The notes below the pieces were generated by a model that had not been told where the DNA came from, did not search any database, and saw only the letters and a list, made by a program, of their open reading frames with translations. A DNA stretch of 64,000 nt from Rhodospirillales bacterium (GTDB lineage: Bacteria; Pseudomonadota; Alphaproteobacteria; Rhodospirillales; UBA2165): NCBI GenBank assembly GCA_965221855.1, contig CBDCSV010000010.1, positions 131,650 through 195,649 of the forward strand. The letters run 5' to 3'. Within the stretch, counting starts at the first letter, position 1; every line of letters starts with the position of its first letter. Below, piece after piece: positions 1-64,000 of this stretch. The position numbers and the translations under genes were made by a program.

Positions 1-672
1 GAGGCCCACTACCAGCAGAAAAGCCACCCCGACCGCGGCCAGCTGACCGTGAGGACTGTCCTCGTCCAGACGGTTCGGGTTGACGACGGCGTGGGCCTTG
101 GGCAGGCCCGCTTCGGCCACGTGGTGGTCGACGACGATGACGTCGAGCCCCATCCCGGCCGCCGCCTCCAGGGGCTCGTACGCCGTGGTGCCGCAATCGA
201 CGGTGACCACGATGTCGACGCCCGCCTCCCTCAACCGCCGGAGCGCCGGTTCGTTGGGGCCGTAGCCTTCGTCGAGCCGGTCGGGAATATAGACCTCGAT
301 CTCGGTGCCGACGCCGCCGAAAAACCGCCTGAGCAGCGCGGACGACGTCGCGCCGTCGACGTCATAATCGCCGAAGACGGCGATCTTCTCGCCGTTCCTG
401 ACCGCCCGGGCCAGCCGCGCCACGGCCTTGTCCATGTCGATCAGGTGGGAGGGATCGGGCAGCAGCCGGTTGAGCCGGGGGTCGAGATAGGATGGGGCGT
501 CGTCGAGCCCGACGCCGCGGGCGGCCAGGACCCGCCCGACGATTTCCGGCAGGCCGAGCCGCTGGGCGATGGCGAGGCCGAGGCGGTCGTCCCCCGGCCG
601 CCGGACCCACCGCTTTCCGGAGAACGAGCGGCCGACGCCGTGGGCGAGCGCGTCTCCGTTCCGCCCGGCCAC
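1..672 (-). CDS. recJ: ssDNA exonuclease RecJ, 5' part (runs off window start)
   Basis: Manual translation from GTG 672: ...KIAVFGDYDVDGATSSALL...YIPDRLDEGYGPN (RecJ DHH motifs); not in the ORF track because it is truncated. Confidence 0.92.
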   Translation of the reverse strand, partial: MAGRNGDALAHGVGRSFSGKRWVRRPGDDRLGLAIAQRLGLPEIVGRVLAARGVGLDDAPSYLDPRLNRLLPDPSHLIDMDKAVARLARAVRNGEKIAVFGDYDVDGATSSALLRRFFGGVGTEIEVYIPDRLDEGYGPNEPALRRLREAGVDIVVTVDCGTTAYEPLEAAAGMGLDVIVVDHHVAEAGLPKAHAVVNPNRLDEDSPHGQLAAVGVAFLLVVGL

Positions 673-675
673 GGG

Positions 676-1647
676 CTAACCGTCAGCCGGATCGAATCCG
701 GTCTTGCGGGTGAAGTTGTGCTCGCCCTCGATATAGCGGACGGTGCCCGACTTGGAGCGCATGACCAGGGAATGTGTGGTGGCGCCGTCCTTGTAGCGCC
801 GGACGCCCCGCAGCATGGCGCCGTCGGTGACGCCGGTGGCGGCGAACATCACCTCGCCGCCGGCGAGCTGATCGAGCTCGTATTTCTGGCCGAAATCCTC
901 GATGCCCCAGCGGATTCCGCGCTGCCGCTCATCCTCGTTGCGGAACACCAGGCGGCCCTGCATCTGTCCGCCGATGCAGCGGAGCGCGGCCGCGGCAAGA
1001 ACCCCTTCGGGCGCGCCGCCGACCCCCATGTAGATGTCGACGCCGCTGTCGGCCTGGGCGGTGGCGATGACGCCCGAAACGTCGCCGTCGCCGACCAGCG
1101 AGATGCGGGCGCCGGCTTCGCGGGTCTTGGCGATGATCTCCTCGTGGCGGGGCCGGTCGAGGATGCAGGCAACGATGTCCCTCACGTCGACGCCCTTGGC
1201 CTTGGCCAGGTTCTTCAGGTTGACGCCGGTATCCTCGTCCAGGTCGACCACCCCGGCCGGCAGGCCGCCGCCGACGGCGATCTTCTGCATGTAGGTGTCG
1301 GGGGCGTTGAGGAAGCCGCCCTCCTCGGCCATGGCGATGACCGCCAGCGCGTTGGGGCCGCCCTTGGCGGTGATGGTGGTGCCTTCCAGCGGATCGAGGG
1401 CGATGTCGATCTTGGGCCCGTCGCCGCCGCCGACCTCTTCGCCGATATAAAGCATGGGCGCTTCGTCCCGCTCCCCCTCGCCGATACGGACGGTGCCTTC
1501 GATGTGCAGCGAGTTGAGGGCGCGGCGCATGGCGTCGACGGCCGCCTGATCGGCGGCTTTTTCATCGCCCCGGCCCATCAGGCGGGAAGCGGCGAGGGCC
1601 GCGGCCTCGGTCACCCGGACCGCTTCCAGGGCCAGGTTCCGGTCCAT
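676..1647 (-). CDS. glpX: Class II fructose-1,6-bisphosphatase
   Basis: MDRNLALEAVRVTEAAA...GEGERDEAPMLYIGE...DPLEGT; start set to ATG 1647. Confidence 0.95.
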   Translation of the reverse strand: MDRNLALEAVRVTEAAALAASRLMGRGDEKAADQAAVDAMRRALNSLHIEGTVRIGEGERDEAPMLYIGEEVGGGDGPKIDIALDPLEGTTITAKGGPNALAVIAMAEEGGFLNAPDTYMQKIAVGGGLPAGVVDLDEDTGVNLKNLAKAKGVDVRDIVACILDRPRHEEIIAKTREAGARISLVGDGDVSGVIATAQADSGVDIYMGVGGAPEGVLAAAALRCIGGQMQGRLVFRNEDERQRGIRWGIEDFGQKYELDQLAGGEVMFAATGVTDGAMLRGVRRYKDGATTHSLVMRSKSGTVRYIEGEHNFTRKTGFDPADG

Positions 1648-1779
1648 CTTGGCGTCCCGCATGATGGGTTGTTCAGACACGGACATGGTCGCCCCCTCCG
1701 GCATTCTTGCCTCCCATTGGCCGCCCATTGGCCTCCCTTCGGCCTTCCTCGGATTGTCCCGCCGATGGCGGGATTTCCG

Positions 1780-3075
1780 CTAACCGAACGACACGATCCG
1801 GATCAATCGCGTCGGCTCCAATACAGCATCCGATTCGGCGATCGCGTCAATGGTCGCCGCGACCGAATCATCCCGGGTTTCGTGGGTGGTCAGCACCACT
1901 TCCACCGCTTCGCCGGGCGCGCGGCCCCGCTGGATGATCGCCTCCATTGAAACATTGTTTTCGTTCAGTGCCGAGGCAATTTCCGCGAAAACGCCGGGCC
2001 GGTCGACCACCGTCAGGCGCAGGTAGTAACGCCCCGTGCGCTGGCTGATGGGGGACGGGCTCGGCTGGGTGAGTTCCGCGCAGGGTACGCCGAAGGCCGG
2101 CGCCATGCGGCCGCGCGCGATATCCACCAGATCGGCGACCACCGCCGAGGCGGTCGGGCCCGCGCCGGCGCCCCTGCCCTCGTACATGGTGGTCTCGACG
2201 GCGTCGCCGTCGACCACCACGGCGTTGAACACGTCCTCGATATGGGCGATCGGGTCGGCGAGCGGCACCATGCAGGGATGCACCCGCTGCTCGATCCCCG
2301 ACGGCGTGCGCCGGGCAATGCCCAGCAGCTTGATCCGGTAGCCGAGTTCCTGGGCGAACTCGAAATCCAGCGGCGAGACGTGGCGGATTCCCTCGGTATA
2401 GATCGAATCGAAGTCGACCTCCGTGCCGAACGCCAGGCTGGCGAGGATGGCCAGCTTGTGGGCCGTATCGACGCCATCGACGTCGAATGCCGGGTCCGCC
2501 TCGGCATAGCCCAGTTCCTGCGCCTCGGCGAGCACCTCGTCGAATCCGCGGCCGGTCTCGCGCATGGTCGACAGGATGTAATTGCAGGTCCCGTTGAGGA
2601 TGCCGTAGACCCGGTCGAAACTGTTGGCCGCCAGACCCTCGCGGAGCGCCTTGACGATCGGAATGCCGCCCGCCACCGCCGCCTCGTAGGCCAAGGCGAC
2701 GCCGGCGCCCTCGGCCGCGCGGGCCAGTTCCGTTCCATGATGCGCCAGCAGCGCCTTGTTGGCGGTGACCACGTGGCGGCCCGCGCCGAGCGCGCTGTCG
2801 ACCACGGACTTCGCGATGCCGTCGGAGCCGCCGATGAGTTCGATGACCACCTCGGCGTCGGCTTTCCCGGCCATCTCGGCCGCATCGTCGTACCACTCGC
2901 ACGCCTCCAGGGCGATGCCCCGGTCCTTGGACCGGTCGCGGGCCGAAACGGCGACCACCTCGAGTTCCCGGCCGCAGCGCCGGGTCAGAAGCCCGGCGTG
3001 GGTATCCAGCACCCGGATAACGCCGGCGCCCACCGTACCGAGCCCGGCAACGGCAATGGTCAATGGCTTGCTCAA
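1780..3075 (-). CDS. hom: Homoserine dehydrogenase with C-terminal ACT domain
   Basis: C-terminal part of ORF 1780..4092: IAVAGLGTVG, VVTANKA, GILNGTCNYIL, GYAEADP; TTG start overlaps the alaC stop (TTGA). Confidence 0.93.
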   Translation of the reverse strand: MSKPLTIAVAGLGTVGAGVIRVLDTHAGLLTRRCGRELEVVAVSARDRSKDRGIALEACEWYDDAAEMAGKADAEVVIELIGGSDGIAKSVVDSALGAGRHVVTANKALLAHHGTELARAAEGAGVALAYEAAVAGGIPIVKALREGLAANSFDRVYGILNGTCNYILSTMRETGRGFDEVLAEAQELGYAEADPAFDVDGVDTAHKLAILASLAFGTEVDFDSIYTEGIRHVSPLDFEFAQELGYRIKLLGIARRTPSGIEQRVHPCMVPLADPIAHIEDVFNAVVVDGDAVETTMYEGRGAGAGPTASAVVADLVDIARGRMAPAFGVPCAELTQPSPSPISQRTGRYYLRLTVVDRPGVFAEIASALNENNVSMEAIIQRGRAPGEAVEVVLTTHETRDDSVAATIDAIAESDAVLEPTRLIRIVSFG

Positions 3076-4295
3076 GATGCGGCTGCCCGGCGGTGCTCTG
3101 TTCTTTCCGGGGCGTCGCCATAGGAGCCGAGGAAGGCCTTGACGTTCCGCGCCGCCTGGCGGATGCGCTGCGGGTTCTCCACCAGGGAGACCCGGACGAA
3201 CCCGTCGCCGCGCTCGCCGAAGGCGATCCCCGGCGACACCGCCACCTTGGCCTCGCCCAGCAGCAACTTGGAGAACTCCACCGAACCCAGGTGCTCCAGC
3301 GCGGGCGGGATCGGGGCCCAGGCGAACATGGTCGCGGGCGGGCTCGGAATGTCCCAGCCGGCCCCGGCCATGCTCTCGACCAGCACGTCGCGGCGGTGCT
3401 TGTAGAGCGCGCGGATTTCGCCGACGCACTCCTGCGGGCCGTTCAGCGCGGCGGTCGCCGCGACCTGGATCGGCGTGAAGGCGCCGTAATCGAGGTAGGA
3501 CTTGATCCGCGCCAAGGCCGCGATCAGGCGCTTGTTCCCGGTGGCGAAACCGACCCGCCAGCCGGGCATGGAATAGGTCTTGCTCATGGACGAGAACTCG
3601 ACGGCGATCTCCCGGGCGCCCGGAACCTGCAGGATCGACGGCGGCGGGTTGCCGTCGAAATAGAGCTCCGCATAGGCCACATCCGACAAAATATAGATGC
3701 CGTGACGGCGGCAGAAATCCACCACGCGGCCATAGAATTCGAGATCGGTGGTGATGGCCGTCGGATTGTTCGGGTAGTTCAGCACCACGGCGGTGGGCTT
3801 GGGCACCGAATGGATGACGGCGCGCTCCAATGCCTCGAAGAACACCTCGTCGGTGGCCACCGGAATGTTCCGCACGCTCGAGCCGGCGATGATGAAGCCG
3901 AACTGGTGGATCGGATAGCTGGGATTGGGCACCAAGATGACGTCGCCGGGGCTGGTAATGGCCGAGGCGAGGTTGGCCAAACCCTCCTTGGAGCCCAGGG
4001 TCACGATGGTTTCGCTCTCGGGATCCACCTCGACGCCGAAGCGGCGCGCATAGTACGCCGCGTTGGCCCGGCGCAGGCCCGGAATGCCGCACGACGCCGA
4101 ATAGCGGTGGGTCCTGGGATCGGTCACCGTCTCGGTGAGTTTTTCGACGATGTGGGGCGGCGTCGGACTGTCCGGATTGCCCATCCCGAAGTCGATGATG
4201 TCCTCACCGGCCGCGCGCGCCTTCGCCTTCATCGAATTGACTTCGTTGAAGACGTACGGCGGCAGCCGCTTTATCCGGTGAAATTCCTGTTCCAT
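3072..4295 (-). CDS. alaC: PLP-dependent class I/II aminotransferase (AlaC / LL-DAP aminotransferase-like)
   Basis: IKRLPPYVF, DFGMGNPD, SDVAY, SMSKTYSMPGWRVGF; usual position upstream of hom. Confidence 0.85.
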   Translation of the reverse strand: MEQEFHRIKRLPPYVFNEVNSMKAKARAAGEDIIDFGMGNPDSPTPPHIVEKLTETVTDPRTHRYSASCGIPGLRRANAAYYARRFGVEVDPESETIVTLGSKEGLANLASAITSPGDVILVPNPSYPIHQFGFIIAGSSVRNIPVATDEVFFEALERAVIHSVPKPTAVVLNYPNNPTAITTDLEFYGRVVDFCRRHGIYILSDVAYAELYFDGNPPPSILQVPGAREIAVEFSSMSKTYSMPGWRVGFATGNKRLIAALARIKSYLDYGAFTPIQVAATAALNGPQECVGEIRALYKHRRDVLVESMAGAGWDIPSPPATMFAWAPIPPALEHLGSVEFSKLLLGEAKVAVSPGIAFGERGDGFVRVSLVENPQRIRQAARNVKAFLGSYGDAPERTEHRRAAAS

Positions 4296-4374
4296 GGCCC
4301 TATGACGGCGCTCGCCGGCGCCCCTTCCATTGGCTTAATCAACTGCCAGAGTGGGGGGTTTAACGCCCTTGGGC

Positions 4375-5220
4375 CTAGAAATCGATAAAAATCTCGGCTC
4401 GCCGGTTGCCGGCTTCTCCCGATGGCAGGTACTCGTGATACCGGGGATACTGGGAGGACACCGCGCCGACGAACAAACTGCCGGGCCGGGCGCCGATTCT
4501 GATCAGCTCCCGGGCCACCGCATCGGCGCGGGCCGCGGAGACCCGAAGCTTCACCTCCTTGTGCCGGACTTCGTCTTCGGTTGCGATCCGGCGGCTGGCA
4601 TGGCCGACGATCCGGATGGTGCCGCCGGTCTGGCGCTGCTGGGCGAAGACCTGGCGGATGATCCGCCGGTCCCGGGCATTGAGCCTGGACGACCCGTTGT
4701 CGAACTGAATGGTCGCCACCTGATAGGAACCCCGGACCGCCGCCGGGTTGAAATCCGAGAGGCTCTGGACGCCGCCGGGAGGGGGCGCCGCGGCCCCGGG
4801 CGATTTTTGGGGGGATGTCCGGGGCGATGCCTGGAGCGGATTTACCGGATCGCCCTGGCGGCGGACGGCGTTCCTGGAATAACGCCGGGCGCCCTCCCGG
4901 TCCGAAACCAGGCCGCGCTGGGTTTGGGCGCGCTGCTCCCGGGACGAGGTGACGGGCCGCTCGGGCACGGTGTTCAGATTGGGGATGGGCTGACCGGCGC
5001 CCGGGGCCGCCTGCCCGCGCCCGTCCCGAAGCCCGTCCTGGGCATTCTCCGGAGCCCGCGACCGGCCGTCGCCGCCGAAGACGAAATCGCGCGCGCCCTC
5101 GCGCCATTCCGCGGGGTTGACGGCGTCGGGGATCGAGGAACATCCGGCAAGCAACGCGGCCAGACCCACGGCAAGAAACCGCCGCGGCCGCTTGATCCGT
5201 TTAGACGCCAATCTACTCAT
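4375..5220 (-). CDS. OmpA-family lipoprotein, short paralog
   Basis: Lipobox LAGC; C-terminal IQFDNGSS...IVGHAS...RADAVA...NRRAEI OmpA-like domain. Confidence 0.85.
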   Translation of the reverse strand: MSRLASKRIKRPRRFLAVGLAALLAGCSSIPDAVNPAEWREGARDFVFGGDGRSRAPENAQDGLRDGRGQAAPGAGQPIPNLNTVPERPVTSSREQRAQTQRGLVSDREGARRYSRNAVRRQGDPVNPLQASPRTSPQKSPGAAAPPPGGVQSLSDFNPAAVRGSYQVATIQFDNGSSRLNARDRRIIRQVFAQQRQTGGTIRIVGHASRRIATEDEVRHKEVKLRVSAARADAVARELIRIGARPGSLFVGAVSSQYPRYHEYLPSGEAGNRRAEIFIDF

Positions 5221-5390
5221 CGCTGATGTGCCCCTCCTGTATTGGCCGAATCGCGTTTACCGATTCGGCGCTCACCCGGCTGGCCAAGGGTTAATGGATT
5301 GCAAGGACCGGCGGGATTCCGTCCCGCCTGCATGGATGGAAGCCATATGGGGGCCTCATATACGAGTCGGCGCGTTCGGCCAAGACGGAA

Positions 5391-5467
5391 TCATCCAACC
5401 GTCGACTTGATGTGCCTCGCGGCCATCTCCGCGTAATGGGCGCACCGGCCGGCATGACGCCTTCAAA
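5391..5467 (-). pseudogene. Gamma-carbonic-anhydrase remnant with a large internal deletion
   Basis: Encodes FEGVMP joined to (R)CAHYAEMAARHIKSTVG*, matching both ends of the intact gene at 6873-7415. Confidence 0.85.
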
Positions 5468-5518
5468 TTCCATTGGCTGATTCACCGGGGGCTTAACGCC
5501 CTTTGGCCTAGAGCCGAT

Positions 5519-6715
5519 CTAGAAATCGATAAAAATCTCGGCTCGCCGGTTGCCGGCTTCTCCCGAGGGCATGTATTCGTGATACCGGGGATACTGGGAG
5601 GACACCGCGCCGACGAACAAACTGCCGGGCCGGGCGCCGATTCTGATCAGCTCCCGGGCCACCGCATCGGCGCGGGCCGCGGAGACCCGAAGGTTCACCT
5701 CCTTGTGCCGGATCAGGTCCATGTTCGCGGTCCGGCGGCTGGCATGGCCGACGATCCGGATGGTGCCGCCGGTCTGGCGCTGCTGGGCGAAGACCTGGCG
5801 GATGATCCGCCGGTCCCGGGCATTGAGGCGGGACGACCCGTTGTCGAACTGAATGGTCGCCACCTGATAGGAACCGCGCCCCGCCGCCGGGCTGAATTCC
5901 GAGAGCCTCTGGAAGCCGCCGACCTTGGAGGCGGCGTCGGCGCCGGGCGGAAGCGCCGGGCGCGCGGCGCCGGGCGACAACGCCGGCGGGCCGATGGAGG
6001 CGCCGCGCGCGGTTTGGACGCCCGCGCTGGAGATCACAATGGTTCCTGGGGTTTCAGGCCCGCCGCCGTCAACCGCCGGCGCGGCCTGCCGGCGTTGCGG
6101 CGTGGGGCGCGGGGCCGGCGCGGCTTTCGGCGCCGGTTGCGGGGCTGATGCGGCCGTCGGGGGTGTCGGCGGTGTCGGCGCGGCTTGCCGCGGCGGGGGA
6201 GCCGGTCTCGGTGCGGGCGCCGCCGCAGCCGGAGGCCGGGGAGACGGCGTCGCCGTGCGGGGCGGCGTCTCGATCCGGGGCGCCGCGGCCCCGGGCGATT
6301 TTTGGGGGGATGTCCGGGGCGATGCCTGGAGCGGATTTACCGGATCGCCCTGGCGGCGGACCGCGTCGTTGGAATAGCGCCGGGCGCCCTCCCGGTCCGA
6401 AACCAGGCCGCGCTGGGTTTTGGCGCGCTGCTCCCGCGACGAGGGCTTGGGCCGCTCGGGCACGGTGTTCAGATCGGGGATGGGCTGACCGGCGCCCGGG
6501 GCCGCCTGCCCGCGCCCGGCCCGAGGATCGTTCTGGGCAGTCTCCGCCGCCCGCGTTTGGCCGTCGCTGTCCAAGACGAGATCGCGCGCGCCTTTGAACC
6601 ATTCCACGGGGTTGATGGCGTCGGGGATCGAGGAACATCCGGCAAGCAGCGCGACCACACTCACCGCGAGAATTCGCCGCCGCCGCTTGATCCGTCTACG
6701 TGCCGATCTACGCAT
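5519..6715 (-). CDS. OmpA-family lipoprotein, long paralog with Pro/Ala-rich linker
   Basis: MRRSARRRIKRRRRILAVSVVALLAGC lipobox; same N- and C-terminal blocks as 4375..5220. Confidence 0.85.
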   Translation of the reverse strand: MRRSARRRIKRRRRILAVSVVALLAGCSSIPDAINPVEWFKGARDLVLDSDGQTRAAETAQNDPRAGRGQAAPGAGQPIPDLNTVPERPKPSSREQRAKTQRGLVSDREGARRYSNDAVRRQGDPVNPLQASPRTSPQKSPGAAAPRIETPPRTATPSPRPPAAAAPAPRPAPPPRQAAPTPPTPPTAASAPQPAPKAAPAPRPTPQRRQAAPAVDGGGPETPGTIVISSAGVQTARGASIGPPALSPGAARPALPPGADAASKVGGFQRLSEFSPAAGRGSYQVATIQFDNGSSRLNARDRRIIRQVFAQQRQTGGTIRIVGHASRRTANMDLIRHKEVNLRVSAARADAVARELIRIGARPGSLFVGAVSSQYPRYHEYMPSGEAGNRRAEIFIDF

Positions 6716-6872
6716 CGTCGGTGCGCCCTTCGTCAGTTGACCGAATGCCGTTAACCGATTCGGCGCCCACCCTGCCATCCAAGGGTTAACAGATTGCAAA
6801 CATCGGCGGGATTCCGTCCCGCCTGCCTGGATGCGGCTCGTATTCGAGCCGGCCCGTTCGGCCAAGGCGGAA

Positions 6873-7415
6873 TCAGCCGCTGATGGACTTGATGTGCCGC
6901 TCGGCCATTTCCGCGTAGTGGGCGCACTGGTCGGGCCACTGGGCGACTTCCTCGTCCCGCAGGCCGCGCCAGTACTTCGCCGGATTGCCGGCCCACAGCT
7001 CGCCCTTCCTGACGCGCTTCCCGGGCGTCACCAGCGACCCGGCGGCGACCATGGCGCCCGTCTCCACCACCGCATTGTCCATGACCGTGGCGCCCATGCC
7101 GATGAAACACCCGTCCTCCAGCGTGCATCCGTGCAGCAGGCAGGAGTGGCCGACCAGGACGTCCGAGCCGATGAACGTATCGGCGATGCCTTCGGTGATG
7201 TGAACCACCGTATTGTCCTGGAGATTGGTGCCGCCGCCGACCTCGATGGTGCCGCAATCCCCGCGAAGCACGCAGCCATACCAGATGCTCGACCGGGACC
7301 CGATGGCGGTTTTGCCGATCACCGTCGCGGCGGGGGCGATGAACGCGTCTTCGGCAATGTCCGGCATGACGCCTTCGAAGGGGAGAATGAGTCCGTGTCC
7401 GTGCATGGATGACAT
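6873..7415 (-). CDS. Gamma carbonic anhydrase family (YrdA-like) hexapeptide-repeat protein
   Basis: AFIAPAATVIG, IWYGCVLRGD, NLQDNTVVH, VGHSCLLHGC. Confidence 0.92.
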   Translation of the reverse strand: MSSMHGHGLILPFEGVMPDIAEDAFIAPAATVIGKTAIGSRSSIWYGCVLRGDCGTIEVGGGTNLQDNTVVHITEGIADTFIGSDVLVGHSCLLHGCTLEDGCFIGMGATVMDNAVVETGAMVAAGSLVTPGKRVRKGELWAGNPAKYWRGLRDEEVAQWPDQCAHYAEMAERHIKSISG

Positions 7416-7565
7416 CCGGTTGATGTGGGCGGAATGCGGAAACCTAGATCACCCCAGGCGCCGCGCCAAGGCCGGGGGCGGCAACACGGGTGAACGGGGG
7501 CGGATACCGGGCATCGTTTCCCGTCGGGACGGAACGGATTACCGCCTGGGCTTCGATATTTGATC

Positions 7566-7594
7566 TTGAGACCATAATGGTCTCGCATTATGTT
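7566..7594 (+). promoter_or_regulatory. Sigma70-type promoter of higBA with palindromic operator
   Basis: TTGAGA-17bp-TATGTT; perfect inverted repeat GAGACCAT-A-ATGGTCTC (7568-7584) overlapping the -35 box and spacer. Confidence 0.65.
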
Positions 7595-7603
7595 GGGGCT
7601 CAA

Positions 7604-7927
7604 ATGAGGATAATTGCCCGCCGCACCTTGCGGGAGTTTGTCGAGAGTCTCGCGGGGCGAAAGGATCAGCCGGCAGTGAAGGCCGCGCTCGATGCTTGGT
7701 TCGATGAAGTCGGCAAGGCGGAGTGGGCGAATTCCGCCGGTGTGAAGAGACACTACGCCACGGCCAGCATCGTCAACGCCGAGCGGATTGTCTTCAACAT
7801 CAAGGGCAATGACTACCGCTTGGTGGTGGCGGTCGATTTCGAAAAGGGTATCGTCTGGATCAAGTGGATCGGCACCCACAAGGCATATGACAGGATAGAC
7901 GCAGCCGAGGTGAGACATGGCGACTGA
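7604..7927 (+). CDS. higB: Type II toxin HigB (RelE superfamily)
   Basis: MRIIARRTLREF...ALDAWF...ERIVFNIKGNDYRLVV...WIGTHKAYD. Confidence 0.9.
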   Translation: MRIIARRTLREFVESLAGRKDQPAVKAALDAWFDEVGKAEWANSAGVKRHYATASIVNAERIVFNIKGNDYRLVVAVDFEKGIVWIKWIGTHKAYDRIDAAEVRHGD

Positions 7928-8297
7928 ACTGAGACCCATCCGCTCCGAAGCAGACTACGAGGCGGCGCTCGAAGAGGCCGAACGCCTTTGGGGCGCCGGG
8001 AGCGGCACGCCGGACGGCGACCGTCTCGATGTGCTTGCCACACTGATCGAAGTATACGAGGCGAAGCACTATCCCATGGACCCGCCCGACCCGGTCGAGG
8101 CGATCCGGTTCCGGATGGAGCAGTTGGGCCTGACCCGCAAGGACCTGGAGCCGATGATCGGTCCCCGCAACCGGGTGGCGGACGTTCTCAACCGCAAGCG
8201 CGGCTTGTCCATCGACATGATCCGGCAATTGCATGAACATCTCGGGATTTCCGCCGAAGTGCTGATCCGGCCGAGCCGCTTCGACAAGGTTGCATGA
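7917..8297 (+). CDS. higA: HigA antitoxin, HTH
   Basis: RPIRSEADYEAAL...DPVEAIRFRMEQLGLTRKDL...LSIDMIRQLHEHLGI; overlaps higB. Confidence 0.9.
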   Translation: MATELRPIRSEADYEAALEEAERLWGAGSGTPDGDRLDVLATLIEVYEAKHYPMDPPDPVEAIRFRMEQLGLTRKDLEPMIGPRNRVADVLNRKRGLSIDMIRQLHEHLGISAEVLIRPSRFDKVA

Positions 8298-8354
8298 TCG
8301 GTTTCACCTGATGCGCCTATCTTGGAACGAGGTTCGCGCCCGCGCGCGGCCGCA

Positions 8355-8422
8355 CCCCCTCACTCTCATAATCTTATGACCCCCTCACCCTGACCCTCTC
8401 CCCCTGGAGAAGGGGGAGAGGG
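8355..8422. repeat. REP-like hairpin element
   Basis: CCCCTCACCCTGACCCTCTCCCCCT-ggagaa-GGGGGAGAGGG; same family at 10.4, 14.9, 16.5, 23.7 and 47.3 kb. Confidence 0.8.
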
Positions 8423-8450
8423 AACGCATGGCGTGCCCCCCTCCTCCCGG

Positions 8451-8479
8451 TTGACAATAGGGGCGTTTTCCCGTACTTC
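8451..8479 (+). promoter_or_regulatory. Sigma70-type promoter of the DEAD-box helicase
   Basis: TTGACA-17bp-TACTTC, 60 bp before ATG 8540. Confidence 0.55.
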
Positions 8480-8539
8480 CCGCCGCCATAAACGGTTCCC
8501 CTGGAATTGGAACCGGTCATAATTCCGGACGATACCCGA

Positions 8540-9973
8540 ATGAGTTTCGACGACCTCGGCTTAAGCGAAGAGGTCCTCCGCGCCGTCGCCGACGCGGGCT
8601 ACACCGATCCGACGCCGATCCAGGCGAAGGCCATCCCCCATGTCCTGATGGGACGCGACATTCTCGGCTGCGCGCAGACCGGCACCGGCAAGACCGCGTC
8701 GTTCACCCTGCCGATGATCGACATCCTGGCCGCCGGCCGGGCGCGCGCCCGGATGCCCCGGACGCTGATCCTGGAGCCGACCCGGGAGCTCGCCGCCCAG
8801 GTCGCCGAGAATTTCGACACCTACGGCAAGTACCACAAGCTCTCCAAGGCGCTGATCATCGGCGGCCAGTCCATGGACGACCAGTACAAGCTGGTCGACC
8901 GGGGCGTCGACGTGCTGATCGCGACGCCGGGGCGGCTGATCGATCTGTTCGACCGGGGCATGCTGCTGCTCAGCGACGTGAAAATCCTGGTCATCGACGA
9001 GGCCGACCGGATGCTCGACATGGGCTTCATACCCGACGTGGAGCGCATCGTCGGCCTGCTGCCCAAGATGCGCCAGACCCTGTTCTTCTCGGCCACCATG
9101 CCGCCGGAAATCCGCCGCCTCGCCGACGCCTTCCTGATGAACCCGAGGGAGATCACCGTCGCGCCGCCGGCAACGCCGCTGGAGAAGATTTTCCAGGGGA
9201 TCGTCACGGTGACCCGGAAGGAACGGGGCCGCGGCGGCGGCGGATATCAGAAATTCAAGCGCGAGGCGCTGAGGGCGCTGCTGGAAAAGGAAGACGTGCG
9301 CAGCGCGCTGATCTTCTGCAACCGCAAGCGGGACGTGGATATCCTCTACCGCTCGCTTGTGAAGCACGGCTTCGACGCGGCGGCGCTCCACGGCGACATG
9401 GCGCAGTCGGCCCGCACCGAGACCCTGGGGAAATTCAAGGCCGGCGAAATCAAGCTGGTGGTGTGCAGCGACGTCGCCGCGCGCGGCATCGACATCATCG
9501 AGCTCAGCCACGTCTTCAATTTCGATATCCCGACCCACGCCGAGGACTACGTTCACCGGATCGGCCGCACCGGCCGCGCCGGCCGCGAGGGCCGCGCCTT
9601 CACGCTGGTGACGCCCGAGGACGGCAAGTACCTCCACGCCATCGAACGGCTGCAGGGCCGCAAGATCGAGGAAATCCACGCCGGCCCCGGCAAGCCGGGC
9701 CGCGGGGCGCTGGCGAAACAGGACGACGCCGGGCCGGAAAAGGGCGCTTCCGGGCGCAAGGATGGCCAGAAATCCCACAAGAAATCCGCTGGGCCCAAGC
9801 GCGACGGCAAACGGGACGGCAGGCCAGAGAACAGGCAAGACGGCAGGCAGGACGGCCGGCGGAACGAAAAGCGCGGCAAGGAGCCCGGACGGGCCGGGAA
9901 GGACGAAGCGGTCGTCGGGATGGGCGACCACGTTCCCGCGTTCATGCTGCGTCCGGCGAGGGCGCCCGGATAG
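8540..9973 (+). CDS. DEAD-box RNA helicase (RhlE-like)
   Basis: Q motif PTPIQ, AQTGTGKT, PTRELA, DEAD, SAT, HRIGRTGR; basic low-complexity tail. Confidence 0.95.
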   Translation: MSFDDLGLSEEVLRAVADAGYTDPTPIQAKAIPHVLMGRDILGCAQTGTGKTASFTLPMIDILAAGRARARMPRTLILEPTRELAAQVAENFDTYGKYHKLSKALIIGGQSMDDQYKLVDRGVDVLIATPGRLIDLFDRGMLLLSDVKILVIDEADRMLDMGFIPDVERIVGLLPKMRQTLFFSATMPPEIRRLADAFLMNPREITVAPPATPLEKIFQGIVTVTRKERGRGGGGYQKFKREALRALLEKEDVRSALIFCNRKRDVDILYRSLVKHGFDAAALHGDMAQSARTETLGKFKAGEIKLVVCSDVAARGIDIIELSHVFNFDIPTHAEDYVHRIGRTGRAGREGRAFTLVTPEDGKYLHAIERLQGRKIEEIHAGPGKPGRGALAKQDDAGPEKGASGRKDGQKSHKKSAGPKRDGKRDGRPENRQDGRQDGRRNEKRGKEPGRAGKDEAVVGMGDHVPAFMLRPARAPG

Positions 9974-10049
9974 CCGCTTTGACAATCCCCCGCCTTTGAC
10001 CTCAAACTGGCGGCGTCGGTTACGAAATTTCCCCGGGGAGGACCGCTCC

Positions 10050-10292
10050 ATGCAGACGATTTTCGTGCAAGTGAAGTGCGAGCTCGGCGAGGCCTATTCC
10101 GTCGCCGGCCAGGCGGTCGAAACGGTGGAACAGGTCTCCGAGGTCCACTCCATATCCGGCGAGCACGACCTGCTGATCAAGTGCTATCTCGACGATGCCA
10201 CCGACATCGGGCATTTCGTCACCGAACAGATCCAGCGCATTCCCGGCGTCAAGGACACCTTCACCCTGATCACCTTCAAGGCGTTTTCGTAA
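10050..10292 (+). CDS. Stand-alone Lrp/AsnC ligand-binding-domain protein
   Basis: 80 aa; VSEVHSISGEHDLLIKC...IPGVKDTFT. Confidence 0.8.
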   Translation: MQTIFVQVKCELGEAYSVAGQAVETVEQVSEVHSISGEHDLLIKCYLDDATDIGHFVTEQIQRIPGVKDTFTLITFKAFS

Positions 10293-10319
10293 GCCGCCCC
10301 GCGAGCGTCGCGGCCTACC

Positions 10320-10470
10320 ATCACCCCAACCCTCTCTCAGAGGGAGAGGGAGCTTGCCGTGCGTCCCCTCTCCCCCTTCTTTCCAGCCTTCGTAGCCGAA
10401 GGCTACTTCGGCGGAGTAGGCCAGGGGGAGAGGGTCAGGGTGAGGGGGTCATAAGAAATGAGCGTGGGGG
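10320..10470. repeat. Composite REP-like element
   Basis: Two hairpins; the second carries the loop insert CCTTCGTAGCCGAAGGCTACTTCGG, identical to that at about 23620-23690. Confidence 0.8.
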
Positions 10471-10718
10471 ACTGGACTCCGGCGGCAAATCGCACACATT
10501 GATAGGGGAGCATGGTTCGCGGGTCTCGCCACAGGGATTCCCGCGCGCAAAAATGCGCGCAAAGGCGCCGAATTGGAATTTAACCAAGTCATCAAATGTC
10601 TATTAATGTCCATGAATGTCCATTACAGCCCGCGCGATCGGGCCTGAATCGAAATTTTTGTTGGAAATATATTCCAAGGCCGATTATGACGGATCGCGCG
10701 GACGGCGGACGGGAACGG

Positions 10719-11861
10719 TCAGAGGTAGTACGCCCTGAGGGGCGGAAAGCCGTTGAAGCCCACCGACGAATAGCTCGCCGTATAGGCCCCGGCATCGAGT
10801 ATGTCGATCTTGTCGCCGGCCTTCAGGTCCATGGGCAGGCGGTACTCGGCGCGCTCGTAGAGGATGTCCGCGCCGTCGCAGGTCGGGCCGGCGAGAATCA
10901 CCGGGCCGGTCTCGCCATCCGGATGTCCGGCCGGATGTCCGGTCCTGAGCGCATACTGGATCGCTTCGTCCATGGTCTCGGCCAGCCCGCCGAACCTGCC
11001 CACGTCCAGGTAGACCCAGCGGACCCGTTCGCCGTATCCCTTGGCCGAGACCAGCACCACCTCGGCGCGGACGAGGCCCGCATTGGCGGTCAATATGCGC
11101 CCGGGCTCGATCATCAGGGCCGGCGGCCGGTTGCCGAAGGCGCGGGCGATTTCGGTCCGGATGGCTTCGGCCACCTCCGGCAGTTCGGGAACGTCGTCCC
11201 GGTAGCGGATGGGGAATCCGCCGCCGAGATTGACCAAATCCAACATGATCCCCTTTTCCGCCAGCGTGGTGAATATGCGCGCCACCTCGCCGATGGCCGC
11301 CTGCCAGGGGCCCAGTTCGGTCTGCTGGGAGCCGACGTGAAACGAGATGCCCCGCGCGGCCAGGCCCGCGTCCCGCGCCTTGACCATCAGATCGACCGCC
11401 ATCTCCGCCGAACAGCCGAATTTGTGGGAAAGCGGCCAGGCCGCGCCCCGGTTGGCGACCAGCATGCGGCAGAACACCTCCGAGCCGGGCGCCGCCACGG
11501 CGAGCTTCTCCAGTTCCGGTTCGCTGTCGAAGGCGAACAGCCGCACGCCCCGGCTGTAAGCGGCGGCGATATCGTCCAGCTTCTTGGCGGTGTTGCCGAA
11601 GGCGATGCGGGACGGGTCCACGCCGGCGGCCAGGCACCGCTCGATCTCGGACAGGCTCGCCGCATCGAAACTGGAACCGAGTCCGGCCAGCCGCTGAAGC
11701 ACCGGCGAGGCCGGATTGGCCTTCACCGCGTAATGGATTTCGGCTTGCGGCAGCGCCGAGCGCAAGGCGCCGTAGTTTGCCGAGATCACGTCGAGATCGA
11801 CCACCAGACAGGGGGTGTCCGGCTGCCGCTCGGCGAGAAATCGGTCGATTTTAGGCGTCAT
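10719..11861 (-). CDS. Fold-type III PLP-dependent (ornithine/lysine) decarboxylase
   Basis: YAVKANP, FDAASLSE, SFHVGSQ, NLGGGF, EPGR, GPTCDGAD, GAYT. Confidence 0.92.
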   Translation of the reverse strand: MTPKIDRFLAERQPDTPCLVVDLDVISANYGALRSALPQAEIHYAVKANPASPVLQRLAGLGSSFDAASLSEIERCLAAGVDPSRIAFGNTAKKLDDIAAAYSRGVRLFAFDSEPELEKLAVAAPGSEVFCRMLVANRGAAWPLSHKFGCSAEMAVDLMVKARDAGLAARGISFHVGSQQTELGPWQAAIGEVARIFTTLAEKGIMLDLVNLGGGFPIRYRDDVPELPEVAEAIRTEIARAFGNRPPALMIEPGRILTANAGLVRAEVVLVSAKGYGERVRWVYLDVGRFGGLAETMDEAIQYALRTGHPAGHPDGETGPVILAGPTCDGADILYERAEYRLPMDLKAGDKIDILDAGAYTASYSSVGFNGFPPLRAYYL

Positions 11862-12044
11862 GTGCGCTCCCGGCCGCTACCAAGGCCGAGCCGGGTTATA
11901 CGACAATTTCGCCGGTTTCAAAGGGAAAACCGGGCAATACCCGACCGGAATACCTGGACATTTTTTGTGGACGATATAAATATCCCCCAAAGCTATGGTA
12001 AACGCCGGCGATTGCCGCCGCCCGGCCCGTTGACGAGGTAAGAG

Positions 12045-12875
12045 ATGTTCATTCAAACCGAAGCCCTGCCCGACCCGGATCGGCTGAAGTTCATTCCCGG
12101 CGAGGCCGTTTTGCCCGGCGGTTCGGCGGAGTTCCCCGACGAGGAATCGGCGGAGCGTTCGCCCCTCGCGGAGCGCCTGTTCGGTGTCGACGGCGTTGCC
12201 GGAATCACCCTCCACGCCGATCACGTGGTGGTCGAAAAGGACCCGGACCTGGATTGGATGGTGATGAAGCCGATGGTCCTCGGCGCGATCATGGATCACT
12301 ACACGTCCGGCGCGCCGGTGATGCACGGCATGGAAGCGGGAGCCGCCGAAGACGCCCCCGCCGACGAATCCATCGTCGCCCAGATCAGGGAAATCATCGA
12401 CACCCGGATCAAGCCCGCCGCCCAGCAGACCGGCGGCGACGTCGATTTCGTCGATTTCAAGAACGGCGACGTGCTGGTCGAGTTCCAGGGATCGGCCTTC
12501 TCGCTGATCGGCGGCATGACCAACGTGCTGCGGCACTACGTGCCGGAGGTAGTCGCGGTGAAGGACTACCGGGATGCGCTGCCCAAGCCGGGATTGGATA
12601 CGGCCGAGGCCAAGAGCATCCAGACGGTGCTGGACGAGCGGATCAACCCCGCCGTCGCCAGCCACGGCGGCCATATTTCGCTCATCGACGTACAGGGCGA
12701 TATCGCCTATGTCCGCCTCGAAGGCGGCTGCCAGGGCTGCGGGATGGCCGACGCCACCCTCAAGCAGGGCATCGAAACGGAGATCAAGGAAGCCGTCCCC
12801 GCCATCAGCCAGGTGCTCGACGTCACCGATCATGCGGGCGGCACCAATCCCTATTACCAGCCGGGCGCCATGTAG
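12045..12875 (+). CDS. Nfu-type Fe-S biogenesis protein (Nfu_N plus two NifU-C domains)
   Basis: MFIQTEALPDPDRLKFIPG N-domain; IKPAAQQTGGDV and INPAVASHGGHI...GGCQGCG. Confidence 0.88.
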   Translation: MFIQTEALPDPDRLKFIPGEAVLPGGSAEFPDEESAERSPLAERLFGVDGVAGITLHADHVVVEKDPDLDWMVMKPMVLGAIMDHYTSGAPVMHGMEAGAAEDAPADESIVAQIREIIDTRIKPAAQQTGGDVDFVDFKNGDVLVEFQGSAFSLIGGMTNVLRHYVPEVVAVKDYRDALPKPGLDTAEAKSIQTVLDERINPAVASHGGHISLIDVQGDIAYVRLEGGCQGCGMADATLKQGIETEIKEAVPAISQVLDVTDHAGGTNPYYQPGAM

Positions 12876-12899
12876 CGCCGCAACTCCCCGGGGGAAACC

Positions 12900-13277
12900 A
12901 TGGCCGAAGAACAGGCGCTCCAGGAGCGGCTCACCAGCTACCTGGGCAAGGAACTCTACGTCATCTTCTCGAAGCCCGAGGCGCCGCGCGACAAGGTGCG
13001 CGAGGTCTCGCCCGCCCACCTCGATCATCAGGTGCGGCTGGAGAAGGAGGGCATTCTCTACGGCGCCGGTCCGGTGTTCGACGAAGGCGCCGACGCGCCC
13101 GTGTTCGGGATGATCGTCATCCGGGCCGGAGATTTCGACGAGGCTCGGAAAATCGCCGAGTCGGACCCCATGCATTCCACCGGGGTGCGCTCCTACGAAC
13201 TCCGCAAGTGGAAGATGAACGAGGGGTCGTTCCAGGTCACCATCAACTTCTCGGACCAGTCGGCGGACATCGGGTAG
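12900..13277 (+). CDS. YciI-family protein
   Basis: PAHLDHQ...GILYGAGP...GMIVIRA...IAESDPMH. Confidence 0.75.
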   Translation: MAEEQALQERLTSYLGKELYVIFSKPEAPRDKVREVSPAHLDHQVRLEKEGILYGAGPVFDEGADAPVFGMIVIRAGDFDEARKIAESDPMHSTGVRSYELRKWKMNEGSFQVTINFSDQSADIG

Positions 13278-13280
13278 GCC

Positions 13281-13919
13281 CTACATCCGGTCCCTTTCAG
13301 CCCGTTCCGAATTCACCACATGCCACATGAACCGGGCGGCGACGCTGCGCCACGGGCGGTAGATTTCGCCCGCCGCCAGCATCTCGGCGCGGGTGGGGCG
13401 CCGGGGCAGCCCCTTGAGCTTCTGGTAGCCGACGACGATGCCGAGGTCGTCCACCGGCCACAGGTCGGGCCGCTTCAAAGCGAACAGCAGGTAGACCTGG
13501 GCAGTCCACGGGCCGATGCCCTTCAGCGCGGTCATCGCCTCGATGGCGTCGTCATCGGCCTGGCGGGCCACCGCGCGGAGGCTGAGGTCGCCGTCCACCA
13601 GGGCTCTCGCGATGGCGCGGCCATAGGCCCCCTTCTGGCGGCTCAGGCCCACCTTCCGGTGGTCGTCGTCGGTGAGACCGAGAAAGACTTCCGGGGTCAT
13701 GGGGTCGGCATATTCGTTGAGCCGCGCCTGGATGGCCCGGGCCGAGGCGGTCGAAACCTGCTGGGCGCAGATGATCTTGAACAGGGAATCGAAACCCGGC
13801 CGGCGGCCGCGCACGGGCGGCGGGCCGAGTTCCTCGTAGGCGCGCCTGATGTCGGGATCGCGCCGGGCGAGTTCGGTCAGCGCCTCGGCCATCACCGATT
13901 TGGTTATTTTAGTCGTCAT
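13281..13919 (-). CDS. alkA: DNA-3-methyladenine glycosylase II (AlkA family)
   Basis: IICAQQVS, HhH LKGIGPWTA, DLWPVDDLG, YRPWRSVAA. Confidence 0.88.
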   Translation of the reverse strand: MTTKITKSVMAEALTELARRDPDIRRAYEELGPPPVRGRRPGFDSLFKIICAQQVSTASARAIQARLNEYADPMTPEVFLGLTDDDHRKVGLSRQKGAYGRAIARALVDGDLSLRAVARQADDDAIEAMTALKGIGPWTAQVYLLFALKRPDLWPVDDLGIVVGYQKLKGLPRRPTRAEMLAAGEIYRPWRSVAARFMWHVVNSERAERDRM

Positions 13920-13967
13920 GCCGGGGAGCTAAACTCACGGGGACCGCATCCGCAAGGGAGATGACGC

Positions 13968-14759
13968 GTGATTGTCGAGCAAATCTGGACCAACAACGAT
14001 TTCCGCAATTTCAACTACCTGATCGCCTGCCCGGAGACCGGCGAGGCGCTCGCCGTCGATCCGCTGGAGTTCGGCCAGTGCCTGGATGCGGCCAGGGACC
14101 GGGGCTGGGAAATCACCCAGATCCTCAACACCCACCACCACCACGATCATACGGGCGGCAATGCCGGCATGGTCGCGGCCACCGGCGCCAGGATTCTCGC
14201 CAACGCCAAGGCCAGGGACGACATCCCGGAGATGGATATCGGCCTCGATGCGGGCGACGTGGTGAAGGTGGGCAGGACCGTCGAGCTCGAGGCCATGGAT
14301 ACGCCCGGCCATACCATGAGCCACGTCTGCCTGCTGTCGCGCACCGATCAGCCGGCGCTGATCTGCGGCGACACGCTGTTCAACGCGGGGGCCGGACACT
14401 GCAAGGGCGGCGGCCACCCGGAGCCGCTCTACGAAACCTTCGCCCGACAACTGGCGGTCCTTCCGGACAATACGCTGATCTACCCAGGCCACGACTACAT
14501 CGAGAACAACCTCGGTTTCACCCTCGACCGGGAGCCCGACAACGCGCGCGCCGCCAGCCTCAAGGAAGAGGTCGCGGGCCAGGACACCAACCGGGCGATG
14601 GTGACGACCCTGGCGCTGGAGAAGGAGGTCAACACCTTCTTCCGGCTGCAGAGCCCGACGGTGATCGCCCGGCTGCGGGAAGCCTTCCCCGACCTCCCCG
14701 ACGAGCCCGACGAGAAGACCGTGTTCCTGAAACTCCGGGAACTGCGGAACGACTGGTAG
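13968..14759 (+). CDS. gloB: Hydroxyacylglutathione hydrolase (glyoxalase II)
   Basis: THHHHDHTGG, TPGHT, GDTLF, YPGHDY. Confidence 0.88.
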   Translation: MIVEQIWTNNDFRNFNYLIACPETGEALAVDPLEFGQCLDAARDRGWEITQILNTHHHHDHTGGNAGMVAATGARILANAKARDDIPEMDIGLDAGDVVKVGRTVELEAMDTPGHTMSHVCLLSRTDQPALICGDTLFNAGAGHCKGGGHPEPLYETFARQLAVLPDNTLIYPGHDYIENNLGFTLDREPDNARAASLKEEVAGQDTNRAMVTTLALEKEVNTFFRLQSPTVIARLREAFPDLPDEPDEKTVFLKLRELRNDW

Positions 14760-14769
14760 GGCGCATCCT

Positions 14770-14930
14770 CCGGGAAATTCCCCCTCACCCAGCTACGGCT
14801 AAGGCGGGCTACCGCCCGCCAAGCCTTCGCAACCCTCTCCCTCAGGGAGAGGGAACGCACATGAAATTCCCCTCTCCCCCTTGGGGGAGAGGGTCAGGGT
14901 GAGGGGGTCACGGGAAATGAGCGTGAGGCC
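14770..14930. repeat. Composite REP-like element
   Basis: CCCCTCACCCAGCTACGGCTAAGG module plus two CCCTCTCCC/GGGAGAGGG hairpins. Confidence 0.8.
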
Positions 14931-14935
14931 GTACC

Positions 14936-16195
14936 CTATTCCGCGGGCTGCTGGGCGGTTTCCCGGGCGCCGCGGGACCGCGCCGCCCAGCCGGCGGCGA
15001 CGGCGAAGCCCAGCGTGACCAGCATCAGCACCGCGGAGGTGAAGAACAGCCACGCCGGCGCGTTCTGGTCCATGATCGAGCCGTAGAGCACCGGGCCGAA
15101 GAACCCGCCGACGGAGAACCCGGTGGAAACGAAGCCGAACGCTTTGCCGGTCGCGCCCGCCGGCGCGATGGAGGCGACCATCAGGTCCCGGGACGGCATC
15201 ACCGCGCCGATCATGAAACCGACGAAGGCGAGCCCGACGACCACGCCGCCCACCGGCGCCGCCGACATGCCGACGAGGATCAGGACGGCCGCGGAGAGGG
15301 AGTAGCCGACGGCGGCGATGGCGTCGAAGCGCTTGAGCCAGGTGGTGACCATGCCGCCGGCGAACACCCCGATGGTGATGCCCCAGAGATAGATGGCCAG
15401 CGTCTGGTTGGCGGCCACCAGGCCGATCTCGAACATCTCGATCATCGCCGGAATGCCGAAGGTCTGGATGCCGTTCCCCGACAGGGCGGTCGCCACGTAG
15501 AAGCCGAACATCAACAGGATGGGCGTGGTGAAGATGAACGATCTGCCGGCGGCCTTGCCGGTGCCGGTCTTGGCGGGATCGGTCCCGGCGGCGGGCGCCC
15601 GGAACTCCCGGTCGTTGAGGAAGCGGGCGAAGACGATCAGCGATACGGCGCCGATCATCCCGGCGATGCCGAGGATATGCATGATCTCGCGCCAGTCGAA
15701 GTTCGGCGCCAGGAAGCTGACCACGGTCGGCGTCGCGGCGAACCCCAGGAATCCGGCGCTGGTGTGGATGGCGTAGGCCTTGCCCCGCCACGGCCCGCGG
15801 ACCCGGGCGGTCATGATGGTGTAGTCGGAGGGGTGGAACTGGCTGTCGCACAGTCCGGCGACGGCGGCGAGCGCGACGAGCACCGCCACCGAGTCGGCGA
15901 AACCCATGAGGAACATGCAGGCCGAAATGCCGATCAGCCCGAAGATGATGAAGGGCCTGGCGCCGTAGCGGTCCATGACCACGCCCGCGGGGTACTGGCC
16001 GGCCGCCGACATGCCGGCATAGGCGGTCATGATCAGGCCGAACAGCATGAAGGCGCTCTCGGCGCCGAGGTCGGCCTTGATCAGCGGCAGCAGCGCCGGC
16101 ACCACGAGGATGTAGAAGTGGCTGAAAAAATGAGCCATGGAGACCAGGCCGATGGCCAGGACCTCGTGGCTCCGGCGTGTGCCGGGTTCGCTCAT
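14936..16195 (-). CDS. MFS transporter
   Basis: About 12 hydrophobic segments; AGVVMDRYGAR motif A; start set to MSEPG at 16195. Confidence 0.88.
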   Translation of the reverse strand: MSEPGTRRSHEVLAIGLVSMAHFFSHFYILVVPALLPLIKADLGAESAFMLFGLIMTAYAGMSAAGQYPAGVVMDRYGARPFIIFGLIGISACMFLMGFADSVAVLVALAAVAGLCDSQFHPSDYTIMTARVRGPWRGKAYAIHTSAGFLGFAATPTVVSFLAPNFDWREIMHILGIAGMIGAVSLIVFARFLNDREFRAPAAGTDPAKTGTGKAAGRSFIFTTPILLMFGFYVATALSGNGIQTFGIPAMIEMFEIGLVAANQTLAIYLWGITIGVFAGGMVTTWLKRFDAIAAVGYSLSAAVLILVGMSAAPVGGVVVGLAFVGFMIGAVMPSRDLMVASIAPAGATGKAFGFVSTGFSVGGFFGPVLYGSIMDQNAPAWLFFTSAVLMLVTLGFAVAAGWAARSRGARETAQQPAE

Positions 16196-16329
16196 GCGCC
16201 AAGGTCGCTCATATGATGCTCCCCTGCCCCAATGTCGGGCGTCGATCATCTGCCTATCCCGACCGCCCGCCACTTGCAAGGCCCAGGGTCTGCATTCGAT
16301 TAGGGAAATCCTGTTTTCACGCCCTCAAA

Positions 16330-16630
16330 AAACCTTTCCCTCTCCCCTGGAGGGAGAGGGTTGCGGAGGCTTGGCGAGTTAGGGCACAAAGCGAACGCAA
16401 AGGTCAATTCTGCGAATTGACCGGGACTGCCCAAGCGAGCCCTAGCCGTAGCTGGGTGAGGGGGAAAAGGATTTCACCACAGAGACACAGAGATCACAGA
16501 GAGGGACTGAATCACCCCCTCACCCTGTCCCTCTCCCCCAAGGGGGCGAGGGAACGCACGGCAAGCTCCCTCTCCCTCTGGGAGAGGTCGGTCATTTCCC
16601 ACAGGGAATTGACCAGGGTGAGGGTGATAT
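16330..16630. repeat. Large composite REP-like cluster
   Basis: Three hairpins, an inverted AGCTACGGCTA module and a TTTCACCACAGAGACACAGAGATCACAGAG module. Confidence 0.8.
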
Positions 16631-16645
16631 GGAGATTCCGCCCCG

Positions 16646-18808
16646 TCACCACCGTATCGCGCCGGTGAGAATTGCGCCGTGGGCCGGGGGTTCGTTGCCG
16701 TTGGCGCTCTCCCGGCGGGTGGCGTCGAGATCGACCCGGAAACCGGCATAGCCCGGCACCGCCGGGGTCAGCCGCCAGCCGACGCGGTAGTCCCGCCCGC
16801 CGCCGTCCGAGGCTCCGAACCCGGCATTGGGCGTGCCGGTCAGGCGCCCGCCCAACAGCCCGAAGCCGTAGCCGAGTTCGCCTTCCAAGGCGCCCGCCTC
16901 TCGCGCATTCGTAGCGCCCGACGCGGCGCCCCGTGGCAGCTCCTCCCGCCACAGGGCGCCGGCCCCGCCGGAGGGCGCGCCCCAGCGGGGGCTCAGGGAC
17001 AAGGACAGTCCGCGCCCGTCCGGCTCCGGCTGCATCCGCACCGTCAGGCTCGCGCCGCGCTCGTCGGCGCCCTTCTCCGAGTGGGCCGCGAGCCAGCGCC
17101 CGCGCGCCTCGACCGCGAGGCCGGGCGCCGCGACGCGCACCCCGCCCGCCAGTTCCAGGCCGGTTCCGGTCAGCCCGTCGCCGCCGTCCCGCCGCCCCGC
17201 CGTCTCGACGAAGGGCGTCAGCGTGGACCCGTCGTCGAACCCGATGCGCCTTGACGCCTCGATGCCGGCCCGCGCCCGCCAGACGTCGGCCCGTATGCCG
17301 TCCACCGCCTGTTCCTCTCCCTCTTCGCCGCCGCCCTTGGCGGTTCGCATCCTGGCGAGGCTCCCATCGCCTTGCGCCGCCAGGGCGATCCCCCCGAGGG
17401 GCGGCAGCTTCCGCTTGAGACCCACCGAACCCGCCCGCATGGTCAGATTGCTTTTCTCCGCCGGCTCGCCGTCTCCCGGCATGTGGCGCGCCTCGCCCCG
17501 GCCGGCGCCCAGCATGCCGCCGAGCTCCAGCCCGTTCCCGAAGGTCCAGCGCCCGTAGGGCCAGAGCGCCGTCAGGTCGGTCTCGATCCGGCCCTTTTCG
17601 TCGTCGAGGGTATAGTCCGTCTCGCTCATCCCGCGGGACACCGCGAGGCCCGCCACCCAACGCCCGGGACGATCCGAACCCCTGGGAGCCTCCCGCGCGT
17701 CCACGCCGAGCCAGCCGGTGCGGGTCTCGCCCCGGTAGCTCGAGACCGCGTCCGGGCGGCCCGAGAAGGAGCCGAAGTCCCCCCGGCCCCACACGGCCCA
17801 GCGGGGCGCAAGGGAATCCAACCTCTCATCCCCCTCCTTGTTTCCGGGGGCCGCGCCCAGCGCGAGCGAGAACGCGCTCGACCCCAGTAGATCGCCGGCC
17901 TCCATCCCCCGGCTCTCGCCGCCGCCCGGCGGCCAGACGCCATCCGGTCCCGCCGCGCCGGTCCCGCCGAACCGGACCGTCTCGCCGGCCAGCGACAGCC
18001 CCGCCGCCGGAACCGCATCGCCCAGCCGCGTGCCGATATGGTCCAGCGCACCCGCAACCGAGCGCGACGCCACCGCCGCCAGGGTCCGCTTCACCACCCG
18101 CTGCTGTTCCTCGGACGCCGGAGACCGGGGCGTGGCCGTGGTGCCCGTGCTCTTGGCGTAACCGTGGATGGCGATCTTCCAGGACACGTTGGACGAGCTG
18201 CTCCACGACCCACCCCATAGGCTTCCGTCGCCGATGCTCCAGCCCGCCGCCGCGCCCGCATCCTCGCTGTCCGAGTTCGTTCGGTGGTATGTGATTCCGG
18301 TGATCGTACCCGCCATCGCCCCTACCCACACCACGAAATACGTCGTGTTGGCGGCAAGGTCGATGCCCGTGGTCGTGCCGGTGACCGTCGTGCCGCTCTG
18401 GGTAATGGTCAACGCACCCAGGCTGCCGCCGGGCTTGTTGTTCGATCCCGACGACTCGATGCGCATTTCCAGGGTAGATATGTCGGAAGAGGTGAGCGTG
18501 CCGGTAACCGGGAATGTCACGCTGGTCAGCTTGTAGCCCGCGGCGTTGCCGCCGGTCGTGAACGCCTGTGCGCGACCAAGAGTAATAACAGTTGTGGAGT
18601 CAGTACTCTGCCCGGTGTTGCTCACCAGCGTGACGGAGGTCTGCGCCTCGGCCGCATCGGCGCCGAGCAGCAGGGCGAAGGCGAGGGCGAGCACGCAGGC
18701 CGCCGCGCGCCAGGCGGAAGGGCGGAATCGGGAAACGGCCCCCGGTGGAATGGACTGCACCGCCGTTGAACCGACCGTGTCCTCTCGCGTCATGCTGGGC
18801 CCCTGCAT
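16646..18808 (-). CDS. Autotransporter (type Va-like) with short passenger and C-terminal beta-barrel
   Basis: Signal peptide ...AAEA/QTSVTLVSNTGQ; Thr/Ser-rich passenger; barrel beginning WAVWGRGDFG; terminal GAIRW. Confidence 0.82.
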   Translation of the reverse strand: MQGPSMTREDTVGSTAVQSIPPGAVSRFRPSAWRAAACVLALAFALLLGADAAEAQTSVTLVSNTGQSTDSTTVITLGRAQAFTTGGNAAGYKLTSVTFPVTGTLTSSDISTLEMRIESSGSNNKPGGSLGALTITQSGTTVTGTTTGIDLAANTTYFVVWVGAMAGTITGITYHRTNSDSEDAGAAAGWSIGDGSLWGGSWSSSSNVSWKIAIHGYAKSTGTTATPRSPASEEQQRVVKRTLAAVASRSVAGALDHIGTRLGDAVPAAGLSLAGETVRFGGTGAAGPDGVWPPGGGESRGMEAGDLLGSSAFSLALGAAPGNKEGDERLDSLAPRWAVWGRGDFGSFSGRPDAVSSYRGETRTGWLGVDAREAPRGSDRPGRWVAGLAVSRGMSETDYTLDDEKGRIETDLTALWPYGRWTFGNGLELGGMLGAGRGEARHMPGDGEPAEKSNLTMRAGSVGLKRKLPPLGGIALAAQGDGSLARMRTAKGGGEEGEEQAVDGIRADVWRARAGIEASRRIGFDDGSTLTPFVETAGRRDGGDGLTGTGLELAGGVRVAAPGLAVEARGRWLAAHSEKGADERGASLTVRMQPEPDGRGLSLSLSPRWGAPSGGAGALWREELPRGAASGATNAREAGALEGELGYGFGLLGGRLTGTPNAGFGASDGGGRDYRVGWRLTPAVPGYAGFRVDLDATRRESANGNEPPAHGAILTGAIRW

Positions 18809-18812
18809 TGGT

Positions 18813-18846
18813 ATTACTCCCGATAACTGTCGTTATCGGGAGTAAT
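18813..18846. other. lox-like recombination site 1 (13-8-13)
   Basis: ATTACTCCCGATA-ACTGTCGT-TATCGGGAGTAAT; perfect inverted arms, 9/13 identical to the loxP arm; 37 bp before the recombinase ATG. Confidence 0.88.
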
Positions 18847-18883
18847 CTGCGGGCTCGCGATTGGACGAACCGGAGGCGCGCAT

Positions 18884-19867
18884 ATGTATCTCGAACCCCC
18901 GGCCGACCCCTGCGAGGAGCCGGGTAATGAACGCGCACCGGTGCTCGCGATGCGACTCCAACGGTTCCTGCAGACAACAAACGGCGCGTTCAGCACGAAC
19001 ACCGAACGGGCGCTCAGGTCGGACCTCGGCATCTATGCGGCGTGGTGCGCCGAGCGGGGGAAGAGGGTCTTGCCGGCGGCGCCCGAGACGGTCGCCGCCT
19101 TCATCGATGCGATGGCGGAGACCCGGGCGCCGGCCACGGTGCGCCGCTACGCCGCCAGCATCGCCAAGGTCCACCGGGAGACCGGATGCGGCAAGATCCT
19201 CAAAAGTCCGGCCGTGCGGCTCGCGCTCAGGCGCATGCACCGCGTGAAGGGGCGGCGCCAGAGACAGGCGCACGGCATGACCGGGCCGCTGCGCGAACGC
19301 CTGCTGGAGGCGGCGGGAGATAGATTGATCGACGACCGCAACCGGGCGCTGCTCGCCGTGGCCTATGACGCCATGCTGCGGCGCACCGAGCTCACGTCTC
19401 TGGAAGTGTCTGATTTTCTTGAGGAAATCGGCGGCGACGCGACCTTGCTGGTGCGCCGCTCCAAGACCGACGGCGAGGGCCGGGGCGAACGCCTCTACCT
19501 CGCGCGCGATACCGTTGTGTTGGTGCGCGCCTGGCTGGAACGCAGCGGGATCCAGGAGGGAAGGCTGTTCCGCTCGGTCGGCAAGGGCGGCGGGCTCGGC
19601 GAGGGGCTCGATCCGAGCCAGGTGCCGCGCATCTTCAAGGGCATGGCGCGCCGCGCCGGACTGCCGGCGGCGATGGTGCAGGGCCTGTCCGGGCACTCGG
19701 CCCGGGTGGGCGCGGCCCAGGACATGATCGCCGCCGGTATCGAGCTTCCGGCAATCCTCCAGGCCGGGCGGTGGAAGTCGACCGCCATGGTCAACCGCTA
19801 CGGCGAGCAGCTATTGGCGCGGCGCAGCGGGGCCGCCCAGCTCGCCCGGCTTCAGGAACGGAGCTGA
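18884..19867 (+). CDS. Cre-type tyrosine recombinase
   Basis: Catalytic set LRRTEL (R), RRSKTD (K), GHSARVG (HxxR), GRWKS (W), NRYG (Y); N-terminal TNTERALRSD helix; SD GGAGG. Confidence 0.92.
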   Translation: MYLEPPADPCEEPGNERAPVLAMRLQRFLQTTNGAFSTNTERALRSDLGIYAAWCAERGKRVLPAAPETVAAFIDAMAETRAPATVRRYAASIAKVHRETGCGKILKSPAVRLALRRMHRVKGRRQRQAHGMTGPLRERLLEAAGDRLIDDRNRALLAVAYDAMLRRTELTSLEVSDFLEEIGGDATLLVRRSKTDGEGRGERLYLARDTVVLVRAWLERSGIQEGRLFRSVGKGGGLGEGLDPSQVPRIFKGMARRAGLPAAMVQGLSGHSARVGAAQDMIAAGIELPAILQAGRWKSTAMVNRYGEQLLARRSGAAQLARLQERS

Positions 19868-20006
19868 AGGTTGCCGGGGGTGTGCGAATACGGCTGCCGG
19901 GCTATAATGACCGGGCGGCCATGGCGGTGCATGGGCGAGCCGTGGCGGCATCGAAGGGGCCGAATCCGGCCCTGGCGGGCCTCAAGGGCGCAAATCCGGA
20001 AAATGT

Positions 20007-20019
20007 TATCAGGAGTAAT
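20007..20019. other. Isolated lox half-site
   Basis: TATCAGGAGTAAT, 12/13 identical to the arm of site 1; no full partner arm at 8-bp spacing. Confidence 0.6.
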
Positions 20020-20170
20020 AATCGGCGCGGGCGGCGGGTCCGGCGTCCCGGCGGCGCTGCCCGGCAGGAGCCGGCCGGCCTGGAAAAAACGGCGGACGTT
20101 CAAGGGGTTACCGGAAATTGGCGGCGGAACGCGGTGCCTTGCCGGAGGTGCGGCGCACCGCCGGTGCAAG

Positions 20171-21450
20171 GGTAACGTCAAGAGTTATGTGTCAGGGAGA
20201 GAGGGGTACTGATTCCCTGAGACTTGTTTTCGTGAATGAAGACCGCGTAGAGGATGCGGTCCATTGAGGTTTTATCCTTGAAGGTTCCCATGGGCCGGGT
20301 TCGTCTGCGAACCTCGCGGAACCTCCGTTCGATGGCATTGGTGGTCCTGACCTGCTTTCGCTCGGCGAGGTCCTTGTAGCGGAAGCAGGTGAGCAGGTCG
20401 TCGAGGTCGTTGCGCAGGCAGGCGACGGCCTTGGGGTAGGTATCTTCCCAGGCGTCGGCGAAGCGGCGGGCGGCGGTCTCGGCCTTGCGGCGGTTGGGGG
20501 CATTCATGACGGCGTGGACGTCGGCCTTGACGGCCTGCTGGTCGGCTACGCGGACCTTGTTGAGGATGTTCCTGATTTTGTGCGCCCAGCACCTCTGAAC
20601 GGGGATGCCGTGATAGACGATCGGCAAGGCGGCGAGCAGGCCTTGGCCGCCATCAACGCAGATCATCTCAAGGCCCTCGCCGGTGAGGCCGCGGCGGTGC
20701 AACGCGGTGAGGAAGCGCTCCCACTCCGCGGCGCTCTCGCTGGCGGCGAGTTGGAAGTCGATAATCTCCTTCTTGCCGTCGTGCCGTATGCCCAGCGCCA
20801 CCAGGACCGGCCTCCTGAGCGCGCCGGCGCCGGTCTTGCAGGCCAGCACCACGCCGTCGAGCATCAGCGCCTTGTAGGCGTTCTTCAGCGGCCGGCGGTG
20901 GAATGCGGCGACCGACAGATCGAGGGTCTTGGCGACCCGGCTCACCGTCGCGGCCGAGACCGGACGCCCGAGCAGGGCAAGCAGGACCTCGCCGACCTTG
21001 CGGGTCGAGAGCCCCAGCACGAAGCCGGCCAGGATGGCGCGGTCGATCTCTGGAGCGCGCCTTGCGTAGCTCTTCAGAACCTCGGTCGGGCAGAAGTGCC
21101 GGGTGCGCGGCACGTTGAGCTCGATGTCGCCGAGCTCGCTGAGCAGGCGGCGCCGGTAGGTGCCGTTGCGCCGGTCGCGCATAGCGCTGCCATCGAGGCC
21201 GTCGAGCCAGCGATCCACCGCCTCGGCCATCCGGCCCTCGATGATCTCGGCCAGCGCCTGGCGGCCAAGCGGGCGATAACCCTCGCCCCAGTCCAATCCG
21301 CCTGCTTGCATCTCCTTCACCACCTCAAAGGCTTGTGGTAGGTTCTCAATCGTTACAGCTTGCTGTGGCATCGGGGTGATCCTTCTTGCGGTTGTCGTAA
21401 ACCACAGGGAGTACCCCATTCCCAACTGACACATAAATTTTTACGTCACC
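20171..21450 (-). mobile_element. IS256-family element, copy 1 (1280 bp)
   Basis: Ends GGTAACGTCAAGAG / TTTTTACGTCACC; 8-bp TSD GGTGCAAG at 20163 and 21451. Confidence 0.93.
20178..21371 (-). CDS. IS256-family transposase
   Basis: RNGTYRR, GLSTRKV, LMLDG, ICVDG, QRCWAH, TTNAIER. Confidence 0.93.
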   Translation of the reverse strand: MPQQAVTIENLPQAFEVVKEMQAGGLDWGEGYRPLGRQALAEIIEGRMAEAVDRWLDGLDGSAMRDRRNGTYRRRLLSELGDIELNVPRTRHFCPTEVLKSYARRAPEIDRAILAGFVLGLSTRKVGEVLLALLGRPVSAATVSRVAKTLDLSVAAFHRRPLKNAYKALMLDGVVLACKTGAGALRRPVLVALGIRHDGKKEIIDFQLAASESAAEWERFLTALHRRGLTGEGLEMICVDGGQGLLAALPIVYHGIPVQRCWAHKIRNILNKVRVADQQAVKADVHAVMNAPNRRKAETAARRFADAWEDTYPKAVACLRNDLDDLLTCFRYKDLAERKQVRTTNAIERRFREVRRRTRPMGTFKDKTSMDRILYAVFIHENKSQGISTPLSLTHNS

Positions 21451-21473
21451 GGTGCAAGTGCGTTCTTGACAAG

Positions 21474-21507
21474 TTTGCTCCTGATAACGACAGTTATCGG
21501 GAGTAAT
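21474..21507. other. lox-like recombination site 2, inverted relative to site 1
   Basis: TTTGCTCCTGATA-ACGACAGT-TATCGGGAGTAAT; spacer is the exact reverse complement of the site 1 spacer; inner arm has 3 mismatches. Confidence 0.85.
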
Positions 21508-21714
21508 CCAGCGCCGGACCAAGCGGCCGACGCCGGTCCGGACGGCTCAGGCCTCCGCTACTTTCCCCCATTCCCCGACACATCGTTAGTCCCGAAAGCG
21601 AAAGAGCATCGAGGGTGGGGGAGACCTTGTGCCGCGCCACTTGAAATCCCCTTAGATGATCTATAAATATAGCATGGCCTATTTTTACGATTTGTTTATG
21701 GGACGAACAGAGCA

Positions 21715-22053
21715 ATGGCGAAACCCGCACACAGAAGCTATTCCCGCTATGCCCGCGAAGCCGCGGAGCTTCTTGGGCTGATGATCCGTAACGCGCGCAT
21801 CGAACGCGGCATCACGGTCGCCGATGCCGCCGAACGCGCCGGGATTTCGCGCGGACTCGCGCACCGCATCGAAAAAGGCGAAATGGGCACCTCCATCGGT
21901 GCGGCCTTCGAGGTGGCCGCCATTGTCGGGTTGCGCTTGTTCGAAGCCGAACCGGCAACGCTGACGCGCCATCTGTCGATGGAACGCGACAAGCTCACCC
22001 TGCTGCCGCAATCCGTCCGCACGGGAAGGACGAAGGTGAAAGATGACTTCTGA
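21715..22053 (+). CDS. XRE/HipB-like HTH antitoxin
   Basis: IRNARIERGITVADAAERAGISRGLAHRIEKG; overlaps the hipA-like gene. Confidence 0.82.
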   Translation: MAKPAHRSYSRYAREAAELLGLMIRNARIERGITVADAAERAGISRGLAHRIEKGEMGTSIGAAFEVAAIVGLRLFEAEPATLTRHLSMERDKLTLLPQSVRTGRTKVKDDF

Positions 22054-23323
22054 TCGCCCCGGCACGAGAGTACCGGAGGAAGCCTACGTCTGGATATGGC
22101 TGCCCGGCGCGACGGCGCCGGTGGTCGCCGGCCGCATCGCGCGCGACGGCGGGCGGCTGATCTTCAACTACGGCCGGAGCTATCTGGACCGGAACGACCG
22201 CATCCCGATCCACGAACCTGAACTGCCGCTGCGCGGCGGAGCGATCGCGCCCGAAGCCGGGCTGAGCATGGCCGGATGCCTGCGCGACGCCTCGCCCGAT
22301 GGATGGGGGCGCCGCGTCATCCTGAACCGGACCCTCGGACGCAAGGGCAAGGATGCCGACACCGCCGAGCTCGACGAGCTGACCTATCTGCTGGAGTCCG
22401 GCTCGGACCGAATCGGCGCCCTGGATTTCCAACGCTCCCCTTCCGAGTACGTGCCGCGCGCCGCCCGAGCCGCGACGCTCGAGGAGTTGCTGAGCGCCGC
22501 CGAGAAAGTCGAGAATGGCGTGCCGCTGTCGCCCGATCTCGATCAGGCGCTGCTGCACGGCACGTCGATCGGCGGCGCGCGCCCGAAGGCGATGATCCAG
22601 GACGGCGACACGAAGCTGATCGCCAAGTTCTCGTCCTCGGCCGATACCTACAACGTGGTGAAGGCGGAATATGTCGCCATGCGCCTTGCCGCCGAGGCGG
22701 GGCTTGACGCCGCCCCCGTGCGTCTCGAGCGCGCCGCCGGCAGGGACGTGCTGCTGGTCGAGCGATTCGACCGCACCAGGAAGAAAGACGGCTGGACGCG
22801 GAAGGCGATGGTCTCGGCGCTGACGCTGTTCCTTCTCGATGAGATGATGGCGCGTTACGCCAGCTATGAAGTCTTCGCGGAAATCATCCGGCATCGCTTC
22901 ACCTCGCCGAAGGCGGCGCTGCACGAGCTGTACGGTCGGCTGGTGTTCAACGTCCTGTGCGGCAACACCGACGATCACGCCCGCAACCATGCGGGCTTCT
23001 GGGACGGCGAACACCTGACCCTGACGCCCGCCTATGACATTTGCCCGCAGATGCGCACCGGCAATGTGGCCGGCCAAGCGATGCTGATCGTAGGAGACAA
23101 CCGGACGAGCACACTTGCGGCCTGCCTCGAGGCCGCGCCGAATTTCCAACTCGGCGAGACAGCGGCGAAAGACATCATCGCACGGCAGATCGGCGCAATC
23201 CGGGACGCATGGGATGACATCTGCGAGGAGGCCGCATTGACCGAAGTCGAAGGCAACCTGTTCGGCCAGCGGATCTTTCTGAACGACTATATCTTCGAAG
23301 GCGCTCCGAAAGGCCCGTGGTGA
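22043..23323 (+). CDS. hipA: HipA-family kinase toxin
   Basis: GTSIGGARPKA, LLVERFDR, GNTDDHARN, LTPAYD. Confidence 0.9.
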   Translation: MTSDRPGTRVPEEAYVWIWLPGATAPVVAGRIARDGGRLIFNYGRSYLDRNDRIPIHEPELPLRGGAIAPEAGLSMAGCLRDASPDGWGRRVILNRTLGRKGKDADTAELDELTYLLESGSDRIGALDFQRSPSEYVPRAARAATLEELLSAAEKVENGVPLSPDLDQALLHGTSIGGARPKAMIQDGDTKLIAKFSSSADTYNVVKAEYVAMRLAAEAGLDAAPVRLERAAGRDVLLVERFDRTRKKDGWTRKAMVSALTLFLLDEMMARYASYEVFAEIIRHRFTSPKAALHELYGRLVFNVLCGNTDDHARNHAGFWDGEHLTLTPAYDICPQMRTGNVAGQAMLIVGDNRTSTLAACLEAAPNFQLGETAAKDIIARQIGAIRDAWDDICEEAALTEVEGNLFGQRIFLNDYIFEGAPKGPW

Positions 23324-23369
23324 CGGAGACCTCGCCGCGCCTCCGCGGGAGCGAAGGGAGACCGGCTAT

Positions 23370-23700
23370 ACGTGGATGGCCGGGACGCAGCTTGCCGGCC
23401 GGCCGGCGAAGTGGCGGGGCATCCAGGAAACAAGAATTTCACCACAGAGGCACAGAGATCACAGAGAAGGAATGATTAACTCCTCACTGTCTCACCGTCT
23501 CTGTGGTTCAAGAATTTGAAAATCCCCCTCACCCAGCTACGGCTAAGCTCAGTTGGCGCTTCGCAAAGTCGGTCAATCCCCGGAGGGGAATGACCTTATC
23601 TCCGCAACCCTCTCCCCCTTCTTTCCAGCCTTCGTAGCCGAAGGCTACTTCGGCGGAGTAGGCCAGGGGGAGAGGGTCAGGGTGAGGGGGTCACAAAAAA
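23370..23700. repeat. Composite REP-like cluster
   Basis: Inverted CCACAGAG/CTCTGTGG pair, AGCTACGGCTA module, hairpin with the CCTTCGTAGCCGAAGG loop insert. Confidence 0.8.
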
Positions 23701-23739
23701 AGGGCGAGGGGAACTCGCGCCGGAACGGAGCGGGCCGCC

Positions 23740-24735
23740 CTAGATCAACCCGGCCAGCGGCGAGGACGGATCGGCGTATTTCTTTTTCGGCATGCGTCCC
23801 GCCGTATAGGCCAGCCGGCCGGCCTCGATGGCCAGCCGCATGGCGCGGGCCATCCTGATGGGGTCCTTCGCCTCGGCGATCGCCGTGTTCATCAGGACCC
23901 CGTCGCAGCCGAGCTCCATGGCGATGGCCGCGTCCGAGGCGGTCCCCACGCCGGCGTCGACGATCACCGGCACGTTCGCCTGCTCGATGATCAGCCTGAG
24001 ATTCACCGGGTTCTGGATTCCGAGCCCGGACCCGATGGGCGCCGCCAGCGGCATGATGGCGACACAGCCCATATCCTCGAGGGTCTTCGACAGGATCGGA
24101 TCGTCGGTGGTGTAGACCATGACCTTGAACCCGTCCTCGATCAGCGCTTCGGCCGCCTTCAGGGTCTCGGTGACATGGGGGTAGAGGGTCTTCTGATCGC
24201 CCAGCACCTCCAGCTTGACCAGATCCCAGCCGCCGGCCTCGCGGGCCAGGCGGAGGGTCCTGAGCGCATCGTCGGCGGTGAAGCACCCGGCGGTGTTGGG
24301 CAGGTAGGTGTATTTCTTGGGATCGACGAAATCCACCAGCATGGGCTCGTCCGGGTTGGTGACGTTCACCCGGCGGACGGCCACGGTGATGATCTCCGCG
24401 CCCGAGGCCTCCAGGGCGCGGGCGGTCTGCTCGAAGTCCTTGTACTTGCCGGTGCCGATGATCAGCCGCGACGACAGGCTCCGCCCGGCGATCTCGAAGG
24501 CGTCGCCGCCGGGCGGCGCGCCCGTCCCTTCCGGCGCTCCCCCGCCGATGAAGTGGACGATCTCGAACTTGTCGCCTTCGGCCACGTCGATATCGCCGTA
24601 CCGGGATTTGGGCACGATTTCCAGGTTACGCTCGACCGCGACCTTCCGGGCGTCGAGCCCGAGGCCGGCCAACATTCCCTCCACGGTCACCGGCGCATCG
24701 ATATGGCGCGCCTCGCCATTTATGGTCACATTCAT
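23740..24735 (-). CDS. thiG: ThiS-ThiG fusion (sulfur carrier plus thiazole synthase)
   Basis: N-terminal ThiS ...[10 protein letters not shown]...EIVHFIGGG; Thi[31 protein letters not shown]. Confidence 0.93.
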
Positions 24736-24749
24736 CTTGATGCCAATTA

Positions 24750-24764
24750 TTAAACGTTCGTTAA
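24750..24764. promoter_or_regulatory. CtrA-type binding site
   Basis: TTAA-ACGTTCG-TTAA (TTAA-N7-TTAA), 14 bp upstream of the thiS-thiG start. Confidence 0.55.
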
Positions 24765-24912
24765 GGGGGTGCGGCTCACAATGGGGCCGTTTGGCGCAAG
24801 TATGGTAGCCGATCCCCGGCCTTTCAACCGCATTGTCACCGGGGATGATTTCACGGGCCGGCGGTTGCCGGGATCGCGGCGCATGCTATAACCCGGCGCG
24901 CGAGGACACGAG

Positions 24913-25344
24913 ATGGCGGAAAAAATTCTGATCCTGAACGGGCCCAATCTCAACCTGCTGGGAACCCGGCAGCCGGAGATCTACGGCGCGGAGACACTCG
25001 CCCAGATCGAGGACGCCTGCGCCGCCAGGGCCGGCGAACTCGGCCTCGCCATCGACTGCCGCCAGAGCAACAGCGAAGGCGATCTGGTCGACTGGATTCA
25101 GGAGGGCGGCCGGGATTTCGACGCCATCATTCTCAATGCCGGCGGCTACACCCATACCTCGGTGGCCATCCTCGACGCCCTGAAGAGCTGCGGCGTCCCG
25201 GTGATCGAAGTCCACCTGTCCAATATCCATCAGCGCGAGGAGTTCCGGCACAAATCCTATGTTTCCCGCGCCGCCCGGGGGATCATTGCCGGCTTCGGCA
25301 GCCACGGCTATCTTCTCGCCCTGGACGCCGCCCGGAACCTTTAG
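24913..25344 (+). CDS. aroQ: Type II 3-dehydroquinate dehydratase
   Basis: [40 protein letters not shown]. Confidence 0.95.
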
Positions 25345-25364
25345 GACCGATATCGGGAGCGACC

Positions 25365-26054
25365 GTGTCGACCCACGACAACAATCCCGAAGATTTGAGA
25401 CTGACGCCGGATGTCCTGCTGCGCGCCTATGCCGCCGGTATTTTTCCCATGGCGGAAAGCCGGGATGACCGGACCCTGTTCTGGGTGGACCCGGAGTTTC
25501 GCGGCATCCTGCCGCTGGACGGCGTCCATGTACCGCGCCGCCTGCGCAGGACCGTCCGGCAGCGGCCCTTCGAGGTCACCCGCGACAAGGCGTTCCGCCA
25601 GGTCATGGAGAATTGCGCCGCGCCGGCTTCGGGCCGTGACGAGACGTGGATCAACGACGATATCCTGCGGCTTTACACCGCGCTTCACGAGCGGGGCCAC
25701 GCCCATTCGGTGGAGTGCTGGCGGAACGGCGAACTGGCCGGCGGACTGTACGGGGTGGTGCTGAAGGCCGCGTTCTTCGGCGAGAGCATGTTCTCGAAGG
25801 CGCGGGATGCCAGCAAGGTCGCCCTGGTTCACCTGGTGGCGGGTCTCAGGGCGGACGGATTCACCCTTCTCGACACCCAGTTCGTCACCGAACAACTGAG
25901 CCAGTTCGGAAACGTGGAAATCCCCCGCCACGACTATCTGGCGATGCTCAACCGGGCGCTGCAGACGGATGCGGTTTTCGACAGCCGGCGGTCTCCCGGT
26001 CACTCGGCGGACGAGGCCGAAGCGTTCCTGCAGTCGATCACCCAGACGTCGTAG
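25365..26054 (+). CDS. aat: Leucyl/phenylalanyl-tRNA-protein transferase
   Basis: [37 protein letters not shown]. Confidence 0.93.
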
Positions 26055-26425
26055 ACCGGATGCTCCATGGCGGCGAGCGCCGGGCTCGAAGCGAACATCC
26101 AGCCGCGATAGACGCTGGCCGCCGGCTCGTTGGGGCGAACCTCCCAGACATCCAGAAACGCCGCGCTCTCGGGCTGCTCCTCCGGCGGCTTCTTGTCGCA
26201 GCTTCGGGCGATGATTTCGAGGGTCCCGAACCGCACCGTGTCGCCCACGGGCGCCTCGAAGGTGGACACCCGGGCGGTCACCTTGTCGAGGCCCTGCAGC
26301 ACGGCCATCGAATGGGGCTCGGCCGGGAGCTCTCCCGGCGCGAACAGAGCCGGGACGGCGAACAGGAGCGGAGCAAGGCGGCGGGTCATGCGGTTCATTC
26401 TTGAAGATCGGCCGTCTTCATTCAA
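26000..26425 (-). CDS. DUF2155 family protein
   Basis: [37 protein letters not shown]. Confidence 0.88.
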
Positions 26426-26434
26426 CCGCCGGGC

Positions 26435-27181
26435 CTAACGCCTGATTGCGGCAAAACGAAGGCGCACGTAGTCGGCGGTCCAATTCCCGTTCTCGTCACA
26501 CAGATGGGGGCGGACATCGTCGATCACGTCCGCGACGAAGCCATCCACATCGCCGCCGGGAAGGGCATCGGTGAAGGCTTGCGAAAAAATTGCCAGCCAG
26601 TCCCGCATGTCCCCCGGAAGCGGCGTCGGCCGCGGGATCAGCTCGATCCGCATCACCTCGAAGCCGCCGGCGGCGAGTTTGGCCCCATATTCCTCCGTGC
26701 CGGGGAAGTACCAGGGATCGGCCGCCGCCGGGTCCACGTCCCGCTCGCCCAGGCGGCGGTGAAGCGCGGCCCGGATACGGGCGACATTTCCGGCGCCGCC
26801 GAACTCGCCGACGAACCGGCCCCTGTCCCGGAGCGCGCGGCGGACCCCGGCGATGACCTCGTCGGCCGCCGTCATCCAGTGCAGCGCCGCATTGGAGAAC
26901 ACCGCGTCGAATTCATCCTCGAAGGTCAGGGCGTCGCCGGACATCACCCGGGCATCCAGTCCCCGGGCCCGCGCCGCCTTCACCTGGTTGGGGCTGGCAT
27001 CGACACCGACCACGTCGGCCCCGGCGGCGGCGATCTCTTCGGTCAGCGGCCCGTCGCCGCATCCGAGGTCCAGAATCCGCTCGCCGGGCTTCGGCGACAG
27101 CAGTTCGAGAACCGGCGCGCCGAGATCGGAAACGAACCGGGCGCTCCGGTCATAGGCGCCGGGATCCCAATGGTCGGCCAT
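26435..27181 (-). CDS. Class I SAM-dependent methyltransferase
   Basis: ILDLGCGDG, FDAVFSNAALHW. Confidence 0.88.
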   Translation of the reverse strand: MADHWDPGAYDRSARFVSDLGAPVLELLSPKPGERILDLGCGDGPLTEEIAAAGADVVGVDASPNQVKAARARGLDARVMSGDALTFEDEFDAVFSNAALHWMTAADEVIAGVRRALRDRGRFVGEFGGAGNVARIRAALHRRLGERDVDPAAADPWYFPGTEEYGAKLAAGGFEVMRIELIPRPTPLPGDMRDWLAIFSQAFTDALPGGDVDGFVADVIDDVRPHLCDENGNWTADYVRLRFAAIRR

Positions 27182-27192
27182 GACAGTCTCGT

Positions 27193-27651
27193 TCAATCGC
27201 CGCTCTTGGAACCGCCCGTGGCGAGAAATATGATCTCGCCCACCTGATCCTCGATTGTCTTGTAATCCTCGGTCTTGGCGAGCTGCCCGCCGGGCGCCAG
27301 TTTTTCCGCCGAACGGCCCGGCAGCAGGCGGATATACGTGCCCCCGAGCAGACCGTCGCCGGTGACGACGGCGCTCGTGTCGGCGGGGAGCCGCACGGCG
27401 TCATCGATGGTCATGGTCACCACAGCGTCGAAATCCTCGCTCAGCCGGCGATCGACAACCTTGCCCACATTGATGCCGTTCACCCGAACGTCGCTGCCGG
27501 ACTGCAGCCCGCCAACCTTGGTGAACAGCGCGGTAATCCGATAGCCGTTGACCGTCTGAATCTGCGTTGTCGTGTAGAAAATCCAGACGAAGACGACAGC
27601 CACGCCGAGAACCACGGCGCCCATAACGGTCTCGATGAGGTTCTTGTTCAT
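27193..27651 (-). CDS. mlaD: MlaD/MCE family protein
   Basis: N-terminal TM; GLQSGSDVRVNGINVGKV; GLLGGTYI. Confidence 0.85.
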   Translation of the reverse strand: MNKNLIETVMGAVVLGVAVVFVWIFYTTTQIQTVNGYRITALFTKVGGLQSGSDVRVNGINVGKVVDRRLSEDFDAVVTMTIDDAVRLPADTSAVVTGDGLLGGTYIRLLPGRSAEKLAPGGQLAKTEDYKTIEDQVGEIIFLATGGSKSGD

Positions 27652-28112
27652 TTCCTTGCCTTCCCGGCCCGCGCCGATCTGCCCTGTCCGATGACCTGAT
27701 CGAGCAGATCCTGCAATACCAGTGATTCCTGCGTGAACTCGATTTCGCCGCCGGCCTCCAGAATTTCCTCCTCGGCCCCGGGGTTTACCTCGATAAATTT
27801 CGAGCCGAAAAGGCCGTTGGTCAGGATGCGGGCATCCGAATCCGACGGCAGTTCCACCCCGTCATCGATATTCAGGGTCAGACGGGCGCGGAAGGACTCC
27901 GTCAGGATCATCCGGGTGACCTCGCCGATCTTGATGCCGCTCATCAGCACCTCGTCGCCGACGGTCAGGCCGTCCGCCCGATCGAAATCCGCGGTGATAT
28001 CGAAGCCGGCGGTCTTTTCGGTGGTGGTCGTGGTGAACGACAACACGCCCAGGACAAGCAGCGCCAGAAGGGCGACGAACCCGACGATGCCGTGTCTGGC
28101 TTCCTCGCTCAC
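27648..28112 (-). CDS. mlaD: MlaD/MCE family protein, second paralog
   Basis: GTG start 28112; DGLTVGDEVLMSGIKIGEV; GLFGSKFI. Confidence 0.82.
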   Translation of the reverse strand: MSEEARHGIVGFVALLALLVLGVLSFTTTTTEKTAGFDITADFDRADGLTVGDEVLMSGIKIGEVTRMILTESFRARLTLNIDDGVELPSDSDARILTNGLFGSKFIEVNPGAEEEILEAGGEIEFTQESLVLQDLLDQVIGQGRSARAGKARK

Positions 28113-28123
28113 GGGGCCCCGGC

Positions 28124-28480
28124 CTATTCCGGCGTCCAGGCTTCGTAGTCGCCGGTCGCCCGCTTGCGCTCGCCTCCCATGTAGTCGTGGCCGGCGGGCC
28201 GGTAGGCGTGCGCGGTGCCGGTCACGTTGGGCAGGTGGTCTTTCTGCCACGCGCGGGCGGCGGCGGCCTTTTCGGTCAACGGCTTCTCGACCGTATGATG
28301 GAGCCAGGCGTGCCACTCGGGCGGAACCTTGGACGCTTCGACGTCGCCCTTGTAGACCACCCAGCGGCGCTCGCGGCCGTTGAGCTTGCGGCCCTTGCCC
28401 CGGTAATACCTGTTGCCGAACTCGTCGGTCCCGACAAAATCGCCGTTCAGGAGCGTATAAATGAAGGTGCCAATGGACAT
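28124..28480 (-). CDS. NDUFA12-like (complex I 17.2 kDa subunit) protein
   Basis: VGTDEFGNRYY, RRWVVY, VPPEWHAWLHH, GDYEAWTPE. Confidence 0.92.
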   Translation of the reverse strand: MSIGTFIYTLLNGDFVGTDEFGNRYYRGKGRKLNGRERRWVVYKGDVEASKVPPEWHAWLHHTVEKPLTEKAAAARAWQKDHLPNVTGTAHAYRPAGHDYMGGERKRATGDYEAWTPE

Positions 28481-28740
28481 GTCAGCGTCCGCTCGATGAT
28501 TGCGAGGCAAGATGTGGCCGCCCGCTGCCGATGTCAATATAGCAGTTCGCCATAACACTTCACCCGACACCATCAATGGCCGAACCGCCGCCGCCGAATT
28601 GACCGGCTTCGCCGGCAAGTCATCGGGCGAATTTTCCTTTGACGGTCATTTCCACGGCAGGTTGGCGCAACGGGCCGGAGCCGATGCCGGACATCAAAAA
28701 CATCCGTTTAAACTTTGTAATTGAAAGAAAATTTTTTGAG

Positions 28741-28772
28741 TCATCCACATCCCGGATCAAGCCTGTGGATAA
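28741..28772. promoter_or_regulatory. Two DnaA boxes upstream of nrdJ
   Basis: TCATCCACA (28741, 1 mismatch) and TGTGGATAA (28764, perfect reverse TTATCCACA). Confidence 0.6.
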
Positions 28773-28825
28773 ACTGAGGTGGCGTTTCAGGTGCGAAATC
28801 CAACCCTTTGAATTACTTCGAATTA

Positions 28826-28946
28826 CTACAATATCTAGTAATAATCTTTCACAAAAAACGCAAAATATGAAAAAAGTTATTGCCTCGCTGAATCGCCTCC
28901 GCTAGATTTTTGGTCCTAAGAGGCCGTAGACCACAAGATGTTGTGG
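28826..28946. promoter_or_regulatory. NrdR boxes
   Basis: CTACAATATCTAGTAA (28826), CCACAAGATGTTGTGG (28931), and a weaker CCGCTAGATTTTTGGT exactly 32 bp upstream of the latter. Confidence 0.7.
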
Positions 28947-29040
28947 GCATTATGGCAAAGCGACGGACCGTCCTGGGAACAGCTTCAATAGCTCGAAGAA
29001 GGCGAACTGTCGGTCTTTGCCGGGGAAAATCGGGGGTAAA

Positions 29041-32000
29041 ATGAGGGTTTCACGCCAGTTCACGAATGCCGGTTCCGGTGCTTATGCGGGGGTGGAGTTC
29101 CGGACCACATCAAGCGAAATTCGAAATCCGGACGGGTCCCTGGTCTTCCGGCATGAAGCCATCGAGGTCCCTAAAGGCTGGTCGCAAGTTGCCTGTGACG
29201 TTCTGGCGCAGAAATATTTCCGCAAGGCCGGCGTGCCGGCCCACTTGAAGCGGGTCGAGGAGAATGACGTCCCCTCCTGGCTGTGGCGCAGCGTGCCTGA
29301 CGAAAAAAAGCTCGCACGGCTGCCCGAGGGAGAGCGGTACACCGGCGAATCGTCCGCCAAGCAGGTTTTCAATCGCCTTGCCGGCACCTGGACCTACTGG
29401 GGCTGGAAAGGCGGCTATTTCGACGGAGAGGACGACGCCCGCGCCTATTACGACGAAATGTGCGCCATGCTGTGCCGCCAGATGGCGGCGCCCAACTCGC
29501 CCCAATGGTTCAACACGGGGCTGCACTGGGCCTATGGCATCGACGGCCCCGCGCAGGGCCACCACTACGTCGATTTCAAGACCGGCAAGCTGACCCGCTC
29601 CAAGTCGGCCTACGAGCATCCGCAGCCGCACGCCTGCTTCATTCAGGGCATATCCGATGATCTGGTGAATGAGGGCGGCATCATGGACCTGTGGGTCCGC
29701 GAGGCGCGGCTGTTCAAGTACGGGTCCGGCACCGGAACCAATTTCTCCAATCTCCGCGGCGAGGGGGAGGCGCTCTCCGGCGGCGGCAAGTCGTCGGGCG
29801 TGATGAGCTTCCTGAAAATCGGCGATCGGGCCGCGGGCGCGATCAAATCCGGCGGCACCACCCGGCGGGCGGCCAAGATGGTCATCCTCGACGTGGATCA
29901 CCCGGACATCGAGGCCTTCATCAATTGGAAGGTGAAGGAAGAGAACAAGGTCGCGGCCCTGGTCGCCGGGTCCAAACTTCTCGAAAAACACATGAACGCC
30001 GTGGTCGATGCCTGTCACGCCGGCGATGGCGGCGACAGGTTCGATCCCAAGGCCAATGAGGGGCTCAAGACCGCGGTCCTCGGCGCCCGCAAGTCGATGA
30101 TCCCGGAAAACTGCGTCCAGCGGGCCATCGAGTTCGCCAAACAGGGCTACCGCGAGGTTGCCATTCCGACCTACGACACCGACTGGGACTCGGAAGCCTA
30201 TCTCACCGTTTCGGGCCAGAACTCCAACAACACCGTGCGGGTCACCGATGAGTTTCTGCGCGCCGTCGAGAAGGATGCCGACTGGGATCTGATCCGGCGC
30301 ACCGATGGAGAGGTGGCCAAACGCGTACCCGCGCGCGAGCTTTGGGACCGGATCGCCGAGGCCGCCTGGGGTTCCGCCGATCCGGGACTGCAGTTCGATA
30401 CCACCATCAACGACTGGCACACCTGCATCAATTCGGACCGCATTTACGGCTCCAACCCATGCTCCGAGTACATGTTCCTCAACAATACGGCGTGCAATCT
30501 GGCATCGCTGAACCTCAAGGCCTTCCAGCGCGACGACGGCAGCTTCGATTGCGGCGCGTTCTCCTATGCGGTCCGGCTGTGGACCATCAATCTGGAGATC
30601 GCGGTGATGATGGCGCAGTTCCCGTCCAGGGAAATCGCCGAGCTCAGCTACCGCTACCGCACCCTCGGCCTCGGCTACGCCAATATCGGCGGCATGCTCA
30701 TGTCCATGGGGGTTCCCTACGACAGCGACGAGGGCCGCCGAATCGCCGGTGCAATCACCGCGCTGATGACCGGCGTGTGCTACGCGGCATCCGCCGAAAT
30801 GGCCGAGTTGCTGGGCCCGTTCCCGGGCTACGAGCCGAATGCCGATCCGATGCTCAAGGTGATTCGCAATCACCGCCGGGCGGCATATGGCGAGAAGACC
30901 GGTTACGAGGACCTGTCCATGCCGCCGGTGCCGCTGGAAGATGCCGCCGGCAGCGCCGCCGGCCCGATCATCGCCGATGCCAAGGCCGCCTGGGACGACG
31001 CCCTGGCGCTGGGCGAGCAACACGGTTTCCGCAACGCGCAGACCACGGTGATCGCGCCCACCGGCACCATCGGCCTGATCATGGATTGCGACACCACCGG
31101 CGTGGAGCCGGACTTCGCCCTGGTCAAATTCAAGAAATTGGCCGGCGGCGGCTATTTCAAGATCATCAACCGCACCGTCCCGGCCGCCCTCGAACGCCTG
31201 GGCTACTCCAAGACCGAGATCGAGGACATGATCTCCTACGCGGTCGGCCGCGGAACCCTGAAAGGCGCGCCGTCGATCAATCACCGGACCCTGGCCGAGA
31301 AAGGCTTCTCCGGCGAGGCCATCGAGGCCGTCGAAAACGCGCTGGCCGACGCCTTCGACATCAAATTCGCCTTCAACAAGTTCTCCCTCGGCGTCGAGTT
31401 CTGCACCGCGGTTCTGGGCTTCACCGAGGCCCAGCTGGACGACATGTCCTTCGACATGCTGCAAGGCCTGGGCTTCTCGAAGGACGATATAACCGAGGCC
31501 AATACCTACGTCTGCGGCGCCATGACCCTGGAAGGGGCGCCGCACCTGAAGGACGAGCACCTGCCGGTCTTCGATTGCGCCAACCCGTGCGGGCGCGACG
31601 GCAAGCGCTTCCTCAGCACCGACAGCCATATCCAGATGCTGGCCGCGGCGCAGCCGTTCATCTCGGGCAGCATCTCCAAGACCATCAACATGCCCAACTC
31701 GGCGACCATCGAGGACTGCAAGAACGCCTATATGCTGTCCTGGAAGCTGGGCCTCAAGGCCAACGCTCTCTATCGCGACGGCTCCAAGCTGTCCCAGCCG
31801 CTGAATGCGCAGTTGGTCGATGAGGACGAGGCGGAGAGCCTGGCCGAAGCGGCCGCCGATCAGCCGGCGGCGGTCAGGGCGCAAATCGTCGCCGAGCGGG
31901 TGGTCGAGCGCTACATCGCCGACCGCCGGCGGCTCCCGGACCGCCGCAAGGGCTACACCCAGAAAGCCTCGGTCGGGGGGCACAAGGTCTACCTCCGGAC

Positions 32001-32718
32001 CGGCGAGTACGAGGACGGCCGGGTCGGCGAGATCTTCATCGACATGCACAAGGAGGGCGCCGCCTTCCGCAGCCTGATGAACAACTTCGCCATCGCCATT
32101 TCCATCGCGCTCCAATACGGCGTGCCGTTGGAAGAGTTCGTCGAGGCGTACACCTTCACCCGGTTCGAGCCGTCCGGCGTGGTCGAAGGCAACGACTCCA
32201 TCAAGATGTCGACGTCGATCCTCGACTACATTTTCCGCGAGCTCGCCGTTTCCTACCTCGGCCGCCACGATCTCTCCCACGTCCAGCCGGACGATCTGGC
32301 GCCGGATACGGTCGGCCGCGGCGACGACGAAGAACTGCTGTCCGACGATACGAAGGAAGTGGTCGAACGCCTCGCGAGCACCGGCTACGTGCGGAGCAAC
32401 TTCCTGGTGGTCAACGGCGGCCGCGGCAACGGCGCCGAGGGGACCAACGGATCAAACGGCGGCGGCGGCAACGGCGCCGCGGCGGCCATGAGCCTGGAGA
32501 CGGAAGCCATGCCCGACGGCGCGACGCCAAGCGCCGAGGCGATGGTTATCAGCCAGGAGATCATCGCGGCCGGCGAGACCCGTCTCGACGCGGTCCGCGA
32601 AGCGAAAATGAAGGGCTACGAAGGAGACGCCTGCGGTGAATGCGGCAACTTCACGCTGGTGCGCAACGGCACCTGCATGAAGTGCGTGACCTGCGGGGCG
32701 ACCAGCGGCTGCTCATGA
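29041..32718 (+). CDS. nrdJ: Class II (B12-dependent) ribonucleotide reductase
   Basis: [37 protein letters not shown]; C-terminal CGECG...CVTCG. Confidence 0.96.
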
Positions 32719-32734
32719 GACACGAGATTACTCA

Positions 32735-32814
32735 GTTCCTCCCTGGTGAACTTGGGGTGCGAGACGGTACGGACCTGCCAGCCATTGCCGTACCCGACGC
32801 ACCCCACTTTTTTT
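32735..32814 (+). ncRNA. suhB/MmgR-like (alpha-r8) small RNA, copy 1
   Basis: GTTCCTCCCTGGTGAACTTGGGG followed by a long hairpin TGGGGTGCG...CGCACCCCA and T7; family recalled from memory, not searched. Confidence 0.6.
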
Positions 32815-32833
32815 CCGGCGGAATTGAGATTTG

Positions 32834-32912
32834 GTTCCTCCCTGGTGAACTTGGGGTGCGAAACGGTTAGGTCCTGCCAGCCATTGCCTTTCACGACGCA
32901 CCCCACTTTTTT
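32834..32912 (+). ncRNA. suhB/MmgR-like small RNA, copy 2
   Basis: Second copy at 99-bp period with the same anti-SD motif, loop and terminator. Confidence 0.6.
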
Positions 32913-32913
32913 C

Positions 32914-33964
32914 TAGAGCGTTTCATATTTTGACGGAAGCGTATCCTGCGTTTTTGAAGTAGTTGGCGCATTGCTGTGGCTCGATGGTGTCGATGAGGCT
33001 CCCGAGATGGCGCCATAAGTCGTCGATCTCCCGCTTCTGGGCGTTTCTCATCCAGTGCTTGATTTGGGCAAAGGTCTGCTCGATGGGATTGAGGTCGGGG
33101 GAATATTTGGGCAGGAGCCACAGCTTGGCTCCGGCGGCACGGATGGCGTTTCGCACGGCTTTTGACTTGTGGCTGCCGAGATTGTCCATGATGACGATGT
33201 CGCCGGGCACCAGGGTCGGCACGAGCAGCTGCTCGACGTAGGCGCGGAAGCACACGCCATTGATGGGGCCGTCGAAGACGCAGGGCGCGGTGAACCGGTC
33301 GCAGCGCAGCGCGCCGATGAAGGTCAGGGTGTGCCACCGCCCATGGGGGGCAAAGCCGCGGACCCGCTCCCCTTTCGGCCCCCAGCCGCGCAGCGGGGCC
33401 ATATTGGTCCGGATCCAGGTTTCATCAATGAATACCAGCCGTTCGGGATCAAGCTTTGCCTGCCACGCCTTCCAGCGCCTGCGATGGCGGGCGATGTCCG
33501 CGCGCGCCCGTTCAACGGCGAACAGGGTTTTTTTTAAAGCGCAGCCCTTCACGGCGCAGAAACAGCCATACCGTGCTGTGGGATACCCTGACACCCCGAG
33601 CGGCCAACTCGTCTCTCAACCGATGCAGCGTCAGATGCGGCTCCTGGTCGATCCGGCCGACAATGAACTCCCGATGGGGCTCAAGAACCCGGCGGCGGTG
33701 ACCGCCCATCTTGCCGGGCGCAACACTCCCCGTCCGCCGGTAGCGCTGCGACCACTTAACCACGCTCGAAACCGCAACCCCAAACCGAGCCGCTACAGCG
33801 CGGCAACTCTCCCCCGCCAAAACCGCCAAAACAACACGCTCTCGCAAATCAATCGAATAAGGTCTCGCCATGAATGCTGGCCTCCTTGCCCAGCATCCAT
33901 CTTGAATCATGGTTCGCCCATACTTGGGAATCCCTAAAATGATTCAATCAATCTCAAATACGCT

Positions 33965-33967
<3 letters not shown>
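32914..33967 (-). mobile_element. IS630-family element, copy 1 (two-ORF transposase)
   Basis: TAGAGCGT termini in CTAG sites; ORFs MARPYSIDLRERV and LVFIDETW...VIMDNLGSHK...YSPDLNPIE. Confidence 0.93.
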
Positions 33968-35095
<1,128 letters not shown>

Positions 35096-35141
35096 TCAAC
35101 AACTTAGAAGGATTCGAACCGCCAGATATAGGTCTCCGGAG

Positions 35142-35768
35142 TCACCCGGACTCAACATCTTGATCGAGCAATTCGGCGATCGGCGCGAAGCTCCGGCGAT
35201 GATGGGGCGTTACGCCCAACCGGCGGAGGCCGGCCCGGTGACCGGCGGTGCCGTACCCCTTGTTGGCCGCCCAGCCGAAACCGGGAAACCGGCGGTCCAG
35301 TCCCCGCATGATCCGGTCCCGGGTGACCTTCGCGGCGATGGAGGCGGCGGCGATGGAGAGGCTGAGGGAATCGCCCTTGACCACCGCGAGTCCGCCGCAT
35401 GGGAGGTCGGGACACCGGTTGCCGTCGACCAGGGCGAAATCGGGGTCCACCCGCCCAGCGGCGCGGGCCATCGCCGCCATGGTCGCCCGAAGAATGTTCA
35501 GCTCGTCGATTTCCTCGACGGACGCCATGCCGATCCCGATCTCGGCGAAGGGAACAATCCCGGACAGGAGTTCCTCGCGCCGATCCTCCTTCAGCTTCTT
35601 GGAATCGTCGATCCGCTCCGCCAGCCGCGCCGGGAGATCGTCCCGCGACAGGATGACCGCCGCCGCGACGACCGGACCGGCCCACGGGCCGCGCCCCGCT
35701 TCGTCGATGCCCGCGATCCGCCGGTGTCCCGCCTGGAGGGCCCGTTCCTCGAACGTGAAATCAGGAAT
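35142..35768 (-). CDS. rnhB: Ribonuclease HII (start uncertain, possibly ATT)
   Basis: GIDEAGRGPWAGPV, DDSKKL, VDGN, KGDSLSLSIAAASIAAKV, HRRSFAP. Confidence 0.93.
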   Translation of the reverse strand: MPDFTFEERALQAGHRRIAGIDEAGRGPWAGPVVAAAVILSRDDLPARLAERIDDSKKLKEDRREELLSGIVPFAEIGIGMASVEEIDELNILRATMAAMARAAGRVDPDFALVDGNRCPDLPCGGLAVVKGDSLSLSIAAASIAAKVTRDRIMRGLDRRFPGFGWAANKGYGTAGHRAGLRRLGVTPHHRRSFAPIAELLDQDVESG

Positions 35769-37167
35769 CGGAACGCCCCTTTCCGGTCTCGTCCGCAATC
35801 GCCTTCGGCTCCGCCGTTTCGGGCTCGGCTTCCCCCCGCTTCGGGGCGCTGGCGGCGTCATGGGGCTTGGACGGCCGGGCCAGGCGGGCAAGCCGCACCC
35901 CGACCAGCCGCGCCTTGGGCCCCACTTGCTGGACCGTGTCGGCAATCATGCCCGCTTCGCGCCCATACACCAGGCCCAGCATTTCACCCAGGCTCTCGAC
36001 GCCCCCGGCGGTCAGGTAATGGAGGCGGCGGGCGGTCAGCAGCCAAAGCGGGCTCAACGCCAGGCTCAGAACCGTTACCGCCACCACGAGGCGCATGACA
36101 TCCTCGCCGATAAGGCCGGTCTCGAGGCCGGTCCGCGCGAGCAGAAAGGAGAATTCGCCGATCTGGGCCAGGATGACGCCGGTCATGAAGGCCACCGCCC
36201 AGGGCTGTCCCATGAACCGGAGGATGGCGGTATTCATCACCGTCTTGAACACGGTCACCAGGAACAACAGCAACAGCACCGTGCCGAGATTGTCCCAGAT
36301 GAACGGCAAATCGAGCAGCAAACCGACCGACAGGAAAAACACCATGACCAGGATCGACTGGATGGGCTTGGCGTTCTGGAGCAGTTGCGGCCGCTGTTCG
36401 CTATTGCCGAGCACCAGGCCGGCGAGGAACGCGCCATAGGCCGGCGACATGCCCAGCAGGCCGGATATGGTCGCGGCGCCGAAGCAGAAGGCGAGCGCGG
36501 TCAGCGGTCCGAGTTCGTTCGAGCGCGAGAACAGATGCGCCATGGGCAGCCGGATTTTCCGCCCCCGCGCCAGATACCAGATGAGGGCGGCGAGGATCGC
36601 CACCGACCCGATCACGGCCAGGAGGCCCTGATAAGCCGCGTGCCCGACGCTGATAACCCCCAGGATCAGGATCATCGGCACGAACGCCAGATCCTGGGTG
36701 ATCAGCACGGCGATGCTGATCAATCCGGTCCGGCTCCTGGTCTCCCGGCTTTCCTGAAGCATCTTGATGGCGGCGGCCGTGCTCGACAGCGCCACCACGA
36801 ACCCCAGCAGGACGACCATGCCGAACGGCCAATCCGTCAGCGCGGAGAGCAGGAACATCACCACCATGGAGGCGGCGATCTGGATCAGCGTGGTGCTGAG
36901 CGCCAGGCGCCAGATTCTCATGAACAGCCGGATCGACAATTCCATGCCGACGACGAACAGCAGCATCAGGACGCCGAGGTCGGCGAGCGTGTCGATCTGA
37001 TCCCGGTTCCCGACCAGGGCGAAGCCGGAGGGGCCAAGCAGTACGCCCGCCAGGATGTAGCCGACGAATGCCGGCTGGCGAAGCCGCTCCAGCATCAGGC
37101 CGCAGAGCAGCGCCGCGAGGGCGACGACGGCAATACCGGTCAGCTCGGAATGGGCGACGCTTTCCAT
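35761..37167 (-). CDS. Cation:proton antiporter (CPA2 family, no TrkA domain)
   Basis: GYILAGVLLGP, LGVLMLLFVVGME, ALSSTA, LAQIGEFSF. Confidence 0.88.
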   Translation of the reverse strand: MESVAHSELTGIAVVALAALLCGLMLERLRQPAFVGYILAGVLLGPSGFALVGNRDQIDTLADLGVLMLLFVVGMELSIRLFMRIWRLALSTTLIQIAASMVVMFLLSALTDWPFGMVVLLGFVVALSSTAAAIKMLQESRETRSRTGLISIAVLITQDLAFVPMILILGVISVGHAAYQGLLAVIGSVAILAALIWYLARGRKIRLPMAHLFSRSNELGPLTALAFCFGAATISGLLGMSPAYGAFLAGLVLGNSEQRPQLLQNAKPIQSILVMVFFLSVGLLLDLPFIWDNLGTVLLLLFLVTVFKTVMNTAILRFMGQPWAVAFMTGVILAQIGEFSFLLARTGLETGLIGEDVMRLVVAVTVLSLALSPLWLLTARRLHYLTAGGVESLGEMLGLVYGREAGMIADTVQQVGPKARLVGVRLARLARPSKPHDAASAPKRGEAEPETAEPKAIADETGKGRSDS

Positions 37168-37268
37168 GGTCTTCCCGGGTTAGGGGTTTCGGAAACTCCC
37201 GCCGCGGCGCGCACCCCGTCCGCGCGCCAACCCGGTGAATTTTATCAGTTAGATAGGTTAAGACCTAA

Positions 37269-37613
37269 TTAGCCGAGGTCGGGAAACAAGTGCCGGCCGT
37301 CCGGGCCGAGAGGCAGCGGGTCGGCCCGGAGAACGGCCGAAACCGGCAGCTCGCCATAGACATGGGGGAACAGCGCGCCCCCGCGGGACGGCTCCCATTT
37401 CAACGCGTCGCCCAGCACGTCCCCATCGACGGTCAGCAGCACCAAGCCGTCCTGCCCGGCCCGATGCTTGGCGGCGCTCCCGGTCACCTGTTCGGCGGTG
37501 GAAAAATGGATGAAACCGTCGGCCAGATCCTGCGAGGAACCGGGATAGCTGCCGGCCGGCCGCGCCGCCTCCCACTCCTCGGCCCGGCACATGTGGTAGA
37601 TCAGGTTGGGCAT
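37269..37613 (-). CDS. DUF952 family protein
   Basis: DLADGFIHFSTAEQV, LKWEPSRGGALFPHVYG. Confidence 0.9.
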   Translation of the reverse strand: MPNLIYHMCRAEEWEAARPAGSYPGSSQDLADGFIHFSTAEQVTGSAAKHRAGQDGLVLLTVDGDVLGDALKWEPSRGGALFPHVYGELPVSAVLRADPLPLGPDGRHLFPDLG

Positions 37614-37632
37614 TGATCCCGGTACGAACGGT

Positions 37633-38100
37633 CTACGACATCAGCCGTTTGTGAAGGGAACGGAGGTAACGCAGATCCATGGCCGCGAATTCACCTTCGT
37701 CGATATCCTGTTTGTATTCTTCCAGCTCTTCCTTGGTGTCGGCCGAGACGCCCTTGTCGAGGAGCCTGGTGATCAGCGACAGGGCTTCCGCCTTCTCTTC
37801 GCCGGTCAGCGCGCGTTCGTCCTCGTCATCCTCGTCATCGAGGTCGTCATCGGGGTCGTCATCCTCTTCGTCATCGTCATCGTCGAGATCGGCGTCGTCC
37901 TCATAATCGTCTTCGTAATCCTCGTCGTCTTCCTCCGGTTCGTCGGGATGCTCGGGAACCAGCAAATCGTCCCAGTCGACGCCCGCCACGGTCATCTTGG
38001 CGTGAATATCCCGCGCCGCCGTCAACACGGCCTCGTCTTCCTCTTCTCCGAGTGCGCGCAGCAATTCGATGAATTGGGCGCGGTCCAAATTCGCCAGCAT
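37633..38100 (-). CDS. Hypothetical protein with Asp/Glu-rich central tract
   Basis: Helical N- and C-termini around about 40 aa of D/E; fits the operon direction. Confidence 0.65.
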   Translation of the reverse strand: MLANLDRAQFIELLRALGEEEDEAVLTAARDIHAKMTVAGVDWDDLLVPEHPDEPEEDDEDYEDDYEDDADLDDDDDEEDDDPDDDLDDEDDEDERALTGEEKAEALSLITRLLDKGVSADTKEELEEYKQDIDEGEFAAMDLRYLRSLHKRLMS

Positions 38101-38183
38101 GGCCTGTCTCCGTCAAAAAACCGGTTTGGCTATAGGCCATATCCCGGGGGGTGTTGTCCAGCGCCCAGCTTGCGGGACCTGAG

Positions 38184-39260
38184 TCAAATCAGCGTCAGTT
38201 GGTCGCCCGGCGCCGGCGGCGGCTGGAACCGGCCGCTGTCGAGCTCTTGCCAGGCCCGGTCCAGCCCCAGGCGGCGTTCGGCGATCTTGAACCGGTTGTT
38301 GAGCAGCTGGGCATAGGGGCCGTCTCCCCGCATCCGCCGGCCGAATCCCGCCTGGTTGAGTTTGCCCTGCCGGCAGGACCGGATGAGGGTTTCCACCTTC
38401 TGGGCCCGATCGGGAAAATGGGCCCATAGCCACTCGGAAAACACCTCCTTCATCTCCCAAGGCAATCTCAGAAGGATATAGCCCGCCCGTGTGGCTCCGG
38501 CCCCGGCGGCCGCTTCGAGAATAGCCTCGAGCTCCTGATCGTTGATCGCCGGGATCATCGGCGCCGCCATCACGCCGGTGGGAATGCCGGCGGCGCTCAA
38601 TCGCCGGATGGCCTCCAGGCGCTTGTCCGGCCGCGCGGCCCTGGGCTCCATGGTACGGGCCAGTTTCGGATCGAGGGTGGTGACCGAGAGAAAAGCATGG
38701 ACGAGATTGCGCTCGGCCATGGACCAGAGGATATCGAGGTCCCTCAGAATTCCCGCGGACTTGGTGATGAAGGAGACCGGGTGATCGTACCGGGACAGCA
38801 CTTCCAGGATGGCGCGGGTTATTCCCAGTTCGCGCTCGGCGGGCTGGTACGCATCGGTGTTCACCCCGAGCGCGATGGGTTTGCATCGGTAGCCCGGTTT
38901 CCGCAACTCCGCTTCGAGCAGCCGCGCCGCATCGGGCTTGAAGAAAATGCGGCTCTCGAAATCGAGCCCCGGCGAAAGGCCCAGGTAGGAATGGGTGGGA
39001 CGGGCAAAGCAATAGACGCAGCCGTGTTCGCAGCCCCGATAAGGGTTGATCGACCGGTCGAACGGAATATCGGGGGAGTCGTTGCGGGCGATGATCGTCC
39101 GCGTAGCGTCCCTGGTGAGGACGGTCTCGAGGCGGCCCGCATCGGGGTCCCGCCACCATCCGTCATCGGCCGCAACCCGGTCTTCGAGCTCGAACCGTCC
39201 CGCGGGATTGCCGACGGCTCCCCGGCCCTTCCGCGGCATATCCGGCAGCGCGTCGATCAT
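38184..39260 (-). CDS. Radical SAM protein (PA0069/Rv2578c, SplB-like)
   Basis: NPYRGCEHGCVYCFARP; GVNTDAYQP. Confidence 0.92.
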   Translation of the reverse strand: MIDALPDMPRKGRGAVGNPAGRFELEDRVAADDGWWRDPDAGRLETVLTRDATRTIIARNDSPDIPFDRSINPYRGCEHGCVYCFARPTHSYLGLSPGLDFESRIFFKPDAARLLEAELRKPGYRCKPIALGVNTDAYQPAERELGITRAILEVLSRYDHPVSFITKSAGILRDLDILWSMAERNLVHAFLSVTTLDPKLARTMEPRAARPDKRLEAIRRLSAAGIPTGVMAAPMIPAINDQELEAILEAAAGAGATRAGYILLRLPWEMKEVFSEWLWAHFPDRAQKVETLIRSCRQGKLNQAGFGRRMRGDGPYAQLLNNRFKIAERRLGLDRAWQELDSGRFQPPPAPGDQLTLI

Positions 39261-39283
39261 CGGAACAGCTTAACCACAAAAGT

Positions 39284-39298
39284 GAACAAATCAAGAAC
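39284..39298. promoter_or_regulatory. Alphaproteobacterial LexA (SOS) box
   Basis: GAAC-AAATCAA-GAAC (GTTC-N7-GTTC on the minus strand), 23 bp upstream of the radical SAM gene. Confidence 0.7.
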
Positions 39299-39343
39299 GA
39301 AAATCGCCGCGATCGCCGATTCCCGCGTGTTATAGTCCGCGCC

Positions 39344-40012
39344 ATGCTGAGTATCGTGATCCCCGTATTCAACGCCGCGGAGGGATTGGCGGCTACGCTG
39401 GCCTCCCTCCAATCCCTTGATATGGAGACCGAAATCCTCGTCGTGGACGGCGGCTCGACGGACGAGGGCCCGGAAATCGCGCGATCCCTGGGCGCCGCCG
39501 TCATCACGGCCGAGCTCGGGCGCGGCCGCCAGTTGCGCGCCGGCGCCGGCAACGCGGCCGGCGAGTGGCTGTTGTTTCTTCACGCCGATACCCGGCTGAC
39601 CGGCCCGTGGGAGTCCGAGGCCGCCGAATTCATGGATATGGAAGGAGACCATTGCGCCGCGGTGTTCCGGCTGGGTCTCGACGACGAGGCGCCCCAGGCC
39701 CGGCGGCTGGAACGGCTGGTCGGCTGGCGGACCCGCCGCCTCGGCCTTCCCTACGGCGATCAGGGTTTGCTTATTTCCCGCAAGTTCTACGAGAAGCTGG
39801 GGGGCTTCCGGCCGATGATCATGTTCGAGGACGTGGACATGGTCCGCCGTATAGGCCGGCGCCGCCTCAAAATGCTGGACGCCCAAGCCTTGACGTCGGC
39901 GGTCCGCTATCGGCGGGACGGCTATGCGGCCCGTGCGTTCAGAAACAACTTCTGCCTGGCGCTCTATTTTCTGGGGGTCCCGCCGGCGGTCATCGAACGC
40001 CTCTATCGATGA
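39344..40012 (+). CDS. GT2 glycosyltransferase (TIGR04283-like)
   Basis: LSIVIPVFN, VVDGGSTD, GRGRQL, LFLHADT, YGDQG, MFEDV. Confidence 0.85.
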   Translation: MLSIVIPVFNAAEGLAATLASLQSLDMETEILVVDGGSTDEGPEIARSLGAAVITAELGRGRQLRAGAGNAAGEWLLFLHADTRLTGPWESEAAEFMDMEGDHCAAVFRLGLDDEAPQARRLERLVGWRTRRLGLPYGDQGLLISRKFYEKLGGFRPMIMFEDVDMVRRIGRRRLKMLDAQALTSAVRYRRDGYAARAFRNNFCLALYFLGVPPAVIERLYR

Positions 40013-40608
40013 GCCTTCGCAACCACCTGATCATCTTCGCCAAGGCCCCGCGCCTGGGAACCGTCAAGACCCGGCTGGCCCGGGACATCGGCTGGGCCAC
40101 CGCGACCGGGTTTTACCGCCGCACGCTTCGCGATACGGTCCGTAAATTGAGCCGCGATTCGAGGTGGCGCACCTGTCTCGCCGTCACCCCGGACCGGGAC
40201 GTGTGGAACCACGGTCTCTGGCCCGGGGGGATTCCGCGCATGACCCAGGGAAGCGGCGACCTCGGGGACCGCATGGCCCGCATGGCCGCGGCGGCGCCGC
40301 CGGGACCCGTGGTTATCGTCGGAACCGACATTCCGGCCTTGAACGCGGACCACGTCGCCGGCGCCTTCAACGCGCTCGGAGATCACGACATGACCTTCGG
40401 GCCGGCCTCGGATGGCGGCTATTACCTTGTCGGGTTTCGCCGCCGGCCGGCCATGCCCGATGCCTTTTCCGACGTGCGCTGGTCCACGCCCCACGCGCTT
40501 GCCGATACGCTCGCCTCGCTTCCGCCGGGGACGACGGTCGCCATGGGCGAAACGCTTTCGGATGTGGATGACGGCGCCGCCTTCGACGCCGGCCTCAGCT
40601 CTCCATGA
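40009..40608 (+). CDS. DUF2064/TIGR04282-like transferase
   Basis: [47 protein letters not shown]; ATGA overlap with the upstream gene. Confidence 0.85.
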
Positions 40609-41125
40609 GCCGCGGCATCAGTTCGACGAAATTGCACGGCATGAACCGGTAATCCAGCTGGTGGACCAGTATGTCGTCCCAGGCATCCCGGCAGGCGCCG
40701 GGAGATCCGGGGAGCGCGAAGAGATAGGTGCCGCCCGCCACGCCGGCGGAGGCGCGCGACTGTATGGTCGAGGTACCGATCTTCTCGTAGCTCAGCATCC
40801 GGAACAGTTCGCCGAATCCCGCTATTTCCTTCTCGTAGACCGATGCGAAGGCCTCGGGCGTCACATCCCGGCCGGTGACGCCGGTTCCGCCGGTGGAAAG
40901 CACCACGTCGACCTCCGGATCGGCGATCCATTCCTCGAGCTTCGCGACGATGGCCTCCCGGTCGTCGGGGACGATCTCGCGCGCCGCCAGTTCGTGGCCG
41001 GCGCCCGCGATGCGGTCGACCAGCGCGTCGCCGGACTTGTCGTCTTCGAGAGTTCGGGTATCCGAAACGGTCAGGACCGCGATGTTGACGGGAAGGAACT
41101 CCCGCTCACTTTTGTTTTCGCTCAT
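40595..41125 (-). CDS. moaB: Molybdenum cofactor biosynthesis protein B
   Basis: [39 protein letters not shown]. Confidence 0.95.
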
Positions 41126-42962
41126 CCCGGGCAACCTCCACGCCATTCGGACCGGACCGATGGTAGGACGGCCATTCCCCCGCGGCAACCGCGTCGAGGC
41201 TGGGGGTCGGCCGGCCGAAGCGGGCGCGGTAGATCCAGTAATTGGTCAACACCCGCTCGACGAAGATGCGCGTTTCCCGCAACGGGATACTCTCGATGAA
41301 GAGCAGGGGGTCGCCCTCGCCGCCCGAATGCCGCTGCCACTTCCGGAGGTTTCCGGGCCCGGCGTTCCAGGCAACGGCCATGCGGAACAGATCCCCGCCG
41401 ATGTAGGGCTCGTTCAAAAGAATGTTGATGTAGCGCTGACCCAGTTCGACATTGGTTTCCGGGTCGAACAGAGCGCGCCGCTTGGCGCCCCGGTAGCGCC
41501 GGTCCCGGGCGATAAAGCTCGCGGTACGGGGCATGATCTGCATCAGCCCGCGGGCGCCCGCCCGGCTCTTGGCGTCGGGGTTGAAGCCCGATTCCTGGCG
41601 GATCAAGGCCAGCACCAGCGCGGTGTCCTGGATACGCTCGTCCGCGACCGGCAGGCTCGGCACCGGATAGGCGGTGCTGTCGTAAAGGCTGGAGCCGCTC
41701 TTCACCAGCATATTGCCGAGGCGCATGGCCAACGAGGGCAGCCGCGCCCGGTCGGCGAGCGCCAGCATGGCCCTCGCCAGTTCGGGCGAGGCCTGCCTGA
41801 AAAGGTATCGAAGTTCCCGCTCGGCGCGGCGGTCCTGCCCCACCTGCAACAGCGTTACGGCCCGGGCGCCGCCCGGCGCTTCGGCGAGCTGCTTGAGGGC
41901 CTCTTCCCGGAGCGGCGGCGGCGCCCAGTTGTAGCTGACGTCCAGGCCCAGCTGCCGCCGCGCGAGGATACCGTAGAACGTCCGGGGATAGGCCGAGGCT
42001 TCCTCGAGCCAGCCGTTCACCCGCTCCGGCCGCTTGGCCTTGAGTTCCGCGCGCGCCGCCCAGAAGGCGCCGGCGGTCGACAGCCACGGCGAGGAATAAT
42101 CCGACGCCGCGACCTCGCCGAAATGGGCGGCCGCCTCATCGAATTTGCCGAGACGCCATTTCGCGAGGCCGGCGGTCCAATGGGCGGACGGAATGAACCT
42201 GCCCGAGCGCTTGATCGCGCGGCCCGTCCACTCGGCCGCCCACTCGTATCGTCCATGGGCGTAATAGGCGGCGCCGAGGGCGGCCTGGAACCGGTCGTAC
42301 TGGCCGGGGTGGAACAGCCGCCTGGTTTCCCTGGCGCGGATCTGCTGCTTCGCGGCCTTGGTCCAGCCCTTGCGGAGATACGAGGAAATCTGGCGCCGGA
42401 TTTGACGCGCCCGGTTCCGGTCGGCCCGGCTCAATCTCTTGGCCGGGCGGTAGACCTTGGCCGCGGCCGCGCCGTCGTGTCCCGAACCCGCGAGAAGCCG
42501 TCCCGTGGGCGGTTTCGGCATCTTCCAATTCTTGGGCCGGCGGCGAAACGCCAGCTTGTGGATCCGCCGGGCGTCCGGATGGTCGGCATATTGATCCATC
42601 CAGGCCTTCAACTCCCTGTAGCGGGAACGGTACTTGGTCGGATGCAGATAGCGTTGCGCCAGGACATGTCCCATCAGCACCCGGTTCTCCAGGGTATCGA
42701 TGATCTTGTCGGCGGCTTTCCATTCGCCGTTTTTTTGCAGACTGAAGATCACCCGGTAGCGGCTGACGTCGGTCGCGCCGAGGATCGACGGCAGCCGGTT
42801 GGCGGTCCAGTTCCCGGGTGCGCCTTCGGTGAGCGCGGCCGATTGGGAGGGCGCGGGCGGCGGCTTGTCGGCGGCGAGCGCACCCGGAGACATGGCCGCC
42901 AGACCGGCGGCCATCGTTCCAATCACTGCGGCTCTCAGGACGACAGCGGCCCTCAACTCCAC
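41106..42962 (-). CDS. Soluble lytic transglycosylase (SLT domain)
   Basis: [37 protein letters not shown]. Confidence 0.9.
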
Positions 42963-43094
42963 CCCGCTCCCTCAAGTCTTTGATTCAAAAGACTTTTTTT
43001 CTCGTAATCCGTGCATATAGAAGATAGAGCAATCGGGCCTTTCAGGCAAGCAAGGCCAAATGCCTGCCCGCAGGTTTTCAGGGCTCTTGACCGG

Positions 43095-43928
43095 CTAGTC
43101 TCCGGCGCCATCCAGTTTTTGGCGAATCTCCTGCAGATCGCGCCACGCCTGACGCTTGTTGGCCGGCGAGCGCAGCAGGTAGGCGGGATGAAACGTCGCC
43201 ATGGTATCCACCGGCGCCGACATGTGCGCGGTCGAATAGCTGTGCCAAGAGCCGCGCAGCCGGGTAATGCCTTCGGCCCGCCCGAGGAGGGTCTTGGCGG
43301 CGGGGCCGCCCAGGGGCACCAGCACGTCGGGGGCGGCCAATTCGATGTGCCGTTCCAGGAACGGCAAACAGGCGGCGATCTCGTCCGTGGTCGGATTGCG
43401 GTTCCCGGGCGGCCGCCAGAAGACAATGTTGGTGATGTAGAACTTTTCCCGGTCGTAGCCGATGGTTTCGAGCATCCGGTCGAGCAGCCGGCCGCTGGGT
43501 CCGACGAAAGGCAGGCCTTGCCGGTCCTCCTCGGCCCCCGGCGCTTCGCCGACGAACATCAGCCGCGCCTCCGGATTGCCGTCGGCGAATACCGTATTCG
43601 TGGCCGTCTTTTTGAGGCCGCATCCCTCGAAGCTCTCCACCGCCGCCTTGAGTTCGGCAACCGAATTGGCCTCCGCCGCCAGGGACCACGCCGCTTGAAC
43701 CGCCTGGCTCACCCGGCCGCCGCTCGGCAGCGCGGGGGCCTCGCCGGCGGCCGCCCGGGGAGCATCCCGCGGCGCGCGCCGGGCGGGCGGCGGGGGTTTC
43801 TCCGGCGCCGGCCCGCTCGCCGCCTCCCCGGCCGAGGCAAACCGGTCGACCGGGGATTCCCCGATGGTCTCGTCGACCCCGGCCTCGAGGTGGAACCGGA
43901 GGATGTCGGCGGCGGAAGGATCGGCCAT
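43095..43928 (-). CDS. Uracil-DNA glycosylase family 4
   Basis: FVGEAPGAEED, PFVGPSG, RPPGNRNP, TFHPAYLLR; start MADPS at 43928. Confidence 0.92.
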   Translation of the reverse strand: MADPSAADILRFHLEAGVDETIGESPVDRFASAGEAASGPAPEKPPPPARRAPRDAPRAAAGEAPALPSGGRVSQAVQAAWSLAAEANSVAELKAAVESFEGCGLKKTATNTVFADGNPEARLMFVGEAPGAEEDRQGLPFVGPSGRLLDRMLETIGYDREKFYITNIVFWRPPGNRNPTTDEIAACLPFLERHIELAAPDVLVPLGGPAAKTLLGRAEGITRLRGSWHSYSTAHMSAPVDTMATFHPAYLLRSPANKRQAWRDLQEIRQKLDGAGD

Positions 43929-43975
43929 GAGACGATCATAGCAAAGCCCCGCCGCCGCGCCACGCCTCAACTGGA

Positions 43976-45190
43976 CAGGGCAATCGCATTTGATTTGGTT
44001 CGTGAACGGAATGGCTTCGTAAACGGAATGGAAATGAGTATCGCTGCTGCTGGAGCTTCTTTGACGTTTGATGGAGGTTTCGGTGGAGAGATTTCGGGAG
44101 AGTTTTTCGGGTCTTGATGATCCGCGCACGGGCAACGCGTTGCGTCATGATCTTCTTGAGATGCTGTTCATGGCGCTGTGCGCGGCGCTGTGTGGAAGCA
44201 CGTCGTGCGTTGACATGGCGGACTTCGCCGAGGCCAAGGAAGAGGTGCTGCGCGAGTTCCTGACCCTGCCCGCTGGCCCGCCCAGCCACGACACCTTCTC
44301 GCGGCTGTTCCGGTTGTTGGACCCGCGGGCCTTTCATGCCGCCTTCCAGCGCTTCATGTCCGATTTCGCGACCGCCCGGGCGGAGGTTGTTGCGATTGAT
44401 GGCAAGAGCCTGAGGCGCTCCTTCGATCGGGCCTCCGGAACCTCGCCGCTCCACCTGGTCAGCGCCTGGGCCGCCGATCAGCGGCTGGTTCTAGGCCAGA
44501 TGAACGTGGGCGCGAGCAACGAGATCACCGCCGTGCCGGCCTTGCTCAAGCTGCTCAGCCTCGAAGGCGCGGTGATGACCATGGACGCCATGCACTGCCA
44601 GAGCGGCACGGCCCGCGACATCCACGAGGCCGGCGCCGATTACCTGATGGCGCTGAAGGCCAACCAGCCCGACCTTCTCGCCGACGTCAAACTGCTGCTG
44701 GACGATCCCCAGGCGCCCGCCGACGGCGTGGACCAGACGGTGGACGCCGGCCACGGCCGCATCGAAACCCGCCGCGCCGAGGTGCTGCACGATATGGACT
44801 GGCTCGCCGAAGCCCACCGGTGGCCGGCCCTGGCCGCTGTCGGCAAGGTCACCTCCAGCCGCGAGACCGACGGCCGGGCCACGACAGCGGTGCGCTACTT
44901 CATCGCCTCCTGGCCGCTCACCGCCGACGAACTGAACCGCCTCGTCCGCGGACACTGGGGGATCGAGAACCAACTCCATTGGGTGCTCGATGTGGTCATG
45001 GACGAAGATCAGGCCCGAGCCCGCAAGGACAACGCCCCGGAAAACCTCGCTCTCCTCAGACGCCTCGCCCTCAACGTCATCAAACGCAACAAGGACAAGG
45101 GATCAAACCGTCTCAAGTTCAATCGCGCCGGGTGGAGCGACAACTTCCTCCGAAAACTCATCGCCGAAATAGGCTAATGCGATTGCCCTG
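43976..45190 (+). mobile_element. ISAs1-family element
   Basis: Perfect 15-bp TIR CAGGGCAATCGCATT; no TSD seen. Confidence 0.92.
44068..45177 (+). CDS. ISAs1-family transposase
   Basis: PSHDTF, IDGKSLRRS, SNEITA, MDAMHCQ, LKANQP, HWGIENQLHWVLDV. Confidence 0.93.
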   Translation: MMEVSVERFRESFSGLDDPRTGNALRHDLLEMLFMALCAALCGSTSCVDMADFAEAKEEVLREFLTLPAGPPSHDTFSRLFRLLDPRAFHAAFQRFMSDFATARAEVVAIDGKSLRRSFDRASGTSPLHLVSAWAADQRLVLGQMNVGASNEITAVPALLKLLSLEGAVMTMDAMHCQSGTARDIHEAGADYLMALKANQPDLLADVKLLLDDPQAPADGVDQTVDAGHGRIETRRAEVLHDMDWLAEAHRWPALAAVGKVTSSRETDGRATTAVRYFIASWPLTADELNRLVRGHWGIENQLHWVLDVVMDEDQARARKDNAPENLALLRRLALNVIKRNKDKGSNRLKFNRAGWSDNFLRKLIAEIG

Positions 45191-45251
45191 CGGGGGGACG
45201 GGGGTTGGATTCACCACGGAGACGGTGAGACAGTGAGGAGCATCGCCAAAG

Positions 45252-45325
45252 CGTCATGGCCGGGCGCCAGACCCGGCCATCCACGTGTACCGGTAGTCGC
45301 TAGGCGTGGATGCCCGTGTCAAGCC
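45252..45325. repeat. Inverted REP doublet; second REP interrupted by IS4
   Basis: CGTCATGGCCGGG...CCCGGCCATCCACG facing CGTGGATGCCCGTGTCAAGC|IS|ACGGGCATGACG. Confidence 0.75.
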
Positions 45326-46596
45326 CACTGCTGTCCGGTTTATTTTTGTGGACGGGTTGCATGGCATTGATTCTACTGGGGTCCAAGCGTTTGCGAACGT
45401 TTTGGACACGAAGGAGGCTCAATGCCATGCATCACCACAATAGCGTTTTCCACGATCTGTTGAAGCATATTCCTTGGGACGCTTTTGAGCGTTTGGTTGC
45501 CGAGCACGGCGCGGACAAGCACATTCGCCGGTTGCCGACGAAGAGCCAGTTCATCGCCCTGCTGTATGGACAGTTCTCCGGCGCGTCCAGCCTGCGGGAG
45601 ATCGCCGGCGGCCTGGAGAGCCATTCGGCGCGTTTGTACCATGTCGGCGGCCGCACGGTGTCACGCTCGACCTTCGCCGACGCCAACGCGCGCCGTCCGG
45701 CGGCGGTGTTCTCGGGCCTGTTCGCCGAGATGGCCGGCCGCGCCCAGCGGGGGCTGCGGCGCAAGCTCGGCGATGCCACCTATCTGATCGATTCCACCGG
45801 GCTCCGCCTGAGCGGGGCCGGGTCCGAGTGGGCGCGCTTCTCGGCCAAGGTGTGCGGCGCCAAGGTCCACGTGATCTACGACGCGGATGCCGATCAGCCG
45901 GTTTATTCGGCGATGACGGCGGCCCGGGTCAACGACATCACGGCGGCGAAGGAGATGCCCATCGAGGCCGGCGCCACCTACGTCTACGACCTCGGCTACT
46001 ACGATTATGCCTGGTGGGCCAAGCTGGACGCCGCCGGATGCCGCATCGTCACCCGCTTCAAGTCCAGCACGCCGCTCGACCTCATCGCCGAACTCGATGT
46101 GGCCGAGAACGGCGGCATCCTGTCCGACCGCATCGGCTTGCTGCCCAAACGCCAGGCCAAAAACCGCAAGAACCCGTTCTCCGAGCCGGTGCGCGAGGTG
46201 CGGATCAAGACCGACACCGGCAAGGTGCTGCGCATCCTCTCCAACGACCTCGACGCCCCGGCCGAGGAGATCGCCGAGCTCTACAAGCGGCGATGGGCCA
46301 TCGAGCTGTTCTTCCGCTGGGTCAAACAGACCCTCAAGATCAAACACTTCATCGGCAACAGCGAGAACGCCGTGCGCATCCAGATCGCCGTCGCGATGAT
46401 CGCCTATCTGCTGCTCAGGCTCGCTCAAGCCACCCAGAAGGCCATCAACAGCCCGCTCATCTTCGCCCGTCTCGTGCGCGTCAACCTCATGCATCGAAAG
46501 CGCATCGACAGGCTCCTCATACCCAAAATACCGCCGCCCGAAAATCCAAACCAAATGGCCATCCAATGGACGTGAAAATTAAACCGGACAGTAGTG
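45326..46596 (+). mobile_element. IS4-family element inserted in a REP hairpin
   Basis: TIR CACTGCTGTCCGGTTTA / TAAACCGGACAGTAGTG (16/17); TSD TGTCAAGC(C/A). Confidence 0.9.
45427..46575 (+). CDS. IS4-family transposase
   Basis: LIDST, KVHVIYD, YVYDLGY, YKRRWAIELFFRWVKQ. Confidence 0.92.
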   Translation: MHHHNSVFHDLLKHIPWDAFERLVAEHGADKHIRRLPTKSQFIALLYGQFSGASSLREIAGGLESHSARLYHVGGRTVSRSTFADANARRPAAVFSGLFAEMAGRAQRGLRRKLGDATYLIDSTGLRLSGAGSEWARFSAKVCGAKVHVIYDADADQPVYSAMTAARVNDITAAKEMPIEAGATYVYDLGYYDYAWWAKLDAAGCRIVTRFKSSTPLDLIAELDVAENGGILSDRIGLLPKRQAKNRKNPFSEPVREVRIKTDTGKVLRILSNDLDAPAEEIAELYKRRWAIELFFRWVKQTLKIKHFIGNSENAVRIQIAVAMIAYLLLRLAQATQKAINSPLIFARLVRVNLMHRKRIDRLLIPKIPPPENPNQMAIQWT

Positions 46597-46740
46597 TGTC
46601 AAGCACGGGCATGACGACTTCTTGAACCACGGAGACGGTGAGGAACAGGGAATAAGACTAGGGGCGGCCGCGGCGGCGTCTTATAGTCGTTGCGCCGTTT
46701 CGCATTGGGGAACGGACCGAACCCGAAGGGAGATTAGTTC

Positions 46741-47199
46741 ATGCAGTTTCGTTATTTGATTTTCCCCGGCATCGCGGCGGCCGCGATGATCGCGGCGGCC
46801 GCCATCACCCCGCCCGGCACCGGGGCGGCCAACGCCCAGGGCAATATCATCGATGCCCGGGCCACGGCAATGAAGACCCTCGGCGGCTCGCTCCGGCGGG
46901 TCGGCCAGACGGCATCGGCCGAAGACGCCCGCGGCCCGGCGGCGGCGATCGCCGGCGCGGCGGCCCGCCTCGAAACCCTGTTCCCCGAAGGCTCCGGCGG
47001 ACCGCCCACCCGCTCCAAGCCCGAAATCTGGCGGAACATGGCTGACTTCAAGGCCAAGCTCGCCGCGCTCAAGGACGCGGCCCGGGCCCTCGACGCGGCG
47101 GCCAAGGGCTCGGACCTGGACGCGGTGAAGACGGCGGCCCGGAACGTCGGCGGCACCTGCGGCGCCTGCCACCGGGCCTACCGGGCGCCGAGGTCGTAA
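46741..47199 (+). CDS. Cytochrome c' / c556 (class II)
   Basis: Signal peptide; SKPEIW; C-terminal CGACH. Confidence 0.9.
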   Translation: MQFRYLIFPGIAAAAMIAAAAITPPGTGAANAQGNIIDARATAMKTLGGSLRRVGQTASAEDARGPAAAIAGAAARLETLFPEGSGGPPTRSKPEIWRNMADFKAKLAALKDAARALDAAAKGSDLDAVKTAARNVGGTCGACHRAYRAPRS

Positions 47200-47209
47200 G
47201 CGGACAGGT

Positions 47210-47392
47210 TCACCACCGAGAGCACCGAGCCCCCCTCACCCAGCTACGGCTAAGGCTCGCAGGCTCGCCAAGCCTGCGCATCCCTCTCCCCCCAAGGGGG
47301 GGCGAGGGTAAGGGAGTAGTCCCCTCTCCCCCTTCTTCAGGGGGAGAGGGTCAGGGTGAGGGGGTCACAAGAAAAATAAGAGTGAGGGGGTA
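47210..47392. repeat. Composite REP-like element
   Basis: TTCACCACCGAGAGCACCGAG, AGCTACGGCTAAGG module and two hairpins. Confidence 0.8.
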
Positions 47393-47473
47393 TACACAGA
47401 CTCTCTCTCCCTGCACCGCCCCCCGGCGAATCCGCTTTTCGGGCCGGTTGGACGCGCTAATATCCCCGGGATC

Positions 47474-48364
47474 ATGTCACGCGGTGTGAAATTCGTCCTG
47501 ATGCTGCTGGCGGCGCTGGGTCCGCAGGGCCTATGGAGTGGTTCCGCCCAGGCCCAGTCGGCGGAGCGCGGCGCATACATTTTCGCCGCCGCGGGCTGCG
47601 CCGGCTGTCATACGGACATCAAGAACAAGGGGCAGCTTCTGGCCGGCGGCCGGGCCCTCGAAACCCCGTTCGGCACCTATTTCGGGCCCAACATCACCGC
47701 CGACAGGGAGCACGGCATCGGCGGCTGGTCGGACGCCGACTTCATCCGCGCCATGCGCCATGGCGTCTCCCCCGGCGGCGGCCACTACTACCCGGTGTTC
47801 CCCTATCCGTCCTTCACGCTGATGACCGACGGCGACATGCGGGACCTGAAGGCCTACATCTTCTCCCTGCCCACGGCGGCGACCCCCAACAAGCCCCACG
47901 AGATCAGGTTTCCGTTCCGCTTCCGCTTTCTGATGGCGGTGTGGAAGCTCCTGTTCTTCGAGCCCGGCGCCTATGGGGCGGACGGCGCCCGGAGCGCCCA
48001 GTGGAACCGGGGGGCCTACATCGTCCGGGCGCTCGGCCACTGCGGCGAATGCCATACGCCCCGCAATGTCCTGGGCGCGGTGAAGGCCGGCCGGCACCTG
48101 TCCGGGACCAAGGCCGGGCCCGACGGCGAGCCGGTTCCCAACATCACCCCGCACCGGACGACCGGGATCGGCGGCTGGACCGGGGACGAGATCGCCCAAC
48201 TGCTGCGCTCGGGCGAGACTCCCCTCGGCGACGAGGTGGACGGCGAGATGTGGGAGGTGGTCAAGAACGGCACCAGCAAGCTGACCCCCGGGGATCTGGC
48301 CGCCGTCGCCGATTACCTGAAGAACATCCCGGCCATCGAGCATCAGGTCTTCCCCGGGCCCTAG
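47474..48364 (+). CDS. Diheme c-type cytochrome
   Basis: CAGCH and CGECH; PNIT motifs; GAYIVRALGH. Confidence 0.9.
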   Translation: MSRGVKFVLMLLAALGPQGLWSGSAQAQSAERGAYIFAAAGCAGCHTDIKNKGQLLAGGRALETPFGTYFGPNITADREHGIGGWSDADFIRAMRHGVSPGGGHYYPVFPYPSFTLMTDGDMRDLKAYIFSLPTAATPNKPHEIRFPFRFRFLMAVWKLLFFEPGAYGADGARSAQWNRGAYIVRALGHCGECHTPRNVLGAVKAGRHLSGTKAGPDGEPVPNITPHRTTGIGGWTGDEIAQLLRSGETPLGDEVDGEMWEVVKNGTSKLTPGDLAAVADYLKNIPAIEHQVFPGP

Positions 48365-48393
48365 GGCCGGGCGAAGCGGCGCATCGCGCAGCC

Positions 48394-49236
48394 ATGGACC
48401 TCCTCGATTCCGTCCTCGTCCGCTCGGCAGCGGTTCCGTTCCTGGCCACCGGGATCTTCGCCGGCATCATTCGCTGGATCGCCGGCGGCGGGACCGGCAA
48501 GCCGCTGGCCGGCGGCGCCGTCGGGGTGGTGTTCATGTGGATGCTGGCCGCCCGTCTCGGCGTGCCGGACTTCCCGCCCGGCCCCGGCGGCGATTCCATC
48601 CTCTATGTCATGCTCGCCGGCCTGCTGGCCGGGATCGCCCTCGACGCCGCCGCCGGCGTGACCGGCCGGGCGGCCGCCGCCTGCCAGACGATCGCCATGA
48701 TCCTGTTCGGGCTGGGGCTGGCCTACTGGCTCCGGCCCGGCATCGGCGCCGTTTCCATCGCCGCGGCCGCGGTCTGGGCCGTCGCCGTCCTTCGCCTGCG
48801 CCGCCGCGATCTCGCCCCGGCCGTCGCCACCGGGATGCTGACCGCCGCCGGGGCCGGGATGATCGTCCTGATGTGGATCGGCGGCATGGCGGCGGAACGG
48901 GAACTGGCCATCGCCCTGACCGCGGCCCTCACCGGCTTCCTGCTATGGTCGTGGCCGCCCCTCTCCTACCCCGCCGGCGCCGCCCTGCTGCTCGCCGGGA
49001 CCGGAGGCATATTCGCGCTCGCCCTCAGGCTCGCCGATGCGTGGCCGGCGTCGATCGCGGCTTTTGCCGTCTTCGTCTTCCTGTTCTTCGCCGATTCGGC
49101 GGCCGCGAAAGTCGTCAAATGGCCCCTGCTGCTGTCCCGCGGGGTCTTTCCGCTGACCGTCGCCGCGCTGGGGGCGCTTCCCATCGCGCTCGGCGCCGCG
49201 ATCCTGCTGATCTTGACCAACCTGCCCGCCGGATAG
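48394..49236 (+). CDS. Hypothetical multi-pass membrane protein
   Basis: 3' part of ORF 47533..49236; about 9 hydrophobic segments. Confidence 0.7.
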   Translation: MDLLDSVLVRSAAVPFLATGIFAGIIRWIAGGGTGKPLAGGAVGVVFMWMLAARLGVPDFPPGPGGDSILYVMLAGLLAGIALDAAAGVTGRAAAACQTIAMILFGLGLAYWLRPGIGAVSIAAAAVWAVAVLRLRRRDLAPAVATGMLTAAGAGMIVLMWIGGMAAERELAIALTAALTGFLLWSWPPLSYPAGAALLLAGTGGIFALALRLADAWPASIAAFAVFVFLFFADSAAAKVVKWPLLLSRGVFPLTVAALGALPIALGAAILLILTNLPAG

Positions 49237-49272
49237 GGGCGCGGAGCCGGGCCATGTCCGGGCCGTGTCCGG

Positions 49273-50552
49273 GGTGACGTAAAAATTTATGTGTCAGTTG
49301 GGAATGGGGTACTCCCTGTGGTTTACGACAACCGCAAGAAGGATCACCCCGATGCCACAGCAAGCTGTAACGATTGAGAACCTACCACAAGCCTTTGAGG
49401 TGGTGAAGGAGATGCAAGCAGGCGGATTGGACTGGGGCGAGGGTTATCGCCCGCTTGGCCGCCAGGCGCTGGCCGAGATCATCGAGGGCCGGATGGCCGA
49501 GGCGGTGGATCGCTGGCTCGACGGCCTCGATGGCAGCGCTATGCGCGACCGGCGCAACGGCACCTACCGGCGCCGCCTGCTCAGCGAGCTCGGCGACATC
49601 GAGCTCAACGTGCCGCGCACCCGGCACTTCTGCCCGACCGAGGTTCTGAAGAGCTACGCAAGGCGCGCTCCAGAGATCGACCGCGCCATCCTGGCCGGCT
49701 TCGTGCTGGGGCTCTCGACCCGCAAGGTCGGCGAGGTCCTGCTTGCCCTGCTCGGGCGTCCGGTCTCGGCCGCGACGGTGAGCCGGGTCGCCAAGACCCT
49801 CGATCTGTCGGTCGCCGCATTCCACCGCCGGCCGCTGAAGAACGCCTACAAGGCGCTGATGCTCGACGGCGTGGTGCTGGCCTGCAAGACCGGCGCCGGC
49901 GCGCTCAGGAGGCCGGTCCTGGTGGCGCTGGGCATACGGCACGACGGCAAGAAGGAGATTATCGACTTCCAACTCGCCGCCAGCGAGAGCGCCGCGGAGT
50001 GGGAGCGCTTCCTCACCGCGTTGCACCGCCGCGGCCTCACCGGCGAGGGCCTTGAGATGATCTGCGTTGATGGCGGCCAAGGCCTGCTCGCCGCCTTGCC
50101 GATCGTCTATCACGGCATCCCCGTTCAGAGGTGCTGGGCGCACAAAATCAGGAACATCCTCAACAAGGTCCGCGTAGCCGACCAGCAGGCCGTCAAGGCC
50201 GACGTCCACGCCGTCATGAATGCCCCCAACCGCCGCAAGGCCGAGACCGCCGCCCGCCGCTTCGCCGACGCCTGGGAAGATACCTACCCCAAGGCCGTCG
50301 CCTGCCTGCGCAACGACCTCGACGACCTGCTCACCTGCTTCCGCTACAAGGACCTCGCCGAGCGAAAGCAGGTCAGGACCACCAATGCCATCGAACGGAG
50401 GTTCCGCGAGGTTCGCAGACGAACCCGGCCCATGGGAACCTTCAAGGATAAAACCTCAATGGACCGCATCCTCTTCGCGGTCTTCATTCACGAAAACAAG
50501 TCTCAGGGAATCAGTACCCCAGTCTCCCTGACACATAACTCTTGACGTTACC
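49273..50552 (+). mobile_element. IS256-family element, copy 2 (1280 bp)
   Basis: 8-bp TSD GTGTCCGG at 49265 and 50553; nearly identical to copy 1. Confidence 0.93.
49352..50545 (+). CDS. IS256-family transposase
   Basis: Same motifs as copy 1; two amino-acid differences near the C-terminus. Confidence 0.93.
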   Translation: MPQQAVTIENLPQAFEVVKEMQAGGLDWGEGYRPLGRQALAEIIEGRMAEAVDRWLDGLDGSAMRDRRNGTYRRRLLSELGDIELNVPRTRHFCPTEVLKSYARRAPEIDRAILAGFVLGLSTRKVGEVLLALLGRPVSAATVSRVAKTLDLSVAAFHRRPLKNAYKALMLDGVVLACKTGAGALRRPVLVALGIRHDGKKEIIDFQLAASESAAEWERFLTALHRRGLTGEGLEMICVDGGQGLLAALPIVYHGIPVQRCWAHKIRNILNKVRVADQQAVKADVHAVMNAPNRRKAETAARRFADAWEDTYPKAVACLRNDLDDLLTCFRYKDLAERKQVRTTNAIERRFREVRRRTRPMGTFKDKTSMDRILFAVFIHENKSQGISTPVSLTHNS

Positions 50553-50664
50553 GTGTCCGGGCGGGCATTGCGCCCGCTCCGGCGGCGGAGTACCTTACGG
50601 ATTCGGCGCTGGCGTGAACGGGCCGGCGACAAGAGACAGCCACAGGGGGCAGCGGCAACAGGCG

Positions 50665-51969
50665 ATGAAACGGCCATTCAACTGGGCACTCGTCGGGGGC
50701 GTGATTGTTATCGCGGCGATTGCGCTGAGCTTCCTCGGCGACACGGACGAAGGCGAGCAGGCGGCGGCGCCGACCGCCGTCGTGCAGGTGCCCGCGCCGT
50801 CGGCCCAGACCGCGCCCGCGCCCGAGACCGCCGCCGCGGAACCGGCCAAGCCGGCCCCGGACATGGTCCGGACCAAACCCCAGGGCGACGCGGTCATGGC
50901 GAAACGCGCCGAACCCGGGGCCCCCGTCCAAACTCCCGCCGGCGGCACGGACGAGAGCGAACAGGCGGCGCCGGCCGGTGCGCCGGCGCCCGCACCCTCG
51001 GCCCGGACCGCGCCAGGGACCGCGCCAGGGACAACACAAGGGACCACACAAGGGACCGCACAGGGGACCGCGCCCCCGTCCGGGACCGCCGCCGCGAGGC
51101 CGGTCCGGCCGAGCTTCGACATCGTCCGGATCAATCCCCAGTGCGACACGGTCATGGCGGGACGCGCCGAACCCGGCGCCCGCGTCCAGATTCTCGACGG
51201 CGGCAAGGTAATCGGCGAGGCGACCGCCGACGCCCGCGGCGAATGGGTCTTCGTGCCCGCCGAACCGCTGCCGCCGGGCAACCGGCAATTGTCGCTCCGC
51301 ACCGTCGGGACCGGCGGCCGGCCGGCCGTCACTTCGGACTCCAACGTGGTGCTGGCCGTGCCGGAGAAGGGCAAGGACATCGCCGGCCGGCCGAGCGAAG
51401 AACCGTCCCAGCCCTTGGCGCTCAAAGTGCCGTCGGAGGGCGGCGCCACCACCCAGGTGCTGCAGAAGCCGACGCCGACACCGAAGCCGACGCCGCCGGC
51501 GCCCGCTCCCGCCCCGGCCCTCCTCGCCGTTACCATCGACGCGGTGGATTACGACGACCGCGGGCGGCTCAACGTTATCGGGACCGGTGCGCCCGACGGT
51601 CAGGTCCACCTGTATCTGAACAACGAATTTCTCGGCCGCTCGCCGACCGGCGCCGACGGCCGCTGGCGGCAGTCGCCGGAGCGGACGGTCGCGCCCGGGG
51701 TCTATTCGGTGCGCGCCGATCAGGTGGACGACGCCGGCAAGGTCCTGGCCCGCATCGAGGTGGTCTTCGCCCGCTCGACCCTGCTGACCGACGTCCCGCC
51801 GGGGACATTGTTCGTCGTTCAGCCCGGCAACAGCCTGTGGCGGATCGCGCGCCGCACCTATGGCCGCGGGATTCGGTTCACGGTGATTTACGAAGCCAAC
51901 AGGAATCAAATCCGGGATGAGGATCTGATCTATCCGGGACAGGTCTTCCGGCTGCCGTCGATCAACTAA
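50665..51969 (+). CDS. LysM peptidoglycan-binding protein with Ig-like domains
   Basis: N-terminal TM; PSFDIVRI...; C-terminal VVQPGNSLWRIA...IYEANRNQIRDEDLIYPGQVF. Confidence 0.88.
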   Translation: MKRPFNWALVGGVIVIAAIALSFLGDTDEGEQAAAPTAVVQVPAPSAQTAPAPETAAAEPAKPAPDMVRTKPQGDAVMAKRAEPGAPVQTPAGGTDESEQAAPAGAPAPAPSARTAPGTAPGTTQGTTQGTAQGTAPPSGTAAARPVRPSFDIVRINPQCDTVMAGRAEPGARVQILDGGKVIGEATADARGEWVFVPAEPLPPGNRQLSLRTVGTGGRPAVTSDSNVVLAVPEKGKDIAGRPSEEPSQPLALKVPSEGGATTQVLQKPTPTPKPTPPAPAPAPALLAVTIDAVDYDDRGRLNVIGTGAPDGQVHLYLNNEFLGRSPTGADGRWRQSPERTVAPGVYSVRADQVDDAGKVLARIEVVFARSTLLTDVPPGTLFVVQPGNSLWRIARRTYGRGIRFTVIYEANRNQIRDEDLIYPGQVFRLPSIN

Positions 51970-52095
51970 GGGGCCGGCCCTTCCGGGCGCTTCGGTATTT
52001 CTCCCGGGCGGAAACCCTTGAAAGATAGGCACTTAACGCCGCCGGGGCTGGCGAGTAGAATGCCCGCCTTCATCCTTGGGAAAACGTGAGGGACG

Positions 52096-52779
52096 ATGTC
52101 CGGGATCATCCCGCCTCTCCATCCGGCCGGTTGGCCGTTCGTCTGGCTGTTTGCCGGCGTCACCGTCCTGTTGGCGGTCATCTGGGAACCGCTGGGCTGG
52201 GCGGGCGCCGTCCTCACCCTGTGGTGCGCCTACTTCTTCCGCGACCCCGAACGGGTCACTCCGGCGCGGGACGGATTGGTGATCAGCCCCGCCGACGGCG
52301 TGGTGCAAATGATTACCGATGCCGCGCCGCCCGCCGAGATCGACATGGGCGAAACCCCGCGGACGCGGATATCGATCTTCATGAACGTGTTCAACGTCCA
52401 CGTAAACCGAATTCCCATCGGCGGGAGGATCGTCAGGACCGCCTATCGCCCGGGCAAGTTCCTCAATGCCTCCCTCGACAAGGCCAGCGAACACAACGAA
52501 CGCCAGTCGTTTCACCTGGAAACCGCCGACGGGCGGAGCTTCGGCGTGGTCCAGATCGCCGGCCTCGTGGCGCGGCGCATCCGGTGCGACCTGCGGGCCG
52601 ATCAGGCCGTGCGGGCCGGGGAAAGATTCGGGATCATTCGCTTCGGCAGCCGGGTGGACGTGTATCTGCCCGACGGCGTGGTCCCGCTGGTCGCCGCCGG
52701 GCAGACGACAATCGCCGGCGAAACGGTGATCGCCGATCTTCGCGCCCAGGAAGACCGGCGCGCGGGCGAGGTGCGCTGA
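52096..52779 (+). CDS. psd: Phosphatidylserine decarboxylase
   Basis: [28 protein letters not shown]. Confidence 0.95.
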
Positions 52780-53609
52780 TGTTCCGCCCCCGCCAGCGGC
52801 GCCTCCGCGGCCTTTCGTTCAACCGCATGCTACCCAACATGCTGACCATGCTGGCGCTGTGCGCCGGCCTGACGGCGCTTCGCTACGGACTGGAGGGCAA
52901 ATGGCAGCCGGCGATCGTTGCGCTGGTCTTCGCCGCCATCTTCGACGCCCTCGACGGCCGCATCGCGCGGCTCCTGCAGGGGACGTCGAAATTCGGCGCC
53001 GAACTGGACAGCCTGTCGGACTTCATCGCCTTCGGCGTCGCCCCGGCGGTGATCCTGTATCTCTGGACCATGCAGACCGCCGGTCCCGTCGGCTGGGTCC
53101 CGGTGTTGCTGTTCAATGTGTGCATGGCGCTGCGGCTGGCCCGGTTCAACACGGTGATGGACGATGACGAGCCGCCCGCCTGGGCCAAGGGCTATTTCAC
53201 CGGCGTGCCCGCGCCGGCGGCGGCGGGCCTGGTCATGGTGCCGATGGTCCTGTGGTTTCAGGCCGAGGCGGAATGGCTGCGCCAGCCGTTCCTGGTCGGC
53301 GCCGTCATTATCGCCGTCGCCTGCCTGATGGTCAGCAAGCTGCCCACCTATTCGTTCAAGAACATCCGCATTCAGCAGCGGTTCGTCCTGGTTCCCATGC
53401 TGGGGGTCGGACTGCTGGCCGCGCTGGGCGTTTCGGCGCCGTGGCTGACCATGACGCTGATCGTCGCCGCCTACGTGGCCAGCATCCCGTTCTCAATCCG
53501 TTCATACCGGCGGGCCGAGGCGGAGGCCAGGGAACTTGCCCAGGCAACGGATATGGCGGCGGATGCGCCCTCGGATGCGCCCGCGGCCAACGACGAGGCG
53601 GCCGAATAA
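52779..53609 (+). CDS. pssA: CDP-diacylglycerol--serine O-phosphatidyltransferase
   Basis: DALDGRIAR...FGAELDSLSD; RLARFN; TGVPAP. Confidence 0.93.
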   Translation: MFRPRQRRLRGLSFNRMLPNMLTMLALCAGLTALRYGLEGKWQPAIVALVFAAIFDALDGRIARLLQGTSKFGAELDSLSDFIAFGVAPAVILYLWTMQTAGPVGWVPVLLFNVCMALRLARFNTVMDDDEPPAWAKGYFTGVPAPAAAGLVMVPMVLWFQAEAEWLRQPFLVGAVIIAVACLMVSKLPTYSFKNIRIQQRFVLVPMLGVGLLAALGVSAPWLTMTLIVAAYVASIPFSIRSYRRAEAEARELAQATDMAADAPSDAPAANDEAAE

Positions 53610-53633
53610 CCGTGCCGCCGGGGCGGGTCCGTC

Positions 53634-54389
53634 TCAGGCCGGCTCGTCGAGTTCCGGATAGTGACGGAAGATGCCGAGTTCGTTGAACGGAATGCGCCGC
53701 TCGGAGGCCAGGTAGGCGGCGATGTTCGGTCTCTCGGCCACACGGTCATGGAGCGCGAATATTCCCGGATAGCCGCCGCGCAGCGCGGCCATGCGCCTGG
53801 GGAACGCATATTCGAGCCCCGCGACCACCTGGAACAGGGACAGGTCCGCATGGGAGCAGCCGGCGCCGACCAGCCATTCGCCGCCGGCGTCCGCGTTCCG
53901 GGTCAGCGCACGTTCGAAATAGCCGAAATACTTAGTCACGCGCTCGCTCCGGAACGCCGCCGCGCGTTTCAGCGCTTCCGCCTGCTGGTCCTCGTAATGC
54001 AGTGAATTGGCGATGGGATGGTGGGTGTCGTGAGCCTCCATCACCATGTCGGTGATGGTGTGCTGCAGGTGCCGCGCCCGCCACTTCGCCTCCCCCTTCG
54101 GGGCGAGCCCATGGCGCTCGCCGAGATAGGCGCAGATGGCGGGGGTCTGGCTGAGATACAGCCCGCCGTGCTGCAGGATCGGCGGGGCGAAGACCGGCGT
54201 CCCGAGATCGTCGCGCTCCATGAACGCCCGGAGCGAGGCGACGCCGCCCCCTTCCTCCTCGGGAAGTCTCGCGACGTCCGTATAGGCCGCGCCGGCGTCT
54301 TCGAGCACGAGCCGCACGAACTCCCCGCGCCCCTGGATCATGGGCCAGTAATACAACCGGTATTCAACGTCTTCCGCGTTTGTCGGCAT
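53634..54389 (-). CDS. Glutathione S-transferase family protein
   Basis: YYWPMIQGRGEFVRL, FAPPIL, SQTPAI, HADLSLFQ. Confidence 0.9.
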   Translation of the reverse strand: MPTNAEDVEYRLYYWPMIQGRGEFVRLVLEDAGAAYTDVARLPEEEGGGVASLRAFMERDDLGTPVFAPPILQHGGLYLSQTPAICAYLGERHGLAPKGEAKWRARHLQHTITDMVMEAHDTHHPIANSLHYEDQQAEALKRAAAFRSERVTKYFGYFERALTRNADAGGEWLVGAGCSHADLSLFQVVAGLEYAFPRRMAALRGGYPGIFALHDRVAERPNIAAYLASERRIPFNELGIFRHYPELDEPA

Positions 54390-54420
54390 GTTTTCCGTCT
54401 CCAAGCCTTTCGTCCGATGA

Positions 54421-55509
54421 TCAGTTCAGCCCCAGCAGTTCCGCCGCCGTGCCGCCGCAGATGCGGGCCCGCTGCTCGTCCGTGAGCTTGCCCGCCCTGG
54501 CGACCAGGCCCACCGGATCGTCCTCGCCCATGTCGTAGGGATAATCGGTGCCCAGCAGCACGTGATCGGCGCCGTACTTCTCCACCAGGAACTCGATCTG
54601 GTCGGGGGCGAAGACCATGGTGTCGAAATAGAATCTCTTCAGGTACTCGCCGGGGGGATTGGGCAGTCCGTGGGAAACGTCCTCCCGGGCGTGATAGGCG
54701 TGATCCATGCGTCCGGCGTAGCTCGGCAGGAACCCGCCGCCGTGGGCGGCGCAGATCTTGAGGCCGGGATGACGGTCGATGACCCCGCCGAAGATCAGCT
54801 GGCTGATGGCGATGGTCGATTCCAGCGGGTGGCCGATGATGTTGAGGAAATAATGATCGCCGAAACGCTCCGGGCTGGTGTAGCCGGCCGGGTGCATGAA
54901 CAGCAGGATGCCCAGCTCCTCCGCCCTGGCCCAGAACGGCGCCAGGCGTTCGGCGGACAGTTCGTCGCCGCCCACATGGGTGTTGATCTCCAGGCCCCGG
55001 AATCCGAGTTCGTCGACGCAGCGCTCCATCTCGGCGATGGCCATTTCGGTGTTTTGCAGGGGCACCGTGCCGAGGCCGACCAGTCGGTCCGGGTGTTGGG
55101 CGACGGCTTCCGCGAGGTCGTCGTTTTCCATCCGGGACGCCTTCCGCCCGATCTCCGGTTCGGCCCAGTAGTAGAATTGATAGGGCGAGATGGAAACCGC
55201 CTGGATATCGACCCCCATCCGGTCCATGTCGGCGATGCGTTCCTCGAGGGAGAGCATCTTCGGCTTGATGAATTCGATCTGCGCGGCGTTCACCTTGCGG
55301 GTGATGTCGTTGCCGAACTGCAGCGGCACGAAGCCGACGCGCTCCGCTTCGGCCTTCATCATCTCCATGGCCGGCTGGCATTCCCGGTGACAGTGGACAT
55401 CGACCACGAGGGTCTTGGAACCGTTTGAAACAACCGCGCCGGCGGCGCCTTCATCGGCGGGCGAACGGGCGGCCGGCGCGTGGTGCGCGTGAGTGCATTT
55501 GAAGAACAT
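54421..55509 (-). CDS. Amidohydrolase 2 family (ACMSD/LigW-like decarboxylase)
   Basis: DVHCH, FMHP, AHGGGFLP, LLGTDYPY. Confidence 0.88.
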   Translation of the reverse strand: MFFKCTHAHHAPAARSPADEGAAGAVVSNGSKTLVVDVHCHRECQPAMEMMKAEAERVGFVPLQFGNDITRKVNAAQIEFIKPKMLSLEERIADMDRMGVDIQAVSISPYQFYYWAEPEIGRKASRMENDDLAEAVAQHPDRLVGLGTVPLQNTEMAIAEMERCVDELGFRGLEINTHVGGDELSAERLAPFWARAEELGILLFMHPAGYTSPERFGDHYFLNIIGHPLESTIAISQLIFGGVIDRHPGLKICAAHGGGFLPSYAGRMDHAYHAREDVSHGLPNPPGEYLKRFYFDTMVFAPDQIEFLVEKYGADHVLLGTDYPYDMGEDDPVGLVARAGKLTDEQRARICGGTAAELLGLN

Positions 55510-55636
55510 GGGACTACCCTGGAAATTGAGCGAGGACTTTGACGGCATCCGGTGTATAGGAGGCCGCCGGACGCCGCAACCACGGCCTGACCCCGGCCCG
55601 ACCGTGGCCCGACCGTGGCCGGGGCCGGATGCGCCG

Positions 55637-57034
55637 TCACATGGGCCAGAGGGCGGTGCCGGGATGGAACTGGGACCACGCGAACCAGAATGCCTGGTGG
55701 CTGCCGAGATCGGAACCGTCGGCGCCGACCGCCTTGATGCCGCCGGCCTCGAGCCGCAGGCGAACGTTCTCGAAAGCGATCTCCTCGCCGTTCTTCAGCG
55801 CCAGGAACGCCTTGCTCCGCTGGAACGCCACCGGCTTGCCGGACGCGGTGACGACGCCGATGATGTCTTCGTGAACCGGCAGGCGCGGGTCCACGTCGCC
55901 GACCGGAAATATGGGGCCGTTGGCGTCCCGGCCGTTGCGGAAATCGAAATCGCGGCCGAGCGCCAGTTCCTCGACCAGCACGGTGGTCCCGGGGTGCAGT
56001 TTTTTCCATCGGCCCCAATCGGTGGTGACGACCGTGGCCTGCTCGAGGCTGAGTTTCTTCTCCGCCAGCGGCCCGGTCACCGCCGCGCCCAGAAACGTAT
56101 CGAACACCGAAAACGTCCTGACGTCGTACATCACCTTGTTGGACCGGATCAGCAGCCCCGAGGTGCGCAGGATGGGCCGCTCGATCCCTTCGGGCAGCCG
56201 GTCGGTGAAGTAGGCCTGCGCGGATGCGCAGAGCGTGCAGTAGGGAATGCCCAGGTGCCTGCCGCCCAACGTGTCGTTGACCATCTCGCGCACTTCCATG
56301 ATGCGGCGGGGATAGGCCCGGTACTCGCCGTTCACCCCGATCCCGAAAACGATGTCCCCGTCCTTGAGCCATGCCGCGTCCTGGGCGCTGCTCACCTTGG
56401 GATTGTCGGCGGCGGGAATGCAGTTGCACGGCTCGTCCGTCGTATCGTACGGGCGGTCGTCGATCAGCACGCCGCCCCAGGAAACGTGCCGCCAGTCGAT
56501 ATCGCCCTCGACGAAGATCCTGTCCCAGCCGGGCACCAGGGTCGTGAAAATGGCGCGCTTGACCCGCAGGTAATCGGGGGGCGCCGGAATATCCCACGCA
56601 ATGAGATGATCGGTGACCGTCCCCCAAGGATTGCCGACCGGCGAACCGATCCCCAGCAGCTTCATGGCGGCGTAGCTCAATTCATCGGTCAGGCCGCGCG
56701 AAGTGATGAAGCGCATCAGGTCGGCGATCAGCCACACGATGCGGGGGTCCTTCCCCTCGACGATTTGTTCCAGCGCCGCCGATTGATCGCTGTCCCACCT
56801 CTCGTTGGCCATGGCGTCGACAAAGGCCGTCTTCACCGCCGACCGCAGGGCCTCGGACAGGGGGCCGTCCGGGACCGCCGGCGGATGGCCGAACTTCTCG
56901 ATGACATGGGCGGGCAGCGGTTCCCGGTCCTGGGCCCGCGGCGCCTCGGACCAGTGCCCGGACCAGGCCAACGAAAGCGCAACCACAAACGCGCCGAGGA
57001 CGATACGGGGAGACAAGCTGCGCGCCGATGCCAT
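55637..57034 (-). CDS. DUF3179 family exported protein
   Basis: CIPAADNP, RAYPRRIM, EMVND, YCTLCAS, AFWFAW. Confidence 0.82.
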   Translation of the reverse strand: MASARSLSPRIVLGAFVVALSLAWSGHWSEAPRAQDREPLPAHVIEKFGHPPAVPDGPLSEALRSAVKTAFVDAMANERWDSDQSAALEQIVEGKDPRIVWLIADLMRFITSRGLTDELSYAAMKLLGIGSPVGNPWGTVTDHLIAWDIPAPPDYLRVKRAIFTTLVPGWDRIFVEGDIDWRHVSWGGVLIDDRPYDTTDEPCNCIPAADNPKVSSAQDAAWLKDGDIVFGIGVNGEYRAYPRRIMEVREMVNDTLGGRHLGIPYCTLCASAQAYFTDRLPEGIERPILRTSGLLIRSNKVMYDVRTFSVFDTFLGAAVTGPLAEKKLSLEQATVVTTDWGRWKKLHPGTTVLVEELALGRDFDFRNGRDANGPIFPVGDVDPRLPVHEDIIGVVTASGKPVAFQRSKAFLALKNGEEIAFENVRLRLEAGGIKAVGADGSDLGSHQAFWFAWSQFHPGTALWPM

Positions 57035-57282
57035 GGCGGGGCCTTTTCCGTGGCTGATTGACCCGTACGCAATGAAAGGAATGCGCCGGATAAGGATATT
57101 AAGTGGCCATAACCCCATTTTATTCCAATCACGTTTTCTTCAACCGGCCGCCGGGAGGAGCCGGTTTGCTCCCGGCAAGCCGCACCCGATGCGCGGTTGT
57201 CACGAGCGATTTTATATTTTACGGTTTTATCCTGTAATTTGGAAACGGCGCGGTCGGAAAAGCCGCGGGAAGGAACCCAGCC

Positions 57283-57861
57283 ATGACCTACAGCTTTGAG
57301 CAATTCTGCGCGGATAACCGGGCCGCCTATGACGGGACCGGCAAGGCCGACCTCGAACAAATCCGCCTGAACCTCGAACGCTTGCTTCAGGAGAACCAGC
57401 CCTTCGTCGAGGAACATTGCGGGCCGGATGCCGATGGCGGCGTGGTGGAACTCTATCAGGACCCGGAAAAGGGATTCCTGGTCTATGCCCACGGCTACGC
57501 CGAGGGGAGGACCTCGCCGCCCCATGATCACGGGGCGTCCTGGGCGATCTACGGACAGGCCAAGAAGTTCACCGACATGACCGAGTGGAACCGCCTCGAC
57601 GACAAATCCAAGGACGGCTACGCCGAGATCGAGTCGGCCAGGAAATACCGGCTCGATCCGGGCATGGCCGGCAAGTTCGGTCCCCATGAAATCCACCAGA
57701 TTCATTTCGAAGCCGGCGCGCGGTTCGTCCGCGTCACCGGGGCCGACCTTTTCCGGGAGGAAACCCTGACCTATCAGCCGGATACCAATGGCGTGGTCGC
57801 CCGGACCGTCGGCTCGGCGGCCAATTCCGGCGAGAATTTGACCAAGAGGCACATCGCCTAG
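57283..57861 (+). CDS. Cupin-like protein (cysteine-dioxygenase-like fold)
   Basis: SPPHDHGASWAIYG, IHQI; family assignment tentative. Confidence 0.6.
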   Translation: MTYSFEQFCADNRAAYDGTGKADLEQIRLNLERLLQENQPFVEEHCGPDADGGVVELYQDPEKGFLVYAHGYAEGRTSPPHDHGASWAIYGQAKKFTDMTEWNRLDDKSKDGYAEIESARKYRLDPGMAGKFGPHEIHQIHFEAGARFVRVTGADLFREETLTYQPDTNGVVARTVGSAANSGENLTKRHIA

Positions 57862-57922
57862 ATCAGGTCATGTTTTGACGAAACCACGGCGCGGTTTCGT
57901 CAAAACACGTGATTGCGATCTA
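57859..57922. mobile_element. 64-bp palindromic MITE-like element in a CTAG site
   Basis: CTAGATC...GATCTAG ends; perfect 15-bp stem TGTTTTGACGAAACC / GGTTTCGTCAAAACA. Confidence 0.6.
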
Positions 57923-58050
57923 GGTGCCCGGGCGGACCCGGCGGCCGTCCGTGGCGGCCCTGAAGCCTGAATTCCGGCAGAGCGTACTTTCTTGCATAAC
58001 GTATATTATATGATACATTGAACCGAATAAAGTATTATAAAGTATGCATT

Positions 58051-58353
58051 ATGAAGGCGAAAGTTAGAACAAGCCCGGCGACAAAGCGAGAGTTGCGTAT
58101 CCTTGGCTCAAAAATCCGGGAAGCGCGGCTGCGCAGACATTTGCCCCAAAAACTGGTGGCGGAGAGAGCTTCCGTCAGCCGGTTGACGTTGACGCGTATA
58201 GAACGCGGCGACCCGAGCGTTAGCGCCGGGGCGTACGCCATGGCGCTTCAAGCGCTGGGAATTTTGGATGGCTGGGCCGATATCGACGACCGGCTTGGAA
58301 ATCGGCTGGCCGAAGAGCAATCGCGAAAGCGCGCACCGCGACGGCAATCATGA
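58051..58353 (+). CDS. XRE/HipB-like HTH antitoxin
   Basis: IREARLRRHLPQKLVAERASVSRLTLTRIERG; ATGA overlap with hipA. Confidence 0.82.
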   Translation: MKAKVRTSPATKRELRILGSKIREARLRRHLPQKLVAERASVSRLTLTRIERGDPSVSAGAYAMALQALGILDGWADIDDRLGNRLAEEQSRKRAPRRQS

Positions 58354-59594
58354 CCGTAGAAGTCCACTTGGACGCATACGGGACCCTCAAAAAGATCGGA
58401 ATTCTGCGTCGGCACCCGGGGGCAGGCAGGGAGCGGGTCACCTACGAACACGACGCCGCGTGGCTGGCGTCGCCGGAAGCATTCGAGTTCGACCGGACAC
58501 TCCCCCTTCAATCCGGACCGCTCCACCCCGGCGCGAATAGAGAAATGTTCGGTACGTTGGGAGACAGTGCGCCGGACAGCTGGGGCCGCCGGCTGATGTT
58601 AAAGAGGGAAAACAGACTGGCCGAGCAGGAAGGGCGGACGCGGCGCAGACTGCACGAAACGGACTACCTGCTGGGAGTAACAGACCATACGCGGCTGGGC
58701 GCCCTTCGTTTCTCGGTCGATGGAGTCTTCCAGGCCCCCCAAACGCAAGGCGTTCCGACAACCGTCGCGCTCGGCGATCTTCTCGAAGCGGCTCAACGAA
58801 TTGAACGAGGCGAGGAAACGAACGAAGACCTGCTTATGATATTCGCTCCGGGCTCATCGCTTGGCGGCGCGAGACCCAAGGCCTCCGTTTACGATCGACA
58901 CGGCAATCTCTCGATCGCCAAATTTCCTAAACCCTCCGACACATACTCGGTAACGAGGTGGGAGGCCATCGCACTCGATATGGCTTGCGCGGCCGGAATG
59001 TCGGTCCCCACTCACGATTTGACCGCCGCGGCCGGACGTACGGTCTTTCTTTCACGGCGGTTCGACCGCATTGGCCGCAACGGGCGGCAGGAAGACCGGC
59101 GCATACCGTTCATGTCCGCGATGGCAATGACACAACACGATGACGGCGATGACAACTGCAGCTATTTGGAGTTGATTGACGCGATCAACGCCTTGGGCGC
59201 CCATCCGGAACGGGACCGGCCGGAACTATTTCGCCGGATCGCGTTCACTGTTCTGATCTCCAACACCGATGACCACTTTCGAAACCACGGGTTTCTTTGG
59301 GCGATAAACGGCGGCTGGACGCTGAGTCCCGCGTACGACATAAATCCCGTTCCAAACAGCCCGCGCATACTGAGGACCAGAATTGATTTCGACGAGGCAA
59401 CCGCGTCGCTCGAGCTTCTCCGGTCCGTTCATGAGTTCTTCGTGCCGCGCGATACGGCGGAGGAAATCATCGATGAGTGCGCGCGGGTCGTGAAGCGGTG
59501 GCGCGATTTTGCGCGCGCGCGCCACGCCCCGGACGCCGAAATCGAGTTCATGAGTTCGGCGTTCGAGACCGACGATCTCCAATCGGCGACGTAG
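58350..59594 (+). CDS. hipA: HipA-family kinase toxin
   Basis: DSAPDSWG, GSSLGGARPKA, RRFDR, SNTDDHFRN, LSPAYD. Confidence 0.9.
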   Translation: MTVEVHLDAYGTLKKIGILRRHPGAGRERVTYEHDAAWLASPEAFEFDRTLPLQSGPLHPGANREMFGTLGDSAPDSWGRRLMLKRENRLAEQEGRTRRRLHETDYLLGVTDHTRLGALRFSVDGVFQAPQTQGVPTTVALGDLLEAAQRIERGEETNEDLLMIFAPGSSLGGARPKASVYDRHGNLSIAKFPKPSDTYSVTRWEAIALDMACAAGMSVPTHDLTAAAGRTVFLSRRFDRIGRNGRQEDRRIPFMSAMAMTQHDDGDDNCSYLELIDAINALGAHPERDRPELFRRIAFTVLISNTDDHFRNHGFLWAINGGWTLSPAYDINPVPNSPRILRTRIDFDEATASLELLRSVHEFFVPRDTAEEIIDECARVVKRWRDFARARHAPDAEIEFMSSAFETDDLQSAT

Positions 59595-59632
59595 CCCGCT
59601 CCAGCGAGAATCCCGTGAAAAGGCACATCGCC

Positions 59633-60686
59633 TAGAGCGTATTTGAGATTGATTGAATCATTTTAGGGATTCCCAAGTATGGGCGAACCATGATTCAAGA
59701 TGGATGCTGGGCAAGGAGGCCAGCATTCATGGCGAGACCTTATTCGATTGATTTGCGAGAGCGTGTTGTTTTGGCGGTTTTGGCGGGGGAGAGTTGCCGC
59801 GCTGTAGCGGCTCGGTTTGGGGTTGCGGTTTCGAGCGTGGTTAAGTGGTCGCAGCGCTACCGGCGGACGGGGAGTGTTGCGCCCGGCAAGATGGGCGGTC
59901 ACCGCCGCCGGGTTCTTGAGCCCCATCGGGAGTTCATTGTCGGCCGGATCGACCAGGAGCCGCATCTGACGCTGCATCGGTTGAGAGACGAGTTGGCCGC
60001 TCGGGGTGTCAGGGTATCCCACAGCACGGTATGGCTGTTTCTGCGCCGTGAAGGGCTGCGCTTTAAAAAAAACCCTGTTCGCCGTTGAACGGGCGCGCGC
60101 GGACATCGCCCGCCATCGCAGGCGCTGGAAGGCGTGGCAGGCAAAGCTTGATCCCGAACGGCTGGTATTCATTGATGAAACCTGGATCCGGACCAATATG
60201 GCCCCGCTGCGCGGCTGGGGGCCGAAAGGGGAGCGGGTCCGCGGCTTTGCCCCCCATGGGCGGTGGCACACCCTGACCTTCATCGGCGCGCTGCGCTGCG
60301 ACCGGTTCACCGCGCCCTGCGTCTTCGACGGCCCCATCAATGGCGTGTGCTTCCGCGCCTACGTCGAGCAGCTGCTCGTGCCGACCCTGGTGCCCGGCGA
60401 CATCGTCATCATGGACAATCTCGGCAGCCACAAGTCAAAAGCCGTGCGAAACGCCATCCGTGCCGCCGGAGCCAAGCTGTGGCTCCTGCCCAAATATTCC
60501 CCCGACCTCAATCCCATCGAGCAGACCTTTGCCCAAATCAAGCACTGGATGAGAAACGCCCAGAAGCGGGAGATCGACGACTTATGGCGCCATCTCGGGA
60601 GCCTCATCGACACCATCGAGCCACAGCAATGCGCCAACTACTTCAAAAACGCAGGATACGCTTCCGTCAAAATATGAAACGCTCTA
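59633..60686 (+). mobile_element. IS630-family element, copy 2
   Basis: Inverted twin of 32914-33967; CTAG at both ends; ORFs 59729-60088 and about 60063-60677. Confidence 0.93.
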
Positions 60687-60712
60687 GATCGGCGCCGGGC
60701 GCTGCGTCCTCC

Positions 60713-61854
60713 CTACGCGGGGAATGCGACCAGCAATGCCGATACGACGAAGACGGAGGCCACCGTGCTCACGACGATGATGCCGGACACCTGCTCCACG
60801 TAGACCTGCCGTTCCTGGGCTACGACGAAAGCGACGGCCGCCGTCGGCAGAGCCGACAGCAGAACGGCGGACGATGCCCAGAAAGGCTCCATGTCGAACA
60901 CGAAAGTCACGGCGATCCAGGTCAGCAGGGGATGGAGGCAGGGCAATCGCTTTTGGGGCCGTCGTGCCCGGCCGCAGGTCTGTTACACCCCGAAAGGACC
61001 TTGAAACAGCCATGACATGTCCCGCATCGTGCGCTCTCGAAGTGAACATAGCGTGAATTGCCGTCATCTACCCCACCGAAGCGGGGGCAGGCGACGGCAG
61101 ATTGGCATCGAAATCTTCAAAAGCGATTCCCCTGGGGATGGAGGCAGATTTTGATCGCGACGAAGGTGCCGATCTCACTGGGCCTCGCGCGAACCGTCCG
61201 GTTCACGAACGACATCCCGATCGCGAACAGCGCCGCCGGCCCCGCGGCGGAACCGAGCAAATCCAGGAACCGTGAGATCGGCGACGCCAGTTCGACGGCG
61301 TAGAAGCTGAACGGCAGCGCGATGATCGGCGCACTGACCAGGGGATTTTTCGCCAGCGCGGCAAGGACGTTCCAAACCGTCGGAAGAAGCGGCTGCCTCT
61401 CCTGTTCGTTCAGTTCGAGAAGCGCGATGGTGCCGCCGACAAAAACCGTGATGACGGCGACCGTGGCGACGATCGCCGGCGCCACGTTCTCCGGTCCGAA
61501 TGCCGTCAGGAAGAGCGGGATGCCGAGGTAGCCCGTATTGGCGAAGACGCCCGCCAGTGCGGAGAGGCCGACCACGGGGAGACGCTGGCCGAACAAGCAC
61601 CAGCCGGCGGCAATCGCGGCGATGTAGGTGACCAGCGACGCCCCCAGGATCGCACCGATGAACGGCCAGTTGAGAATGTCCGCGATCGGCGCCTGGGCGG
61701 TAAAGCCGAAGAGCAATGCCGGGAGAGCGAAATAGTAAACAAACCCGTTCAGGGCCCGGGCGGATTGGGGCCCCAGAAGCCCCGATCTGCCGGCCAGATA
61801 CCCGCACAAAATCAGCGCGAATACGGGAAAGGATACGTCCAGGAGGATCAACAA
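60713..61854 (-). pseudogene. AEC (auxin efflux carrier) family transporter split by a MITE
   Basis: N-part ...NTGYLGIPL...IKICLHP and C-part CLHPLLTW...LPTAAV rejoin in frame when 60939-61134 and one TSD are removed. Confidence 0.88.
60939..61134. mobile_element. 196-bp ISAs1-type MITE
   Basis: TIR CAGGGCAATCGCTTTT / AAAAGCGATTCCCCTG; exact 10-bp TSD GGGATGGAGG. Confidence 0.88.
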
Positions 61855-61980
61855 GGAACTATGGGTCCTTTAGAGATGGCCCGCTGAATCCAATTACCAG
61901 CGCAGATTCCCAAGGAAACCAGTTAGCAGTCCGAGGGGGCGCATCCAGCCTTGACCGTAGCGATCGCCTATGGCGGGAGT

Positions 61981-62055
61981 TGGCTGGGGCGCAGGGATTT
62001 GAACCCCAATTTTCCGGGTCAGAGCCGGACGTAATAGCCATTATACGACGCCCCA
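61981..62055 (-). tRNA. tRNA-Gln(CTG)
   Basis: TGGGGCG/CGCCCCA acceptor stem, TCCGG-CTCTGAC-CCGGA anticodon arm, TTCAAAT T-loop, encoded CCA. Confidence 0.92.
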
Positions 62056-62110
62056 GCGGGGGGCGTATGTTTACTCCAACCCGCCCCCCGAAAACAAGCG
62101 CCCGTTGGGG

Positions 62111-63390
62111 GGATTGGACTGGGGCGAGGGTTATCGCCCGCTTGGCCGCCAGGCGCTGGCCGAGATCATCGAGGGCCGGATGGCCGAGGCGGTGGATCGC
62201 TGGCTCGACGGCCTCGATGGCAGCGCTATGCGCGACCGGCGCAACGGCACCTACCGGCGTTGCCTGCTCAGCGAACTCGGCGACATCGAGCTCAACGTGC
62301 CGCGCACCCGGCACTTCTGCCCGACCGAGATCCTGCGCGGCTATGCAAGACGCGCCCCGGAGATCGACCGCGCCATCCTGGCCGGCTTCGTGCTGGGGCT
62401 CTCGACGCGCAAGGTCGGTGAGGTCCTGCTTGCCCTGCTCGGGCGCCCGGTCTCGGCCGCGACCGTGAGCCGGGTCGCCAAGACCCTGGACGCAACGGTC
62501 GCGGCTTTCCACCGCAGGCCGCTAAAGAACGTCTACAAGGCGCTGATGCTCGACGGCGTGGTGCTGGCCCGCAAGACCGGCGCCGGCGCGCTCCGCAGGC
62601 CGGTCCTTGTGGCGTTGGGCATACGGCACGACGGCAAGAAGGAGATTATCGACTTTTGTCTCTCAGGCAGCGAGAGCGCCGCCGAATGGGAGCGCTTCCT
62701 CACCGCGCTGCACCGCCGCGGCCTCACCGGCGAGGGCCTGGAGATGATCTGCGTCGATGGCGGCCAGGGCCTGCTCGCCGCCTTGCCGGTCGTCTATCAC
62801 GGCATCCCGGTCCAGAGATGCTGGGCGCACAAGATGCGCAACATCCTCGACAAGGTCCGCAAGACCGACCAGGAGGCCGTCAAGGCCGACGTCCACGACG
62901 TCATGAACGCAGACACTCGGCCAAAGGCGCTCAGCGCCGCCCGCCGCTTCGCCGACGCCTGGGAGCAGACCTACCCCAAGGCCGTCGCCTGCCTGCGCAA
63001 CGACCTCGACGACTTGCTCACCTGCTTCCGCTACAAGACCCTTGCCGAACGAAAGCAGGTCAGGACCACCAACGCCATCGAACGACGGTTCCGGGAGGTC
63101 CGGAGACGAACCCGGCCCATGGGAACCTTCCAGGACAAGACCTCAATGGACCGCATCCTCTTCGCGGTCTTCATTCACGAAAACAAGTCTCAGGGAATCA
63201 GTACCCCTCTCTCCCTGACACACAACTCTTGACGTTACCTGGTGACGTAAAAATTTATGTGTCAGTTGGGAATGGGGTACTCCCTGTGGTTTACGACAAC
63301 CGCAAGAAGGAGCACCCCGATGCCACAGCAAGCTGTAACGATTGAGAACCTACCACAAGCCTTTGAGGTGGTGAAGGAGATGCCGTTACC
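62111..63390 (+). mobile_element. Rearranged (circularly permuted) IS256-family element, diverged isoform
   Basis: IS nt 152-1280 (62111-63239), T, IS nt 1-143 (63241-63383), CGTTACC; transposase split. Confidence 0.82.
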
Positions 63391-63456
63391 TTGGGGGATA
63401 GGCCCCGGCCCCGATCCGGGCTATTCTCATGTGAGACGAATTCAGGGCACGGATCG

Positions 63457-64000
63457 ATGACTAACGGGGAGGACGGCGGAACAAGCCGCCCGAACAGAAA
63501 GACGCGGGCCAAAAACAAGGCCGGCGGGCCCGGCGGAACCGGACTGTATCGGCGGCGGCGCAAGCCGGCGAAAACCTATGGCGCGCTCGATCTCGGCACC
63601 AACAACTGCCGGCTGCTGATCGCCAAGCCGACTCTGGACGGCTTCCGGGTGGTGACCTCTTTTTCGCGGATCGTGCGCCTCGGCGAAGGAATGGCCGAGG
63701 ACGACCGGTTGTGCGAGGACGCCATGGAGCGGGCCATCGAGGCGCTCGGCGTCTGCGCCAGGAAACTCGAACAGTTCGACGTCGCCCGTGCCCGCAACAT
63801 CGCCACCGAAGCCTGCCGGCGGGCGGTCAACTGCGAGGACTTCATCGAACGCATCGAGAGCCGGACCGGGCTGAGGCTGGAAACCATTTCTTCCCGGGAA
63901 GAGGCGCGGCTGGCGCTGGCCGGCTGCAGAAGCCTGCTTGCCGACGATCCGCCCCACGCCCTGGTGTTCGATATCGGCGGCGGCTCCACCGAACTGGTCT
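63457..64000 (+). CDS. ppx: Ppx/GppA phosphatase, 5' part (runs off window end)
   Basis: Manual translation: YGALDLGTNNCRLLIAKP...SRIVRLGEG...IATEACRRA...FDIGGGSTEL. Confidence 0.9.
   Translation, partial: MTNGEDGGTSRPNRKTRAKNKAGGPGGTGLYRRRRKPAKTYGALDLGTNNCRLLIAKPTLDGFRVVTSFSRIVRLGEGMAEDDRLCEDAMERAIEALGVCARKLEQFDVARARNIATEACRRAVNCEDFIERIESRTGLRLETISSREEARLALAGCRSLLADDPPHALVFDIGGGSTELV

Follow-up and report, generated by a model that had tools for sequence, protein, structure and literature searches.

The segment at positions 18813-21507 of the window, by which we mean the whole 64,000-nucleotide stretch of Rhodospirillales DNA that was analysed, is best read (probability roughly 0.7) as a self-contained invertible promoter cassette, or inverton, of 2.7 kb that encodes its own Cre-like recombinase. 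Inverted repeats delimit both of its ends and a site-specific recombinase is encoded nearby, as expected of an inverton; between the two repeats lie the gene of the Cre-like tyrosine recombinase and an insertion of the IS256 family. The recombinase would invert the segment by acting on the inverted pair of 34-bp lox-like sites. We predict an outward promoter at the end away from the recombinase start, with the -35 element just inward of site 2 and a weak -10 element in the spacer where crossover would take place. As assembled, the promoter would fire into a conserved non-coding flank, possibly on into hipBA, and the autotransporter gene on the opposite side would be OFF; after inversion the promoter would lie upstream of that gene (ON). 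An accessory half-site and an IHF-like motif may take part in the control of inversion. The sequence-level basis of this reading consists of the cassette anatomy, the full catalytic set of the recombinase, the conservation of the -35 element, the co-variation of the spacers and the flank swaps among related loci.

Cassette anatomy and related loci

Site 1 (18813-18846) has a 13-8-13 layout, ATTACTCCCGATA-ACTGTCGT-TATCGGGAGTAAT, with arms complementary at 13/13 positions, and site 2 (21474-21507) reads TTTGCTCCTGATA-ACGACAGT-TATCGGGAGTAAT. The spacer of site 2 is the exact reverse complement of that of site 1; therefore, the two sites are inverted relative to each other. The lox-like sites exceed chance expectation: the half-site TATCGGGAGTAAT, with at most two mismatches, occurs four times in the window versus an expectation of 0.54, and all 100 shuffles stayed below four. 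Site 1 precedes the recombinase ATG by 38 nt, and the autotransporter ORF has its first ATG 4 nt away on the other side. Gene coordinates agree with the sequence-only reading in that both flanking units, the autotransporter on the minus strand and hipBA on the plus strand, are directed away from the segment.

The recombinase (18884..19867, plus strand; 327 aa; PF00589) is encoded by an intact ORF preceded by a GGAGG ribosome-binding site at 18872-18876. Its nearest solved relative is Cre, with an E-value of 3e-29 over residues 33-313, versus only 0.004 for XerD. Residues R166, K194, H271, R274, W297 and Y306 align to R173, K201, H289, R292, W315 and Y324 of Cre, and all six are invariant among 24 homologues. 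The full-length similarity to Cre, exceeding that to XerD, and the complete catalytic set place the enzyme among Cre-type recombinases. The closest annotated or cultured relatives are plasmid recombinases of Methylobacterium (45-48% identity), exact-protein look-ups with the window recombinase and with P0004 returned no match, and a scan of viral contigs found no relatives. A search by eye of site 1 and its flanks yielded no convincing or conserved promoter for the recombinase gene.

The comparison set comprises 59 loci, namely the window and 58 related loci. The module occurs in Alpha- and Gammaproteobacteria, Acidobacteriota, Gemmatimonadota and one Chloroflexi bin, and many of the genomes are sponge-associated. 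Protein-level identity of the cassette is 60-93% across the first four groups, and several copies per genome are often present. Common to the 59 loci is the order of site 1, recombinase, lone half-site, TTGACA and inverted site 2, and the 34-bp format, with 13-bp inverted arms and an asymmetric 8-bp spacer, recurs beside the gene in all of them. The placement of site 1 relative to the recombinase start (-62 to -91) is kept in almost all loci. Module length is uniform, at approximately 1.34-1.41 kb (2.7 kb in the window, with the insertion), and the neighbours are usually large adhesin-like genes. Decayed copies also exist: four loci (L022 and L091-L093) are without site 2, L083 has lost an outer arm, and site 2 of L049 is degenerate.

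The recombinase probably recombines the two inverted sites of its own locus, as the spacers and the exchanged flanks indirectly indicate. The central 6 nt of the paired spacers are identical in 58/59 loci, despite the presence of 22 different hexamers. The two sites of a locus diverge at 14.7% of arm positions and at 0.3% of central spacer positions, while spacers differ at 32% between loci. This pattern fits a 6-bp crossover region and supports the view that the two sites of a locus behave as recombination partners. In addition, three flank families abut either site 1 or site 2, depending on the locus, and the break falls inside the site, such that the outer arms go with the flanks and the inner arms with the module. 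On one chromosome, flank B'' adjoins site 1 of L070 and site 2 of L071 and L077; flank B' adjoins site 1 in L049 and site 2 in L050, L063 and L066; and the long alphaproteobacterial flank B (435 nt, 80-82% identity) is found at site 1 in L022 and L091-L093, and at site 2 in L005, L021 and at least ten others. Flanking genes are distributed in a similar manner, a homologous lipoprotein gene facing site 1 in L050 and lying on the promoter side in L070, and a Calx-beta autotransporter being on the promoter side in L054. Swaps with an in-site breakpoint support a footprint of site-specific inversion. They compare paralogues or different genomes and could in part have arisen by recombination among copies, without local inversion. 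Among contigs with identical recombinases (P0043, nine contigs; P0088, three; P0108, two), no locus was found in both orientations: all three sets shared one orientation, with the gene for the surface protein next to site 1, or were uninformative. When JGI metagenome contigs were scanned with the spacer and outer arm ACGACAGTTATCGGGAGTAA, to catch either junction, one unrelated chance match, L081, was returned.

Putative outward promoter element and autotransporter gene

A -35-like TTGACA (21466-21471, plus strand) faces outward 2 nt inside site 2 and, after a spacing of 17 nt, is followed by GACAGT (21489-21494) within the site 2 spacer, as the sequence-only reading had described. Its observation that the hexamer at the equivalent place inside site 1, read outward, is GCCCGC and thus no -35 was likewise reproduced. 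Across the 59 loci, TTGACA matched at five or more of six positions is found just inside site 2 in 41, with 38 at the same offset (-8), versus none inside site 1 and two in a control window. Positions next to TTGACA show no conservation across loci. Three Poriferihabitaceae copies do not have TTGACA and carry TTGAC(T/C)-N15-16-TATATT in its place. The -10-like GACAGT is weak, with 3/6 consensus positions, and a consensus scan of 18300-22100 on both strands called no promoter, including at the TTGACA/GACAGT site. A conserved TATAAT/TATGAT box at 19903-19908 (plus strand), identified in a 29-module alignment about 35-45 nt past the recombinase stop codon, could be a second outward promoter element or, alternatively, the real outward promoter. 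Promoter activity, like continuing inversion in this organism, is inferred.

The presumed target of the switch is the autotransporter gene (16646..18808, minus strand; PF03797, E=5e-13; NF041539, E=1.6e-19), whose product has an N-terminal choice-of-anchor R passenger and a C-terminal beta-barrel. Genes facing site 1 across the loci encode mostly secreted or surface proteins and start 4-170 nt from the site. In the window the autotransporter gene adjoins site 1 so closely (4-19 nt) that there is no room for a promoter; the gene should thus be OFF in the assembled state, and the consensus scan found no sigma-70-like promoter upstream of it in the present orientation. That the assembled state is OFF and that inversion would put TTGACA upstream of the gene, both proposed previously, remains the most likely arrangement in light of the comparative evidence from the 59 loci. 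The further proposals of the sequence-only reading, that bound recombinase could repress the promoter and that the switch is possibly coupled to hipBA expression, have the standing of conjecture.

The translation start was read differently on comparison. On the minus strand, site 1 does read TATCGGGAGTAAT-ACCA-ATG, with GGAG ending 8 nt before the ATG at 18808-18806, but the proposal that site 1 holds the ribosome-binding site of the autotransporter is at odds with the relatives, most of which have the arm TATCGCGCG, without GGAG, and their ribosome-binding site outside the site. A second in-frame ATG, absent from the earlier description, lies at 18793 and has its own purine-rich site outside the site 1 arm. 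In the loci sharing the autotransporter leader (L003, L004 and L009), the conserved start corresponds to this second ATG (MTRxxTV); the first ATG is missing from L003, and L004 and L009 have it out of frame. The start in use is therefore probably the ATG at 18793 and not that at 18808.

Accessory elements, right flank and alternative readings

Between the recombinase gene and site 2 there is a lone accessory half-site, TATCAGGAGTAAT (20007..20019, plus strand), which is found in nearly all modules. It co-varies with the arms of its own locus, matching them at 11.6/13 positions on average versus 9.65/13 for the arms of other loci, and in modules free of insertions it is located 177-180 or 199-201 nt upstream of site 2. 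An IHF-like motif, GTTCAAGGGGTTA (20098..20110, plus strand), lies about 88 nt upstream of site 2 if the insertion is subtracted, and a relaxed form of this motif at about -88 is present in 27/44 modules versus 0.7% of shuffled controls. Together with a degenerate inverted half-site in the right flank (21585-21597; reverse complement TTTCGGGACTAAC, 10/13 in a half-site scan), these elements suggest accessory control of inversion, and since the accessory half-site and the IHF-like motif are kept at fixed distances, their spacing is likely to matter. The insertion itself is an IS256-family element (20171..21450, minus strand) with a transposase ORF at 20178-21434 (PF00872, E=7e-77; NF033543), terminal inverted repeats and an 8-bp target duplication, GGTGCAAG, at 20163-20170 and 21451-21458. 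It is inserted 15 nt upstream of TTGACA and parts the accessory half-site and IHF-like motif from the -35 element and site 2. The insertion, both accessory elements and the conserved right flank had been overlooked in the sequence-only reading.

Because the insertion separates conserved accessory elements from site 2, the window copy may be locked or altered. If so, the family would be a real switch of which this copy has been crippled, with inversion lost or unregulated and the autotransporter staying OFF. The fixed distances in insertion-free modules, the 1.29 kb added to this spacing in the window and in L001, and the decay seen in L022, L091-L093, L083 and L049 speak for such a state. However, the window copy keeps both full sites with identical spacers, the -35 element and an intact recombinase ORF. 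The same kind of element is present at the identical position in L001, where the module is otherwise intact (L002 is without it), and IS21 and IS66 insertions occupy the same interval of other otherwise intact modules. Cre itself requires no accessory sites. On balance, we regard a locked copy as rather unlikely, though deserving serious consideration.

Conservation of the right flank begins at the site boundary and extends from about 100 nt in the group of the window to about 800 nt in the group of L007; this flank belongs to the system. In the window its remnant (flank B, 21508..21606, plus strand) contains a GC-rich hairpin and is common to L001, L002 and L004. Farther out are a hipB-like HTH antitoxin gene (21715-22053, plus strand) and a HipA-family kinase gene (22043-23323, plus strand). 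The promoter might serve both states, driving a right-flank RNA or hipBA at present and the autotransporter after inversion. Besides the conservation of the flank, this idea gains from a scan of 18300-22100 in which no terminator was found between site 2 and hipB, and from five loci (L067, L075, L076, L078 and L079) in which a promoter-side gene starts 30-180 nt from site 2. It is weakened by the flank itself, in which no ORF is kept across loci and indels are not multiples of three; a small protein encoded by flank B was dropped for the same reasons. Rfam searches with the window region and one long flank B gave nothing relevant, and consensus folding produced hairpins without compensatory covariation (single-sequence fold z-score -0.72). 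Moreover, the genes past the conserved flank differ or have the opposite direction, and hipBA adjoins the cassette only in this window, other loci carrying unrelated genes there. Such a two-way toggle thus seems doubtful. Far less probable is the absence of any expression switch, with the locus being a plasmid-type Cre-like resolution system or mobile element, its second site a by-product of duplication and TTGACA unrelated to the autotransporter. The plasmid-borne Methylobacterium relatives, with a single GATA-N8-TATC palindrome upstream of the gene, the multiple copies per genome spread across phyla, and the nearby toxin-antitoxin genes and IS elements would all suit such an element, but the inverted second site, its distance, the -35 element and the accessory half-site are conserved in the 59 loci, and spacers are identical within loci yet variable between them. 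The module is conserved together with both of its flanks, which means that the two sites do not delimit a transposing unit, and Cre-type enzymes only invert, and never excise, DNA between inverted sites; a transposon bounded by the two sites was rejected on these two grounds.

Comparison with known recombination systems

The cassette shares with Cre/loxP of phage P1 and the Cre-type Dre and Vika a Cre-nearest enzyme, the R-K-H-R-W-Y set and a 34-bp site beside the gene (other Cre-type recombinases used for comparison: PMC10250229). By contrast, P1 Cre/loxP has a single site and serves circularisation and dimer resolution, whereas in the cassette two inverted sites enclose the gene, an arrangement that leads to inversion. 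The putative promoter built across one site, the accessory half-site, the IHF-like motif and the degenerate flank half-site have no counterpart in Cre. Plasmid recombinases of Methylobacterium and Methylorubrum (e.g., WP_012329841 of pMRAD01) resemble the cassette in that a GATA-N8-TATC palindrome immediately precedes the gene. The single plasmid locus inspected (pMRAD01, L096) showed no second inverted site or TTGACA downstream, and such loci look like a single-site ancestor state.

The Salmonella H segment has the order hixL, hin, fljBA promoter and hixR, and Gin, Cin and Pin are of the same family. Like the cassette as we read it, the Hin segment contains the recombinase gene, starting beside one site, and an outward promoter at the far end that switches a surface-protein gene. 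However, Hin is a serine recombinase that needs an enhancer and Fis, whereas the cassette has a tyrosine recombinase (PF00589), with no serine recombinase, and lox-like sites with the -10-like element in the crossover spacer; it would work like the H segment but is outside that family. In bacteria of the gut and urinary tract, tyrosine recombinases that invert promoters are well known; these enzymes are of the FimB type and are encoded outside a short switch with short repeats. As proposed for the cassette, in fimS (FimB/FimE) and ipuS a tyrosine recombinase inverts the promoter of an adhesin or autotransporter, and E. coli ipuS (IpuA/IpuB) controls the autotransporter UpaE (PMC6083910). An IHF-type element is known for fimS and is possibly involved in the cassette. 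The fimS and ipuS switches are about 260-314 bp long, with short inverted repeats and FimB-type recombinase genes located outside and able to act in trans on several switches. Instead of the roughly 300 bp and 9-bp-class repeats of that type, the cassette has 34-bp sites and a recombinase inside a segment of 1.4 kb (2.7 kb with the insertion).

We found no description of this cassette in the searchable literature. It is present in at least four phyla, in many sponge-associated genomes and next to varied surface proteins. We suggest, tentatively and at slightly less than even odds, that it is a horizontally spread, self-contained Cre-type plug-in unit for phase variation, in which the promoter is split across the crossover site and direction is controlled by phased half-sites and an IHF-type bend. 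The proteins behind the cassettes include autotransporters with choice-of-anchor R, Calx-beta or cadherin-like passengers, S8 protease autotransporters and lipoproteins. If the cassettes are active, surface variation in many such symbionts would be stochastic, with a bearing on host recognition and phage attack, and the module would be transferable as a unit from one phylum to another. Active cassettes would also form a natural Cre/lox-like library, comprising no fewer than 22 spacer variants along with arm specificities that co-vary, that could serve as orthogonal recombinase/site pairs. Compared with the known systems, what sets the cassette apart is a Cre-type enzyme packaged with loxP-format sites inside the invertible unit, in a Hin-like manner, together with a putative promoter across the site and conserved accessory sites.

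Inverted sites, recombinase and distribution of the cassette

Lox-like site 1 (18813-18846, ATTACTCCCGATA-ACTGTCGT-TATCGGGAGTAAT) and lox-like site 2 (21474-21507, TTTGCTCCTGATA-ACGACAGT-TATCGGGAGTAAT) are in inverted order, the spacer of one being the exact reverse complement of the spacer of the other. Half-sites are over-represented in the window, with four matches versus 0.54 expected. The segment between the sites encodes a tyrosine recombinase of 327 aa (18884-19867, PF00589) and contains an IS256-family element (20171-21450, 8-bp target duplication GGTGCAAG), which was absent from the sequence-only reading. The neighboring genes are oriented away from the segment, with an autotransporter (PF03797 and choice-of-anchor R passenger NF041539) on the left and hipB/hipA-like genes (21715-23323) on the right. 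Downstream of site 1 on the minus strand come ACCA and then an ATG (18808), and GGAG is located 8 nt upstream of this ATG. At the opposite end, TTGACA (21466-21471) lies 2 nt inside site 2 and is followed by 17 nt and then by GACAGT in the site 2 spacer; its counterpart at site 1 is GCCCGC. The earlier description of the sites, spacers, GGAG-ATG spacing, promoter hexamers and gene directions is thus accurate.

Among solved structures, Cre is by far the best match to the recombinase (E about 3e-29 over residues 33-313, versus 4e-3 for XerD). Six residues, R166, K194, H271, R274, W297 and Y306, align with the catalytic residues of Cre and are invariant in 24 homologues. Judged by its sequence, catalytic residues and loxP-format sites, the enzyme is Cre-type, in agreement with its previous designation as Cre-like. 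A family search returned 2393 matches; the best 120 of the 2393 are nearly all 327 aa long and 72-93% identical. Among cultured bacteria, the nearest relatives are plasmid recombinases of Methylobacterium (45-48% identity). One plasmid locus of the Methylobacterium type was examined and contains a single GATA-N8-TATC palindrome upstream of the recombinase gene, with no second site found there, so that the second site and the elements adjoining site 2 look like the innovation of the cassette.

A scan of one genome per species yielded 78 further loci, designated here by L numbers. The hosts are Alpha- and Gammaproteobacteria, Vicinamibacterales (Acidobacteriota), Longimicrobiales (Gemmatimonadota) and one Chloroflexi bin; several record names (Spongia_Bin9, Candidatus Poriferihabitaceae) indicate a link to sponges. 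Chromosome-level assemblies are included, and multiple copies per genome are common. Of two close relatives of the window cassette, L001 carries the same kind of IS and L002 lacks it. Both sites could be placed in 59 loci, which form the set for all site, spacer and TTGACA counts. In nearly all of these, site 1 precedes the recombinase start by 62-91 nt; the inverted site 2 usually lies about 250-330 nt past the stop (about 55-65 nt in the Longimicrobiales type), and the cassette has a length of about 1.34-1.41 kb.

L011, L032, L036, L051, L055, L057, L061, L067 and L068 have an additional, more distantly related recombinase homologue, encoded 3-4.5 kb away on either strand. Toxin-antitoxin pairs (hipBA, RES-Xre, MazE-PIN, HicB-like) recur beside the recombinase loci (window 21715-23323; L094/L095 5135-6014; L091 5508-6190; L097 4540-5513), and a TraL-like gene is also present near L091/L092. 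Such neighbors hint at mobile or plasmid-like surroundings.

Presumed target gene and candidate outward promoter

Genes facing site 1 mostly encode secreted or surface proteins, including autotransporters with Calx-beta, cadherin-like or SWM repeats, an S8 protease with a beta-barrel end, RTX-like repeat proteins and lipoproteins. Their starts are 4-170 nt from the site, leaving scant or zero space for a promoter of their own, and a consensus scan revealed no promoter-like site upstream of the window autotransporter in the present orientation. Both observations support the proposal that the autotransporter is OFF as assembled. Inversion would set the promoter of the site 2 end before the autotransporter (ON), with a predicted ON junction CCTGATAACGACAGTTATCGGGAGTAATACCAATG paired with ATTACTCCCGATAACGACAGTTATCGGGAGTAATCCAGCG.

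By contrast, the suggestion that the arm of site 1 supplies the ribosome-binding site does not hold in general: most loci have TATCGCGCG as the arm, with the ribosome-binding site placed beyond the lox-like site. The leader type shared by the window, L003, L004 and L009 has a conserved start at ATGACGCG..., encoding MTRxxTV (18793 in the window); in the window and L003, purine-rich AGGGG(G) precedes this start at a distance of 6 nt. As for the first ATG, L003 has ATT instead, and in L004 and L009 it is not in frame. Since the ATGs at 18808 and 18793 are both outside site 1, the switch logic is unaffected.

TTGACA, matched at at least five of six positions within 11 nt inside site 2, is found in 41 of the 59 loci (perfect in 29, at the same offset in 38), versus none of 59 inside site 1 and 2/59 in a control window 30 nt further in. 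Positions flanking the hexamer display no conservation. Three Poriferihabitaceae copies without TTGACA have TTGAC(T/C)-N15-16-TATATT in its place, also facing outward. The conservation of TTGACA and this substitute suggest, as the common design, a promoter facing outward from the site 2 end, and as a conserved element TTGACA does appear meaningful. The -10 assigned to it by the sequence-only reading is less convincing: GACAGT is weak, matching the consensus at 3/6 positions, and the consensus promoter scan did not call the TTGACA/GACAGT site. Alphaproteobacterial sigma-70 promoters usually combine a strong -35 with a poorly conserved -10 in which the A of position 2 and the T of position 6 are kept. 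The weakness of GACAGT may be compatible with this pattern, which we regard as a lead. Were this promoter used, transcripts would be predicted to begin in the outer arm, about 7 nt past GACAGT. Another candidate is a conserved TATAAT/TATGAT -10-like box shortly past the recombinase stop (19903-19908 in the window), which recurs at the corresponding alignment position of about 15 modules; 16-18 nt upstream of the box is a TGTACG-like motif, likewise conserved, and the pair faces site 2. Whichever promoter serves, transcription would exit through site 2.

The short Longimicrobiales/Vicinamibacterales variant (L075, L076, L078, L079) has, on the promoter side, a reading frame of about 780-810 aa that begins 33-181 nt beyond site 2; judged by eye, the N-terminal part resembles a signalling protein, a candidate assignment.

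Probable recombination between the two sites

In 58 of 59 loci, the two sites have the same central 6 nt in their spacers, with 22 different hexamers represented. Within loci, the arms differ at 14.7% of positions versus 0.3% for the central spacer; between loci, the spacer difference is 32%, and random pairing produces identity in 10% of cases. The remaining within-locus spacer differences mostly concern the outermost bases, consistent with a 6-bp crossover of the Cre kind. Flanks also change sides. One flank of roughly 100 nt, with outer arm TATCGCGAGTAAA, adjoins the recombinase-side inner arm in L070, whereas two loci of the same chromosome, L071 and L077, have it next to the promoter-side inner arm. 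Another flank type occupies site 1 in L049 but site 2 in L050 of the same genome and in L063 and L066. L050 and L070 have homologous lipoprotein genes, which face site 1 in the former and the promoter side in the latter. The long alphaproteobacterial flank B, which is conserved and non-coding, adjoins site 2 in L005, L021 and at least 10 others, and site 1 in L022 and L091-L093, where it is colinear from the boundary over 435 nt (80-82% identity). Finally, L054 has on its promoter side a Calx-beta autotransporter of the kind usual at site 1. Spacer co-variation and flank swaps broken inside the site provide indirect support for recombination between sites 1 and 2.

Clearly, most loci have the surface gene at site 1. 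The same arrangement was found throughout nine contigs with an identical recombinase and two further sets, in which a single locus in both orientations was sought, and an exact-site scan of JGI metagenomes for junctions gave a chance match only.

Single copies show signs of decay, namely, one spacer mismatch at L089 site 1, a replaced outer arm at L083 site 1 and a degenerate outer arm at L049 site 2. Site 2 is missing in L022 and L091-L093, and in L091-L093 a P450 gene fragment directly follows the recombinase. Three paralogous modules of one genome (CBDBCG01; L014, L017, L019) have a common spacer GTAATAGC and nearly identical arms, suggesting that the recombinase could also join different loci, rearranging the chromosome; further paralogues in this genome have different spacers.

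Candidate accessory elements, insertions and relation to known switches

A lone half-site (20007-20019 in the window) is found in nearly all modules and co-varies with the arms of its own locus (11.6/13 versus 9.65/13 matches). On the upstream side of site 2, its distance to the site is 177-180 or 199-201 nt, close to integral numbers of helical turns, the two distance classes being about two turns apart. An IHF-like motif (20098-20110) is located at -88 in 27 of 44 modules versus 0.7% of shuffles, about midway between the lone half-site and site 2. Conservation of the right flank starts at the site 2 boundary and extends over about 100 nt in the window group, reaching about 800 nt in another; no ORF common to right flanks was found. 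The right flank contains a degenerate inverted half-site following the local arm type (21585-21597), which in the L007 group lies at about +105 to +125 after site 2 and is followed by an invariant GATATC. We infer that these three elements control inversion, perhaps biasing it to the majority state.

In the window and L001, the IS lies between the accessory parts and the -35, so the window copy may be altered or locked. The IS256-family elements occupy exactly the same module position (window 20163-21458, L001 7266-8561) and are 92.8% identical, but their target duplications differ (GGTGCAAG versus GACGGGAG; IS-free L002 has GGTACTAA), which suggests independent hot-spot insertions rather than one old insertion. 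Of two more copies in the window (49275-50552, 62108-63383), one is 99.8% identical and the other 91.6% over most of its length, with an end piece at 99.3%. Further modules have other IS types in the stretch from the recombinase stop to site 2, namely an IS21-like two-gene pair and IS66 (L071 7110-9507; L077 7053-9450; L083/L086/L088 about 5255-6971); the stretch seems to be either permissive or attractive to insertions. Only in the window is hipBA found beyond about 100 nt of conserved flank, and right-hand genes at other loci are unrelated or oppositely directed. The scan detected no terminator-like site between site 2 and hipB, making read-through possible; nothing among the loci compared marks hipBA as a designed target.

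Taken together, the probable OFF state as assembled, the conserved -35-like element at site 2 and the flank swaps partly support the earlier interpretation of an inverton driving a surface gene, to which we assign a probability of about 0.7, with the ribosome-binding site in the arm dropped as a general feature. We are less confident that the IS-bearing window copy is active. No description of such a cassette was found in the literature searched. As in the H segment of Hin, the recombinase is encoded inside the segment and a putative outward promoter lies at the far end, but the enzyme here is a tyrosine recombinase. The outcome would be like that of fimS and ipuS, the latter controlling the autotransporter UpaE (PMC6083910); unlike in those switches, the enzyme is Cre-type, has loxP-format sites and is encoded inside the switch. 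From other Cre-type recombinases, the system would differ in its natural role and accessory sites.

Follow-up and report, generated by a model that had tools for sequence, protein, structure and literature searches.

A chromosomal Cre-type recombinase cassette with two inverted lox-like sites: a proposed DNA inversion switch for an adjoining surface-protein gene

Introduction

The elements of the Salmonella H segment follow one another in the order hixL-hin-promoter-hixR-fljBA, and the outward promoter drives the surface-antigen gene in one orientation only. The invertase Hin is a serine recombinase dependent on Fis and an enhancer. Cre-type recombinases have been described in phages and plasmids; there, a single lox-type site is used for circularisation or for the resolution of dimers. 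For comparison with the locus described here, Cre/loxP of phage P1, SCre/SloxP, VCre/VloxP, Dre/rox, Vika/vox and the YR series were considered together as the Cre-type group. In this group the 34-bp target of 13-8-13 architecture lies directly upstream of the recombinase gene, a GATA arm end beside the spacer is a feature of the active sites, and inverted sites with matching spacers lead to inversion, not to excision (PMC10250229).

Tyrosine recombinases also invert promoter elements beside adhesin genes, as found for FimB/FimE-fimS and IpuA/IpuB-ipuS; the ipuS switch of E. coli controls the autotransporter UpaE (PMC6083910). Such Fim-type switches span 260–314 bp, are bordered by 7–9-bp inverted repeats and depend on IHF and Lrp. 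Their recombinase genes are positioned outside the switch, ipuS overlapping the 3' end of ipuA. Programmed inversions and phase variation are further attributed to PsrA (CreX), the tyrosine recombinase encoded in the hsdS locus of Streptococcus pneumoniae (PMC7096588); this system shuffles type I restriction specificity coding segments via several inverted repeats.

The locus reported here was found in a 64-kb stretch of DNA, termed the window. Like the Cre-type group, it encodes a two-domain tyrosine recombinase with the full R-K-H-R-W-Y set, its 34-bp 13-8-13 target is placed directly upstream of the gene, and its arms contain the GATA end. Unlike Cre itself, the enzyme is low in sequence identity, the aligned region being only distantly related, and unlike the phage and plasmid systems the cassette is chromosomal and contains a second, inverted site as a conserved part, so that inversion, and not resolution or circularisation, would be the expected natural reaction. 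Compared to the Cre-type group, the cassette also adds an internal half-site, a conserved, putative outward −35 element and a link to a surface-protein gene. With the H segment it shares, according to the logic proposed below, a recombinase gene and a far-end outward promoter between inverted sites, whereas its enzyme is a tyrosine recombinase and its sites are of the lox and not of the hix type; the resemblance to the Hin system is convergent and architectural, without homology. With the Fim-type switches it has in common a tyrosine recombinase and an invertible, here putative, promoter beside an adhesin-type gene. The differences from these consist in 34-bp lox-type sites, a recombinase gene that in most loci of the family resides inside the segment, and an enzyme of the Cre clade. 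In contrast to PsrA (CreX), the cassette is proposed to flip a promoter between two lox-type sites. We consider it probable that the cassette constitutes a self-contained DNA inversion switch, operated by its Cre-type enzyme, for phase variation of the adjoining surface-protein gene.

Results and Discussion

Architecture of the cassette

The features of the locus are compiled in Table 1. Sites L and R together form the inverted repeat I1 of 36 nt with 92% complementarity; the outer arm of site R is perfect and its inner arm carries three mismatches. A preceding interpretation of this DNA (the sequence-only reading) had claimed two inverted 34-bp sites with an identical asymmetric spacer, and the coordinates, the arms and repeat I1 bear this out. 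The exact 13-mer arm occurs three times in the window, always inside sites L and R, compared to about 0.002 occurrences expected at random, which excludes a chance origin of the arm repeats; an explanation of the two sites as chance repeats was ranked low. Recounting against the textbook loxP arm ATAACTTCGTATA reproduced the previously stated identity of 9/13 positions. The suspected likeness to SloxP could likewise be substantiated, as the CCGATA arm end and the ACTGT spacer start of the window sites are both present in the SloxM1 site printed as CTCGTGTCCGATA ACTGTAAT TATCGGACACGAG (PMC3082901). Two inverted 13-bp arms and an 8-bp asymmetric spacer close to the recombinase gene, as typical for Cre-type targets, were found in the window and in 43 related loci. 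The distance of about 58 bp from site L to the recombinase ATG downstream is kept in related loci. In the window, only 37 bp lie between the ATG and the inner arm of site L; consequently, the promoter of the recombinase gene must either overlap site L or be located outside the segment.

Table 1. Features of the cassette and its surroundings in the window
Feature	Position	Strand	Description
Autotransporter-type surface-protein gene, 720 aa, putative target	16646..18808	-	Pfam Autotransporter beta-domain, 5e-13
Site L, proximal lox-like site	18813..18846	+	ATTACTCCCGATA-ACTGTCGT-TATCGGGAGTAAT, 13-8-13, perfect arms
GGAGG ribosome-binding site of the recombinase gene	18872..18876	+	Sequence; layout kept in related loci
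Cre-type tyrosine recombinase, 327 aa, intact	18884..19867	+	Pfam Phage_integrase
Internal half-site M, single arm TATCAGGAGTAAT	20007..20019	+	One mismatch; preceded by AAAATGT
IHF-like motif TTCAAGGGGTTA (consensus TTCAACGGGTTG)	20099..20110	+	Same relative position in most loci compared
IS256/Mutator-family IS, secondary insertion inside the segment	20171..21450	-	Pfam, repeats, target duplication
TTGACA, putative outward -35	21466..21471	+	Separated by 2 nt from the inner arm of site R
Site R, distal lox-like site	21474..21507	-	Minus-strand reading ATTACTCCCGATA-ACTGTCGT-TATCAGGAGCAAA; inverted relative to site L, same spacer
Conserved non-coding right flank	21508..21625	+	GC-rich hairpin just outside site R, then conserved block

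Among all PDB sequences, the best solved-structure match of the recombinase is Cre (E 3e-29, residues 33–313), and the next family, XerD, reaches only 4e-3. The residues R166, K194, H271, R274, W297 and Y306 align with R173, K201, H289, R292, W315 and Y324 of Cre and are invariant in 120/120 family representatives, in agreement with the earlier assignment of an intact recombinase with the R-K-H-R-W-Y set between the sites. More than 2000 homologues were retrieved, the best 120 clusters of which comprise proteins of about 327 aa with 72–93% identity. Pfam assigns Phage_integrase only; a serine recombinase (resolvase) domain is absent. Neither the window recombinase (P0001) nor its 87%-identical relative P0004 has an entry in the contig index.

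The segment of the window measures 2.7 kb including an IS256-type insertion, whose transposase ORF (20178–21434, minus strand) matches Pfam Transposase_mut with 7e-77. Imperfect terminal inverted repeats (I2) delimit the element at 20171 and 21450, and its 8-bp target duplication GGTGCAAG occupies 20163–20170 and 21451–21458. Both the presence of this insertion and the preceding estimate of roughly 1.4 kb for the segment prior to it proved correct, the latter on the basis of L039 (recombinase 93% identical), which is devoid of the IS and measures 1396 bp between the outer site edges. IS elements are repeatedly encountered inside the cassette in related loci.

The family of related loci

As the arm sequence differs among relatives, related loci were collected by protein-anchored searches; the exact site core is absent from 185,579 representative genomes. 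The resulting family set comprises 52 loci with a complete recombinase at ≥60% identity, and the inverted site pair is present in 43 of them. Most paired loci have a unit length of 1339–1417 bp; exceptions are L010 and L014 with 1955 bp, L023 with 1544 bp and longer units where an IS lies inside. Eleven spacers occur across the loci, and the central 6 bp are identical within the pair in 43/43 cases. In a set of 25 loci, the spacers match in 25/25 pairs, compared to a mean of 7.7 and a maximum of 15/25 upon random re-pairing (10,000 permutations). This co-variation fits inversion, since Cre-type strand exchange requires homology between the spacers. Several family loci originate from sponge metagenomes, the hosts being uncultured marine bacteria. 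The sequence-only reading of a chromosomal self-inverting unit is supported by comparison and proved incomplete, not incorrect: the cassette does not stand alone but is one member of a widespread family associated with the 5' ends of surface-protein genes.

The variant L057 follows the Fim/Ipu layout: its recombinase gene lies outside, and a 323-bp TTGACA-bearing segment between two inverted full sites forms the putative invertible promoter segment, which adjoins an adhesin-type leader.

The distribution of the family would also be compatible with a mobile element, in which the 34-bp sites serve as terminal inverted repeats and the tyrosine recombinase acts as a transposase for excision and insertion. 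Several copies are found per MAG beside non-orthologous genes (five loci in MAG CBDBCG01), recombinases of 64–79% identity occur in both Alpha- and Gammaproteobacteria, again next to non-orthologous genes, and the unit length is tightly conserved. We nevertheless regard this explanation as very unlikely. Target-site duplications and direct repeats flanking the sites are absent, no empty sites were seen, and the homology between copies continues past the outer arms into the leader and 130–700 bp into the right flank. Moreover, the sites are complete two-arm sites with asymmetric spacers that match in inverted orientation, and both rearrangements observed, described in the following section, are inversions.

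Even lower is the probability, in our judgement, that the cassette is a decaying and now functionless relic of a plasmid- or phage-borne Cre/lox-type system for dimer resolution or circularisation, captured in the chromosome. Relatives of 45–50% identity on plasmids, some with a single upstream site (L031, L060 and L061), and the recurrent IS elements inside the cassette would be in line with such an origin. Against it stand more than 100 clusters at 72–93% identity whose ORFs are intact and equally long, with invariant catalytic residues, as well as the conservation and co-variation of both sites, the half-site and TTGACA. The surroundings of the window locus are chromosomal, with thiG-type and 3-dehydroquinate dehydratase-type ORFs nearby, and only one distant relative (51% identity) was found on viral contigs. 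The plasmid-borne distant relatives are common in Methylobacterium, Azospirillum and others; in L031, L060 and L061 the single site is situated just upstream of the gene.

Evidence for inversion of the segment

In two comparisons, the inner segment is flipped between homologous flanks with the breakpoints inside the sites. In the first, L010 and L014, paralogues from one MAG, are collinear over the inner 1.9 kb with 97% identity, and their flanks are swapped and inverted. In the second, L016 is flipped relative to the orthologous loci L003 and L028; L016 and L070–72, representing this case, are truncated downstream of the recombinase and may be dead, locked copies. The assumption of the sequence-only reading that the enzyme flips the segment carrying its own gene is well supported by the architecture of 43/52 loci, the spacer identity and the two flipped comparisons, and inversion by the encoded Cre-type enzyme is accordingly predicted from these sequence data. 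The orientation analysis covers consensus assemblies, nearly all of which are in the orientation of the window (state A), including 9/9 contigs that encode an identical recombinase. The junction pattern of the inverted form (state B) of the largest subfamily was not detected in the 185,579 representative genomes.

The adjoining gene and the putative outward promoter

The first ATG of the autotransporter gene is located 4 nt past the outer arm of site L, with an alternative ATG at 18792, and the minus-strand sequence of the outer arm provides a GGGAG 8 nt before the start codon. In related loci, an autotransporter or giant adhesin gene usually begins 4–30 bp, and sometimes as much as a few hundred bp, past the proximal site. 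Pfam analysis or gene calls in 11 loci identified the gene past site L as coding for a surface protein in each case, with starts 4–170 bp away. Autotransporters adjoin site L in the window and in L068/L069; in the other loci the protein is a giant of the Calx-beta, cadherin, Fn3, SWM, He_PIG or LRR type, with lengths reaching 4396 aa. In 24/43 paired loci, site L is followed by an outward ORF of ≥400 aa. The adhesin link is found in both Alpha- and Gammaproteobacteria, despite the adhesin genes being non-orthologous. Start codons 4–30 bp from the site leave no space for a private promoter, and transcription must therefore cross the site.

At the opposite end of the segment, 35/39 distinct sequences contain TTGACA ahead of the distal site, separated from it by 2 nt in 32 cases and by 1 nt in 3; further upstream, the DNA is unconserved. 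A candidate −10 hexamer, GACAGT (21489–21494), lies within the spacer of site R and matches at 3/6 positions; a sigma-70 consensus scan called zero promoters in the window and in L039. No −35-like hexamer exists at the equivalent position of site L, and visual inspection for a promoter directed leftward from site L yielded no convincing or conserved candidate. At the L014 junction, the order TTGACA-GG-site-AAT-AGGAG-N6-GTG is followed by a 657-aa ORF, which corresponds to the predicted ON arrangement; in L010, the start of the homologous gene adjoins the 5' end of the recombinase gene. Because the −10 element is weak and a single orientation is found in almost all assemblies, we infer the promoter and the ON/OFF logic from these arrangements. 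The conserved TTGACA, the internal half-site and the adjoining adhesin or autotransporter gene had not been mentioned in the sequence-only reading.

In the common orientation, the DNA directly downstream of TTGACA is the right flank, which is conserved over 130–700 bp across loci. That of the window is shared with L002, L033, L038 and L039 and has a folding z-score of −2.45. Since the indels in alignment A1 have lengths not divisible by three, the flank is treated as non-coding. Pfam produced no match for its candidate ORFs, and no Rfam family matched the conserved right flanks; the sole hit was a sub-threshold whalefall-1 match elsewhere in the window. The flank may serve as insulator, terminator or regulatory region.

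These properties provide an argument for a different role of the inversion, in which the segment does invert, yet for expression of the recombinase itself or for transcription of a right-flank RNA, the adhesin link reflecting the places that receive or tolerate such cassettes. The position of the conserved non-coding flank behind TTGACA, the dominance of state A in all assemblies and the weak −10 element speak in its favour. This role appears unlikely to us in view of the gene starts 4–30 bp outside the site in many loci, the ON-type junction of L014 and the adhesin link, which spans Alpha- and Gammaproteobacteria with non-orthologous genes. Screening of the right flank by eye for a leftward promoter, which would drive the recombinase gene after inversion, revealed no convincing or conserved candidate.

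Proposed mechanism and implications

For the phase-variation switch that we favour, the following scenario is proposed. The recombinase would bind to all four 13-bp arms of the inverted 13-8-13 site pair, strand exchange would occur within the identical 6-bp centre of the spacers, and the 1.4-kb segment containing the recombinase gene (2.7 kb in the window with the IS256 insertion) would flip. The presumed outward promoter at the distal end would consist of the −35 element TTGACA 2 nt inside site R, a −10 element in the spacer and a start point in the outer arm. In state A, as recorded in the window, this promoter would face the non-coding flank with its hairpin, and the autotransporter gene would be left without an upstream −35 element. 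In state B, the promoter would be placed about 40 nt upstream of the autotransporter ATG and the gene would be switched on. The functional order in the cassette would then read site, recombinase gene, promoter, site and target gene.

Extended to the entire family, this scenario describes a widespread, portable Cre-type inverton of 1.4 kb that phase-varies any adjoining giant adhesin or autotransporter gene in uncultured Alpha- and Gammaproteobacteria, at least some of them sponge-associated; we advance this extension tentatively, as a possibility of slightly less than even chance. If it is true, switching would be strongly biased to OFF, possibly via the half-site and the conserved right flank, and a second layer of switching would come from tetranucleotide repeats in the leaders of some genes. 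It would also be the first gene-expression switch of the Cre/lox type found in nature and, for sponge symbionts, the first described case of programmed phase variation, and would supply dozens of naturally diverged sets of recombinase, arm and spacer.

Cre-type chemistry appears to have been taken up as a chromosomal ON/OFF switch for surface proteins. If confirmed, the cassette would be the tyrosine-recombinase equivalent of the Hin system; it would assign a natural role to inverted lox-type sites and provide a mechanism by which Fn3, cadherin, LRR and Calx-beta giant proteins are displayed in a phase-variable manner. Giant proteins of this kind are thought to mediate the contact between sponge symbionts and their host. 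Full-text literature searches retrieved no description of such a system; the approximately 500 predicted Cre-type pairs tabulated for PMC10250229 may already include members of this family. The family is in addition a predicted source of natural Cre-type recombinase/site pairs which, if confirmed, would offer genome engineering a panel of diverged enzymes, each with its cognate arms, and no fewer than 11 natural spacer variants.

Possible accessory elements within the segment

Two further conserved elements reside between the recombinase gene and the distal site. The motif TTCAACGGGTTG resembles the IHF site WATCAANNNNTTR and may be bound by an architectural protein. Half-site M follows the recombinase stop codon at a distance of about 140 bp in nearly all loci. 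Owing to the missing second arm and the spacer mismatch, we read it as a putative accessory recombinase-binding site, and the conservation of both elements makes an accessory input to recombination possible. Half-site M agrees more closely with the arms of the element in which it lies than with the arms of other elements (11.2 vs 10.1 of 13 positions), and in L057 its position is occupied by a full site.

Sites, recombinase and cassette family

The sequence-only reading had claimed two inverted 34-bp lox-type sites with an identical asymmetric spacer, and both the window sequence and a repeat search bear this out. The recombinase-proximal site L and the distal site R share the spacer in opposite orientation; the outer arm of site R is perfect and its inner arm carries three mismatches. 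Within the 64-kb window the exact 13-mer arm is confined to these two sites. It agrees at 9 of 13 positions with the arm of the textbook loxP sequence. The CCGATA arm end and the ACTGT spacer start are indeed common to SloxP, as the published SloxM1 sequence CTCGTGTCCGATA ACTGTAAT TATCGGACACGAG confirms (PMC3082901).

Coordinates and layout of the cassette features (unprefixed coordinates refer to the window; L numbers denote related loci carrying a homologous recombinase)
Feature	Position	Remarks
Site L, 13-8-13, 34 bp	18813-18846	ATTACTCCCGATA-ACTGTCGT-TATCGGGAGTAAT; both arms perfect
Tyrosine recombinase, intact, 327 aa	18884-19867	Pfam Phage_integrase
Half-site, single arm	20007-20019	
IS256/Mutator-family element	20171-21450	8-bp target duplication GGTGCAAG; inside segment, after recombinase gene
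TTGACA, outward-pointing	21466-21471	before inner arm of site R
Site R, 13-8-13, 34 bp	21474-21507	minus strand reads ATTACTCCCGATA-ACTGTCGT-TATCAGGAGCAAA
Layout 1: full site	~58 bp upstream of recombinase ATG	43/52 loci
Layout 2: recombinase gene	between full site and half-site	43/52 loci
Layout 3: single-arm half-site	~140 bp past recombinase stop codon	43/52 loci
Layout 4: inverted full site	~300 bp past recombinase stop codon	43/52 loci
Paired direct-repeat sites	L014:3883-3963; L010:2692-2772	
(GCCT)n tracts	L057:2606-2657; L011:3773-3840; L019:3787-3842; L001:3835-3854; L067:4829-4852	

Equally, the predicted intact recombinase with the Cre-type R-K-H-R-W-Y set was verified by Pfam and by alignment with Cre, whose catalytic residues correspond to R166, K194, H271, R274, W297 and Y306; all six positions are invariant among 120 family representatives. 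A search against all PDB sequences gave Cre entries as the best matches (E 3e-29, query residues 33-313), with XerD as the runner-up family (4e-3). Cre-type recombinases with 13-8-13 sites are as such already well known. The protein search with the window recombinase yielded more than 2000 homologues; in the top 120 clusters nearly all are 327 aa long and 72-93% identical. Viral contigs contributed only one distant relative (51% identity), and every plasmid-borne relative falls below 50%.

Protein-anchored scans and contig look-ups gathered 73 related loci from alpha- and gammaproteobacterial MAGs and from metagenomes, often several per genome; the sources include the sponge metagenomes LXNI (Sarcotragus foetidus) and MKWU (Aplysina aerophoba) (PMC5099237). 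The same layout, with an inverted site pair detectable by regular expression, recurs in 43 of the 52 loci whose recombinase is complete and at least 60% identical. The others are mostly truncated, have variant arms or lie on a 1x-coverage contig (L047); in L022, L055 and L056 the arm variants were missed by the regular expression and the site pair is visible by eye. Most units are 1339-1417 bp long; those of L010/L014 measure 1955 bp and that of L023 1544 bp, and units with an inserted IS are longer. L039, whose recombinase is 93% identical to that of the window, lacks the IS and spans 1396 bp across both sites. In sequence, the half-site follows the arms of the element it belongs to, and at its position L057 has a full site. 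An IHF-like motif, TTCAACGGGTTG, is conserved in most of the loci.

The cassette interior is a repeated landing place of IS elements: IS256-family elements occupy one relative position in the window and L038, three contigs (L041, L044, L046) carry an IS66 downstream of the recombinase gene and ahead of site R, and in L073 an IS1595 (2942-3880) separates site L from the recombinase gene. Three distant relatives of 48-49% identity (L031, from a Methylobacterium MAG, L060 and L061) have one 13-8-13 site directly upstream of the gene (L031:3883-3916, L060:3734, L061:1888) and no detectable second site, which suggests that the two-site inverting layout was derived from a single-site, Cre/loxP-like ancestor.

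Evidence for inversion between the sites

In all 43 pairs the two spacers share an identical, inverted 6-bp centre, with 11 different spacers found family-wide. Random re-pairing of a 25-locus set (10,000 permutations) produced on average 7.7 and at most 15 matches, compared with 25/25 observed. Cre-type strand exchange requires an identical overlap region (PMC10250229). Moreover, the paralogues L010 and L014 of one MAG are collinear over the inner 1.9 kb (97% identity) and have swapped and inverted flanks, the alignment breakpoints falling on the 19 central bases of the sites. In L016, sequence found in L003 and L028 as right flank, i.e. just outside site R, adjoins the recombinase 5' end, and here too the breakpoint falls within the site. 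Matched spacers and these two flipped comparisons support the earlier proposal that the enzyme inverts the segment encoding itself. A transposon with lox-like terminal repeats is unlikely, as target duplications are absent at the sites, both flanks show homology beyond the outer arms, and both observed rearrangements are inversions. Given the intact, strongly conserved ORFs and co-varying sites, it is also unlikely that the cassette is the decaying remnant of a plasmid or phage resolution system.

The orientation seen in the window (state A) prevails in almost all assemblies, including 9/9 contigs encoding one identical recombinase, and a junction pattern specific for the flipped segment (state B) had no match in representative genomes. 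No promoter was found for the recombinase gene itself. In the window its ATG follows the inner arm of site L after only 37 bp, so this promoter must either overlap site L or lie outside the segment, and recombinase expression would then depend on the enzyme's own binding or on orientation. We speculate that such a dependence may explain the bias towards state A.

In the L010/L014 subfamily two directly repeated full sites, 47 bp apart, precede the recombinase gene. Of these, the outer one served as partner in the L010/L014 inversion, and the stretch between them looks like a copy of the RBS and start codon of the putative target gene (see below). L016 and L070-L072 retain a single site, their recombinase 5' end adjoins right-flank-type DNA, and a cytochrome P450 fragment takes the place of the 3' side, with TraL and HicB genes close by. 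Truncated downstream, they may be dead copies and look like degenerate, locked versions in a plasmid- or ICE-like setting.

A putative promoter switch for surface-protein genes

In all 11 loci checked by Pfam or gene calls the gene beyond site L encodes a surface protein and diverges from the recombinase gene. It is an autotransporter in the window, with its ATG 4 nt from the arm of site L, and in L068/L069; the other checked loci carry Calx-beta, cadherin, Fn3, SWM-repeat, He_PIG or LRR giants of up to 4396 aa. Of the 43 paired loci, 24 have an outward ORF (at least 400 aa) whose start falls within 460 bp of site L. Some start codons lie just 4-30 bp from the outer arm, too close for a private promoter to fit in between; these genes must therefore be transcribed across the site, and their transcription must depend on which segment end faces them.

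In 35 of 39 distinct sequences a perfect TTGACA at the other end points outward, 2 nt (32 cases) or 1 nt (3 cases) short of the distal site's inner arm. Conservation is poor in the DNA that precedes it, and no -35-like hexamer occurs at the equivalent position of site L. The candidate -10 element, GACAGT within the spacer, matches at 3/6 positions, and a consensus scan called no promoter.

The best-supported reading, we infer, is a promoter switch for the surface-protein gene, with the order site, recombinase gene, promoter, site and target gene. In state A the putative promoter would face the conserved non-coding right flank; in state B the TTGACA would come to lie ~40 nt ahead of the target start codon, and transcription is predicted to begin in the outer arm. 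This state-B junction is present in L014, which reads TTGACA-GG-site-AAT-AGGAG-N6-GTG followed by a 657-aa ORF; in its paralogue L010 the homologous gene start adjoins the recombinase 5' end. The Hin H segment of Salmonella has the same layout of site, recombinase gene, promoter, site and target gene, but Hin is a serine invertase, whereas the enzyme here is Cre-type. In the L057 variant the recombinase lies outside a 323-bp TTGACA-bearing segment, which is enclosed by two inverted full sites and adjoins an adhesin-type leader. This layout resembles fimS and ipuS, the latter being the switch of the E. coli autotransporter UpaE (PMC6083910). Adhesin genes under invertible promoters are well known already; a natural, conserved, chromosomal Cre/lox-type inversion switch carrying its own recombinase and tied to giant surface proteins was not found in full-text literature searches, a comparison that excludes the ~500 predicted Cre-type pairs of PMC10250229.

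Inversion might also serve another purpose, e.g. self-regulation or control of a right-flank RNA, which we regard as possible. The right flank is a conserved non-coding hairpin region of ~130 bp in the window's subfamily (21508-21625) and a conserved non-coding stretch of ~700 bp in another (L005:5328-6050 and equivalents in the right-flank alignment A1). Nearly all subfamilies carry the motif GCGCAAGnnATTG at a distance of 55-75 bp from site R, and the right flanks gave no Rfam or Pfam match.

Further features of the neighbourhood

Tetranucleotide tracts, (GCCT)n with n = 5-17 on the coding strand, were seen outside the lox-like site at a distance of 75-150 bp, within the leader or 5' part of adhesin genes. 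They translate as ACLPACLP... and are absent from the window; they may provide a second layer of slipped-strand phase variation. Downstream of the window's autotransporter gene (16330-16640) are palindromic REP-like repeats, CCTCTCCCC...GGGAGAGG, over which spurious ORFs read PLTLTLSPKGERG; a whalefall-1 RNA match at 16566-16625 is sub-threshold (26.5 bits, gathering score 37). Directly past the right flank, toxin-antitoxin modules were observed, an HTH protein with HipA in the window (21715-23323) and RES with Xre in L068 (7135-8013) and L069 (7136-8014), which may reflect coincidence or island context.
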